The notes under the pieces were generated by a model. The model made no database searches and was not told the origin of the DNA. It saw only the letters and a list, made by a program, of their open reading frames with translations. This document shows positions 1 to 64,000 of a DNA stretch of 64,000 nucleotides, piece by piece. The stretch's first letter is position 1. Each line of letters starts with the position of its first letter. A program made the position numbers and the translations under genes. The stretch lies in NCBI GenBank assembly GCA_907165135.1, contig OU015567.1, forward strand, positions 1,178,001 to 1,242,000, given 5' to 3'. This stretch comes from Oikopleura dioica. Its lineage: Eukaryota > Animalia > Chordata.

Positions 1-25
1 GTGCCAAATGAACATCATTTTTAAG

Positions 26-3000
26 AGCGTGAAGCCGCCAAGGCCGCTGCCAAGGCTGCCGCCGAAGCTGCCGAAGCCGCTGCTGCTGCCGCCGCGGCTG
101 CTGCTGCTGAAGCCGAGCGACTTGCTTTCGAGCCCGAGGATGACCACATCTACCCCGGTGGTATCATCCAGGTCGATGCCTACGGTGACAACGAAGAACT
201 CGAGTGGACCGTTCTTGCAAACGACGCTGATTTTAACTCGCTCACCTTCCAGTTCACCGAGATGAACATTGACTGGCGAAAAGACGGTTGTGACGACTAC
301 GTCAAAATTCAGCCATACTCTGAATTGGGCGAAGAGTTGACTCCAGCTATCTTCTGCGGCCCCAACGGCCAGGAAACCCCATTTATGGTCATGGAAGACC
401 CCATCTTCCCATACCAGAAGGGACGTGGACAAAAGGGATGGAACTTCCAGTGGGACACCTACGGTGCCCGAGCTATCGTCACTTTCGTCTCTGATGACGC
501 TGGTAACGGCGGTAGCTTCACCCTCAAGGTCAACGAGGTGAAACGAGAGAACCCATGCCGAACTCGAGCCGATTGCATCCACGTCGGAGACGAGAAGCAC
601 ATTTGCGACTTCAACGAACTCACCAAGGAGAAGGTCTGCACTGAAGTCGACTGCACCAACCACCGACACTGCAAGGACGGTTCCGGCCCAGACGGTATCG
701 TCGAGACTTGCCGAGACAACAAGTGCGGTATTGTTGAATGTACTTCCCGAGACCATTGTGGAGATCAACAGGTCTGTGAGAACACTGCTTGCGTTGATGT
801 CGAATGCCGAAGCCACTCTCACTGCCCACGACATGCTGATGGCCGACCTCAGCGATGTAACGCCACCAAGTGCGAGCCTGTTGAGTGCCTTGGCAAGAGC
901 GATTGCGGCGACACTGGCATCTGTGACGCAAACGTATGCACCAACCACGAATGCCTCGGTCACGCTTCCTGCGAGGACGACTTCCCAGGCAAATGTGCTG
1001 ATGGTATCTGCAAGTGCGAGGGACGCAAGTGTATTGTTAAGGAGTGCACCAAGCACGCTCACTGCCCCGATGGCGGTCTTTGCGACAACAACCCTAACAA
1101 CAACCCAACCTTCGAGTGCTACAACGAACACCCTGATGGAGCCAAGACTTGCCGATCGCACGCTCAGTGTGGTGCCAAGGCCAAATGCGAGAACAAAAAG
1201 TGTGTCGCTGTCGAGTGCCGAACCAACGGTGATTGCTTGGGCAAAACTGGAGCCAACGCCTGGCGATGTGCTGACGAATCTTTCCCTGAGGAAGAACAGA
1301 ACAAGTGCTACGCCGTCGGATGTAACAAGCACGACCAGTGCGGTTCCAAATCTGTCTGCATCGATAACGAATGTGTTCCAACTGAATGCCGAACTAACGC
1401 TGATTGCGATGGAAACGCTCTTTGCGATCGACCAGACAAAGCTGATCCAACCAAGAACTCTTGCAAGCCTGTCGATTGTGTTGGCCACAAGGCCTGTTTG
1501 ACGCACAGCAATGCTGATTGCCAGGCCGGTAAATGTCTCTGCCTCCAGAACCAGTGCAAGCCACAGACTTGTGTTACCTCTGCCCACTGTGGCGCCAAAG
1601 AGCGATGCCACAACAACCAGTGCGTTGAAGCTCAATGCTCCGGTCATGGTCACTGTGCTGAGGCTATCCCCGACGGAAATGGTGGATTCAAGCCAGCCAA
1701 GTGCTTCCCCAACTGTGAAACCATCAAGGGCCGAAAGTACTGTCTTCCAGAGTGCCGAGCAGTTGAATGCCGAGTCGAAGCTGATTGCGACCCAAGTGTC
1801 CCAGAAATTTGCGATAAGAAAACCAATACTTGCAAGAAGGTTGGATGCCGAGGACACTCCTTCTGCCAAGACCAAGAACTTTGCCAAAACAACGAGTGTG
1901 TCTTGCAGGAGTGCACCACCAACGCCCACTGCGATGCCAGCAACAGCGAGGTCTGCAAGGACAACAAGTGCGAAAAGGTTGGCTGCATTGGTCACGCCGC
2001 TTGTGGATACAAAGAACGATGCATCAACCACACTTGTGTTCCCCGAGAATGTACCGACAACAGCCACTGCAAGGGTACTGGTGTCTTTGCCAAGTGCGAC
2101 AAGATCGCCGGTGTTTGCGAACCAGTCGAATGCATTGGTCACACTTCTTGCAACCGACTCAGCGAAACTGGCCTTGGTGAAGACTGCACTGATGGCAAAT
2201 GCCTCTGCGTCAAGAACGAGTGCGTCAAGAAGCAGTGCCGAGTCAACGCCCACTGTGGCTCGAGAGAGCGATGCCAAGCCAATGTTTGCCAGGCTGTCGA
2301 TTGTACTGATCACGCTCACTGTGGTGCCCAGGAAGTTTGCAAAGAGAATGTCTGTATTGATGTTGAGTGCCGAACCCGAGAACATTGCGGAGACAAGCAA
2401 GTTTGCGGCGGCGAAGATAACGGCAACAAGTGCAAGAATGTTGATTGCATTGGCCATGCTGACTGCGAGAACTTTGGTTCTGAGGACGAGTCCTACATCT
2501 GCTCCAAGAACAGCTGCGTACCAGTCGAGTGCCGAACTAACGAAGATTGCGGAAGCAACTCTCTCTGCCAGGACAACCTCTGCAAGAGCGTCGACTGCGA
2601 CTCCCACGCCGTCTGCGAGTCGAAATACGACGATACCTACCGATGCTACAAGAACACCTGCGTCCAAGAAGAGTGCCGAAACAATTCTCACTGCAACGTT
2701 GATGAGCTTTGCGACCGACAGTCGCTCACTTGCAAGAAGGTCGAATGCCGAGGCCATCAAATGTGCCAAGACAACGGCGTCGTTGGCTGTGAAGATGGAC
2801 ACTGTCTATGCAAATCTAACGAATGCGAGGTCCAGGAATGCCGAACTAATGCTCACTGTGGTGTTCAAGTAAGACAAAAAAATTTCATGAAAAAAAAATT
2901 GAAAAGAAACAAACAAGCATTATGACATTTTTCTTAGGAACGATGTCAAGAAAACCGATGCGTGCCAGTCGCCTGCACCTCTCACGATCACTGCCTCAAC

Positions 3001-4111
3001 TCTGTGATTCCTGGTTGCGCCGATGGCAAGTGCCGATGTGAAGCCAACGAGTGCGTTGCCGTTGCCTGCCGAACTGCCAACCATTGCGATGCTGATACCC
3101 AGATCTGCTCTGGCGAAAACCCAGAAGAAGGCGAGCCAAACGTTTGCATCGACGTCGAATGCAAATCCCACACAGCTTGTGGCCCACAGAACAACTGCAT
3201 TGACTTCAAATGTGTCTCAGTTCAGTGCACCGACGAGTCCCACTGCGGCCCCAAGGAACTTTGCCGGTATGAATAGCAATTTTTCATCCCTTTAAAATTT
3301 TTTCCAGAAAGTCCAAATGCGAAGAAGTCGAGTGCCGAAGCCACGCCCACTGCGAAGGTTTCTTCCAGGACACTGGTCTTGATGGATACAAATGTGTCAA
3401 ACAGGCAAGATTTGATTTATCAATCAAAGTCGTAAAAAAAGTTTTAGCAATGCGTCAACGTCGAATGTACCAACAACGACATGTGCGGAGACGATAAGCT
3501 TTGCGACAAGGCCACCAACACTTGCTACGAACCACAATGTATCGGACATCAATCCTGCCAATCCAAGGGTGTAAGTAAAAAAGCTGTTTTCCCACAGAAC
3601 TCGCTATTATTGATTTACGATTTACTCGATTTTCTAGGTTCCTGGTTGTGAAAACGGCCACTGCACTTGCATCGGAAACAATTGCATTGCCAACCAGTGC
3701 CGAACCAACGACCACTGCGGCTGGCCCAACCAGGCCCGACTTTGCCGAAACCTCGAGTGCGTCGATGTCGGATGTACCACCCACGACCACTGCAAGAACG
3801 CCGCTGGCGGAGGACCAACCTCTTATTGCCAGGGTAACGAGTGCGTCCACGGCTCCGAGTGTCTCGTCACTTCTGACTGCCCAGCTGACGAGCCATACGT
3901 CTGCAACTCTACTACCAAGAAGTGCGATTCGGTAAGAGATGGAAATACTCATTTCCCTTTTACCGATGTTTAGGTCGAATGTAACCGAAACACCGATTGC
4001 TTGAACGACAGCGCCATCTGCGTCGGCACCAAGTGCATCGAGCAAGAATGCAGAACCAGCGTCAACTGCCCCGCTGGCCAGATTTGCGTCGATAACATCT
4101 GCATCGAGTAA
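26..4111 (+). CDS. Secreted-type CUB-domain plus long Cys/His-rich repeat protein (oikosin/house-protein-like); 5' end lies outside the window
   Basis: Exons 26-2868, 2938-3266, 3308-3404, 3448-3570, 3638-3931 and 3974-4111 join in frame; introns are 41-69 nt, one GC-AG at 3405-3447. An Ala-rich linker precedes CUB motifs (YGDNEELEWTV..LTFQFTEMNID..GCDDYVKI..FCG..TFVSD), followed by dozens of C-x2-(N/H)-x2-C..C..N.C repeats. Stop TAA at 4109-4111. Confidence 0.9.
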
Positions 4112-4669
4112 AATCTTCCTTTCAACTTTCCCCATTTTAAGTTATAAATATGTTAAAAAAGACACTTCTTAGCACCCTTCAGAAATACACCGAAATACCC
4201 GTTAACGCATCTTCTTTGTTTATTTCCACTGTACAACACAACTAATCTGCGCCTCGTTCAAAATAACGAGGGCTGAAAAATTAATGGCCCAAAGTATCGT
4301 GTGTGCCCAAAAACTGAGAAAAAGAGTCGTGTCCGGCCATGTCCACGAATTACCATCTTTTTCGCTTGTTACTTTGTCGTTACTTCGTGTACTTAACATC
4401 TCATGTGCAGTAATAAACTTATTCTAAATATAAATAGTACTTTGTTGTTTCTTTTCAAAATCGTCCGCAGAATCTGTCAAATTTGACGGGTGGATATCAA
4501 TGATAGCCAAATCAGTTTGCTCTTCATGAAAAAGACGAGGGCAGAAGCGTATTTGCTCAAGTCAATTTGGAGATGATTTTTCTAGAGATATTTTTATTCT
4601 CCCTTAGCTTTGCGGGAGAACGAGGAGCTGTTCTAGAATTTCAACTGGCAAATCTAAGTCAAGCAGCAA

Positions 4670-5179
4670 GTGAAATTGGTGAGCTCAGAATTCAGATCGG
4701 TAAAAATTGCAGAAGAGATGGACCAAACAGATGTGATTATAGGACCAGTATTTGACAATTTAAAGAAATCTCATAAGCGAATTAATTTACGAATGCTAGT
4801 AAGAGATGAAGGCTTTGTTAAGTTCGCAAAGTTGAAACACGGACTCAATGTGAATCGCGGAAATTTTACAAAACTGGCGACTCCTGTCGACATTGACAAT
4901 GACATCATCCAATTTTCTTACGATTTTACCGATCGACTCATCTTCAAAGCAGTACGGTTGAGGCTGGAAACTGAAGTGAAGAAACAAACCGATATCATCG
5001 AGCTTTTCAATGCTAAGCAAGGAAGTGGTTTTGCAGATTCTCCGTCAACAAGGGTCAAACTAGCTGATGAAAAGGTAAAGATCGCTGAAAAAAACGTAAG
5101 CAAAAATTTAGTATCTACTGTTTCAAAACAAACGGGGAACGTGCTGGCCTGCGGTTTGCGTCAGATTTGTCGAGTTTGA
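4670..5179 (+). CDS. Uncharacterised protein exon; boundaries unresolved
   Basis: 169-codon ORF with protein-like composition; no recognised motif. Confidence 0.35.
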   Translation: MKLVSSEFRSVKIAEEMDQTDVIIGPVFDNLKKSHKRINLRMLVRDEGFVKFAKLKHGLNVNRGNFTKLATPVDIDNDIIQFSYDFTDRLIFKAVRLRLETEVKKQTDIIELFNAKQGSGFADSPSTRVKLADEKVKIAEKNVSKNLVSTVSKQTGNVLACGLRQICRV

Positions 5180-5260
5180 TCGAAAAGACGGGACCGTTTA
5201 TGCTGACTGATCTTAGTCGCCAATAAATTCTTGACGATCAAAAAGGACTCACTTTATTTT

Positions 5261-7213
5261 TCAGAAAAGAGCGTCTTTATAGCACTTTAAATTGTTGCGA
5301 TAGAACCAAAGCTCGTCAATCCGGTTGTGAAGATCTAAATCAGAAAATTATTCGGGAATAAACTCATCTCTAGAAACCAATTTTGCTTTTCCCCATCGGA
5401 AATCGTCGACTTGTATATTCAGTTTTGTCGTTATCGACGCATTTTGATGGGTAGGCTTCACTTCTGTGGCCAACTACGAAGGTATTGCAGTAGGCTATCC
5501 TCAGCTTTCCAATTGCATCTATAAAGAATTCTCGATGTGCTTTCTGTTCAAATTGTGGATCCATTCTTATCGCTCCGGCTGTCGAGGTTCTTTGTTGGGG
5601 GTCGTAAAAATTTTATTCTAGAATTATTGAAAGAACGTTTTTCAAAATTGATAGAAAAAGTGAAAGACCCTTTCCTTGCAAGATAAAAATTCGCCGTAAC
5701 ATCAACAACAAAGCATTTTCCTTCGTAACCTGTAAGTGGAATCTCATAAGTAGGGCGAATTCGATTGTAACAATATCCTTTTTCGCTGTATGGGACATTG
5801 AATCTATCAAATCGCTGCCAATCTCTTCTCGTCTTGCTCCCAAGTCCACCACCAATGATATCATAACCAGTCTTCTCCGCGATCTTCATCATTTCGGCTA
5901 GTTTTGTTTCACTGTTGAATTGAGTGTCATCATCGACCCAAACAAAATAAGGTGTCCGGACTTGAGAGATCGCCAGTGCTCGGCCAGCGAACCAGCCCTC
6001 TTCAGCTGGCATTTTGTATTGCTTGACTGTTGGGAATTCATTGGTGTCTATTGTCTTGTAGACTTCGGTGGGATTGTCGTCTGCGACGATGACGATCATT
6101 TTTGGAAAATATTTCTTAAAAATGGTTAAAAATGAGATTGCAGGACGATTCGCCATTTTTTCAAAAATGAATGAATAAAAAGTACCTTGATTGAGAGAAG
6201 AAGTGAATGCAAGCAGTTGTATCGAAAAATCGTCTTGGTGACAATCGTTATCATCCTATTTAGCTCATTTGAATCGCGGTATTGTAGAATTGGCAGTGGT
6301 TTTCTTCGGATCCGAACTGGTATTTTGATCTCTTCATTTTTTGTGCTCGATGTCAAGGTGAAAGTTATCAGATCAGTTATTGGTCGGGCATCATAATACT
6401 CTGAACCGTTATGAAATCGAGTATATCTGCGGATATCATACCAGGAAAGTATCGAATTCCTTTGAGAATTTCATTCGCGTTTTTTTCTGAAACATCTTGC
6501 TCAAGAATCAGCATGTTTTCCGGGTACGCAATCGTTTTCAAAGGAGCAGAACTTGTAAAAGAACCGTAAATTGAGCTGATTTTGAATTGATATCGTTCCT
6601 CTTTTTCTCCAAAAACGCGAATGTATGGAATAAAATTCTCAAACGGTTCAATTTCATAGCCAGATGAAACGTACTGTATGTTACTATTTGCATTAGAAAG
6701 CAACAGTGGCGCATCATAAAATTGAAAGTAGTTGGCAGCTTTGTACTTTTTAAAATCTTCATCTCGAAGTGGCTTGATTTCGTCGAGCTTCTTGACGGTG
6801 CTTTTTGTGTAGTATGATGTGAGACGATCTTTCTCCTTTTCGCAGAAACACTGGGCGGCTTCGCTTTTTCGGGTGTAGGATTTTCTTGTGCTTGGAAGCC
6901 AAGGTTGGAGTTTTCTGTTGAAATCTTTTTCAATCTTTAGATCGTGTAAATTTCGCAGAACAGATTTGACGACCGTCTTCATTTTCGGCGCATTTCTCTC
7001 AATTTCAAGAGGTTCTTTTTCTTCCTGAATTTCTTGAAATTCCTCAGCGAATTCAGTCTCTTTCGTTTCTTGAGCAAATCGCAATTCATAGCTTTTCAGC
7101 AATCTTAGCTTCGCTCTTTCAAATTCTTCTCTTGAAATGTTCAGCCCAAAAAAGAAAGATCCGATATTCGTCACCAACAGAAAAAGAATCTGTTTCACAA
7201 AAATAGCTCTCAT
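5261..7213 (-). CDS. B4GALNT: Beta-1,4-N-acetylgalactosaminyltransferase-like (GT2), tandem copy 1
   Basis: N-terminal TM anchor; motifs IVADD, AISQVRTPYFVWVDDD, NFYLAR, MDPQFEQKAHREFFID and WFYRNNLKC. Exons 7213-6442, 6400-6186, 6114-5675, 5589-5378 and 5334-5261. Confidence 0.9.
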
Positions 7214-7516
7214 TCAAAAAGGCGAAATTTTCATTTTTGCCGCGCTATAAATCCAAAAAATAATGCGCTTTGTTTTGAGAAGATAAGATTTTACGACCGC
7301 AGCAGACTCTCCAGGCTGGATGAGCGCTTAAATTTTTTTCTAAGCCGGGTTTTTTAGCGGCTGGTCTTTGGACTTGAGATAAGAAATGAGGAAATTTTGA
7401 AGATTATAATTGAAATCTGCCCTTTTTTATCATTTCAATTTATTTTGGCAGTAATCATAATGCATTTCATTTTCTAGAGAGCATATTGTCCCTCCTTCAT
7501 TACGAAATTGAGAAGA

Positions 7517-9450
7517 TTAGAGGAGTTTTTGATTATTTGAAGCATGTTTGACGTGGTTAGTAAAATCGTAATCCAGGTCTTTGTAGCATTTGAAGTTATT
7601 TCTGTAAAACCAAAGCGCATCAATTCTATTGAGAAGATCTAGAAAAAATCTGACACGCGGTTTTCCGAAAAATTAAAACCTGTTTTGCTTCTTCCTGATG
7701 GAAAGCGTCGACTGTTGTACTCGGTTTTGTCATTGTCCACGCACTTGGACGAGTATTCCGCGCCCCTGTGGCCGACAACAAAAGTGTTACAATAAGCGAT
7801 TCGAAGTCTTCCGATTGAATCGATGAAAAACTCACGATGAGCTTTTTGCTCAAACTGAGGATCCATTCTTATCGCCCCAGCTGTTGAAGTTCTTTTTAGG
7901 GATCAAAAAGGAAACCATAATGCAAGTTCTTCTTGAAATTTCGATCCCTTTCCTTGCAAGATAAAAATTTGCTGTGACATCAACAACAAAACACTTTCCC
8001 TCGTATCCAGTAAGAGGAATGTCGTATTTAGGTCTTATCCGATTATAACAGTAGCCATTCTCGCTGTAAGGAACATTGAACCGATCAAACTTCTGCCAGC
8101 TTCTTCTTATTTTCGTGCCAAGCCCGCCGCCAATGACATCATAACCAGTCTTCTCCGCGATCTTCATCATTTCACCCAATTTCGTTTCACTGTTGAATTG
8201 AGTGTCATCATCGACCCAGACGAAGTAAGGTGTCCGGACTTGGGAAATCGCCAGTGCTCGGCCAGCGAACCAGCCCTCTTCAGCTGGCATTTTGTATTGT
8301 TTGACAGTGGGGAATTCGTTGGTGTCGATCGTCTGGTAGACGTCGGAGGGATTGTCGTCTGCGACGATGACAGCCATTTTCGGAAAGAACTCCTCAAATA
8401 AAATGCTTAATTATTAATTTAAATTTTTATGATTACCTTAATTGATAAAAGTAACGAGTGCAAGCAGTTGTATCTGAAAATCGTCTTCGTGACAATCGTG
8501 ATCATTTGATTAAGCTGATCCGATTCCCTGTATTGAAGAACTGGCAGTGGTTTTCTTCGTATTCGAATCGGGATTTTAACCTCTTCAATTTTTGTTTTCG
8601 AAGTAAGAGAAAAAGTGATGATGTCAGTGATTGGTCGCGCGTCATAATACTCTTAAAAAAATTGTCGATGAAAATATAAAAGAAAAATAACCTGGATAGT
8701 ATCGAATGCCCTTCAAAATATTATTGAGATCTTTTTCCGAAATATTTTCCTCGAGTTCAAGAGACGCAAGTGGCGAGCCGATCCTCTCCGACGGAGCCGA
8801 GCTAGTAAAGGAACCATAAATTGAGCTGATTTTGAACTGATACTCCTCTTCCTCCCCGCCAAAAACGCGAATGAAAGGAACAAGGCTTTCAAACGGCTCG
8901 ATTTCATATCCAGACGAAACGCACTGAATCCGACTGTTGGCGTTTGAAAGTAAAAGTGGCGCGTCGTTTAATTGAAAATAATTCGCCAATTTGTATTTTT
9001 CGAAGTCTTCATCTCGCAGGCGCTTTATTTTGTCCAAGTTTTTAACGTTGTTTTTCGTGTAATAATTAATCTTGTAATATTTTTCTTCCTCGCAAAAGCA
9101 CCGGGCAGTTTGATTTTTTCTTCCATACGATTTTTCCGTACTAGGGAGCTTGAAAGAAATGACTGATTTGAAATTTTTTTTGGCTGTTTTCTTACCCATG
9201 GTTGAAGCTTCCGATTGAAATTTTTCTCAATCTTTAGACTCTCAAAATCGTTGAAAACAGACTTAATTTTTGCCTTTGGCATATTTTCTTTTTCAGGTTT
9301 TTTCTCAATTTCTTGAAGCAACAACTCATATCTCTTTAGCAATCTCTCTTTTGCCGTCTCGAATTCATCCGACGAAATGCTCAAGCCAAAGTAAAAAGAA
9401 AATGTATTCGTCAATAAGAGAATAAAAAAATAAAGCTGCTTTGCAAACAT
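7517..9450 (-). CDS. B4GALNT: Beta-1,4-N-acetylgalactosaminyltransferase-like (GT2), tandem copy 2
   Basis: Paralogue of 5261-7213 with a near-identical catalytic region. It has an extra intron at 9149-9195; other introns at 8652-8691, 8393-8436, 7892-7952 (GA-AG) and one near the C-terminus. Confidence 0.9.
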
Positions 9451-9605
9451 TTTTCTTTCAAATTCCTTTAAAAATAATACTTTATCCGTGTTTTGTTTTG
9501 TAAAGCAGGTTGGGTTTAACGACCACAATAACTCGACTTGATGAGCTTTTTTCAAGATCAATTTTATGAAGCCGGCAATTTTCAAAGTTTTCAAGCAAAA
9601 GTTTA

Positions 9606-11290
9606 TTAGTAGCAAAAATCAACAGGCGTGAGAAAAACAATCGGATACCGAACTGCTGCTTCTTGACTCGCGACAATATCAGCAGACAGAAAATTTTCAT
9701 TCGCATCAAGATTAATTCGCTGAATTGACGAAAATTTTCCATAGAGGAATCCCGGGAAAACGAAAATTGAACCATCCTTCAAAATTGCTGTTGCAGAAGT
9801 AACAGTCTTAAAACTATTCTTTTCCATTTCTGAAATATTGGTACCTTCTCAAGAGATCCAATTAACGACCATTTATCCTTTTTGAGTCGCCAGATTTCAT
9901 TCAAATTTTTATAATTTCTTTGATTTAGTCCTCCGATTGTCAGAAGAGCTCCAGAACTAGGGTCGGCACCGACCAGCATTTTTCGTGGTCGGTTTGGTCG
10001 GTCCTCGTGAAAAGAGGCCAAATCAGTGGTCGTTTTGGTCGGTCGGGTCGGCTTTTTTGGTCGGTTTTTTTGGTCGGTTTTTTTAAAGAGCAAAATTTAC
10101 ATTTGTCAACATTCTTCTATCGCACACAGCCCTCGAGGGCCTCGGATCGAAGCATTTTACTGTGGCAGTCGATTCGCCATGAAAAGTTAAATTTTCAAGA
10201 GCTTTAGCCCGGACTCGCCGTCGATTTTTCTCTTGTCGCCGGAGAGAAATAAAAAAATCGCTCAAATGCGTAGGTTAAAATCGACCAAAAACCGACCTAC
10301 CCGACCAAAAGACACAAAAAAACCGACCAAAACCGACCAAAAGCCGACCATCCAAAATCGAGGTGCAAAATCTGAGGTCGGGCTGGTTGGTGCCCATAAA
10401 AACCCGACCATTTCCGACCAGGTCGGGTTTTTTGGTCGGGTCGGTGCCGACCCTAGCTCCAGAAGGTAAGCTGAGGAGTGCGAAACTTTTTATTGATCTG
10501 AAAAATTTAATCAGATAAAAAAAACTCAAATACCTAACCTTGGATGACTGGGAAGGTTTTCCCATCCATTTTTCGTCAGCATTTCAACTGAACCGTCCGT
10601 TTTTCCATCGATTAGTTCTGTATCTCCGCCAACAGCAGTTGGTTGACCAGAATAAAGGCCAAGCTCACCATACCAATGTTTTTTGTTCGTTTCGAAGGTT
10701 TTTGTTGAGTTTTGCCCATTGAACTCTTCACAACCCTTCATTGTTCTCCAGTCGACGCAAATAAGAGCTAAAAAAAGAAGAAAATTTTCTTTAAAAAATT
10801 GCTTTTTAACCTTTTTTGCCTCCCTCAAATGCTACAACCATATGTCCATTACGATAATCATTAATTAACTTCATCGGTAATTCCGTAAATGAACAACCAT
10901 CCAAACGCGCAATCTACGGAGAAATTTTGTTATAAGCATTGCTGTTTAGCCTACCCGGTGAGCGTATTCAAATGGGCCGCCAAAGATGTGGAGTTGATTT
11001 TTGATGAGGGCGGACCTTGAATCGTCTGTATAAGTCGAGAGGCTCTTTTGATAAGGTGGGTTTGAGTACTCAAAAACTGACGGAAGTGAAACTGAAAGTC
11101 GTTTGTTTGACCCGTCGCCAAGAAATGCGTAAGGGTGTGGATACGGCTTGCGTGCTTGAGGCTGGATAACTGCGATTTGGTCAGTTTGTTCGAGAGAGTA
11201 GATGAAGTTTTTGATTTTGGTGCTTTCATCGAACTTGAAAATTCTTACTCTTCTGTCATCTTTGTTCCCAAGTCCGGCCATGCTTACCGC
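9606..11290 (-). CDS. Kelch/beta-propeller-like protein of an Oikopleura-expanded family (3' exons), interrupted by a MITE
   Basis: Exons encode SALIKNQLHIFGG, ELGLYSGQPTAVGG..VEML...W..LPSHPR, SGALLTIGG..EIWRL, and the C-terminus RYPIVFLTPVDFCY* at 9606. The 5' limit is unresolved and may continue to 12310 and beyond. Confidence 0.7.
9957..10456. mobile_element. hAT-like MITE, 500 bp, inserted in an exon
   Basis: 18-bp TIRs CTAGGGTCGGCACCGACC; 8-bp TSD CTCCAGAA (9949-9956 and 10457-10464); many internal ACCGACC/GGTCGGT subterminal motifs. Confidence 0.9.
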
Positions 11291-11349
11291 CGGCAGCTTT
11301 TCTTTCTTATTCTATAGGAGTTCGATTTATTTATCCGAAATTTCGATGA

Positions 11350-12310
11350 TTAAGAAAGCTTGAACTGTTCCTCAAGGACTTTCAAAGAAATAAGTTCATT
11401 TTGATTATTTGAATTGAAGACAAAATTGAATTCCACTTCGCCCAACAAATTCTTATCAAAAATTTGAGTTTCTTTGAAAAAATAAGAATCTATCCAATGC
11501 GAGCCATTTGCGAAAATTCCAAAGCTCAAAAATGTCTTTTTATCATAAAATTCAAACTCCAAGATTTTCAGCGATTCTTTGATTTTTCCGAGTTTCTAGA
11601 GACGTTATTTTCATGGCTTGGTTAATGGCCTTGTTCTACCTGAAAGTCAATAGAAAATTTGAAGCTCCCTGTTTCATTCAAGTTTAATTTGAGCGAAGAT
11701 ATATGGTCGAATTCTTCGAGGTTTGAGAAGAAAATATCAGGCACAATCGTTTTTGGATATGGCCGGAAAAGAGCCGTCGCTACTTTGGGGAACTTTGGTT
11801 GCGAAACAGCATTTTTAGCGAATGAAGGGAAAACGTCATCGTGGAAAGCAAATGATGGATTGCTGGTTACATGCATTTTCTTCGACGATTTCCGTTGAAG
11901 AAAATCGAGCTCGATTCTTTCTGACATTCGGATAAATAATGAAAAAACAAACACTTAGTTATAAATCATACTTTATAATTTCGAATCTCTCCCGAAGTTG
12001 AATTCGATCTCAAAAGCCGCGTCAAAAACATAACTTTGCAAATAAATAGCTTCGTTGCTGATGAACCCGTTTGGAAAGTACTCGCATTCGTCCTTGTTGA
12101 TTCCAACCCGATCGGTGTAATTAGGATCATTTTGAGCAAACAATTCAGAAACGCACACAAAATCATCTTCATACTCGATCGATGAACCGATCCACTCGCT
12201 TCCGAGTGTAAGAAACTTTCCCTCTACCTCCAGCAATAATGAGTACTGAGTATTCGAGAGCGCGATGCTTCTGGTCACCAAAATGAGCATCAATCGCCCT
12301 ACATCTATCT
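11350..12310 (-). CDS. Uncharacterised exons, probably part of the same minus-strand gene or gene run
   Basis: Consecutive protein-like ORFs 11973-12293, 11622-11954 and 11350-11562 separated by short AT-rich gaps; exact splicing not resolved. Confidence 0.5.
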
Positions 12311-12345
12311 AGATGAGGGTCAAAATCTCTCTTTAGTTGTATTCT

Positions 12346-12495
12346 GGGGGTGTCAAAAATGGACAAAACATCTCAAAAAATTGCGTTGGCGCCTACTCGG
12401 CTGCTGATTGACCGTTGAGCCGAATCGAGGCTTCCGATTGGTTGAAAATTTCCACGCGAAATTTGTCGGGATATTTTGTCCTGACACCTCCCCGG
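12346..12495. mobile_element. MITE family A (about 150 bp, CCAATCAG-bearing), intronic copy
   Basis: Termini GGGGTGTCA..ACAAAA / TTTTGTC..TGACACC.CCCC; core matches the other copies in the window. Confidence 0.7.
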
Positions 12496-12518
12496 TATTC
12501 TTATCTACGAATTTCAAC

Positions 12519-15500
12519 CCTTTTCAATGGAATTATATGCACCGGATCCATATCTCGAAATTCAGGGAGCAGTCCGATCTCGTTCTTTTTCCACCCTTTC
12601 TCCATCTCTTCGCTCTTCCGGATTTTATTCAAAGCCCTTGTCGTAGAAAGCTTGATAAATCGCTCACCAAGCCTGACACTCATAAGAATGAATGCTCCTT
12701 GGAAGCTGACAGAAGACAATTTCGCATTGAAGTGATTACTCGCGATAAAGCCTTGGGCCTCTTCAAAGCGATTCAGATTATATTCTGGCGCATAAAAGTA
12801 GCATTTGTCCGATCTTCCCGTTGGAGCGCAAATAACAACAACAGGGAAGATTTGCTTTTCATTCTCTTTTCTTCTTATTTCGATTTCGTGAGTTCCGATT
12901 GAAGATCCAAAATGAAAGACAAAAAAACCGCTACGACAAAATTACCATAGAGTTGAGCTCTAAGTGGAGATTCGAGATTCTCGAAAGCCAGTAAAGCGCG
13001 CCCGCTTAGTGTGGTGCGGTGTGGTCAGAGTGTGGTGGTGAGTAAGCGCTACCCGTGGGAATTCTCACGCGCTGAGTCCAGGAGGAAGACTTTCTCTCTT
13101 TGGAAGAAAAATCCTTTAAATTATCATTCTTCTATTGTAATGACTAGTTTTTTTATATTAATTGATGGTAATTGATAAAATATACTCAATATAATTTCTC
13201 AAAATCAATAAAAAAAAAACAAAATGATATTTTTTCGACAATCCCTTCTATCATGAAACGCCATATCTTTTCCGAAAGCATTCAAACGCTTGTCCTCGTC
13301 TTTCACAAAAAATTGAGCTCAATATCCTCAATAAGACCTTTCTACAGAGTTCCTTGTCGAGCAACTAACGATGAACAATTGCCTCGAAATCGGCAACATT
13401 GCCTCGCAGCTCAAATTGTCCGAAGTCGACGACTTCATCAATCGTTTTCTTCTTCAAAACTTTACATCTATCCCCGACTTTTGCAAGATCCAGTTCGAAA
13501 GGTTTAAGTTCCTCCTGAGTTCGAACGATCTCCAGGGACTCATTACGCCAGGGTTTGGCAAAAAGGAGGCCTACCGCAAGAAAATCGACTCTCCCGCGCA
13601 GGAGAACTCATGGAACAGATCAAATTCCCGCTCATCCATCGTTGACATCGTGACAAAAATCAACGAGTCATGACTGAGCTCGAGAAATTTCGATTTCGAC
13701 CAGCTGCGCGAATCTCTCTCGTGAAAGAAAATGTAAAAAGAGTACTTTTCTCTTCTTTTCATGATAATTTTTTCGGAGTATAAAACTCCGAATCGGAGAA
13801 AATTTTTCTCAAAATCAAAAATTTCAAATTTTCAAAAAAAATTGAATAAAGAGATATGGCTTTTCACGTCAACTATAAATCCGGAGCTCAGCGACAAGAA
13901 TGGAAACGCCTTCAGAGTTCTATTATTAAGATTCTTCTGTTTGATTTTTCTTCATTTTTATTTTCATCTTTATTTTTGATTTATGCGAGCGCATAAATTC
14001 ACAATCGGTTGGTTCACAATTTCGGTCGAAAAACTGACTGAAGGTGCGGTTGTAGAGAAAGCTTACAACTTCAAAAATGAATATTTCGATGAAATAAGGC
14101 GCACGCCCGGACTTCTTACTGTCTTACAAGTATTCCTCTTTTGAATACATGATACTGTAACGAGCACTGCTCACAGGCAACAGTGTTCACAAATTCAGGG
14201 ATGAAATTTTCATCGCGATTTTCGGTCTAAAAACTCAGTTTCCAAACGCGATTTCGAGGAAGTAAGGAAGAGTTAGTTAAACCAATTTATGGAAGTGATT
14301 TTATGGATCAGGATTTTTATTGGCCGGTAGACAAAATACAGCAATCTTATTGGTAATGTAAAAATGCACCACGAATTGGTTTAGTCTGAAAGAGTCGGGA
14401 TAAACCCAAAAAAGGTATGCATTGAATTTTTTAACCAATCAGAAGCCTGGATTCGGCCAACCAGCCAATCAGCAGCCTAGTAGCTGCCCACGCAAAATTC
14501 GTCGATTCATGCCTCCTTGACGTGGCCATGAGTAGCCAGTCGCATGCCCGGATCAATAATTTCACTCAATCACAGAATATTAACCCGTTGCCGAGCGCTA
14601 ACTGTATAAAGGCCGTCAACGCAAATAGTAAGGCTGGATTTCGAGCCTCGAGGCAGGTTGTAGCATCCTGAATGCAACGTGCTCGGCAACGGGTTAACGA
14701 GTTTAAGGGAGCAAGCTCTGATAAACCATCAAGAAAAATATGTGATAGAACTCTCAAGTCCATGTTTTCGAAATTATGACCTTGTCATTTGGTCAGATTC
14801 AATTGCAAGAGGCTTCAACCGGGTAATTTTCTAATGAATTTTGAAAATTTGTTATTTCAAGTGTTCTCAATCCGATCGTCAGAAGGCCCATGCAGGTGCT
14901 ATGAAGAATTTCTCGACAGTGAACGTTCAAATCAACGGCGGAATGGACATTCTCGAGTTTTTGAGTGTTCTTAGGTGCAACAAGATACTATCTGACCTCA
15001 ATACTTGCCGAGACCATTACATGGACGGGAGCCCCAATATGTTCAAGAAATACCGTGAATTCAAGTGTGCGGAATGTCAAACAAAATGTGACCGTCATTT
15101 TGAGGGGACTCTTGTTGTCAATGGTACTAAATTATAATCTTCCAAGCACAGAATATTTAGTGGGCTTGAACAACTTGCTCAAATCGGACGTGCGACAGTT
15201 CCGGCATCAAAGCTTCTCGGGCCTTGCCAAGAATTTGAAAAAATGTCTTCGCGATAACTTCCCGAAATGTACTCCCCATATCATGCTGCCGATTCTCCCA
15301 GTCAAATATCAATCCGATGACGATTTTAAAGAGCAGCATAAAGAGCTCACTGAAGCGGTATTTATTTTTTAAAGCTTAATTGGATTATTCTTTTCAGCTT
15401 TTGACTGGAACTGACAACCCACTCGAAATGAGAGACTATCCCCTTCCTCAAGGAAGATTCGACAATGACGGAATCCACCTTACAACTCAAGCATCCATTG

Positions 15501-18500
15501 ACTTCTTTTCTTCTGCAATCTCTATCATACAATAAAGCATTCTTAAGCGTCATATCAATGTTATATTTTCTCTTATTATTTTTGCAGTCTATGTATTCGT
15601 CGATTGTTTCTGTGGAAGTGAGCCCGCTTGGAAAGACTAGACATTCTTCATCGCCTTCATCTTTCCACAACGAGCTCCACCCCCACAGAAAGGGGTGGGT
15701 CAATCGCAATTGACCGTGTACAGGAGAAAAGTACTGACTTTAGAATTCTCATGGACTGAGAAAACTCTGTGTAAAGTCAGAATTAAAATAAATTCGCAGA
15801 CAGAAAAATTTTTTCATATTTTATTTTCTCATGCACAGGTATGTATTCGCATTGTTATTATTGTTTTCAATTTATCTATGAAACTCCGACCGTTCACAAT
15901 AAGGATGCCAGAGAAACCTCAGGGCTCGTGTTGCCTTTCGTCATTTTGCGGTTTTTTTGTCCTATACTAGTGAACGTATTCAGAGCAGAACCACGATAAT
16001 GCACTGTCAATCCGTCAAGTTATAACCATCCTAACATATGAAAACAAAAATAGCAATACGAATCCATACATTTAAAAAGACCTATAAAAACTCTGACCGT
16101 TCACGATGTAGGTGCCAGAGAAACCTTAGGGCTCGTGTTGCCTTTCATCAATTTGCGGTTTTTTTTATATTAATGTGTGAACGTATTAAGCGCAGAACCA
16201 CGATAGTGCGCTTTCAACCTACACTTATGGAAGCCTAATTATTTTCCTTAGTCCTAACTTAGCGGGAAACCAGAAGACGAACTTTCTTCGCTCTCCGTAA
16301 GGGATGAGCCACCCCTTTCTTCGCTGAGAAAGAGGTATCTTCTCTCTTCTTTGAAGCCACATGGGCCTTTCTCTTAAATCAGTCACCAAAATAAGTAGCT
16401 GAACTTTGCTTTTTACAGAAAAAAACAGATGACGAACTTCTTCGCTCTCTTTCTTCTTTAAAGCCACAACGGCCTTTCTCTAAAATCAGTCACCAAATGA
16501 CGGCTGAACTTTGCTGTTTTTACAGGGAAAAAGCCAGATGACGAGTTTTCTTCGCTCTCCGTAAGGGATGAGCCACCCCTTTCTTCGCTCTCAGTAAAGA
16601 CCGAACAAGCCTTCACAAATTAGACTCGAAGCCGCAAGCGGCTTCTTGTCTCGAGGACAAAGGACAGACACAACGAGGATGAAAGAGAATGGAGAAAGAA
16701 GGGAGAGCGAGAGATTTAATGACGTGGATTTTTCACCTTGAAAGATCCCTTATTTGCTTTGTATCCTCGTTCAGGATTCGATCCGTCTCTAGCGATCGTT
16801 TCCTTTGCACGCCTGAGGATTCCTCTGCAAGCGTTATTGATCGCGTCTTGGGAGATGTTCGCCCATACACGAGTTAGAATCTCTCTCGCTTCCTCGAATG
16901 AATCGAAGTAAAGCTTGTTCATTCGACCCAGCTCCTTCTTTGTATCCATTTTGAACTTGTGCCAAATGCAAAAGTCCAAAGGATTGAGGTCAGGAGAGTG
17001 CGCTGGCCATTCAGCCAAGCGCGCTCTGCGAAACCTTTCTCCCTCCCCTGTTTTCGCCAGGACACCAGTGATGACATTGTGGATGCCAAAACTTTCGTCA
17101 ATGAGCTTGAGCGATGAGGTTGCTGTGTGGCATGTCGCACCATCTTGAACGAAAATCTTTCCGTCAAGAACGTGCTTAACGCCCTCACCATTTTCAACCT
17201 CCTTGACGAAGCCCATTTCTTTGAGCTCTTCAAACCATGGAACCAAGACAAGCTCCTGATAGCTCTTCTGGGTTCCAGATACAGAGGAAAGCTTTCCCCG
17301 GTTGTCCTCTCTGACGAAAAATCGAAGCGACAACTTCAAATCGATTCCGATTGCAGCTGCAAACATTATTCTTTTCGGAAATTTTTTGCTGAAGTTTAGG
17401 TTGTCTGCCCACGGATTTTCTTCGCCTTTGCGAATCCAGTAGCCGAAATTAGGACCGAGTGTTTCGTCGCGAAATTGTAACGAACACTCATCTGTATGGA
17501 TGAGCATTCCGAGGAAATTTGGATGCTCGTCATTCGTTTCCTCCAGCCACTTACAGAATCGCAATCTCGTATCCTTTACTTCAGCAGGAAGCGCTGGTTT
17601 TGGCTTTTCCTTATTTCTGAATTCGTACCCCATTTTATGGAATAGAGTCTTCACTCTTTGATATTCCGCATAAGAAGCCATTCCGACATTAGCGCATGCC
17701 TCTTTAAGACAGTGAGACTTTGCGAAATGACTGTCACCGTCTTTATGGATCTGAGCAAGAACAGTTTGAACGATCCGCTTGTCTTCCTCGGTTAAGTCGC
17801 GCTCAACGATCTCACGTGGTTGAAAATATTTCGAGATGAATATCTCTTTCTCAAAATATTTGATCTGACCGTTTGGACTAAGTTTGAGGACACGATGATC
17901 AGCTCGTACTGCTTGATCCAAACGCTCAGGCTTATCACTGAGCAGCGAAAGAAATGCCGAATTCATTTCTTTAACGAATCGCTTCGGACCGAGCTCAAAG
18001 TATTTGCAAGAGTTTGAGCACAAAACTTGCAAGAAAAGTCTACCAAGCGCGTGCTTGGCAAGTTTTTTCCATGTTTTTGGAGGTCCGATTGTCGGGAGAA
18101 GAGCGAAATCCTCGTCTGGAAGCTCCTTGACTGCTTTTCGAACGGGCTGTCCGACAATGATGACTTTATCCTGAAGAGCATTCTTCACGTCTTCATGCCG
18201 CCGGATGCACTCAGCATCGAAGACCGCTTGAATGGGGCGTTCTATCAGTTCGATCTCGTTGTCTTCGTCTTCTGATGCGTAGAGGATATTAAGCGCATCC
18301 TCAAAGACAACGTCATCGTACTCGAGCTCAGGTAGAACGACATCAGGAACCTGATCGATTACTGGCGGAACATCATCGAGACCAACCTCAACATATTGTA
18401 TCTCAGGCTGCACTGAGTCGAAGTCTTGCTCAACAATCATCTCCTCAGCCGACTGCTGAGAAGATAAAGCCAGAGAATCAATATTTGGCGTCTCCTCAAA

Positions 18501-21500
18501 GCGATAGGTAGTATAGTTTTTACTACTAGCTTTAGGAGGGACGAGAACATCATCCGAGACAACAAATTTGGAACTTGAGGAAATGTTAATTTTGATGTCT
18601 GGGTTTGAGTTTTTTATCAATAGCCTACTTCGCCATTCGCCTGCTGGTCTTGACTTTCGGCCTACTGATTGAACGATTGGATCCAAATGAGTGATCATAC
18701 AGCCCTTATGAGAACGTTTCGATGGAACAAGCGATTCATTTTCCCGAGGCTTCTTTATAATCTGGGTGAGGCACTTATCAGAATCTTTAAGAGCGGACGG
18801 GACATGAATCTCGAGTTTTACGTATGCGTCTCCGTCATCATAAAGTTCAAGTAATTCGTGGATTTTGCGGACAATTTGAGTTCTTTTGAAAATTCTCGCA
18901 CTTCGTTTTCTTCCTGATTGTCTTTGACGCGCACTTGTCGACATTTTATGCTTATAGGGATAATATTATAAACCCTATTGCACCAAACCCATATTGCACC
19001 AAACCCATATTGCACCAAACCCATATTGCACCAAACCCATATTGCACCAAACCCAAATTGCACCAAACCCATATTGCACCAACCCCATATTGCAACAAAC
19101 CCATATTGCACCAAACCCAAATTGCACCAAACCAATATTGCACCAAACCCATATTGCACCAAACCCATATTGCACCAACCCCATATTGCAACAAACCCAT
19201 ATTGCACCAAACCCAAATTGCACCAAACCAATATTGCGCCAAACCCGTATTGCACCAAACCCATATTGCACCAAACCCATATTGCACCAAATCCTTAAGG
19301 CACCAAACCCAAATTGCGCCAAACCCAAATTACACCGAACCTAAATTGCAACTAACCCGTATTGCACCATCTAGGTAACGAGATACGCAACATTCAATAG
19401 GCGCACTAATGCACTAGTGTCAAGTAGAAATGCACTGTTAGAAAGGTCATTTTTCGATTTTTCATTTTTCAAAAAGTGGTGCATGCAGATCGAATTTTGA
19501 AAATCTGCCAAATTTTGGGCATACAATAGTGTTCAAGCTTGCCTCTCTTGAAAAATTGGGCAATTGAATTTCGGGAACATACCAAAAAATTGAATAAAAG
19601 TATAGTAACATCAGATTTTTAAAGGAGTCTTTGAAGCGGCGGTGGGGATTAATGGGTTAGTATTTCAAAAATTCGTTAAAATCACGGCCTATAAAATTGT
19701 TGAATTCAATATATGAGCATAAAAAAGGACCAAAAATCTTAAGGAATGGTGCCGAAAAAGTGAATGAAAATATGCCCAAAGTCGTTGTTGACACCCTTAA
19801 GGGTACCTAGGTCGAGTTTGGGTACCCCCTTAAACCATTTTCTGACCAAAGAATCGAATTCTTCAAGTTCTAAGGAACAAAAAACTCTACAATGACCCTA
19901 TGGCTATCTAAACGTTTTCACGGTCAAAAACCACTGTAAAGTATAAAATCTATAGGAAATGCTAGAGCCTCAAATTTTGACGAAAAATTTTCCATCTCCA
20001 ATTTTGCTGATTAAGGGCTTAAATGAAAGCTTATGGCCTGGTTAACATCGTAGTGAAGCTTAGAATTGCCCAAGAAAATTAAACTCTGTTCAAAACCGGG
20101 GAAAATGGAAGCTTACCAAGCAAAAATGCGGAATTTGTGAAGACTAGACCAATCTTTTGAAAATTTTCTTAAAAAAATCTTTGAAATCCAAATATCTGCT
20201 CTGTCATGATTGTAGAGGAGGCTTTAGACTTTATGTATCCAAAAAGAAAAAAAATGTTTGTATGAAAATTTTCGCCTGAATTTAGCGTCAAAGTTGGCCA
20301 TTTAAGGCCGAGACGCCAACTTTGAGGGCATTTTTTCTGAAAAAAATTTTTGAAATCGAAAAAACTGCTCTGTCACGATCCGAGATCTAGGATAGATCTG
20401 TTGAATGAGCTATTAAGGAGCTTTTTTCGTTAAGAATTAAGGGTAGTAATTTACCCTCAAAGATGGCCATCTCGACCCAGGTACCCTTAAGTCCGGAGAA
20501 ACAGCTACTTTCATGATGAAAGTTTCATCAGTATATGAATTGAAAGAGCAATCCAAAATTTCAATTTTATTCGCATTTTATTCAATAATAATAAGTCCAA
20601 AATAATATGTCCAAAACTATATAAAATTAAACTGTATGAAAATTTCTTTTAGTGCCAGTAAATTTGCAACTCTGTCTCTATTAAGTTATCTCTTAAATGA
20701 ATTCTCTCTTAATAAAATTTAAAATATTATCCGTTCCTTCTAGACTCAAAAAGTATGAGTGAAGAAAAGAGGATAGGTAGCGGAAGGATGGGGAGGAAAT
20801 CTGGAAAAAACAGGGAAAATCAAGAAGCTAATTGGAGAACCGGTGATTGCGTCGACTGACGTAACATTTCCAGCCTTGAAAAAGGCTTTTTTGTTTTTAG
20901 TTTTAGCCTTGAAAAAGGCTTATTTTTAATGAAGATACTCATCGTTGTCTCCACGAGAGAGAAATCTGGAGGACTTTTTGGGCGAGCGCAGAGAATTGAG
21001 TCTGCGGCGCAGCGCGGAGAATTAATGGGCTCTGATTGGCTGGGGCGCTCCTGCCCTGAAAATGCGCGCGCTCAGAGCTCGCGTTAGAAAATCCAAGCCG
21101 CTCTTTCTAACGCAAAGATTCTCCTATCTCCACTTAGAGCTCAACTCCATGGTAGAAATCCTAAAAAAGTTGATGATCTTACTCGCTTGATTTTCTATTT
21201 TGAACGATCACGGGCACCCCACCCTTTTCATCAACCCTCATCAGATTTCCGACAGCATCGACCAAATAATGCTCGCCATCAAGAACAGTGGCACCGATCG
21301 ACTTTTGCGTCTTACTTACACTTTCTTACTATGAAATGAAAAATGAAAGAAAAACGTTCATAAGAAGTGAACAATGAATTGCTCTCAAGCTCGACATCAG
21401 TGTCATTTTTGTCCGTTCTGAAATCTGTAAAGATGATAGGAAATCTTTTCGTCGTCTCAATATGGGACTTCCGATTTGCCCAACGACCAGTTATCCATTT

Positions 21501-22480
21501 TATTGATGAGGCACCATTCTCATCTGCTTTGAAATTTCGAAAATATATTGCTAAAAGAATGCGCCACAAAAAAATTCGAAATTTTCCTGGAATAGAATCA
21601 AGCTCAACAGACTCAGCTTTCTCAAGGTCGAAAACCGGGATCTTTTTCTGGGGAGATTGAAATTTCTCACAATTGTAATAAGGACAAGGACATCCTCCTT
21701 TGCAATATTTTTCGCCAGGACAGATTTCCCCAGCAGCATCAAAAGATCGTGTCAGCTCGAAGCAAATAAACTCACAGGGCGAAGATGATTTCGCTCTCGT
21801 AGATTCCAAAATAAGCGTTTTTGAGCAAAGATGGCGGCAAATCTTGGTATCATAAAACTTTTTCTTTTGGCATCTGCGAAGATTTTTTTCATTTTCTTCT
21901 TTGCTGAACACTTTCAGGTCTGTTTCTTTTCGATCGATTTTCTGAATTGGTTCAGGAAGAATGAATTCCTTAGTTTCAAAGCATTGCTTCATCAGATGAC
22001 CGCAGTAGTCCATCGACGCTATTTGAAGGCATTTTTTGTAGTTTCGGTTGCAAGTCGAAGTCAGAAAAGTCGTTACGCCTCGTGATTTTTCCAACGACTG
22101 GAAGTTTGCTAGAAAAAGATATTGAACAAAAGATCGATTAAGGCTCTCTACTTATCAAGATGATGGTGACCCAAAAAAGCGAGCTGAGACCGAGGTAGGT
22201 GTACTTCTGCGGGTCGGTGGAAAATCCATGACTCGTGAGAGTCAGACCCTTACGAACTATTTCCTTGTACGTTTTCTTCTCTAAGTCTTCTTTGAGTGTA
22301 TTGATGCTTCTTGAAGATAGTACTTCCTCGGTCTTCAAAAAGACCTTCCCGTCTTTTTGAGTCAGAACACCGAAGCAGTGACAATCCATGCACTAGAATC
22401 CCGATTGTTTTACTTTTTTAATATGCTGAAAACCTGAATTTTCGTCTCAAAAAACCAGTTGTCATTTTTCTCTTTTTCAT
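12519..22480 (-). CDS. Type II membrane Cys-rich/kelch-like protein of an Oikopleura-expanded family, split by the 8.2-kb element in one intron
   Basis: Exons at about 22138-22390 (TM LGLSSLFWVTIILI), 21312-22094 (CPGEKYCKGGCPCPYYNC motif), 21183-21310 and 12519-12930. The last two join in frame (GA|C, KSS-D-GFF) across intron 12931-21182. 5' end uncertain. Confidence 0.7.
13348..13650 (+). pseudogene. BTB-BACK (kelch-like family) gene fragment inside the transposon
   Basis: FLVEQLTMNNCLEIGNIASQLKLSEVDDFINRFLLQNF..FKFLLSSNDL, then in another frame ELMEQIKFPLI, matches the BACK-domain pattern. Frameshifted, with no intact start found. Confidence 0.65.
14276..14386. mobile_element. MITE family B (about 115 bp), nested in the giant element
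   Basis: AAACCAATTT.TGGAA ... AATTGGTTTAGTC termini; core TTGGCCGGTAG.C.AAATACAGCAATCTTATTGG shared with the copies at 53501, 59483, 59610 and 60898. Confidence 0.75.
14544..15535 (+). CDS. SGNH/GDSL-hydrolase-like protein, cargo ORF of the giant transposon
   Basis: Spliced model ATG 14544; introns 14823-14861, 15107-15146 (GA-AG) and 15358-15397; stop TAA 15533-15535 overlapping AATAAA. Motifs in SGNH order: IWSDSIARG, HAGA, NGGMD, DNDGIHLT. The first exon carries a MITE. Confidence 0.7.
14584..14693. mobile_element. piggyBac-like MITE, 110 bp
   Basis: TTAA on both sides (14580-14583 and 14694-14697); 13-bp TIRs CCCGTTGCCGAGC. Confidence 0.8.
15883..16218 (+). repeat. Diverged direct repeat, about 130 bp x2
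   Basis: GACCGTTCAC..GCCAGAGAAACC..AGGGCTCGTGTTGCCTTTC..GCAGAACCACGATA occurs at about 15883-16010 and 16091-16218. Confidence 0.8.
16270..16590 (+). repeat. Diverged tandem repeat, about 110-155 bp units
   Basis: Recurrent blocks GACGAACTT(T)CTTCGCTCTC, CGTAAGGGATGAGCCACCCC and AAATCAGTCACCAAA..GCTGAACTTTGCT. Confidence 0.75.
16716..18944 (-). CDS. IS630/Tc1/mariner transposase, 742 aa, DD55D triad
   Basis: Uninterrupted ORF with the linker LFHKMGY..KPKPAL..RLRFCKW and catalytic motifs IHTDEC, FVQDGATCH and WPAHSPDLNPLDFCIW; 55 residues counted between the second and third Asp. Confidence 0.93.
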   Translation of the reverse strand: MSTSARQRQSGRKRSARIFKRTQIVRKIHELLELYDDGDAYVKLEIHVPSALKDSDKCLTQIIKKPRENESLVPSKRSHKGCMITHLDPIVQSVGRKSRPAGEWRSRLLIKNSNPDIKINISSSSKFVVSDDVLVPPKASSKNYTTYRFEETPNIDSLALSSQQSAEEMIVEQDFDSVQPEIQYVEVGLDDVPPVIDQVPDVVLPELEYDDVVFEDALNILYASEDEDNEIELIERPIQAVFDAECIRRHEDVKNALQDKVIIVGQPVRKAVKELPDEDFALLPTIGPPKTWKKLAKHALGRLFLQVLCSNSCKYFELGPKRFVKEMNSAFLSLLSDKPERLDQAVRADHRVLKLSPNGQIKYFEKEIFISKYFQPREIVERDLTEEDKRIVQTVLAQIHKDGDSHFAKSHCLKEACANVGMASYAEYQRVKTLFHKMGYEFRNKEKPKPALPAEVKDTRLRFCKWLEETNDEHPNFLGMLIHTDECSLQFRDETLGPNFGYWIRKGEENPWADNLNFSKKFPKRIMFAAAIGIDLKLSLRFFVREDNRGKLSSVSGTQKSYQELVLVPWFEELKEMGFVKEVENGEGVKHVLDGKIFVQDGATCHTATSSLKLIDESFGIHNVITGVLAKTGEGERFRRARLAEWPAHSPDLNPLDFCIWHKFKMDTKKELGRMNKLYFDSFEEAREILTRVWANISQDAINNACRGILRRAKETIARDGSNPERGYKANKGSFKVKNPRH
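18976..19368 (+). repeat. 16-bp minisatellite (ATTGCACCAAACCCAT)n, about 24 units
   Basis: Directly visible tandem array that degrades towards its right end and starts about 30 bp upstream of the transposase ATG. Confidence 0.95.
19801..20486. mobile_element. TTAA-flanked non-autonomous element with GGG termini (Kolobok-like), nested in the giant element
   Basis: TTAA at 19797-19800 and 20487-20490; 16-bp TIRs GGGTACCT(A/G)GGTCGAG. Confidence 0.8.
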
Positions 22481-22958
22481 CATCCATTTTATCAATTTTC
22501 GAGCCCCGGAAAAGAGGAAAATGAATGCCAAAAGTCCCTGAAAATAACCTTTTTGCCCACTGTTTTACAGCCATTTTAATGATAAGATGTCATTTTGAGT
22601 ATGCCATGTCCAGCAGGATTTCCGCTGACTTTTAAGTTGACCAGGAAATGATCTTCCAGAATGCGCTAGTGAAAAATGAGCCGTTTTCAACGCAATCAAG
22701 ACGTGAAGAAGTGAATAAGTATTGCATCAAAAGATTTCCGCTGAACTCCCAAACGCGATTAAGGAAACCCTCCACAGTGTCACAGGAAAAACCCAAAAAT
22801 CAGCTTGAGGTTTTCCTCTTTCGTCGAGCTTCAGCGTGAAATCGCTTTCCTTTTTAACCCGTCCCAAAACATTTTTGCTCCTCTCATTCGAAAAAACACA
22901 AAAACTTGGTTGAACAAGAATTTTGTCTTTTTAGTATTCAGAACAGAGTAAAGAAAAA

Positions 22959-24492
22959 ATGAAAATTTCTACAGTTATTCTGACGGGTTTTGTAAAGATT
23001 GCGATTTCACAGGAAGAAAGGAGGCCGACGGGGCTTAGTTTTGACGACTATCAGGAACGGCTCTAGAACCAAAAGACGAATACAGTAAGTGTTTATTTTA
23101 CAGAGCCTTTTGTACAGTACGACGCGCAATCAGTCTTCACCAATGAATTCGAAAGCCCCCAATTCACCTCTGGCGGCTTTTCCGACCTCGTATCAGACCT
23201 CGACTACGCGATCAACGAAGAAGTCGACTTCGATGAAAACGCAAGTATTTTCTCCACCGCGCCATTTACAGTCAACAACCTCCTGACGACAACAAGCGAG
23301 CCTCGAACCCTCCCAGCGCTAGAAATTACCACCACTCTCGCAGAAATGTTTCAGGAGAGTGATAAAAAGAGAAAGTATATTTTTGGTCAATTATGATAAA
23401 TTTGATGCTAATCAGATGTAATTACTTGGGTGCTTAGCGGCGCCCGGGTGTACGTTGTCAACATTATTATCTTGTTGATTAAATTCGTCAGATTTTAACA
23501 AGATTTGTATCACGGAAAAAAGCCTGTCGATTTTGATTTGACAACAACAAAAAGTGCGGCTTCTTCAACATCTTCTACAACAACTTCTACAACAACATCA
23601 ACGTCCACAACATCGACAACGACAACAACTACATCCACAACTTCATCAACAACAACAACTACGACGACAACAAGTGCGTCACCGTCATCAACTTCGACTT
23701 CAACAACCACTTCGACTTCTGCATCAAAAACATCAACAACAACGACGGCGACAACAACGACAACGACAGCATCAACATCGACCACATCGACCACATCGAC
23801 AACATCTTCCTTCCAACCAATGAGAGAATCCTTCCTCGAATCATCAAATACTGAAGCTTCCCGGGAATTCTCCAGTCGAGAAGTCGCTTCTCTTGGGAAT
23901 CAAGGAGGACTCCGTGGAGGGGGAGGACCCACAAATCTTCCACAATGTAATGTTTGCTCTGGTTCTGGCTCTTCAAGCGCAGCGACTTACAGTTCTTGCA
24001 TGAGTTCGAGGGCAAATGGAGATGTAACAACCTGTCGAGGTAAGAAAAACATGCGTTGTTTTGAAATAGAGCTCTTTCTAGATGGTGAAATTTGCGGAGT
24101 CGAAGTAAGAATGAGAGGAGGCCAAGTCACTCAGATGAGTATCAGATGCATGGAAGAACTCCAATGTTTGAAAAACATGAGGTAGGGGGATAAGATGACG
24201 GAGATAGAATCGCATTTAAGCCAAAATTTCCTTGGTTCACCATGGCGAGCATCGTGCCGACCGGAACCACAGCTTCAATCTGGTCGATTTGGTCAATCAA
24301 TTTGCAATGGCTGCTTGAAAGCTTGTGGCAACGGGGAGACCTGCTTTGATCCAACTCAAGGTAGGAATTTCTTTTGAAGAATTTTTTTGAAGACTTTCTT
24401 TAGCTTTTGCTCGAGGAGCAGGAGGAACCTTTACTTTGGATTCGTTGACGAGGGATGATTGGACTCAAGGATTGTCAGAGATTCAAGCATAG
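22959..24492 (+). CDS. Secreted mucin-like protein: Thr/Ser-rich tract plus a C-terminal Cys-rich domain
   Basis: Signal-like start MKISTVILTGFVKIAIS; Thr/Ser tract at about 23550-23810; domain CNVC..C..C..CGVEVRMRGG..RC...C..QNF..CRP..SICNGC over several short introns; stop TAG at 24490-24492. Splicing of the first intron is uncertain. Confidence 0.75.
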
Positions 24493-25450
24493 AACTAGCT
24501 TCTTCATTGATTTCTTCGAGACCTGTGAATAAACTTCCTCATCTTTTTCTAGAAAAAGGAGAATACTGTAAGCAAGTTGTTGAAAAGGACCGTTTGGTTA
24601 TTTTGAGCCGTGCTATAAATAGCGCTCCGTTTCGTGGTACTCGAATCACCAAATTGCATTTTCTAACACGTGTTATAAATAAAGTTGAAAGCTTGAGCAA
24701 TCCTTTATTACTTCCCTTCCCCGGAACACGGGTTAATTACTTAATTAAATTACCACCATGAGACAAGACGTATTTTTTAAAAAAGAATTTGAAAGATTTT
24801 ATTTCCACCTATCATAAAGTATCAAGTATTTTCTGCCTTATTTTTCGCAGTAGGGTTTAGATTGAACAATAATTATTTTTCTACAGTACGAAAGAAGAAT
24901 TGAGAATTGAGGGGGAAGAGAGTATGATGACTTCTTTTTAGCAAAATGAAGGAAAATATACACAATGGACTCCATTGAATGGAGAAGTATTTTTGAAATT
25001 TCGAATCAGTAAGTTTAGCACACAAATTTTGAATTGAGCGATTTCGATCCCTCAAAAAATTGAATCTTGTAAAAAATAAATACGGTATTGGAGATAGACG
25101 GATGAAAGTTACTGTTTTAGGACATCGAGAAAAATTAGCAAGTATGAAAAAAGTGTACGAGTGGAGAATTGAATTCGTTTTCTCCGGACTTATTGAACAA
25201 AGTTGACTCTTTTTATCGTTTTCAGTGAGAAAAAATTGAGATTACGAGACAGAATAGATAATTCGACGAGAATTTGAAAAAAGGGATGAAAAAAATTTTT
25301 CTTAATTTTTAACCCATGGGCGCGAATTGTCATTTTTTGGTCAAAATTTGATCATTTAACCAAGTTTTTGTCAATAGTACCCTCATGAGTTAACCCTTAT
25401 TACAAGATTCCCTGGCTCATTTTTGACTCGAAAAAGAGGCAAAAAAGGCC

Positions 25451-28400
25451 TTAACCCGAGAGCGTCGGCTGGCTCATTTGAGCTGCGCTGGTCAGTGTTG
25501 GCGGTTGATGATTTTGATACATGAGTCGCTGGATTATCGAGTTTCGCTCAGCAGCAATGGACGAGGGCGCAGAGTAATGGGGACCATTGAGTTGCGGCAG
25601 CGTAGAATGGGGTTGCTCCTGTTGGTGGGTGTTATTTTTTGTGCAAGAAGAAGAGTTGTGCTACTGTATCACCATCTACGCGCAGCAGTATGAACCTACA
25701 CATGGTTCATAGTAGTCACGCCTATATAAAGCTATTATGGTCTATTCCTTCTACTTTTCACCATCCGCTCACCGAGTTGTTTTCAATTTACCTGCGCAGT
25801 CATCTGATTCGCACTGAACTGGGAAATATTCACTGGCGCCTGAGCCTGGTGATCGGGAGTTGAAATGCCCTCTCGGGCCGGGCTTGATCCGGGACTTTGC
25901 TCGATCTTGATTTTCTGCTCAAGGGAAGCGCCGTTTGAGGCGATTTCTTCGACGGAGATTTCGACGTCGTTTTCCGCGCCGTTTTCGCTGCCGTCCATGG
26001 ACATTTCCACCAGGTGCTCGTACGTCTCAACTCCTAGAAAATGATGACGAATCAAATCTCGACGAGGGGCTTACCGTTTTTGTCGGTGCAAGAGTCGATG
26101 TTCTTCTTCATCTTTCTTCGATTTCTGAACCAGTTTGCGACGTGAGCTTCGCTGATTTCTACTGTTCGATCATCTCCTAAAATTCATTCTAGAGCTGATT
26201 GGAAAACTAGGTATTACCGAGAATCGAGTTGCAGTCTTCGACGATCTTCGATCGCTCAAGAGAGCCTGGGTACGGATTTCTAGTGTAAACATTGTCCAAA
26301 TATTGCAAGCATCGCATTGGCCACATGATTCTAAAAAGACGCGTTTAGTTATTTGATTTCATAATTTCCAACTCTAGGTCAAGTAAAGTCTATTAATTCC
26401 GATTAACTTGCAACTTTCAAGTTTTATATTTCATGTTTCCAATTCCCTGCTGTGTTATTCTTTTACTTGCGCGAAAAATCGGGATCCACCTCATCGGGCC
26501 CGGCGGGTTTGTGTTTTTACCACAAATACTGCGTTCTTTGTTATAATTTATTTACCGTCATATCATTGTCCTGGAATACCAAGAATCGCGATCATCGTAT
26601 TCTTAGGTTTACTAATGCGCTTTAGAAATCAAACAAAGTATTCTGGCAAGGGATCAGGCGCGTTCTTTGTTTATTGTTACGAATTATTTTTAAGCAAAAA
26701 ATAATTTTGGTATTTTTGTTTTGAAAACTTTGGAAAAACGGATTAATTTCATTTTCTGCACGCAAAAATCTGCACGAACCTTTGTCTTGGTTTTCTGTTT
26801 GCAAGCGAGGTTGTGGGAGAGCTTCGATCTAGGCTGCTAGCTGCAGCTGGGAGGGCAGGAGCGCCGACGCCGTTTGAGGATGGGAGGTGGTTGATGAGAC
26901 GAGATTGGAGCGATGCGGGGAGGGAGAGGAGACTGCTTGTTGTTGATGTCTAGATTGGGTTGTAAAAAATGATATGAAAAAATTATTTCAATAATATTCA
27001 ACTGCAATGGTAGTAGGGGTAATCATTCGAGCTGCCCCTAACCCTAACTCAGGGGGCTACGCTCCCCGGGACCCCCCCCCCCAACTCAAGCGAAAGCCTG
27101 GGGGCTTTGCCCCCCTGAAGCCCCGTATAGAGTTCCCAGTCCCTAACCCTAACCACTAGCCTAGATTCTAGAGATAGTGGATAGCTCGAATCATAGGCTC
27201 GAATGATAACCCCTCTCTACCGTAGACTCTACGACTTCAAGTACCTTGTACTTGTACTTTAAGTTGCATAAGCAAGTGTTAAACAATGTCCTAGACAGAT
27301 GATATTACCAAATCAAGGAGCTTTTCTACATTCAAGAGCAATCAATAAAACGTCATAGCTTATTTCTCATTTGTTGTTTTCTCAACTCTACTTATTTGAT
27401 AAGATAACAAGGAAATTGTTATTGATTTATACCTTTGGTGGCATTGTCGTGGCGGAAGGGTAGGCGCCCTCTAATCGTCGTTTTTGCCTAACAAACCATT
27501 CGTAAATGATGCGTCGTTTTGCATCGCCCATGGTGATGTTGCTTGTCAACCATTGGGAAATGTAAGACTGCGAGATTGCCTGGTGGGTGGCCTTGGAAAT
27601 CGCCGTTTGTGAAATGTGATGACGCTGGGTAAAGATGCGGATTTCCTCTTTCACCTAAAAAGAAAAGTGATCAAAACTGGGTAAGACAAAAGTAGGGGTT
27701 TTTGACGACCGATGACGATTTTTCGGGGTGGTGTCACGAATCCACCAAAAATCGCGACAAATTTTGCGTGGGCGGTTACTTGGCCGCTGATTGGCCGGTT
27801 TGCCGAATCCGGGCTTCTGATTGGCCACGCGAAATTTGTCGCGATTTTTTGTCGGTTCCTGACACCTCCTTGATTTTTTGATCACGTGGTGGTTTTTCAG
27901 AGACAGACTTTTACAAAAAAATCGTCAATTTTATAATCGTCTTTACAATTGGCGCAGTATGTATTTCGACAGTTTGCCCTCAATGATATAAAACGTCTTC
28001 TTAGTGTTTACCCCTTATGGCCCGCATAATGGTTTGATTTAACATTTCATAGTTACACATTTTCAAGTTAACAACTGCCATAAACTATTGTGCTCCCTTC
28101 CCGGCTAGTCGCTAATCGTCACCAGAACGGACGAAAATCGTGCGAACGCGAGAGATTTCGATTCTTTTACGAGCAGCAGCATAATATTGCTGCTGTTGCC
28201 AGGCAGGCGTGACTTTTTTCGGAATTTCCCCCTCTTCCTATGGAAAAACGAACCTCGTGCTGGTTTCGGCGCTCGCAGAACTCGACTGCTCGTTGGATTT
28301 GGTCAAGCTCATCGGCAAGGTCGTCATGCTCCTCGTTTTTCCGGGAAAAGCCGTTTTCTACCGCTAGAAATGGAATAAAATGTGAAAAAATAAAGAAAAA

Positions 28401-28984
28401 GACTTACGTTTTTGATCCTCCCCGTTTGAAATTCCGCTGGAAAAGGTGTTACCAAGAGCAGCATATGGATTCAAATGATTTGGCCGCTGTCCTGACCAAA
28501 GATTCGGGAAAGGGCTTTGCACTGGTAGCTTTGATTGTGTGCTCAAAATTGCAGCTGCAGCTTGACTGAGATTCTTCTGAAAAGGGGGGTCGAAAAATGG
28601 GTCAGAAAAAGAGTGTACCTGGAGAACTGATTGGCTCGCATTGAAATTTGGTACAGCGCCAATTTGGTTTTGACTCGGGTTCGAATTTGGAGTTTTTTCC
28701 GAGTCGGAATTGTCGCCATTGGATTTGACAATATCGGAGTTTGCGGAGTGCGGACGGCCAGTTACTGAACCAACTTTAAATACAGTTTAGTTTTGACTCG
28801 TTCAAATGGAAGTTTGAAACAACAGTTGTTACGACATGTTACTGTCAGTACCGTTGAGTAAACACGAACCGTCAAGTCGGTCAAGATCTTCCAAGCCGGC
28901 GACGATTTGCTCGCGATTGAGGCCACTGCCGCGCAATCGCTGGAGAAGCCAGATTTGCTCTACTGTGAATCTGAAGTCCCGCAT
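25451..28984 (-). CDS. HMBOX1: Homeobox-containing protein 1 (HNF1-class homeodomain)
   Basis: N-terminus FRFTVEQIWLLQRLRGSGLNREQIVAGLEDLDRLD; POU-like domain KEEIRIFTQRHHISQ..ISQSYISQWL..KRRIIYEWF; homeodomain RQRIMWPMRCLQYLDNVYTRNPYP..VANWFRNRRK. A possible extra in-frame 5' exon lies at about 29230-29430. Confidence 0.9.
27009..27221. mobile_element. Small TIR element carrying CCCTAA telomere-like motifs
   Basis: Imperfect TIR GGTAG..AGGGGT(A/T)ATCATTCGAGC; internal CCCTAACCCTAA twice and GC-rich GGGGGCT..CCCCC palindromes. Confidence 0.65.
27725..27869. mobile_element. MITE family A copy
   Basis: GGGGTGGTGTCAC.. / TTTTGTCGGTTCCTGACACC termini; two CTGATTGG boxes. Confidence 0.8.
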
Positions 28985-31853
28985 GGCTGATGCTCCCTAG
29001 AAATGATTAATGATAAAGAGAGTCGCATATTTTTTCGACACAAAAATTTCTGAGGTCATTTGAGGTCAAAAAAGGTCATTTGAGGTCATTTTTGGGCGCT
29101 TACTTAGGTCACAAGCAAGCGTTTTGGGGTCATCTTGAGGTCATCTTTTTCGAAGACCCAAAAGGGACCAGATTGGTCTTCAGGGTTAATTTGAATCATG
29201 CATTTGTAAGTGATGTTGCCACCCGAACTTACATTGAGATAATACTTGGCCGGGTGAGCGTTGGTCCAAATAGTCTCACCATTTTGACCCATGTACTGAG
29301 CCAAGGTGAAATTAGTCCTGTAACCTGTGTCGACATATAATCCTTGATCGCCTGGCTTGAGATTATTGTCCAAGTAATTCTGGACCAGCTGGTGGCGGAT
29401 AGAAAATGGCGCTCCCGCGTTGTCCCTTTAGGCAAAGTTCGACACATACTGATTCATGTACTGGGCCTCCAAGAGTCAAAATTTTCAATAATAATTTCAA
29501 AAAAAATTATTTTTAAAGAATATTTCCATTTTAACATTCCATTTTCGACTCCCATTCTTCAGCTGGAATCGAAAATGCTTACACCTCCTGGAAATAAGAA
29601 AATCTTTGAAATTCACTTTTATATTCAAAAGTTGACTCAGGTAAAATTGATTTGTTTTCAGATGAATTTCGAACTTTGGCCATCATCGACATTTTGGATC
29701 TCGCCGGAGTTGTTCGAGCTTGGCCCGGATGAACTCGGCCCGTTTGATAAGGAGATGCCATTTGATTGGTGGCTGGAGCCTTATTTTCTGGTTTCTGATT
29801 TTGAAAATGATATGGCCTGCCTCTGATTGGCTTACAGCAACCTATACAGAAGCCCTCAGAAAGGCAATGTTGTCCTTAGTTAGATAATCGCTCAATTCGA
29901 AACGCTCCTAATTCATTCAGCTCATGTCCATTAGAACTCCCTTTGGCGCGGCTCAGAACTAGCTCAGAAATTATTAGGTAATTTGAAGGAACCCTAGCAA
30001 GCGCTGTGAACCGTAACCTATTGTCATTTTCGTACTCCTCTCAACCGGCTCGGTGGTGCGCTTAGGTCGACGAGTTATGTAACTACACCCGATTTAAATG
30101 AAAAGTTGAATGTACTTCAATCGCAATCTCTGATTTATCCGTTTCATTGGGTTAAAGAATCGATGATTTTTTGTCGAAAAATTAGTTTTTGGACAAAATT
30201 CATAGATTTCGCGAATTTTTGATTGATAAATCTGATTTTCTTCAGAAATTTTTAGATTAAAAATGTCCGAAAATGCTCATATTTATCGCAAAAATTATGA
30301 TTCTTAAGGGTGTATCCAGCAAAACTTCCCTTCAAATAAAAATAAATTGAGTTTTTTTCGTTGTTACTCCGACTCAATTAAATTCTAGAGCCAATAGAAC
30401 GTCCAAAAACTTCTCTATCAAATCTTAATTTAACATTCCGACACCCTTATTTCACGATCAAAACTAACATAACTCTTCCTGATTATTTTCACAACTCTCA
30501 TTATTCATCTCGATACAGTTCACTTCAGTAGAATTCTGGCCGTTTATAATCTTCGTATTTCCGTTGTTAATTGGCATATTTAAAAATTAAAAAAAAAATT
30601 TTTTTCAAGTGACCATAAATGTCTTTTTAGGTTAGTCAATGATTGTGTTTCTGCGATAAAATGGAAGTTATGGTAGAGTTTTATAATTTTCTTGGTCGGG
30701 TTACGGTTGGTTAGACACTCGCTTCTTAATTGCTGTTATATAAGAAATGCTCTATGGAAATTCTTACAAAACGTAGTGTACTTTTACTAGCTCCGCGCGA
30801 GGGAAGGTACACAACGTATTACGTTAATAAACCAGGTATATCAGAGTCGAAGGGGCTCCTCAAAGAAGAAGATGGTTTCAGCGAACACTTGGAGGGACCA
30901 AATTCAAATCAAGACATTTTGATGACTTTCGAAAATGCCACAAAATGTCAAATCAGAAACTTTCATCAATAAACATGAAAAATGAACGGCGAAAATCTTA
31001 AAAGTTTCTTAAAAAAACTTATAAGCCAATAAGAAGCAAGTATGTTCTTGATTGTCCAATCGAAATTGGCGGCAGATCTTTTTTCATTTTCAAGTATCAA
31101 TTTAACCTTTTCAGCAAAATTTTTGTCAAAAATAAGAAAAAATCTTTGTTTTCGAAATTTGGCCAACCAAAAGCATATTTTTAACCCGTTTTCGAGCAGT
31201 AGGCAAAAAGTTGCCTTCTGCGCCAATTAGGTTGCCATATTTTGAGCCTCTGGGCGGGTCATAGCAGCGAAACTGCTACGCGCTCGTCAGCGGGTTAAGA
31301 AGCTTGTCTTTGAGACATTAGTGCTAGATGATCTCCTTTAGAACTCTTCAAGTGATTTTCGACCAAGAAGAAGACCTTTAGTCTGAGCAGTATTAGAGTA
31401 AATTCTTAATTGGCATCGATTAAGTACCGCGTCCTTGTCCAACATCAACCGCTAACTATCGAGTTTTGATCCCTTATTTTAATTTTTTAATTGTCGATTA
31501 ATTCTTGAGCCCCGCCCCGGGGCGAGTGGCGCCGACAATTGCCAGATCACTCAATAATCAAAACCAGCTGCTCTGGTTTTGCTTGTGGCGGGCGCGGTTT
31601 TGTTTTTTCAACAATTTCCATCTCAAGAACGCGAGAAATCTTAAGATTAATCAATTAAATACTGTAGGTGCTATACTGGTGCTTGTACTGCTGAGTCCCC
31701 TAAGAGCCATGCTTATCCAAAGTCGATAATTGTATAATTGCTAATCGATATTTTACAGTGCAAATAATTTTAAAAATATGGGATCCCCATTTTAAAAAAG
31801 GGAACTAAAGAAGGATGAAAAACTCCCTTAGACCAAGAGAAGCATAAAATTTC

Positions 31854-32044
31854 GGGTTCGCGTCAGAAACCGACTAAAAATTCGACAAAATTTGCGTGGG
31901 CGGCTACTCGGCTGTCTATTGGCTAAGCCAGAGGCCTTCTGATTGGCAAACCAAATCCAGGCTTCTGATTAGTTGAAAGTTTCCACGCAAAATTTGTCGT
32001 AATATTTTGTCGGTTCCTGAGTCAGGAATCCTGACCCAACCCCG
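31854..32044. mobile_element. MITE family A copy
   Basis: GTCAGAAACCGAC..AAATTTGCGTGGGCGGCTACTCGGCTG..GATTGG..TTTTGTCGGTTCCTGA. Confidence 0.75.
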
Positions 32045-32626
32045 AATTTGGCCATTTTTGTACTTTACTCAATATTCCCATAATAACCAACTTAAACCAT
32101 AGAGCCCCATTTTTACCATCCCTGCCAAAAAAAACAAGTTACATAACATGTTATTTTCTTATATAACTTCTTATATCGCACCCATATTATTATAGGAAAA
32201 CGCGCTCATCTGTAAATTTTGTCACATGTATCTCAAATACATAATTTTCCAATCGACTTACGATTAGGAACATAATCCTGGCTGCTGCAGCGTCACTCAA
32301 GTTGCTTTTCTATTTGATTCTCGCTTGTTGGGTTGAAATATAAAATGAGGCATTATGGTGATCGAGGTAAAATGTCATTCGGAATTATCACTGAATCATC
32401 AATTCAAACTAATTAAACCATGCGACAGGAGGCCTATTATGGAACCGGGCACCCGCCTGTCATGGAAAGTGTAACTAACAATAATACACAGTGATAGCTT
32501 TCACCTATTAAGACGACTAGTTCAATAATGCATCCACCACGGTCCATGGAGTCATTTGGGTTTATTTATATTATGAAGAAAAGAAATGATTCTGGATTTT
32601 TCTTCGACTATTTTACATGATTTTAA

Positions 32627-32913
32627 GGGTGTCAACAGCGAATTCGATGTTGACACCCTTAAGGGGGTAGTTATCAAGAATCGGATTTTCTGTCAGTTTT
32701 TTCTCTATTTTTTAACAAAGTGACCCCCTTATTTTTCCTAATGGAATAGAGAACGGTCTAAAGTTGTTGTTTCCAAAAAATAAGGGTGTTACTGTTTTAA
32801 CTTTGGGAGAAAAATCTGAAAGAAAATTCCGATTCTGGATATCTTCCTCCTTAAGGGTGTCAACATCTATTTCGCCATTTTGACTGACCCTTACCATTAC
32901 AATGTGGACACCC
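32627..32913. mobile_element. Cluster of tiny TTAA-flanked GGGTGTCAAC..ACACCC elements
   Basis: A 32-bp palindromic unit at 32627-32658 and a 59-bp unit at 32855-32913, each bounded by TTAA; a GGGGGTAG end begins at the shared TTAA 32659-32662. Confidence 0.65.
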
Positions 32914-33389
32914 TTAAAGGAGAGCTTCCTAATAATAAAACCCTTCAATAAAAATATTCCCAACTTCCGTTAATTTTTCCCGATTGTGGATTTATAACCA
33001 ATATTAGTGAATCTAATCGGAAGCAGTTAACTACTCCGCCTGGCGTCTCCTTGGCTGACTTCCTCGTTCCTTTTTTTCAATACCGGAAATGTTCAGTTTA
33101 CTCCGCGTTTAAAATAATGGGCTTAATTTATTTAATGAAAATTATTGCGGCCGCGTGAAAATGAAGCCTTGATGAGAGGAGAGGCCGGAAATAAACAGAT
33201 CCGGAATTAATAGCCGCACTGATGGTTAAACAATGTGTAATTACCGAGCCTAATAGATTTGAAACATAAATTTTAAACAACAAGCCACTGCAAAGTGAGG
33301 CGAGCCAAAGTTATTTTCGCTTAGTTTCGAAGTTTATAAGCCCCCTGGATTTAGGGTTAGGGTTAGGAGCAGGTCAAAGGATAGTAACC

Positions 33390-33620
33390 ACTGGGCTCAG
33401 GAACCTGTGAAGAAAACCTGAGTCAGGGTCTGAGAATACCATACACTAATCCTGACTCAGGTTCGAACCTGTGTAGAAAACCTGAGTCAGGGTTAGTGTA
33501 AGGTATTCAAAATACTGTATTCTCAGACCCTGAATCAGGTTTTCTTCACAGGTTTGAACCTGAGTCAGGTTTAATGTAAGGTATACTCAGGCCCTGAGTC
33601 AGGTTTTCATCACGGGTTGC
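33390..33620. repeat. Foldback repeat built from CCTGAGTCAGG palindromes
   Basis: Nested inverted repeats (33402-33439 vs 33517-33554); five TGAGTCA/TGACTCA motifs; related ends at 54917-55080. Confidence 0.75.
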
Positions 33621-34164
33621 CGAGCTAAAATGGACCAAAAAAGAGCTATAATTGAGAAGGAAATCGATTGATAATAAAATATCTCTAGCAGAAAAAATCA
33701 CCTGCGCTCAATATTCATTTTATCCCTCAATTATCAAGTCCGGATGGACTTAGCCAAAGTTTATTTACAAATCGATACGTGATTTATGCTTTGGTAGATG
33801 AATCGAAAAATCGGATCCAATCACTCTCGATTTGAGTAGAATTAAAAACAGATGAGCATAACTGCGAAAAGAATCAAGTAAATCGGTCTTTGCTGACCCG
33901 CATGATTATACGCATAACAATTTCAAGCCACATTGATCAATTGTCAGTTGTCAATTAAATAATTGGAAAATAAGTTGGAAAGTGTTGTTTTACGATTCTT
34001 TTGCGGAACTAGAACTATGAAAACAAATAATAGTCGTGTCTAGGTTAAAGAATGGAGAATTTAATTGTCTATTTCCCGAGCTGTCTACTTTCTTTAGTAG
34101 TCGCTTTCGGCTCGAAAACTTAAATTTGAAAGTAGATCCACAGTATATCATATACTCACCTTGT

Positions 34165-34306
34165 GGAGGCGTCTAGAACTGACAAAAAAATTCGACAATT
34201 TTCAACCAATCAGAAGCCCGGATTCTGCTCACCGGCCAATCAGCAGCCGAGTAGCCGCCCACGCAAAATTTTTCGAGATTTTTTGTCGGTTCCTGATACC
34301 ACCCCC
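34165..34306. mobile_element. MITE family A copy
   Basis: Two CCAATCAG boxes; TTTTGTCGGTTCCTGATACCACCCC end. Confidence 0.8.
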
Positions 34307-35625
34307 TTATTTGTTATGAGAAATGGCCATTAAGTCAATTATGACTCAGAAAAAAAGTTTATAATGGCATGTTGTTAAATATTCAATTCCGGATCTTGAG
34401 ATTCTTTTTTTTTTCTATATTCTTAATCTAAGTAGCAGCCACAGCAGCAGTTGATATGATTGCGATTACCTCAATCTGTTTAGCTACTCTTAAATTGATA
34501 CGATTGATATATAATAGGCTATCTGTTGCATTAGGTTTATACTCAGATTAATGCGCCCTGAGCATATTTAAGTCTGGCCCAGAAAACTTGATCAATTTAA
34601 TAAATTAATATCTCCGCATATTGCCACGCAGCAGGGGCAGCAATTTTAGGACTGGAGGAATTAAGCCGCTTGTAATGCCGCGCCAGGTGGACCAAATAAT
34701 ACTGATAAACAAATTGTTATACAGGCTGAGTATTCGAATATCCCGCTGAGCCCAAGTTGTTCGCGCCCCAAGGGCGAGCTAAGATGGACTTGAGGCGGAT
34801 TAATTAGCGCTTACAGAAATCCAATAAAAATTTTTTGAAATAAACAAATCGAATTTTTTTTGCAAAAATTTCTTTTGCAATTTTTTTTCCTTTCTTATCA
34901 TCAAGTCATTTTCGGATAAGTTGCATAATTTGAGTCAAAAAAGAATGATCAGACTTAAAATTAATAGAACCTCTAACACTTGAGAACAACAAATAAGAAG
35001 AACAAGGGCTTTTTACGAACGATGACGTATTTCGCCGATTTTGTCAAAATATTTTCGCGAAAACAAAACTCCTTGTTCAAAACTTATCCAGAAGTCATTT
35101 AAGCCCAAGTTTTCTCAAAACACATAATGGCCCGTATTAACTCAATTTTAAGCCCATTTGTATTTCAAAAAAGACCCCAAATGACCATTTTTATTAAAAA
35201 AAAATCGGAAAAATATTCTGTTTCTCTTACCAGTGAGTAGTTGGTTCTGTTGAGCATCTCTAAGGTCCTCAAAAAACTCGGATTTGGCAGCATCGTTTTT
35301 TTTACTTTTCAATCTTTTTTTTCTGACTTTGATTGGTTTGCTAACGCGAGAAAAAATAAAGCGACGGAGAGCTGTTTTTAATAGGAAATCCGATAGAAAA
35401 TCCGGAAGAATAATAAAAAACAATTTCGGTGCAATTATTGTGAATGAGCTTCGTAATTTATTTATAATAGCAGCGATTATACCACCCTCAGACGAGACTT
35501 GTTTCATTCAATTTGAAGGTCAATGTCTTCAGCAAAAAAACTGATAATTGGTACTTTTGTTCACAGAGGAGGGAATTATGTTTTGAAAAAAAATATTTGT
35601 TATTTTTTGTTTAATAAAGATTTAA

Positions 35626-36028
35626 GGGTATAGCCTTCGCTATTTGAAAAAAGCTCGTGTAAAAAAGTAAGATCTAGGGTAGAAAAACGTAGAAGTTAAC
35701 CTAGGGTTTCCGGTAGAAAAAGTGCTAACTTTTGATCCTCAAGGGTTTTTCACATTTTTATGGGCTCTATGGATAGCTTAGATGATTTCAAGCAAGAATA
35801 TGAAATACAAACGTAGGTGTATAATTTCGGAAGTTGGTCGAAAATGCCGAAATGTGAAAAAGTACAAATTTTCAATCCCATTTTTGACCAACTTCCGAAA
35901 TTATACACCTATTTTTTTATGTCATATTCTTCCTCAGTATATTCTAAGCTATCGATAGAGCCCATAAAAATCCCAAAAACCCCTGAGGATCGAAAGATAA
36001 CTTTTGTCCGGAGACCCTAACTATACCC
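35626..36028. mobile_element. TTAA-flanked foldback element with GGG termini (Kolobok-like)
   Basis: TTAA-GGGTATAG ... CTATACCC-TTAA; long internal inverted repeat (ATGGGCTCTAT.GATAGCTTAGA..TAGGTGTATAATTTCGGAAGTTGGTC and its complement). Confidence 0.75.
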
Positions 36029-36774
36029 TTAAAAAGATGCAACGCTTCCAAAAATACGACGAACCTTAGTTGGTTAGTACTTACGCACGAGATCAAGTAC
36101 AACCGATAAAAGGTCTCTCTCTCTCTCTATTTATCGCTAGCCCGCTAAGTCCTCTACCGCTGCTCATAATGACCTTATCACTAGCTGATAACAAACACAA
36201 AAGCGCCCGCTAAATATGCACATGATGAACTTTCAGATTTAGTTTTTAACTTATTCATGTTTCTCGCTGCTGATTAATGAGTCGAAAGTCGCAATTCTAT
36301 TTTCTTATCATTTAATAATTATGTCACAAACCCTGTTCCTGAATCTCTTATCACTCTCTCTTTTCGGCCATCAAATAATTAAGCGCCTTTTCGATTTTTC
36401 CGTTTTTGGTAATAACTGTCTAAGTAACTAATTACATGCAGATTTCTCGACGAAAAGAAGAAGAAAATCAGAGTCGAAAAAAAAGCGCCAGAGCGCCCTC
36501 ACGCGGCAGCGAGAAAACAGCGCCAGTCGCGCCCAAACTTTTTATGGTTAGCGGCCAAATATTTGAAACAAATTGAAAACTTTCGAATCATGGAGGAATC
36601 AAGAAGACGCGATGTAGTTTTTCTTTTGAATGGAAAAATTTACGAGTGTGAGGAGATGGCCAACTTGCTTCGTTTATAATTTGACGGCAAATTTGAGGAA
36701 ATTATTCGAATTTCTTCCTTTTTTGTAAAGAAAAAGAGTTGTTCTTAAGGCGATTTTTACTGAATAAGCAACTT

Positions 36775-36990
36775 AGGGTTAGATGTAGTGCTAGGGTTAG
36801 AATTCGTGGATGGGGTCATAAGTTATGACTCATAAGTCGGGTAGCCCCTTAGTGAGGTCGCTTAGGGTAAGGGGCCTTCTAACCCTAAGCGGCTTAGGCA
36901 AAGCCTTACTAAGGGGACTACGCCCCCGGCACCCCTCTCCCCCGTACCCAACAGTAGTTACTTCAAGTCTCCTAACCCTAACCCTATCCG
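36775..36990. repeat. Element-like stretch with TTAGGG/CCCTAA motifs at both ends
   Basis: TTAGGGTTAG..CTAGGGTTAG on the left, CTAACCCTAACCCTA on the right, with a GC-rich core resembling 27009-27221. Confidence 0.5.
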
Positions 36991-39900
36991 AGGGCTCAAA
37001 CATTAAGTCATTTTTGAGAATAATTTTTCAGTGTTCTTCGATGATTGGTCAGATCTCTTCCAAAAAACAGCATTCTTTACTCAAGAAAACTTCTGAATCA
37101 CTACCTCACTTATCTCATTATGTCTGATTGAGAAAGAAATAGAATGCGTAAATGGATAATGTTTAAAAATAATTCAGGATGACCAAAATGGTAAGCAATC
37201 GAATTCATTTGCTCTTGAGCTTTTTGCTCAGAGCTTCGACAAATTCAATAAGTGCCAATTATAGCAGTATAATAAGCGAACACGGGTTAACTTGTGGTAG
37301 CCATTGCGGCCGCCTTTTAATCAAAGCCTCATTTCGCGAAGAATACTGTATTTCTTTCCTGCTTTTGATAATCCCAAGTTGACAAATTTGAAATTCCAAA
37401 AACTCGAATCCAATCTGCAAAAAATTAAATCGACCGGAACCAAACAAGGATTACACGAGTTGACATGCGCCCCGCCATTTCAAAGGCCAATGAATAAAAT
37501 TACTTTGGCTTTTATTCAAATACTTATCAATATCGCCCCTAGGGCGGTATTTAAGCCCGCTAGAATTACAATTTTTAATTCTTGTTGCTCTTTTTTAAGA
37601 TGAAAAGAACATGTTTTGGGTGTTTTAGAATTTCAGGACTTCCGCTAAAATTAAGGGTGTAGAGTCCATTAACCGCATATGGGGATATTTTGACTCTAGA
37701 ATTGTTTTTTTCTATCCGACTCAACTTGAAACACTTCATATGCCGCGGATTTCTTTGTAGAAAACAGCTTTGATGACTCAAAAACTAGATGTTTTTTCTA
37801 GTAATTAAATTTCTAGAACATGTGTTCGGTCATGTCACATGACTCATGTGACTAATACATGACTCATGTGACTAATCGAGCCGGGTCAAAGAGACACAGC
37901 GCAAATCTCGTGAGCTCACTTGTATTCTAGTAGTCGTCATAAAAAAAAGTAAGAAGGAAAGATTTTTCCACGGGAATTATGCCAATCGCGAAATAATTAC
38001 CAAAACAAAAGTCGACTCAATAACATAAGAATGCCTATGAGTACTCCATTCGCCTCTATTCCCAACAATTATACATAAACGCTTGGATTTGAAAGGTCAA
38101 TAAGGAGAAAATTGAAAAACGGAAACACCATAATTGCCAAATTTTCCAGCAAAAATGGCCAAAATAGTGACGTATAATTTTGATAACAAAAATAAAAGAA
38201 AAATTAAAAGTAAGATCAAAAAAAAACTTTATTCAAAAATCACTATAAATGACCATTCGTGACCTTAAATGACCTTTAATGACCTCTTATGACCTTTTGA
38301 TAATAACTTCGAATTTATTTTTGTTTTTTCAATTTTTACCTGTAATGAAAAATGCATCCGAAATCGTCACCACATCTCTTTTTCTTCTAATCTCTTATTT
38401 TTGTTTGAAAAATATTTGTTTTTTTGTTTCTTATTTTTGTTTTGAAAAAAGAAATTGATAAAGATTTTGATTAAATGATGATTTCTTTAATTCTGGCCGC
38501 GCGTTAAGATAATAAAAGGGTTTCTTTTTTTGGTGGCGCAGCGACTCTAGTTACTACTGGTAATGGTGGTGGTGGTGCTGAAGGGGCAACCGATCTAACA
38601 TAAAGAAAAGTTTATAAGCGCTTGGAACCGCGCAACGCCGCACCCGCTCCACTAGCCAAGCCCTACACCACCAAAATTAATAGGGTGGCCGCGCCTGTCG
38701 CACAAAATTTGAACTGAGATTTCTGTTTCAGTTTAAAAATTCCATATTTTTTTGAAAAATCAAATATTTATCTGATATTCTTTAAAAAAAATTAGTTGCT
38801 CTTACATAAGTCTTTTTTAATATATTTTTATATTAATAACGGCCGCATAAATCTTGTTTTTCAGAGATTTAAGATTGAAAATTTTGCAATTGTCACAAAA
38901 ATTGAGATCGAAACTGTTTCATGCAAGGAAAAACCTGAATTCTTAGAATAAATGCGCCGCGCCACCAAAAATTGCGCGACAACCCTAGCCCCCGATGCCT
39001 AAATTTAAGCGTTCGCAACCAATTACTAAAGCTGGCGCAACTCCAAACTCATTTTAACGAGTAACTAGCACCACCGAGAAAATCTAGTCAAGTCTAGTAG
39101 AGTAATAGAATTGCTGCGTATCTAATCATAGATCGGCAGATTCAACACTGAGTCATAATTTTTTACTTAAATGAGAATTTTTATTAAAAAAATTTTCTAA
39201 TAAAGATTTTTAAAATGAAATATTAATCATAAAAATTATTCTTGATCGAATTTATAATCAAATTAAAAAAAAGAAAATTTTATTTAACGGAGCTTCCACC
39301 CTTAATTATCTTCAAAGAAAATCATAGCAATTAAGGGGATCAGTTTCGATATAAAAAAACTTAAAAAAAATCTGTATTTTATTGTACGTAAATTTATTTC
39401 CAGAAACACAAAGTACAATTTCGAATAAAAAAACCGCAACTATCCTTTGTAATAATATTTAAGGCGCACCCATACACAAAAAATGCTCCCTTACTATTCG
39501 GCGGAGCTATTTTTACTTTGGTCGCTTCTCGGAAAGCGCGCTTGTCGAAAACAGGTATTAGAATTATTTAGACTAAAACTATGTGTGGTTATTAGTCGTA
39601 CGCCACTTTCACTTTTTTCCTACTCAGTGTTGTGTGGTATCATTTAAGACTTTTGGCGGTGGTGGCGGCGCAGCGCCCCGAAATTGAAACTGGTGTGGTA
39701 AATAGCCAACCACAGTTTAAATGATTATAAGAGACCCTTAATTATTTCAAACTTAAAATACCGTTTTATTCCTTTTTATTCTAAATATTTTCAATTTTTT
39801 CTGAATTTTTTTTAACTTAAAATAAGGGGCTAGGGTGAAAACAACGAAGAAATTGAAAATTAAAATTTTTGACGAACTTTCGCCTTCAATTTAGAACACC

Positions 39901-40848
39901 CTTATCTTCTTCCAGAGCTCTTTCCAACGGCTTACTTATCAATAAGCCCGCCTTATCACGAAGTAGTGATAAAACTTAAGTTTTCCCTTCTGAGCTGCGG
40001 ATTTTTACTGCACCAATCTTGCCTTCTTTTGCGCACCTTAAGTTTTTGAACATGAAAAAAGCAACTTTCGAGTCGAAAAATTATCAACAGCGATAATTTA
40101 AAACCTTCCTTTTTCTAGATTGTATTCATTAATCAAAATGCAGAAAATTTGTCATTAAGATGTATTTTTACTAAAAATTGACAGTACCAAAAAAAAAAGC
40201 TTAAATCTTTCGTTAGATCTTAATTCAGTGAAAAGCCCCGGCTGATCACAAGTTTTAGTCTCTGCGTTCTGAGAATCGAGGTCGTTTTCTACACCGCTCT
40301 AGCAGTTGCCGGTGTCCTCTTTCTAAGCTGCCGAGAATTAAAAGTAGAAAAGAGTTAACTTCTTCTTTAAGAAAAATCACATAAAGGCTTAGCCGAGGGA
40401 TTAGTCTCTGATCTGGTGACTTGCCCCTGCACAGCCTTCTAAATTTAAACGAATAAGAGATGATTGATCTTGAAAAGAAAAGGTTTGCTTCTTATATATT
40501 TATATGGTTTATTCAAAAGTCCATAAAAATTTTTCGTTGTTGAAGTTCTCACTGTCATGAAAAGATATCTGTGATGCTTTTTTGGATTCACTTTATGATT
40601 TCCTAGAATACAGATAAATACATAAAAAATAAATAAACAAAGAAAGAACCGTTTCCTATAATAAGATCATAAGCTTCATGTGTTTGAAATTTGATAAACA
40701 TTGCCTTTCTTGAATGTTGATTTTTATCATAATGATTGTTGTCGTCCAAATGAAGTTGGAAAACAGACAACTGAACATTTTGTTATCTGAACTATGTAAT
40801 CTTTTCCACATTTGTCGGATTGGGCGTCATTCTCCAAATAGTTCCATT

Positions 40849-41304
40849 CAGGGTGGAACGTTGGGACCGGGCAACTCGGGCAAACCGGGCAAAAAATCGG
40901 GCGGGCGGGCTAATCGGGCGGCGTAGGGCTCGATTTTATGAGGTAAAAATCGGGCAAAGTCGGGCAATCGGGCAAAATCGGCGCCCGGGAAAATAGTCGG
41001 CGCCCGGAAGAAAAAATGGCATCTTATGGGACATTAATACTGAAATTTTCTTTAAGAACGACCGGTTTCGGTTCTCCATGAGTGCCCTTTTTCTTTCGGG
41101 ATACAAAATAATCCTTCTTCTTCAATAAATTTACATATTTTTTGGTTTTGGGGTTGCCGAAATTTCCGGGCAAAAGTCGGCGCCTGGGCAAATCGGGCGG
41201 GCAAAAAGTCGGGCGGCCATCGGGCGGCGCCGACAAAAAAAATTTTAATCGGGCGGGCAATCGGGCGGCCAAATTCAAATTTTTTGCCCCAACGTTCCAC
41301 CCTG
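40849..41304. mobile_element. hAT-like MITE, 456 bp, in an exon
   Basis: 17-bp TIRs CAGGGTGGAACGTTGGG; 8-bp TSD GTTCCATT (40841-40848 and 41305-41312); repeated ATCGGGC subterminal motifs. Confidence 0.92.
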
Positions 41305-41800
41305 GTTCCATTGTTAGAAAGGTGGATAAATTCGCCATCTCCCCATGTCCACTGCAATTCATTGTGAACAAACTCAATTCTACCTCTACGATGGCAGTTA
41401 GGCAAGCTCTCAAGTTCAATCCACCGTAAAGGATAGCCCTCATCCTTAGTTGCATTCACAACTGTTGCATAACCATCCCATATGGTAACAATTCCTTGTC
41501 TTCGCCCATCTTTTGTAATTCGAAGATCATCACAAGAGTCATTGCAATCTCAAGATTAGATATAAAAAGCAAGTTTTATAAACTTTATTTTTACAAACTT
41601 ACCTTTGTATTGCGAATCACAAACTGATTGACAATATTCAGTCTCGCATAAAAGTCGACATTGAGCAAAATCAATCCGACAAACATCAAGACACTCTCTC
41701 TTTGGATCGCTGAATATATTTTTTCTTATTTTTATAATTGAATTTCCTTGGACTTACAAGCAGTTCTGACCAAAAACAGAGGCATAAAGGAGAAAAATAT

Positions 41801-42526
41801 GGATACACGACGTTTTCAGCATACCGACGTTTTCAGCAACCGACGTTTTCAGCGTACCGACGTTTTCAGCGCTGCTGAATTCGTCAGTTTGCTGAAAACA
41901 TCGGTTTGCTGAAAACGTCGTTTTTCACCTGAAAATGCGTGGGTGTTTGCCGAGACGATATTTTCAAACCAAATGGATCTAAAAGCGACGTTGTCGCAAT
42001 TTAATTGGCCTATTAAAAGTTTAAATGCATTTCTAAATGAGTCATTAAGAATGCATTATTTAGAAAAGTAATAAGAATTAGCTAAATATCTTTTTTAACA
42101 CATAATTATCATAATAATCATAGTCACCAGTAAGTTAACAGTATTAACGTATTATTCAGTTTAGTGAATATGCTTTTAAAACATTGAAAATAATGATAAA
42201 TCAATATTGAAAAACTTTTTCATCTTTAGATAAAAATAAAAGTTCTATTAAATATAATCTTTTGTAACTGATTCATTAGTATTACATCGATTTTAAATTA
42301 TTTTACGATTTACCGAAATGTTATATATACGATATTATATCGTTTTCAGATGGAATTTGATTAAATGGTGGCCTCTCTAAACACCCACGCATTTTCAGGT
42401 GAAAAACGACGTTTTCAGCAAACCGATGTTTTCAGCAAACCGACGAATTCAGCAGCGCTGAAAACGTCGGTACGCTGAAAACGTCGGTTGCTGAAAACGT
42501 CGGTATGCTGAAAACGTCGTGTATCC
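41801..42526. mobile_element. Mutator-like foldback MITE, 726 bp, in the signal-peptide exon
   Basis: About 148-bp near-perfect TIRs (41801-41948 and 42379-42526) built from CGACGTTTTCAGC units; 9-bp TSD GAAAAATAT (41792-41800 and 42527-42535); AT-rich core. Confidence 0.92.
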
Positions 42527-43043
42527 GAAAAATATGCCACATCTCTTCGAGCTGGTCTGCGAGGTTGGCAAAAATAATGAAATTTCCAATTCCAAATCAT
42601 GGTTTTGACCTTTTTGATGTTTGACTATCAAAAATTTGAACTTTATCAACCTCGAAATTCGAAATAAAGAAAAATATACGGGTAGATGCAACAGTGACGA
42701 AACAATAAATTCTGATCATCCCTTGGGAGTCGAGTCCAAATCGCGCGATCGGATCCCAAGAGATTTTTCTCAGCATCGACGAAAATGAGATTTCGACGCC
42801 GCTTCTCAAGTCTTAGCTCAGAAACAGAATATAAACGCCAGAGAAAAAGTGAGTATTTAAAAGATATATTCTTCCCTGGAGAAAAACGCTTACTCTGTGG
42901 AAATTCTAGCTTTTTGATTTGACAAATTTAACGAGCTGATGATTGTTCGTGATTCAACTTCAAATTATAATGAGGGAAAAATAGAAAACCTTCCTATAAA
43001 AATAGAGTTTTTTTGGCGCTAGAATCTGAATTTTGTTTCTAAG

Positions 43044-44629
43044 GTAACTCGCTTCCTCCGCCATAACATTTTACGTCACAATCAGAGAGAAAAGGACAAA
43101 AGCAGCCGTCCACTGCCTGAGCGACCTCTGATCGCCCTCAAGGGTGAATCTATAAGTCAATATTGAAATTTCAATGCTAACTTACGCTGTTTCAGACGAA
43201 AATGATTCTTTCACTCGTTTCGCAGAAGCTGATTGAAGGGCGCGAAACACTATGACTTGAAAATTTGGAAGGAAAAAAGAGAAACAAAAAAATATGGAGA
43301 TGGAAGGTCAACTCAGTTTTTATGGTAAATATATATTTTCTGGTTCCTCTGCATTTTTTTCATTCAGCTCGAGCAGCATTGATGGGTTACAAACACGATT
43401 GCGAAGTGCAGGAATTTTACCAATCATATCTCGCCAAGAAAGATACGATCCTGAGCAAGTATTTCGAAAAAGCTCAAACTTTGCCGAAAAATATTCCTTG
43501 TGGAGAGACTCGATTTATGATTCAGGTACTTAATCATTTCATTAGTCGCCTTTTTGATTGATTTTTAGGAGCTTCCGGAAGAGATACTCATTATCTTTCC
43601 GGGGACAAGACAGGAACTGCTGGGTTTTTGTGTCGATGCTCATGCTGATTTTGATATTCCACTCAAAGGTTTGGCCCTTTTTGACCATTGAATCGAGCAG
43701 TTTCGCTTTAGAGACGACTTTTCTCGGAGAAACCTTCAAAACCCATCGAGGCTTTTTACGGCGATACTTGAGCTACCGACGGCGGCTTCTAGAAATCGTC
43801 AGCGAGTTCGGAAAAGACAAGCGCTTCGTTGTTGTTGGACACAGTCTTGGCGCGGCAGTGGCGACCTTCGCCAGTCTGGAGTTGAAAAACAAGGGTGTGT
43901 TGATTCTTTCGAAATTAATTTTCGAGTCATTGACATTTTTCAAGGATACGATGTGTTCTGTGTGACTCTCGCGGGGCCCAAGATTGGCGATGCCAGCTTT
44001 AATTCTCTTGCGGAGAGGATTAACCCGCCAACAGTCAGAATAAACAGGATTAATGATCCAATGCCAAAGCTTTCTGCGCATGGACCGTTCCGAGTCGAGG
44101 TATCGTAAACACCGAAAGTCTTGTTTTTCAGCAAAAATACAGGCATATGGCGAAGAAATAATTATCGATGAGCCAAATGCAGTTTGGACCGGTTACGCTA
44201 TTTGGGTCGCCGCCTGCTCGTTTGTCTTCAAATCTGGATTGTTGATGTTTTTCATGACGATCTTTGGAATGGGCGTGAGTCTAACTCTCACGCACTCGAT
44301 GAAAGGATACATAAACATTCTCGACCAATTGGAGAACCAAAATAGAAAACTAATCAAAGGTGCCCCAATTTCTAAAGATTCTCCTTGTTGATTTCAACTC
44401 TTCAGAAACTGCCAAAAACTACCCGGAACGAAATATCAAATGCATCTTCCAATGGCTCCCAATGTCGATAATCACCGCTATCGGCTACGTTTGGTACTAC
44501 ACGAGTCACAGTATTCGCCGAACGAGGAAGTACTTGAGGAAAACTCTTCCAAGACAACTCGCTGAGAAGATTTTGGAAGACTCGGGCGCCAAACACAAGA
44601 TTTCAGTAAAAAATGAAAAACAAATTTAA
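43044..44629 (+). CDS. Class 3 lipase family protein with hydrophobic segments
   Basis: Motifs IIFPGT, KTHRGF, VVVGHSLGAAVA, TLAGPKIGD, RINDPMP and THSMKGY over 40-50 nt introns; stop at 44629. The 5' part has an apparent frameshift near 43234. Confidence 0.82.
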
Positions 44630-44870
44630 AACAAAAATAACGCGTTTTGCATGTGCACATTATTTATTTAATGTTAAAATATAAAAAATAAACTCATAAA
44701 TTACTTGATTTTTCGCAGTCAGAATGCAAAGAAAAAATCAAGTTAAAAGTTTGGCACTTACTGTTTTCGTTAGTAACAAAGTATTGAAAATACATATTTT
44801 CTCTAGAAACAGTAAGCAACCATCGATTTATTTTCATTTTTTGCTATTCACGCAGTAAAACAGAGAAAAA

Positions 44871-45985
44871 ATGCACGGTGGATACGGAATGCCCCAGCAA
44901 GCACCGCCCATGCAGCAGGCACCGCCACCACCACCACCTCACCAGAACAACTTCAACAACATGCAGCCGATAACGAATCAGCCTATGCCAAAAGACGAGT
45001 ACAATCACAATCAGTCTTTAAGTGTATAAAACGATTTCTAGACCTCTTGAAATGCCTACACAAGAACAAAGCTTGGTTGGAAATTTGACAATTTGCTGTG
45101 CAACAATTTTCAACGCAATTTGCTGCCCCTTCACAATCTGGAACGTCGTCAATGTTGTCCAAGGTAAACTTATCAATAATCACAGAAAAATAGGATCGAT
45201 CTAGAATACGAGCGCGCCGTTATCTTGCGAAACGGTATCATCCAAGGAAAAGCGTCTGGCCCAGGACTCTTCTGCATCATTCCAGGACCAGATGAATTCA
45301 AGCGAATTGATCTTCGAGAGAGAGCTGTTGACATTATGCCTCAGGTAGGGAAATCAACCTTGACGAAAGCTATCCCTTCTTAGCAAGTTTTGACGAAAGA
45401 CTCCGTCCCACTCAGAGTCGATGCTGTTGTCTACTACAAAATTTTCGATCCAACAAAAATGGTCCTTCGAGTCACTGACGCCAATGCCTCGACCATTCAA
45501 ACATGCGCGACCAATCTCAGAAGCTGTCTTTGTAAGTCAAATTCTTCATTCTCATTTCTCATTTTTCAATTTTTAAGCAAACTACGATCTTCGTCAGATT
45601 CTAGACAACATGCCAGCTATTACAAACCAGCTCCTCCAGCAAGTTGATAAGGCAACGGATCCCTGGGGAATCCAAGTCACCAAAGTCGAGATTAAAGACG
45701 TCCGACTTCCTCCCCAGATTCAGCGATCTATGGCCGCCGAAGCCGAGTCTTCTCGGGAAGCAAAAGCTAAGGTAAACCCTCAATATAAATATCATTCTCA
45801 AAAAATCATAGATCCTCGCCGCTGAAGGAGAAAAACACGCGTCAGAGGCTCTCTCCGAAGCAGCTGCAATCATGAACGAAGCTCCCGCCGCTCTGCAGCT
45901 TCGATATCTTCAGACTTTGGCTCAAATCTCCACTGAAAATCCATCAACAATTCTCTTCCCGCTTCCGATGTCCCTGGCTCAGTAA
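44871..45985 (+). CDS. STOM: Stomatin / band-7 (SPFH) family protein
   Basis: Pro/Gln-rich N-terminus, hydrophobic hairpin, then [60 protein letters not shown] and [17 protein letters not shown]; all introns canonical. Confidence 0.93.
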
Positions 45986-46143
45986 ATGAAGACATAAAAG
46001 AGAAAGAAAACAGAATATTTATTTAAAACTGTAAAACTATATTCTATTTATGAAATAAAATAAAAATTTTTTTAGAAAATTGTTTATTTTTCCTCAAAAA
46101 AACAGAAAAATCTATACAAAAAGAACTCTTTCAAAATCGAAGA

Positions 46144-47356
46144 CTATCCATAAGGATTGCCATAATTCATTCCATCGCAAACAACAGCAACTTGTCCACC
46201 TTCGCAGCATTGGAGTGTATCCTTATCGAAGGTTTTTCCTCCGCAGCAGCCTCTTGTGTTATCGTAGGAGTAATAAGGGAATCTATCGGGATAAGCTCCG
46301 CAGCATTGATCTGGTGGAAAGCCAGGTCCACCGCCGGTTGCGATGCAGGTTGCAGTGTCGAAGCCATTTTCTAGAAAAACGGGTTGAAAAGTGGGCCGTA
46401 AGTGTTGAGAGACCTGTGGAAAACTCATCGTTGAATTCGATCGCAGATTGGAAAAGAGAGACCGCGAGTTTGACATCGCATTCGCAGGCATTTCGCTCGC
46501 AGGTTCCCTCGGCCCCGGCAAGCTCGCATGAGATTTCTGAGCTCTCGGCAAAATACAGGACATCACTTAAAGGTTTTGGTCATCAATCAATATTTTATTG
46601 TTCAAGGGAGAAACAAACTGTGAATAGAATCATTGATTTCATTTAAGAGTAATTGTGACGATCACTTCAGTCAGATTTGGCCTTATAACTTAATTTTAAA
46701 TTGAATTATGGTCTTTCCTACAAACAATCAATGCCTTAGAACAAGCTGTTTAAAGTTCAAAAAATCTCGATCGTCCGGTAGACATAAAAACTTTGAATCA
46801 AAAAATCAAAATATTTACCTGTAGGTTGAGCTTATCCCATTACAGTTAGAATCGTCTTGATTGATACAATCATAGCACTTATTCCAACTTCGACAAGCAG
46901 TGTCCAAGTTATCCGTTGGCGTTCCCTTATTCGAGTTCGCCCAATTTTCCGGACTATAAAACTGGCACCAGCAGCCGTAGCCATTTAGAATTTGGTCATA
47001 AGTCGGCAAATTTGCAGAATCAGGTGAGTTCTGAAGAAGCCAGTAGAGAATGTCTGCAACTTTGTCTCGATTGTCGCCGATTTTCAATGCTCGCTGGGTT
47101 GGGAGAAGCTTTGCTCCGGCTGGTAAATTCGACGGCTTTTTTGATTTCAAAATTGTTTTCCGCAAAAAATGGATAAAAAAAATGATGTTTTTAAGAAATT
47201 TTCCTTTTTGTTGTTTTTGTTCTTCTTCTTTTTGTTTCTACCACCACCTCTCAGGATATTTCCCATGTTGTAGCCGGGAAGGGACTCCCCTGTATTCTCG
47301 AAATAGTCCAGATCCACGGCCTCAACGAGTGCCAACCCTAAAGCTGCAATTTTCAT
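46144..47356 (-). CDS. Secreted PLA2-fold (otoconin-like) Cys-rich protein, probably non-catalytic
   Basis: Signal MKIAALGLALVEA; YGCWC..GTPTDNLDTACRSWNKCYDC; C-terminus CCGAYPDRFPY..RGCCGGKTF..QCC. Confidence 0.8.
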
Positions 47357-47429
47357 CTTCGAAAAATTCTTGTAAAAAATATTCTTCGAAACTGCTTTGG
47401 TATGATCTCTTTCGCAACAATAAACTGCA

Positions 47430-48814
47430 TCCAGCCTTGATGGTCTTGGTTAAAAAGGGTCAATTCTCCACAGCGGCTGGATTTTCATGGGTGGCGGTCG
47501 TCGGATGAAGCAGTTTTGGTAATTTGGCGCGACCGCGGGAAATTATTTCTAAGCAAGATGCACGTCTCCACTGCAGTAGGCCCTCACCGCCGAGGTGACA
47601 TGATTACTTTGAAGTGAATCAAGTTGGTGCAAATGGCATTTTCGATGATGCAAGAATTAATACTTCAAATTAATTCAATTGAATTTAGAAGTTGAGCATT
47701 TGCCTTTGAGTTTGAGGCATCTGATGCTAATGCAAAGATTCTATCTCTTAAATATTTTAAACCTAGGTTTGGGGTTAAGGTTAGGATTTTGCAAAGCTCA
47801 AAAAAATTGGGAAGTTGTCAGAAACCGACAAAAAATTCCGACAAATTTTGCGTGGAAATTTTCAACCAATAAGGAACCTGGATTCGGCTGACCGGCCAAT
47901 CAGTAGCCGAGAAGCCGCCCACGCAAAATTTGTCGATATTTTTGTCGGTTCCTGACGCCACCCCGAATAATTGAATCTGTCAGGAGTCCACAAGTTCAAT
48001 TTTGTCATTCAAATTCTTGGCTATTCTGGACATTCGAACTATCGAAAATTGATATGCAGATATCAACTATCGATGGAAAAAAATTAAGAATTCATCAAAT
48101 TCGGATGTGTTTGAGTTCAAGTCTACCCAGCTAAGTGTATATCTTACAAGCTTTGGCGTGAGAGAACACTTAAATTAAAAATTAACGCTTCTTTTTTTTA
48201 ACAAAAGAAAATCAAATTACGAAATACCTTTCGTGGTACTCTCTTCTATGATTCCGTGTCACAAAAATAAGAGAATACTAAGAAAAAAGTTTGCTTAGAG
48301 CCGATGGCGTCATATGATGACTTTGCATAAAATATCATTGTCGCAGAAGAAAAAGGGATGATTTCGAGAAAAAGAGCGAAGAATAAAAAGCTGCTGAAAA
48401 TACGAAAATAACGACTTTATAAACCGAAATCTAGGTTTCAAGGTAATTTTTCTACCTTAATCTAGCCCTTACCCATTTTCTAGCCGAAACCCTAACCTTT
48501 ACTCAAACCCTCTCTTTCTTTCCATATCAATTTCAGAACAAAAACTCTACGAGCGATCGACAACAGTAAATAAAGCCAAGGAAAGACGCGAAAACCCCGT
48601 CCTTTTTTCGAGAGGTACTTAGCATACGCTATTGGAGCATCAATAAATATTGCGTCGATCGTGCCACCGCAAAAATATCCGAGAAAAGCCTGTTGATCCG
48701 CAAGAGAAAGGAACACGAATGAATGAGAAATTTGGAGCTGAACAGAAGCGCTAAGAAAAAGTAAGTATCCGAATAGGCATTTTTCTTCGTGTACGCCGGT
48801 TTGGAATAAAACAT
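47430..48814 (-). CDS. Possible uncharacterised hydrophobic multi-exon gene
   Basis: Short hydrophobic ORFs at 48492-48814 and splice-bounded segments near 47430-47660; not assembled. Confidence 0.25.
47809..47964. mobile_element. MITE family A copy
   Basis: TGTCAGAAACCGACAAAAA ... TTTTGTCGGTTCCTGACGCCACCCC; internal CCAAT boxes. Confidence 0.8.
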
Positions 48815-49013
48815 AACGCGGATAATGATTTACTGTGTCGAGAAAAGAGGAATATTAGATGGTCTAAGAAACGATTTTCTCAGTCTGTAAATGGGGAGAC
48901 TTATCAGTTGTTAGATACAGTTTATCATGGATACGGACAATTTGAAAGGAAAACGTAAACAAATAAACTGATTCAGAAACAGAAACAATGATCCATTGCG
49001 ACGGTACAACTAC

Positions 49014-51593
49014 ATGGCGATCTTCAAGATCAACTGCTTTAACAAAAAAATGGTCGTCAAAAACCGATCCTCAAATTCAAACTCAAACTCGGATCTTTCA
49101 CTCGCAGACAAGTGTATTCAAGAAGCTGAGGAAAAAGAAAGATCCCAGAGATTCTCGAAACTCGATGAAAATGATGAAACGAAAATCGAGGGATCAGCTT
49201 GCAGACAAGATGAAGACGATGTACCAAAATGGGTCAATGAACCAATCAGATTTCCTCCGACCCTAACCACCGACAGTTTTGACAACCATGAGCTTCTGGA
49301 ATCTCCCAACCTTCGGCTTCGAAAACCTGCAGCTATCAAACGATCTGGCACCGCGGAAACAGAAGCAGAATCTAACTGCGATTTCAAGGATCACTCCAAA
49401 TGCAAAAGAAAACCCATTGGCAAACAGCTTGTAGGTCAGGTTACTAATATTCAAACATACGGTTTTATAACCCGATTCCGTTGTGTTAGCTAAACATATG
49501 CTTAATTAAGTAACTGAGTTAAGTTCTGACAAAGATGTTAATATTTTATCTTGTATATTTATGCATTGGCGCTCTTGCTTTTAGTCACATGGAGTCTGAC
49601 GCAGAAACTAAACGGTAATTACAGACATGACAGTAACTGCGACACAATAACCTAAATAACACGAAAATAAGGTGCAATAAGGCAGTGACAAACGTAGCCA
49701 GCAGTAAAAACGACTTCACTACAAAGGTAAACGGAAAAAATTAACAAGTCTTCATGATGACTGATTTTAGTATTTCTACATATTTGGGCTGAATTTAAAA
49801 TTCTGCCGAGCCATCGACGAGTTTGTCGAAGGCCGCAGCGACGAATATTTGGACGCGAATCAGAAGATGATGAGCTTTTTCTTTACTTGGAGAGCGTCAA
49901 GTAGGGGTCGATTTGATTCTATAAAGGACCATTGATTGATTCTAGATTGCTCAAGGGAAATGGAAAAGCCGATTTGGGAGGCGGTCCAGGCGGAACCAAA
50001 AGAGCTTATTGATCAGGAATTGAGTCGAAAATCGTCTAAAAAACCAAATTTTCAGATAAAGGCGATTTAAACTTGAGGCTCAAGTCTTGAGCAAATAAAA
50101 ACTCATCAAACAGTACGTCACGACTTGGAGAAACATTTCCCAACTGAAGCTCGCTGAAAATTTCGACCACGAAATTCTGATTGTTTCTGGAAGAACTATG
50201 CGAAGAGTGATTCAAAGAACTGCCCAATTCGGGATCAATAATTTTCTCGCTCTGAAGACGGATTGTACTGATAACTGGAATTTCCACAACTCATTTTTCT
50301 TCGCTGGTACAGTTGCAACTACGATTGGTTATGGAAGCATCACGCCAAAAACTGAAGGGAACGGCTTTCATTTCTAAGAAAGAGGAATAATTTTCGCAAT
50401 TTTTAAGCCTCGAAAAAGAAGGAAAAGCATTTTGCATCGTCTTCACCATGATCGGCATCCCCTTTTTCGCCTTCATGGTTAATCGAATATCCGACTTGAT
50501 CATGGAAAGCTTAAAATTTCTGAAACGAACATTGAACTTTGGCAAATTCGTCCTTCATTTGACTTACATCGGGGTCGGTTTCGTCGCTTTGATTTTCATA
50601 CCTGCCAGAATTTTTATGAAAATCGAGGGATGGTCTGCTCTTGAAGCGGTTTATTTTATCATTGTTTCGCTGACAACGATTGGTTTTGGCGATTATTCGC
50701 CGCGAATGGACCCGCCAAAGGAACAAGGTGAGAAAGGTGGTTGAAATCAAGGAAGACTAACCCCTCTTCAGCGTATTCGAAACACAACGAAACCGCCTGC
50801 CTTTTCGAGCTGATCAATCCGATTCCCTCTCGAAATGTGAATGTAGAAACAGGGCTGACGACAAGCTGTGACAAGGACAAATGGAGCGATTCCCTTCAAA
50901 AATCGTATAATATTTACCGAGTCGCAGTTTTTCTCTGGATTTTGATCGGGCTTTCTTGGATTGGTGGTGTGGTTAACATAATTACAAATTTCTTCCATAC
51001 TGGAATGAATGATATGAAGTTAGACAAATTCTAAGACGAAAAATTCATCATTTCTAGGGCTCCAAAACTGCATCTAAAACGCACGTTTATTTCGGATTGC
51101 TTTGTGAAATACTGCATTCCCGCGAACTACAAGCATTTATGCTCAAAAGAGCAGCTCAAATGGACAACTTATGCGACCCCAGCGCCAAACTCACCTGGTG
51201 CTTCGAGAAAAAGAAACACGAAAACAATGCTGATGGTCGATTATGATGGGACAGATAATTCTTATCATAGGTAAGCTCCTTTCTGTGAGAATTATTTATT
51301 ACGCCGAAGTTTAGCTGCTCAAACTGACCAATTTTCTTGAAGAAAAACAAAAGAAAATCACTTTTAAGAAAATCTTCCATGTTTATAAAATATACGAAAG
51401 AAATTTGAATAAAATATATCCGAAAAACAACTCGGAATAACCAGGAGACAAAGTGGTATCATCTTCTAGCTTCTCAAATTTTTCAAGCTCCAAGAAAAGC
51501 GACAACGTTGAGGAGACAACTGTGCTATCGCGGTTTAACTTGGTGGCGCAAGGAGGAAAACACTGCGGTCGGCGGCGACGGAAATTTCATTAA
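49014..51593 (+). CDS. KCNK: Two-pore-domain potassium channel (K2P)
   Basis: TM1 [16 protein letters not shown] (from 49535), pore 1 [28 protein letters not shown]2 [14 protein letters not shown], pore 2 [26 protein letters not shown] and TM4 [10 protein letters not shown]. The link to the 49014-49480 N-terminal ORF and the last exon (stop 51591-51593) is inferred. Confidence 0.88.
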
Positions 51594-51918
51594 TTCAGAA
51601 TTTCAAGTTTTTGTTTTTTCTTGCTTGTTGTTGTTCGTGCCGTGTTCACGAAAATAATAAAAAACGCAAGTTTATCGGAAATTTCGTTTTTCAAAAAACA
51701 AATTCATTTTTACGAAAAGGGAAAAAACAAGAAGAAACGCGATTTGCTTATTTTTCATTTTTGAATTTTTGGTTTGGTGAGTCGCATTTTATTTTATTAT
51801 TGACAAGCATTATAAAAAAACTTAAAAATGTACATGAGGTTTTGAAAAAGAAAGGATGTTTCACAATATTTAAGCTTGAAGAAAGAAAAGAGATCCGATT
51901 CGCGAATTCTGGCAGATT

Positions 51919-54900
51919 TCAAACGAGTGTTTCGCGAATTTGCTTCAGTTCTACTTTTGAGTCCATCTTTGTTATCGGTTTCTGCGGCTTTTTGAGCGGC
52001 TTCAAACTCGACTCGGAAGCGCCCATGGAGCTGACGGCTGAATCGGAGTCTGGTAGACTGGAATCCGAGTCGAATTGGCTCGATTCGTATTTGGCGAGTT
52101 TTTGAGGATTGGATAAGGAAAGGTCGACTTTTCGAAGCTCAAAAATGTTTTCGTTAAAAAATTTATGGAAAAGCCGGGAGCGGCTTTAAATCTTAAATTT
52201 TGAAAAAAGAAAAATTTCGAGCTGATTCCTGATTCACTGAAATTGCCGCCATCGCTTGACTGGGATTTTGTCGATTGGACTTCCAAGTGCTCCATTTTCT
52301 GGGAAGCGTGTTTGGAGTTATGCGCGTAAGCAAGGATCTGTTCCTCGAGCTCCTCGACGCTTCCGCTCGCGCTTTGTATCGCTAGCTTCTCAAGCATAAG
52401 TTTTCGAGTCAAAATGCAAGAGTCCAGTTGCTCCACTTCCAGCGACAGCATGTCGGATTCCGCCGCCAGCCTGAAATTTAACAGTCAATTTTCGATTTTA
52501 AAATGAAAATGATGAAAAAATTTCGAAGCTTTTGAAATTTAATCCGACTTTTCAAAAACTAATCCTTCCAAAATTTTTGAAAATTACCTGAGATTGACAA
52601 ATAAATGAGCCTCAATTTTCGTCTGAATAATCCTCGACCGCTCGATTTGCTCCTGAGTCAGCTCAATTTCCTTCGGCAGCCCCTTTCTCTTCTCCGAGGA
52701 AATGCTCGAATTGAGACCTGCTTCGACATGTTTTACGCTGGAAATTCGCTCGTCAATCAGGCCAACTTGTTCTGTTAGATCGTCGAGCTCGTCTTGCATC
52801 GAAATGATTTGAAGGGCGTGTTCGATGGCGGCGATTTCGGAGGAAACGGAGGACTCGAGAGAGGTGAGTTTGTCGAGTTTTTCTTGGAAGGCGACGCACT
52901 CTCCGAGGACTCCGCGACGGGCGATTTCTGAAAGAGAAGATAAATAACAGTTTTGGGCGTTTTATTGGGCACAAGTTTTTTGGGCATTTTCTTGATTTTC
53001 AAATTTTTTTTGACTCAAATTTTGGGGACTTGTCAGGAGCCCACAAAAAACCCCGACAAATTTTACGCGGAAATTTTTGACCAATCAGAAGCCTTGATTC
53101 GGCCAACCGGCCAATCAGCAGTCGAGAAGCCGTCCACGCAAAGATTTTTCGAGATTTTTGTCCATTCGTGACATCACCCGAAATTTTTGACATTTTTTTT
53201 AGAAAATTCTAGTTTCCAAATTTTCGACTTCGAAAAGCGCTAGAATATGATTTTTTCTTGCTATTTGCTAACAAATGCAATTAACAACAGTCGCCACCAC
53301 AAAAGGAAAGGGCCAAGGAACTGAGGACTTTCTTTGGCCTTCTTTTCTAGAGCAATGCGGATGGATTGATGTGGCGGCGCTCCATTGAGTCGCCAGAAAG
53401 TCGCTCTTGTTATCAAATTGCTTTTGGGAAAATAATTTTGCGGTCTTTACTTTTCTGATTAGAAAGCAGCCAGCGATCGTGAAAGACACTTACTATTATC
53501 GGGTAAAACCAATTTTTGGAACTAATTTTTATGGAAAGGGTTTTTATTGGCCGGTAGGCCAAATACAGCAATCTTATTGGGAATCCAAAAATACACTTCC
53601 AAAAATTGGTTTAGTCCCTATTATCGTCATTTTGATACCGATAGCAATAGAAAACCTAGAATCGCCGCTTGTATAAAATCAAACAATGGGAAAAAAGCCT
53701 GAGTCAGGGCCTGAATTAATCGAATCTTTATAAGTCGAAAATGGAAAGACTATTTTAGTCCAAAATATTGCGCATTTCCCAATCCACTTTGAATTTGTCA
53801 ATCCTGCCCAGAGACTTGCGCTTATCCCTGGTCACCACAATATACAAGTGCCTGTCGGGACGTGGCTTCGCAAGAAAGAAAAATACTGTAAGATTACCTT
53901 CTTGATTCGCTTCTTCTTCATCCGAGTTCGACGAGCTTGAGGACGAGCCAGACGAACCAGTTGTCGAATTTGATGCTCCGGAAAAATCGGCGCTGGAGCC
54001 AAAAGTGTCGGAAGAAGTTGTCGTTGTTGTTGTTGAACCAGATGTGGCGGCGGAGGATTCCAGGAGGGCGATAACAGGGCCGTCGATAAAGGTTTCCTAG
54101 AAGAATTTGAAGAATAACTTTCATGAAAATCAATTTTTCTCAAAAAAAATCTTTTTTTTTTGACCAATCAAATAACTTTTAAAATGCCTTTGGCGAATAA
54201 GAAAGCTCGATTTAAAAATTTTTAATTTAAAAAAAACATTGAGAAAATCCGAGTTTCTTATTGGATAAGTGCCTCTCTCGGGCATTTTTATTGGGGGAAA
54301 ATAAACAGAGAAAATTCAGATATTCAGGCTATTTTTTGAAATAATCTTTGCTTTTTGAAGCTGATTTTTTGGCAAATGTTTCGGTTTAACATTTTGAAAG
54401 AATCGCAGTTTCTAAACGACATTTCAGTTGTCGCATCTGGAAATGCGTGAGGGAAGCTAAGGCGCTGTACTGAATATTCTTCTTGTTTGAAATGATGCGC
54501 TCACTTTGTCTTCCCGTGGACTTTCCTGATAATTTAACGGAAAAGCTCTCTTTTAGAAATTGAAAAGAAGGTTAATCCTTCAATTTTTTATAAAGTACTC
54601 TAAAATCTTATCAGTCGAATTTGGCTGGATATTACGCGAGTCGAGATCAAATTTTAAAAATCGTGCGGTTTTAACCCCTAGACATCGGTCATCGTAACGT
54701 GGCTTCGCGTGCAATTATCGGCAAGCTGAGGCTCTAATGCTGAATTTTAATTCATTCTCAGTTGAAATTGAAATTTGTGGAAATGGTTATTTCTGCTTAT
54801 TAAGATTTTATCTGTAAAATGATGATCAATTACCAACGAGGTTAAATTTCGTAGATTTCTCAAAAAAATTGACACTTTCAAAGGGATACCCTTAAATTTG

Positions 54901-56503
54901 AATATCCCCTAAAGGTCAGGGTCGATAACCTGTGTGGAAACCTGACTCAGGGTTCTGAAAAACCTTTAGTTAAAAGCTGCTTGAAAATTTCAAAAGGCCA
55001 TTTTTAGAGAAATGCGCAGCTTTTCGACTGAAGATTTTTAAGGACCCTGAGTCAGGTTTCTACGCAGGTAACCGAAGCCAAATAAGGGTGTATCACAACT
55101 AAATTCAGTCAATTTCGAGCTGATTGAGCTTTTATTTATCCAAAATAATCGCAAATTGTGAATAAAATGACCCGCTGTTGCGCGCCTTAATTGCCCTAGA
55201 ATTGCATTATCTAAGCCTTGCCGATGTTTCAATATTGTCAAGATAACGTTGTGCCACGTTTCGAGTATCTCGCCGTTTGACGAATTATAGAATAGTCGCT
55301 TCTTGCGTTGCGACATTTCAAATAAATTGATGGCGATAAAAATAGAAGAGCGGACCAAGAGACGCTCGAGTACCGAAAAAAAGAGCGGAATTGAAAATAA
55401 TTAATAAAAAGAGTGTTTTTCTGTTTAAATTTGGCATCAATAAATAATCGAAAAAAACGAGAGTTATTTTGTGTTCGGCAAAACATGTCAAATGTGAAAG
55501 AGAACACGTGAATTCGGTGTTAACAGGAGATCATTAGTGTTCATCGGATTTGTACACCGTCATTTCAAAATAGAAAATTTCATGAAGAAGGGGTGCCTTC
55601 AAAGGGCCTTTTCAGTTTTTTAATGAAAGCCCTTGATCCAGTGAAAAAAATGGTTCTCACCTTGGCTCCGATGAAATTTGGGCGCTTTCGACGGGTATTC
55701 TTCCGAAGACTCTTGCTCGGCTGATTGTGGCGGAAAGAGATTGAAGAGTTCTTCTTGAGATAAAACTTGACGAACGGCTGCTCGGCTTTCCACGATTTCC
55801 AGACTTAACGAAAAATATCAAAAAATATCCTTCATTAGCACATACCATAAAAAGTCGAAAAAATGGATTTTTATACATTTTAAAAAAAATTTCAATTACT
55901 GGAAAAAATATGTAACGATAACTAATCTCTGTATGGGCAGATCCGTTTTTTTTATCATGATACAACAAGTTTGACTTTCGAGAAGACACTATCCATTTTT
56001 CGTATTTACGAATTTTTAATAAAAGAGAGACACTCAAATTTTTATTTTGAGAAAAGACAACTGAAAAATCGATAAGGCTCGTTTTTTCAAGTCCTGCTGA
56101 GTAGGAGCTCGAGTGGCTAGCTTGTCAACGTTCAATTCTCAGCATTTTCGTCGTGGCTCATCATAATTTTTTTCGTGAATAAAAATACGCGGCGGTGCAT
56201 TTTGGATTTATCGGTTTTAACGCCGCGCAACACGAATCCAACACCGTGAATCTTTCGTGGAAAGCGGCGATATGCATTTTTGAACAAACCTTTGAGCAGT
56301 TTTGTCCTCGGCGGGAGGGGGCGTTCGATGCCGCGCCAGGACTCGACGATGACATAATTTCTGTTATCGAGAGTTGCTCCCGACGCGTTATACTCGCAGC
56401 TGTCCATCGCCAGCGCGCCGATAACTTCGTTTACCGTTGTTCGCATCGTCAAATTCCGGATCTGCTTTTCTTCTTTCCCGAACCACACGGTTACGTCTCC
56501 CAG
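51919..56503 (-). CDS. RASSF9/10: N-terminal Ras-association domain protein, RASSF9/10-like
   Basis: RA domain VWFGKEEKQIRNLTMRTTVNEVIGAL..YVIVESWRGIERPLPPRTKLLK|VWKSWKAEQPFVKFYLKK; coiled-coil exons at 52240-52930; DSDSAVSSM motif and C-terminal ETLV*. Middle exons partly unresolved; a candidate first exon lies at 59103-59228. Confidence 0.85.
53024..53179. mobile_element. MITE family A copy (intronic)
   Basis: Two CCAATCAG boxes; degenerate TGTCAGG / GTGACATCACCC ends. Confidence 0.75.
53501..53618. mobile_element. MITE family B copy (intronic)
   Basis: GGG.AAAACCAATTTTTGGAA ... CTTCCAAAAATTGGTTTAGTCCC inverted termini plus the family core. Confidence 0.8.
54917..55080. mobile_element. 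MITE with ACCTG.GT.GAAACCTGACTCAGGGT termini, related to the 33390-33620 foldback
   Basis: Inverted repeat ACCTGTGTGGAAACCTGACTCAGGGT / ACCCTGAGTCAGGTTTCTACGCAGGT. Confidence 0.65.
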
Positions 56504-56576
56504 CTTAATTAAGGCGGTTAGCGTTTAGTTCACTTCAAGCATCAAGAAAATTTCAAGAGCTTCGTCTTGATTTTAA

Positions 56577-56962
56577 GGGGGTAGAAACAGCTTTTTTCCG
56601 AAAACGGCGATTTTTGACCGGCGCTACAGACAAGAGAATCTTACATTTTCAAATTTTCTCTTTAGGTTTAGATAGATACATCTTAGATCTAAGAACATCT
56701 CTCTCGAAATTTGTTTTAGTCATCAAATTTTTGAGTAAGCGGGCTCAGAAGCAGCTCATCTCTCCGAAATTCTCGATATTCGCAAATTTTTAAACACGTT
56801 TATCTCGAGTCCCCTGATAATTAAACAAATTTCATTCACATTTTTGTGAAGCTTAACCCTTTTTCTAGGAACATTTATGAGGAAATTTCGTGAACATAAA
56901 TAAATCTTATGTTTTCTTTTATGTTGCTGCAGTCCAAGATAGAGAAAGCTGTATCTACCCCC
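56577..56962. mobile_element. TTAA-flanked MITE with GGG termini (Kolobok-like)
   Basis: 17-bp TIRs GGGGGTAGA(A/T)ACAGCTT; TTAA at 56573-56576 and 56963-56966. Confidence 0.82.
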
Positions 56963-58317
56963 TTAAAGCTAGAAAAACATGATCATAAAAATCAGTTTTA
57001 ATTTCAAATTGGAAAAAAAATATAAAAAAATAAAATGAAGAAACAAGCTTTAAGGGTGTAGTAGTCGATTAAGCCAATTTCGCTGAAGATACCCTTAATC
57101 CTAGTTTTTCTGATAAAACTCGATTTTTAACAGAGTGACACCCTTATTTCTTTTTTTTCTCAAGCCACCCTTAACCCTAACCTGATGACACCCTTAACCA
57201 AATTCAAAATCTTTGCAGAAGAGGTCTGAATTTGAACATTGTCATTTTTCGACTCTAAAAAGCCGTGGGAACACATTTTGGAAACAAGCGCGTAAAACCG
57301 GCGGTGTAAGACTTTGAGGCAGCGGGCGGCGAATTTTAAAATTGTGCGGGAGATTATGACGGGATTGAGGTCACTTTTTGTAAAGTAAACGAGAAAGGTG
57401 GGAAAGTCGGTAATACAAGTCGCGATTTGCAAAACGTGATGGATTACGGTGAAAATTGAAGTTAGGATTTGACGGTCGAATTTAAGGGTATCGAGAAGGA
57501 TTTTTCTTTGTCGCGAAAATTCTGAGTTTTATGGGCTTATATACCCTTACGAGTAAAATCCGGCTTTTACGGAAATTTTTGAGGGAAAAAAAATCGTGTG
57601 GGGGTCCCTTAAGTATTATTTGATAATAAAGCTGAGTAAGCCCAGAAACGAAAACATTAACTTGCTTCGGGATGATTTGGAAGGTCCCTTAAAATAGCGG
57701 GGCTGAGTAAACAACAGGCATAAAACAACATTCCAGGCCCGTTTTTTTCATTCCCAAGCAAAGGACGCTAATCCCTTCGCAAAGTTTAGACCTCCAGCTC
57801 TCCTATTTGGATAAACAAATCAATGTTCACGGCGCCGCAAATCGCGATATCGCCATGTCCATCTGCCTTCCGTTCACCAAATTAATTTTTAATTCGCTCT
57901 TGAATCAAGAACCTCGATGGCCTAAAAATTGATAAACAAATAAAGTCGGAATTCCGCATTTTTCATTCGAAATCGTGAATATTCCCCTTTTTTTTCTTCC
58001 CGCGAAATACAGTTAAATAAAGTAAGCCCTCAAAAAACAGCGTCAAACCACATTGAAGTGGCTCGACCCAGCCTTGTCAAAATTTTACGAAAGTCTTGGC
58101 GGCAGCTACGAAAGCTAACCCAACAGGGCTTACGCTAAGCCCCTGTGTAAACTCTATCCCTTCATTTTTTACTCGGCATTTTCCAATTCAACGCTTCTAT
58201 GCGAAATTCTCGAAGAATTCGAGGGCTGGGGATAAATCCTTAGAAGGAAACCTTATTATTTTCAAAGAAGGAGATTACGCAGAAATTTTAGACAGTTTAT
58301 TTTGCACAGGATTTTAA

Positions 58318-58851
58318 GGGTATCAACAATGAAAACTTAAAATTGAAATCTTCTTAAAAATTGTTTATTTTTAAAGGCAATATCAAATTTTTCAAATAAG
58401 AATTCAAGCTACAAAAATTTTACTCAAAAATATCACCTGGGAAGCCCTTAAAAACCCTTCCGCTTATTCTAATTTTCAATTTTCCGCAAATTAGCGCATC
58501 AAAAAGCTCCCCTAAAGTTCGCCATTTCGCCTGGCCTATATCACCCGCCTTGCCTAAATATTGCATCATTTGAAAAGAAAACCCAAGGGCCCTTGAACGC
58601 CCAATCATCGCGCTGCGCGCAATTTGAAAATCAATGGCGCGCGAAATTTAGGGGCTTCGAATCCTGCTTTTTAGAACCTTCGCTTCTTTTACTTTTCGAG
58701 GCGATTATGTAATCTTGAATCTTGATAAAAATAAAGATCAAAAAGATGTCTTTTGAAGAGCTTTCCAAATTGAAAAATTAAGGGTATCAAAAGCCTTTTT
58801 CAAGACCTTCTGTTTTGCTCTGAAAATTCCCAATTAAAGTGTTTGATACCC
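58318..58851. mobile_element. TTAA-flanked element with GGGTATCAA termini
   Basis: TTAA-GGGTATCAA at 58314 and again at 58779, TTGATACCC-TTAA at 58843-58855; nested or alternative ends. Confidence 0.55.
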
Positions 58852-59482
58852 TTAAATTCGCAAATTTCGTCTTATGAAATATTTAGGGACTTTTCTCATT
58901 TCCATTTTACCTTGTCAAAATCTGGTTTTCTTGAACATAAATATCCTTTCAAAAATATTTATTCGACTTTTACAAACAAGCTTTTCTCTATTTCGGAAAT
59001 GAAAAATTTCAAAAAACTCAAACATATAAAACAAGGTGTGAAAATCGTCCAAAACAAACAAACCCGAAAATTTGAAATAAGGGTCTCTCTCTTTTAACTC
59101 ACCACTTCTGGTTTCCGACGAGTCGTTTTTCCAGGCCGAGGTCTTCTGCTTCCAGTCGTTTTCATGAAATCTCTCGGTTCTGGATCATGGTCTTTCAGCT
59201 TTTCTCGCGTCTTCTTTACTTTCTCCATCTCTTTCTTGGGGTTGGAAAAATTTGCTTTTAGAAATTTGAAATTCCGGGATTTTCGTGTTTTCAAAAAAAC
59301 TTTTGAGCGCGCGCTCGGGCGATGCGCGAAAGGGACGGAGAGCGCGGCCGCTAGGGGGTTTCGCGATCGGCGGACCCCTGTTTTTCAATGCGCGCGTAGA
59401 ATGAAGAACGCATCGGAAATGGGCGCTAGCGCGAGTTTTCTGGAGAGGATGACTTTTTTGGTCATTCCGTCACAAAAAAAGA

Positions 59483-59725
59483 GGGCTAAACCAATTTATG
59501 GAAGGGAATTTTCGGATTACCAATAAGATTGCTGTATTTGGCCTACCGGCCAATCACAACCTTTTCCATAAAAATCTGTTCCAAAAAACTCGTTCTACCC
59601 GAAAAAAGAGGGTTAAACTAATCTATGGAATTAATTTTATGGATCAACGTCTGATTGGCCGGCTGGCAAAATACAGCAATCTTATTGGTTATCCGAAAAT
59701 ACACTTTCATAAATTAGTTAACTCC
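59483..59725. mobile_element. Two adjacent MITE family B copies in opposite orientation
   Basis: 59483-59600 has the core CCAATAAGATTGCTGTATTTGGCCTACCGGCCAAT; 59610-59725 has its reverse complement. Confidence 0.75.
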
Positions 59726-60897
59726 AAAAAGACGATAGTCTTAGGTTTGATTTCTGATAAATGGATTCACTTATGATAAAGATCATGTCCTTATTCATGT
59801 TTTGTCGTATCTTTGGCAAGGTACAAGCTTGAAATCAAGTTGAAATGTGAAAAGATGGAGGTTGATTCAATGAGATTATGCGAAGGCGACTCTCTGATGC
59901 GAATAAGAAACGCTCGATTATGCAGATGGGATGAGTTGAGAGAAGCAGCGCCAGAACAAGCGTGTCACCGACTCGCCACTTGTCATTCTAATTTTCAGGC
60001 GAGATATAATTTTTTAAACCACATATTTGAACTTGCACGCTTCTGGGTCTTCCAGTAGAGTTTCTCCTGGAATAAGTCTCGGCGGCATACTGGAGGATCA
60101 ATACAGGCCTCTTCCTTCCTGTTTCTTCAAAGAACTCTCGAGTCAGCGAGCATTTCCTGTTTTGACTCTTGAGATCAAATCGACTCAAAACAAGCCATGT
60201 GACCGAATAAGGCGAACCCTATTCACAAAATCAAGTGGTTCGAGCGATCTTCGAATTCAAATCTCGAATTTCAGAATTTTTATTTTCGATTCGAAAATTT
60301 CGAAGCCAGAAAATCTTAAAGTTTCAAGAGAATTTAGAATTTTAACAGTCTTATTTTCTGTTTTGAAGAAAAATTCAAGCTGGCTTTTTTGAGAAATTTT
60401 TTAATTAGCCAAGGTGCCAAATAATTTGGCGTGAGACCAGTTTCGCGTCTTTTGAAGTCGAAAAAAGTTAATCACTCGAAGAAAAAATTCCCTTTGTTGA
60501 AATGGCCCAACAAGGCTATTATTTTTCCTCCAGGAAGTTTTGTTGACACTTTGATAAATGTATTACCGCTCGGAAGGAGCATTTTTAATGAAGAATTTAA
60601 CAGATGAGAAGAGTTTCATTCGGACAACGAAAAAAGGATAAATTGAAAAACAATCACTGATTGACGGTTTCGTGTTAATTAAACTTTTGCTTATTTTTGC
60701 AGCAAATAGCTCCGCTATCTAAAAGCTGTTTCGTTTTCTGACGAGCGAAAAATCATTAATTTCATTCTTGAACCTCGACTGCAAGATTTCATGAAGACCC
60801 GGAGAAAGATTCAGTTAGTTTTGAAAATTTTGTCAAAGATGTCGACGATTTTTTCGTTTTAGTCAAAAAGTAGAGAATCAAATTTTTCGGATAAATC

Positions 60898-61014
60898 GGA
60901 CTAAACCAATTTTTGGAAGTGAGTTTTTGGATTACCAATAAGATTGCTGTATTTAGCCTATCGGCCAATCAAAACCCTTTCCATAAGAATTTGTTCCAAA
61001 AATTGGTTCTTCCC
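60898..61014. mobile_element. MITE family B copy
   Basis: GGACTAAACCAATTTTTGGAAG ... TTCCAAAAATTGGTT; family core present. Confidence 0.8.
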
Positions 61015-63634
61015 GATAAATCGTTGAATTTTCGGCCGACAATTTTGAGTAAAATTTTCAAAGAATTTCGGCCAATCAGATTTCCGCATTCGGGGCGGTA
61101 GGCCAATCAGATTTTTTGTCGAGAATTTCTTTTTCAACTGTCTTTTTCGACTATATTCTTGACATATAATTTCTGATAATTATTTTTTTCATTTCTATTT
61201 TCAATGAAAATCACGATACATGAAATAGATCAAGTGTTAGTTTTGACGAATTGACCAGTCAATTTGGAATCATCATATTGTAAATTCACTGGAAACATGA
61301 TTTTAAGTTCGCTATAATAGCAAAGTGGCAATTAAAACTCATGATTTTGGATTACTTTGTGAATTGTAGGGTCGAAAACGGAAAGAATTACAGTAAAAGA
61401 GGACTGCAGCCTGAACTCTTCAGATTACAAAAGGGGAACAAAGTCGTTTAGCTGCAGAACAAAGTGGCGCAAATAGGAGAAGTTACGTCTAAATTGTACT
61501 CGGCACGTCCGGAAGCGACATTTTCGAGATGCCATTTAAAACGCATTTATCGCCGTGTTTGGCAACAAACAGTCTCCCGCACCCTCGAAATCTTCCATTA
61601 TCCGCCGAACGGCCGCTCGCTCAGGCACTTTTAATTATGTCACTCTTCCGATTATCTAAAGAGGAAGCTGCTATTTTGGTACTCAAACCATGATAAACGA
61701 GATTTTTAACCTTGGGCAGCAGAGTTCGAATTCAATTAGCGACAGTATTTCACTTTTTTACCCACAGCTAGAAGAAGGCCTTCTTACTCTTGGTCTAGGT
61801 AAATCGGACCGAAAAAAGGCCTTACGGCCCGGAGGGCCGAAGATCATTCTGTAAAATATCGACCCTAAGGAGCTGAAATTCATTTCTATTCATCAAGATA
61901 GGTTAACCTGTTGCGGAGAAGTAGGCGTAAATTTGCCTTCCGCCCAATAAAAATGCCGTATTTCAAGCCTCGGGGCGTGCCGTACCAGCAAAATTGGTAC
62001 GCACTCGGCAACAGGTTAATATTTGATTAATAGGTTAAATTCTGGGACCGAAATTCTCCATGATTTTTACGGCCTCCTGCCGAGACCAGCTGATAATATG
62101 CGCGACCGGGGAATCGATTTTCGCGAAAAGACCAACAGTATTTCAGGTCATGTGATGATAATTGTTTCCAATAATCGCCGAATCCGGGTCTCGGCTTTTT
62201 GCCCCTCCTCGCGCGGGCCCACTTGACTTGCCACAAAAATTAAGCTAAAATGGGGCACTTGAGGAATCTCTAAATTAGCGACTTGGATTCTGATTTTTCA
62301 TCTTAGGCCCACTTTACTTATCGTCTTCCAAACAGCGAGCGAATATTTTTGAAATTCAAAAATTTCAATCTTAGAAAAAAAAAATCAATTTTTGAAAAAA
62401 AAAATTTCTGATTTTTTTTAGAATTTTTTATTAAAAAACTCTTCAGAAAAAACGCTTCTTTCAAAACTCCTTATTCAAAAAAAGAGTAATCTCTCCATCC
62501 AAAAACAAGCAATGACTGTTTAACACACAACACCAACAGCAGATAATCAGTCCCAAAAGCGGATCAAGCAATCGTAATTCCGCGAGAACATCTTTCGCGG
62601 CCAGCAGCTCCGGTGCATGCTTAACCTTTTTGCTTGGGCTTAGCCAGCAGGAATTTAAAGGCAGCGCGACCAGATTGTGATGTCACGAAAAAAGGATCAA
62701 AAAAGTATTTCAAACACTTTGGCTCGTCTTTTCTTTTCGATAGATTTTTGGCACCTTGAGCTTGAAATTCAAAATAGAGCATTTTTCTTAAAATTAACTT
62801 TAACTTGTTCGCGCCAAAGGGGCCGAAAATGGCTCTCACGGGTCTTATTAGTCGGCCCGCCGGGCCAAAAGATTGTCCATATTGATAAAAAATCTGATGA
62901 ACTGGTAGTTTTTCAATGAAACAAACTTTTGATTGTGTAAACAAGAGTTTTAATAATCGCCATTTTCGGTTTTGATAATAAACTGTTTCATTCAACCGAG
63001 GTGGTAATTTCGTGGTCGAGGTGGATTTTAGCGCTGAGTTCATTCGGTATTATGGTACTTATCAACGTGCGTGCCGATTTCCAATTTAATGTCGATCTGA
63101 TCCTCAAGGCTCAGCACTGGCTTGGTGGACACGAGAGATTTTGTGAGCGAGAGGCTTTTTGGATTTCCAATTTTGGGGTTCGGTGAAACCTCAAAAATAA
63201 CCAACGAGCTTTTTTTCAAGATCAAAAATCCAATTTTTCGGCTTAATTTGACTACGTTTTTTAATGAATACGCATGTTCAATTTCGAAATACTTAATTTA
63301 TGAGTCGAAAGAGTCGAAAAGAGTTGGAGAGCGTGTTTTTGGAAATTTTCCAAAGCTCGTAGAATTGGGCAACGTAGAAGCTGAATGATAACGTAATTCT
63401 CCCGTATGATCCGATAGAGATAAAATTAATAAGCAAAGTGCCGCACTCATGCTCTCTTCAAAAAACCGCCGACGATGCGATTTCGGCGAAGTTTCGGTGC
63501 TTTTCGTGCTCGTCTTTAATATTCAATACTTATGACTCGTAATTCATGGATAATAATTATTTTTATTAAGAATTTTGTTACTTCAGAACAAATATTGATA
63601 TTTTTGCAACATTTTATTGAATGATACGTCTTCC

Positions 63635-63830
63635 TCACGGGTCTCTTTTTATACCTAGTTTTCGGCTGATAGTAACCACCTGCTTTCGCTGAATCATAAA
63701 GGCCGTATACTCCGGGAACTGGAGTACAGAGGAGCTTATGTCAAAGCAAACCATTTGTTCAAAAATGGAACCATTTTGATTTCTACTGATTTTACTCAAA
63801 AAGAGTTTCTGAACGAAAAACTGACTCGCT
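63635..63830 (-). CDS. Possible exon of an uncharacterised gene running out of the window
   Basis: Protein-like ORF (..NGSIFEQMVCFDISSSVLQFPEYTAFMIQ..) bounded by plausible splice sites; no motif recognised. Confidence 0.25.
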
Positions 63831-64000
63831 ATGCAAAAACGCAATCAGAAAATAAGTACCGCAAAGAGTGAGATTTTTTCATGAGCTGATTTGCGTTTTG
63901 GTACAGATGTCAAAATAAACATGTTCTCTTAGATCTGCGGAAATTCAATAAATGACTAGTTACATCGTTCAAAATACCTATGCTCAGGTATATGCTCATT

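Follow-up and report, generated by a model that had tools for sequence, protein, structure and literature searches.

The Tc1/mariner superfamily is the textbook example of a minimal transposon, a single gene without introns flanked by short repeats at its two ends. In the window, that is, the whole stretch of 64,000 nucleotides of Oikopleura dioica contig OU015567.1 analysed here, an element of 8,208 bp (12945-21152) holds between such repeats both a transposase gene and a spliced, hydrolase-like gene. The question raised by this locus is whether the two genes belong to a single transposon and, if so, whether the second gene is an integral component or a passenger. The reading favored here, to which a probability of roughly 0.6 is given, is that the element is a DD55D cut-and-paste transposon carrying the hydrolase gene as lineage-specific cargo.

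The ends of the element and the adjoining target-site duplication are as follows.

12943-12944, no strand: left TA of the target-site duplication
12945-12971, plus strand: left terminal inverted repeat (TIR), CCATAGAG type
21126-21152, minus strand: right TIR, CCATGGAG type
21153-21154, no strand: right TA of the target-site duplication
21049-21125, no strand: right subterminal region, 94% common with the MITE at C4:11792662-11792968

The left TIR pairs with the reverse complement of the right TIR at 26 of the 27 positions, leaving one mismatch, and with TA counted the match covers 39 nt at 90% identity, in agreement with the 27-bp TIRs and TA duplication proposed in the initial annotation. 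The TIR ends mark a genuine family. A total of 52-55 family termini were detected genome-wide by TIR search as against 0-1 in the controls, and 53 of 55 are adjoined by TA. The ends of the element, together with the matching G/A asymmetry of these ends, are carried by at least 35 MITEs of about 290 bp, and in one of them the likeness to the right end extends over 106 nt, with 94% identity. The genome contains a single full-length copy, the one at 12945-21152, and a second copy, located on C3 and Y-specific, which is broken inside the hydrolase gene at window-equivalent position 15281 and is 95-99% identical to the window element in its left half. All the other members are MITEs of about 290 bp, and the "giant cargo-bearing family" envisaged at first was not borne out.

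The element lies between two exons of a gene on the minus strand.

12504-12930, minus strand: downstream exon of the interrupted gene
21183-21325, minus strand: upstream exon of the interrupted gene, with the GT donor at 21182-21181 opening the element-bearing intron

Subtraction of 8,208 nt and one TA from the intron (12931-21182, minus strand) leaves a GT-AG intron of 42 nt, and after in-silico excision the frames of both neighboring exons are open and in phase, as had been calculated in the initial annotation. The interrupted gene belongs to a large, Oikopleura-specific multigene family, for which 184 or more matches were found genome-wide. Its paralogues (L057-L059) have an intron of about 43 nt at the same position without insertion, and since this is all that the paralogues have there, none of the sequence 12945-21152 can be resident DNA. 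A contig from another individual (X6) tracks the flanking sequence up to exactly 12944, and the 162 nt beyond are apparently unlike the element. The site shows that a single event put the whole element into the intron of about 42 nt in this multigene-family member. It is extremely improbable, then, that the 8.2 kb is a chance composite, in which resident DNA came to be enclosed by a lone MITE end at its left and a smaller autonomous element at its right. Such a composite would agree with the left end, which has only the TIR of about 29 nt in common with the MITEs, and with a left boundary that stands without a confirming second full-length copy, but all the sequence between the two TAs falls within the intron of about 43 nt of the paralogues, and the G/A asymmetry of the ends is as in the MITEs. 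In addition, no further copy of the TIR core was detected in the 64-kb window, including the inside of the element (0 expected by chance).

The transposase gene lies on the minus strand.

16716-18944, minus strand: intact gene for a DD55D transposase of 742 aa that has a long N-terminal extension; open reading frame without stops

The intact minus-strand transposase reported initially was confirmed, with the catalytic triad D485/D601/D657, the spacing of 55 residues from the second to the third Asp being supported by hmmalign, and these three residues are invariant or almost so in an alignment of 73 sequences. Pfam DDE_3 matched the 742-aa protein at E 0.0016, short of the cut-off, and a Pfam HTH domain gave no match. 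Profile search detected 1,545 relatives of the transposase, the sampled ones of which have Pfam HTH_Tnp_Tc3_2 and DDE_3, and in most of the more distant profile matches D2 and D3 are separated by 41 or 37 residues. For the AlphaFold (AF2) model (pLDDT 84.5), the 18 best PDB fold matches were all Mos1, SETMAR and Sleeping Beauty (E 5e-11 to 5e-7; TM by target up to 0.85), and the next PDB fold followed at E 0.04; in the Foldseek comparison with full-length Mos1, about 390 columns were aligned with high rmsd. With TA duplication, short bounding TIRs and an RNase H-like domain with the DDD triad all present, the element is a transposon of the Tc1/mariner (IS630-Tc1-mariner) superfamily with DD55D spacing. 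In a quick ML tree, built without labelled reference sequences, the DD55D sequences formed one clade (SH-aLRT 100), and together with DD50-54D metagenome proteins they lay outside the DD41D-rich and DD37D clusters. Membership in mariner DD34D, maT DD37D or rosa DD41D was rejected on the spacing of 55 and the separate clade, and no description of a long-spacer DD55D Tc1/mariner lineage was found in the literature searched. Between the window and C3 copies, the mid-region of the transposase differs by 36 synonymous versus 14 non-synonymous codon changes (7/8/45 by codon position), and nearly all of the N-terminal indels are multiples of three.

The second gene consists of four exons on the plus strand, arranged tail to tail with the transposase gene and separated by GT-AG introns of 39, 37 and 40 nt, in accordance with the spliced, converging gene of the initial annotation.

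14764-14822, plus strand: block I exon, IWSDSIARG; 5' boundary provisional, frame open from 14664, GT donor at 14823
14862-15123, plus strand: exon 2; block II NGGMDI, conserved Cys/His-rich insertion
15161-15357, plus strand: exon 3, with block III VGLNN assembled across the 37-nt intron
15398-15535, plus strand: exon 4; block V DNDGIH, stop codon
15536-15694, no strand: non-coding DNA following the gene, with 80% conservation relative to metagenome contig L052

The last three exons correspond to the database gene model OKI2018_I69 chr2.g4189, which begins at ATG 14902, after the exon with the catalytic Ser. Two RNA runs yielded no reads for the locus, the flanking exons included, and so do not bear on expression. 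By inspection all four SGNH motifs are present (SDS, NGG, GLNN via splicing, and DNDGIH), and all are kept in L052. No match was obtained with Pfam on the single exons and on model P0169, with NCBIfam profiles, or by PDB phmmer, and in a six-frame genome scan with PF13472 the hydrolase locus was not among the matches. For P0169, the model in the ESM Atlas (pLDDT 0.61) gave matches to four GDSL clusters, with TM 0.60-0.66 across 138-152 residues; the single-sequence AF2 model (pLDDT 38.5) was too low for use. The SGNH assignment made at first fails in significant sequence-profile support, and the product is referred to as SGNH-like, an identity predicted from the four motifs and the tentative ESM Atlas fold match.

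Besides the two genes, the element contains a number of further segments.

13339-13638, plus strand: captured BTB/BACK host-gene fragment of 300 bp, 90% identical to C5:7942838-7943156
13985-14102, no strand: short interspersed repeat copy, matched about 30 times in the genome, at about 78%
14276-14391, no strand: nested MITE of about 116 bp
14580-14697, no strand: nested piggyBac-like MITE flanked on either side by TTAA, with CCC..GGG ends
15881-16589, no strand: intergenic part of the element, with direct repeats spaced at 207 nt and a tandem repeat of 107 nt x2
18970-19369, no strand: 16-nt x25 tandem array, immediately upstream of the transposase start, present also in the C3 copy
19796-20491, no strand: nested MITE of about 0.7 kb, 21-nt TIRs, TTAA flanks

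The BACK fragment, the repeats and the nested MITEs noticed initially were all recovered, the nested MITEs being three in number. The region 13335-13670 matches Pfam BACK at E 1.9e-5, and the source on C5 is an exon within an open frame of 285 aa; the capture of host DNA by the element is directly shown by this fragment. Copies of the MITE of about 0.7 kb exist elsewhere at 77-98% identity, at least 15 of them full-length.

Conservation of the hydrolase gene was examined against L052, a metagenome contig of 933 bp that carries a copy about 75% identical. The exons are 74-90% identical without indels and the introns 47-65%; the changes by codon position are 36/27/88, and the S, G, N, D..H and Cys/His residues are kept. 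In another individual (run X5), 7 of the 8 exonic differences listed are synonymous. These substitution patterns show codon-level purifying selection on the hydrolase gene at two depths of divergence, and since selection of this kind keeps the gene, it is predicted to encode a functional protein. The gene could instead be a decaying passenger with its 5' end destroyed by the piggyBac-like MITE, only the transposase being of importance. The MITE indeed lies about 50 nt upstream of the block I exon, the first one visible, the open stretch before this exon holds no in-frame ATG, the annotated model starts past the catalytic Ser, and the hydrolase gene of the C3 copy is truncated, with 4 non-synonymous versus 3 synonymous changes. 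Nevertheless, the reading frame is open through all four exons and the GT-AG introns are intact, the X5 differences are nearly all silent, the block I exon itself differs from L052 by 5 synonymous and 1 non-synonymous changes, and a start could come from an upstream exon or from trans-splicing. Decay is, on balance, very unlikely.

The function of the protein may serve either the element or the animal. Sister families of the element were compared. Family B of O. dioica (4.48 kb; C5:1318786-1323262 and C1:17027795-17032290; gene model PAR.g13232) resembles the element in DD55D spacing, in a long transposase with about 45% identity over the C-terminal 360 residues, encoded on the same relative strand, and in TA-flanked TIRs starting with CC, but differs in TIR sequence and is half the size. 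No SGNH homologue or other conserved second gene was found in family B, and no SGNH homologue in or near family C, the other DD55D sister in this genome, and the metagenome relative (JGI contig L053). Because all these relatives are without an SGNH homologue, the hydrolase gene would be a lineage-specific acquisition rather than an ancestral integral gene, and the element would be about twice as large as its 4.5-kb single-gene sisters because of the passengers picked up, namely the hydrolase gene, the BACK piece, the three MITEs and the tandem repeats.

The initial annotation had suggested that the hydrolase may be an integral second gene. In such a true two-gene element the gene would be kept for helping the element, possibly in membrane- or lipid-linked steps, by analogy with the proposals for the esterases of CR1/L2 ORF1p, Vesta and Terminon. 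The purifying selection at both deep and shallow divergence agrees with this part of the claim, and so does the repeated recruitment of SGNH esterases by mobile elements (PMC3905857, PMC5408684, PMC6431247). A genome search detected no parent or other copy of the gene outside the element, which is in line with an integral gene; the same result would be expected both of a gene long carried by the element and of a captured one with a lost source. In the C3 copy the hydrolase gene has the same position and orientation, but this copy is not independent evidence of an old linkage because its left half is 95-99% identical to that of the window copy. As conservation extends past the gene into the non-coding DNA behind it, L052 may come from a homologous element, and if so, the association of hydrolase and element would be older than "recent cargo"; L052, however, is only 933 bp long, and linkage to a transposase is not seen in it. 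Run X6 has the hydrolase region but no transposase at 95% identity or higher. The gene is missing, moreover, in both sister DD55D families and the metagenome relative, which are seemingly complete at 4.5 kb with one gene. An integral gene is therefore held to be unlikely, and cargo is the more economical reading than a required transposition factor. The further proposal that a Tc1/mariner lineage has put an SGNH esterase to work as an accessory protein, in convergence with CR1/L2 ORF1p and the bdelloid retroelements, is distinctly unlikely.

For the cargo-bearing DD55D transposon, the mode of movement may be outlined by analogy with Mos1 and Sleeping Beauty. The 742-aa transposase would bind the 27-nt TIRs, excise the whole 8.2-kb unit and reinsert it at TA, which would be duplicated. 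The hydrolase gene would have been acquired in the lineage of this element only, and would have moved together with the transposase at least to the window site and the Y-specific copy.

A DD55D element with a complete, intron-bearing and selection-protected gene plus a host-gene fragment shows that such elements can be gene vehicles, and this in a genome that ranks among the most compact of any animal. The intact transposase and the defined 27-nt ends make it a candidate tool for transgenesis of Oikopleura. Should the hydrolase serve the element, this would be the first esterase-bearing DNA transposon in the literature searched, and would connect with the unexplained way in which SGNH esterases turn up again and again in retroelements; should the recruitment of an esterase be true, lipid or membrane chemistry could aid a cut-and-paste element, for example, in germline access or horizontal transfer.

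Among known systems, Mos1, Hsmar1 (SETMAR) and Sleeping Beauty share with the element the TA target, the short TIRs, an RNase H-like domain bearing the DDD triad, and the WP..SPDLNP..D motif. The spacing between D2 and D3 is 55 in the element but 34 in these systems, and its transposase has 742 aa, including an extra N-terminal region of about 270 aa, as against about 340-360 aa. The element, with a second gene, measures 8.2 kb versus 1.3-2.4 kb, consistent with the unusual size noted at the outset. The rosa/DD41D and maT/DD37D groups have the DDD triad in common with the element and differ in spacing. The L31 group, reportedly a two-ORF group of ITm elements, had been proposed for comparison. 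This comparison failed, and membership was rejected, because L31/Mariner-31_CGi is DD37E (PMC7325037, which is silent on a second ORF in L31) and the element is DD55D. SGNH/GDSL esterases with the catalytic residues kept are found in ORF1p of CR1/L2/RTEX and in ORF3 of bdelloid Vesta and Terminon (PMC3905857, PMC5408684). All these are retroelements, in which the esterase is a domain or an ORF of the element's own transcript, whereas the hydrolase described here is a separate, intron-bearing, convergent gene in a DNA transposon, and the likeness is by type only; with a TIR/TA context and spliceosomal introns, identity with a CR1/L2-type ORF1p esterase was rejected. The BACK fragment, 300 bp of host sequence copied in at 90% identity, resembles transduplication of the Pack-MULE type, but the carrier is a Tc1/mariner element, and the hydrolase is not a fragment but a whole gene under selection.

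The window corresponds to C5:1178001-1242000, and the database names of both gene models inside the element assign it to chromosome 2 of O. dioica OKI2018_I69. The features of the element (8,208 bp) and of the gene interrupted by it are located as follows (window coordinates):

12504-12930 and 21183-22151, minus strand: interrupted gene, a member of a large family
12945-12971: left TIR, 27 nt, with one mismatch against the right TIR (sequences CCATAGAG.. and CCATGGAG..)
21126-21152: right TIR, the inverted counterpart of 12945-12971
exon ending at 14822, plus strand: block I exon of the SGNH-like hydrolase gene (motif IWSDSIARG)
14862-15123, 15161-15357 and 15398-15535, plus strand: last three exons of the hydrolase gene, equal to the annotated chr2.g4189 (P0169, 185 aa)
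16716-18944, minus strand: transposase ORF, 742 aa, without stops
GACAAAATTA/GAAATCC: predicted empty-site junction, with a single TA

The minus-strand interval 12931-21182 starts with GT and ends with AG, and after removal of the element and one TA, 42 nt remain with the flanking frames in phase. The in-silico excision of the initial annotation, a 42-nt GT-AG intron between two open frames, was thus reproduced. Three paralogues of the interrupted gene (L057-L059) carry both flanking exons with an intron of about 43 nt between them and no insertion there, and the alignment with L057 (C1:16562513-16562929) is continuous across the junction. Since the intron is short and uninterrupted in these paralogues, all the DNA between the two TAs must have been inserted, and a chance composite formed around resident genes was ruled out. 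A contig of DNA run X6 matches the flank up to exactly 12944 and then continues into 162 nt unlike anything in 12800-18799, which is suggestive of what an empty allele would give. The X6 run contains most of 13000-16800, and no transposase at 95% identity or higher.

The downstream flanking exon gave at least 184 matches in the genome, with protein identity of 50-83%; some of these contain stops, and a block of them is concentrated on contig C4 at about 5.3-6.4 Mb. Based on this number of matches, the interrupted gene is one of a large lineage-specific (Oikopleura-specific) family. It was considered whether this gene itself is a transposon, but the idea was rejected because intron positions are conserved among its copies and because of the block of matches on C4. 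No Pfam domain was detected in the interrupted gene, and the leads from language models (Kelch/laminin G) were weak.

The ends of the element define a mobile family. The 27-nt inverted ends proposed initially were confirmed with one mismatch, and with the flanking TA counted, the inverted repeat is 39 nt long at 90%. A search of the genome (64.28 Mb, 19 contigs) with the TIR pattern gave 52 matches as opposed to none in the reversed control, and when two flanking bases were included in the pattern, TA was found at 53 of 55 termini. The majority of these termini belong to MITEs of about 285-307 bp, of which at least 35 are full-length. The G/A asymmetry between the two ends is common to the MITEs and the element. 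The terminal 106 nt of the MITE at C4:11792662-11792968 correspond to the right end of the element at 94%; at the left end, the element and the MITEs have in common the TIR of about 29 nt only. Three TIR variants (..AAGTGGAGAT, ..AAGGGGAGAT and ..AAAGGGAGAT) may mark transposon subfamilies. No further copy of the TIR core was found anywhere in the window, where none is expected by chance.

The protein encoded by the transposase ORF is Tc1/mariner-like. By Pfam, a sub-threshold DDE_3 match alone was obtained, but searching 1.8 billion representatives with a three-sequence profile retrieved 1,545 proteins (E ≤1e-3), and six of ten such relatives gave sub-threshold to weak Pfam matches to HTH_Tnp_Tc3_2, DDE_3 or both. 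The AlphaFold model, built from a 73-sequence alignment (pLDDT 84.5), has as its 18 best PDB matches Mos1, the transposase domain of SETMAR/Metnase and Sleeping Beauty (E 5e-11 to 5e-7; TM by target up to 0.85), and the next fold after these is Hermes at E 0.04. Profile alignment placed the catalytic triad at D485 (HTDEC), D601 (VQDGA) and D657 (NPLDF), with 55 residues between the second and third, so that the DD55D spacing read at first sight holds when, as is usual, the third residue is taken to be the one after NP. The corresponding spacing is 49-54 residues in the nearest outside proteins and 41 or 37 in most of the remoter matches.

In a quick ML tree, the four DD55D sequences formed one clade (SH-aLRT 100). 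This clade is joined by metagenome proteins with DD50D and DD54D spacing (support 91), and the DD41D-rich and DD37D clusters lie separately. The tree contains no labelled reference families and therefore gives the DD55D lineage no formal name. The earlier suggestion of a comparison with L31 led to a negative answer: the element is not L31, because L31 is DD37E (PMC7325037). DD55D is not mentioned among the transposon papers of the library searched, and a term search of the OKI2018_I69 genome paper, in which 44% of repeats are unclassified, found neither 'mariner' nor 'TcMar' (PMC8008620).

Two further DD55D transposase families, B and C, were identified in the same genome, with protein identity of 45% and 36%, respectively. 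Family B is represented by two copies, at C5:1318786-1323262 and C1:17027795-17032290 (L036-L039), with 98.3% identity across 4.48 kb. Each is bounded by TA-flanked TIRs of its own (CCGCGGTTGGCAT..) and has one transposase frame of 685 aa and no second conserved gene. One of these copies lies only about 77 kb past the end of the window. The family C transposase (C4:2633791-2634756; L040/L041) has an open frame of 589 aa. Scanning of the JGI metagenomes gave only family-B-like or distant loci, and scans of viral contigs gave no matches.

Exactly one other copy of the element exists in the genome, at C3:2050843-2056035, on a 2.9-Mb contig that presumably represents the Y-specific region. This C3 copy retains the right TIR, transposase and spacer, together with the 3' portion of the hydrolase gene, and ends abruptly at the point matching window 15281, adjoining retroviral-protease-like sequence; the abutting segment C3:2050700-2050842 (L023) encodes the retroviral-type aspartic protease motif ALVDTGSS. 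The left part was found neither within 12.8 kb upstream nor elsewhere in the genome, and was probably lost through insertion of an LTR retroelement or through rearrangement. The transposase ORF is disrupted in the C3 copy, and P0005, a fragment of a transposase with 91% identity to that of the window element, is probably its product.

The identity between the two copies is a mosaic, being 95-99% in 15281-17677, about 85% in 17678-18077 and about 70% in the N-terminal part of the transposase and at the right end; in the alignment of 15281-19096 with C3:2050843-2054562, the shift near 17,700-18,100 is sharp. Such a pattern suggests that two transposon subfamilies have recombined or undergone gene conversion. 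Almost every indel in the transposase ORF is a multiple of three, and the middle part of this ORF shows 36 synonymous and 14 non-synonymous changes, distributed by codon position as 7/8/45. This third-position bias together with the multiple-of-three indels indicates that two diverged subfamilies of working transposases once existed. The C3 copy provides no date for the association of hydrolase and transposase, because its hydrolase half and the window copy fall into one subfamily.

The initial description of a transposase converging on a spliced SGNH-like gene was borne out: the two genes are arranged tail to tail, and the three introns of the plus-strand hydrolase gene (39, 37 and 40 nt) are all GT-AG. 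A 933-bp ENA metagenome contig (L052) aligns collinearly with 14764-15694 (75% identity) and spans the hydrolase region. All four exons are open in this comparison and align at 74-76% (block I exon, 90%) without indels, as opposed to 47-65% with gaps in the introns. Differences by codon position are 36/27/88, and of the codon changes 60 are synonymous and 53 non-synonymous. The S of SDS, the G of NGG, the N of GLNN and the D..H are all kept. The Cys/His-rich insertion of exon 2 keeps its cysteines and its first histidine, and its last histidine is Tyr in L052. At shallow divergence, 13 positions in 14859-15369 differ between the window and a contig of DNA run X5, and seven of the eight listed exonic differences are synonymous. 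Judged by this evolutionary behaviour, the hydrolase gene is real. The segment 15536-15694, just 3' of the stop codon, is 80% identical to L052, above most exons and far above the introns, with no frame favoured.

The block I exon shows five synonymous changes and one non-synonymous change against L052 and is thus coding, and therefore the annotated model, which begins at a Met in exon 2, is incomplete. The frame is open from 14664, and no in-frame ATG is present in 14664-14822. This exon is preceded, at a distance of about 50 nt, by a piggyBac-like MITE (14580-14697; TTAA flanks, CCC..GGG ends), whose in-silico deletion (114 nt) opened no upstream frame. Two RNA runs (X10 and X11; 2026, oligo-dT, same species label) gave one and zero reads, respectively, on 6 kb including the flanking exons, and thus provide no test of expression; both probably derive from another cryptic O. 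dioica lineage.

The identity of the product as an SGNH hydrolase is moderately supported. Four SGNH motifs are present, of which block III arises only once the 37-nt intron is spliced, and the ESM Atlas model of P0169 gave four GDSL/SGNH cluster matches (TM 0.60-0.66). Against this identity, Pfam searches of each exon and of P0169 were blank, as were NCBIfam and PDB phmmer searches, and a six-frame genome scan with PF13472 gave no match at the locus; these searches covered single exons and the database model P0169. A single-sequence AlphaFold prediction of P0169 (pLDDT 38.5) was useless as a model. Two word-indexed searches of protein collections detected as homologues only its own model and one metagenome ORF.

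Captured and nested DNA have added to the size of the element. A Pfam BACK match (13335-13670; E 1.9e-5) shares 90% DNA identity with an exon of a gene at C5:7.94 Mb. Three nested MITEs, two with TTAA flanks, an array of a 16-nt unit and other repeats are also present; an Rfam search gave no matches. The MITE at 19796-20491 has TTAA flanks and belongs to a 0.7-kb family that was mobile recently, as its copies elsewhere are up to 98% identical. About 25 copies of the 16-nt unit (AAACCCATATTGCACC) make up the array at 18970-19369, directly upstream of the transposase ATG; the array is present also in the C3 copy and could serve as a promoter or for transposase binding.

By tblastn and tblastx, no similarity to the hydrolase was detected in family B, family C or L053, a JGI metagenome contig of 5 kb whose transposase is family-B-like, and the hydrolase is therefore specific to the lineage of the window element. 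A putative cargo gene in family B showed neither similarity to the hydrolase nor conservation with the metagenome relative. The initial proposal of a giant two-gene family with the hydrolase as an integral part is the less probable reading, as the only other copy is shortened and the sister families lack the hydrolase. Altogether, the element is a genuine transposon of the Tc1/mariner superfamily, probably autonomous and belonging to a distinct DD55D lineage, and the SGNH-like gene that it carries, which is spliced and under selection, is lineage-specific cargo. A DNA transposon bearing an SGNH/GDSL esterase was not found described in the literature searched. SGNH/GDSL esterases have been reported in ORF1p of CR1/L2/RTEX (PMC3905857) and in the bdelloid Vesta LTR elements and Terminons (PMC5408684, PMC6431247), but these carriers are all retroelements, whereas the window element is a DNA transposon.
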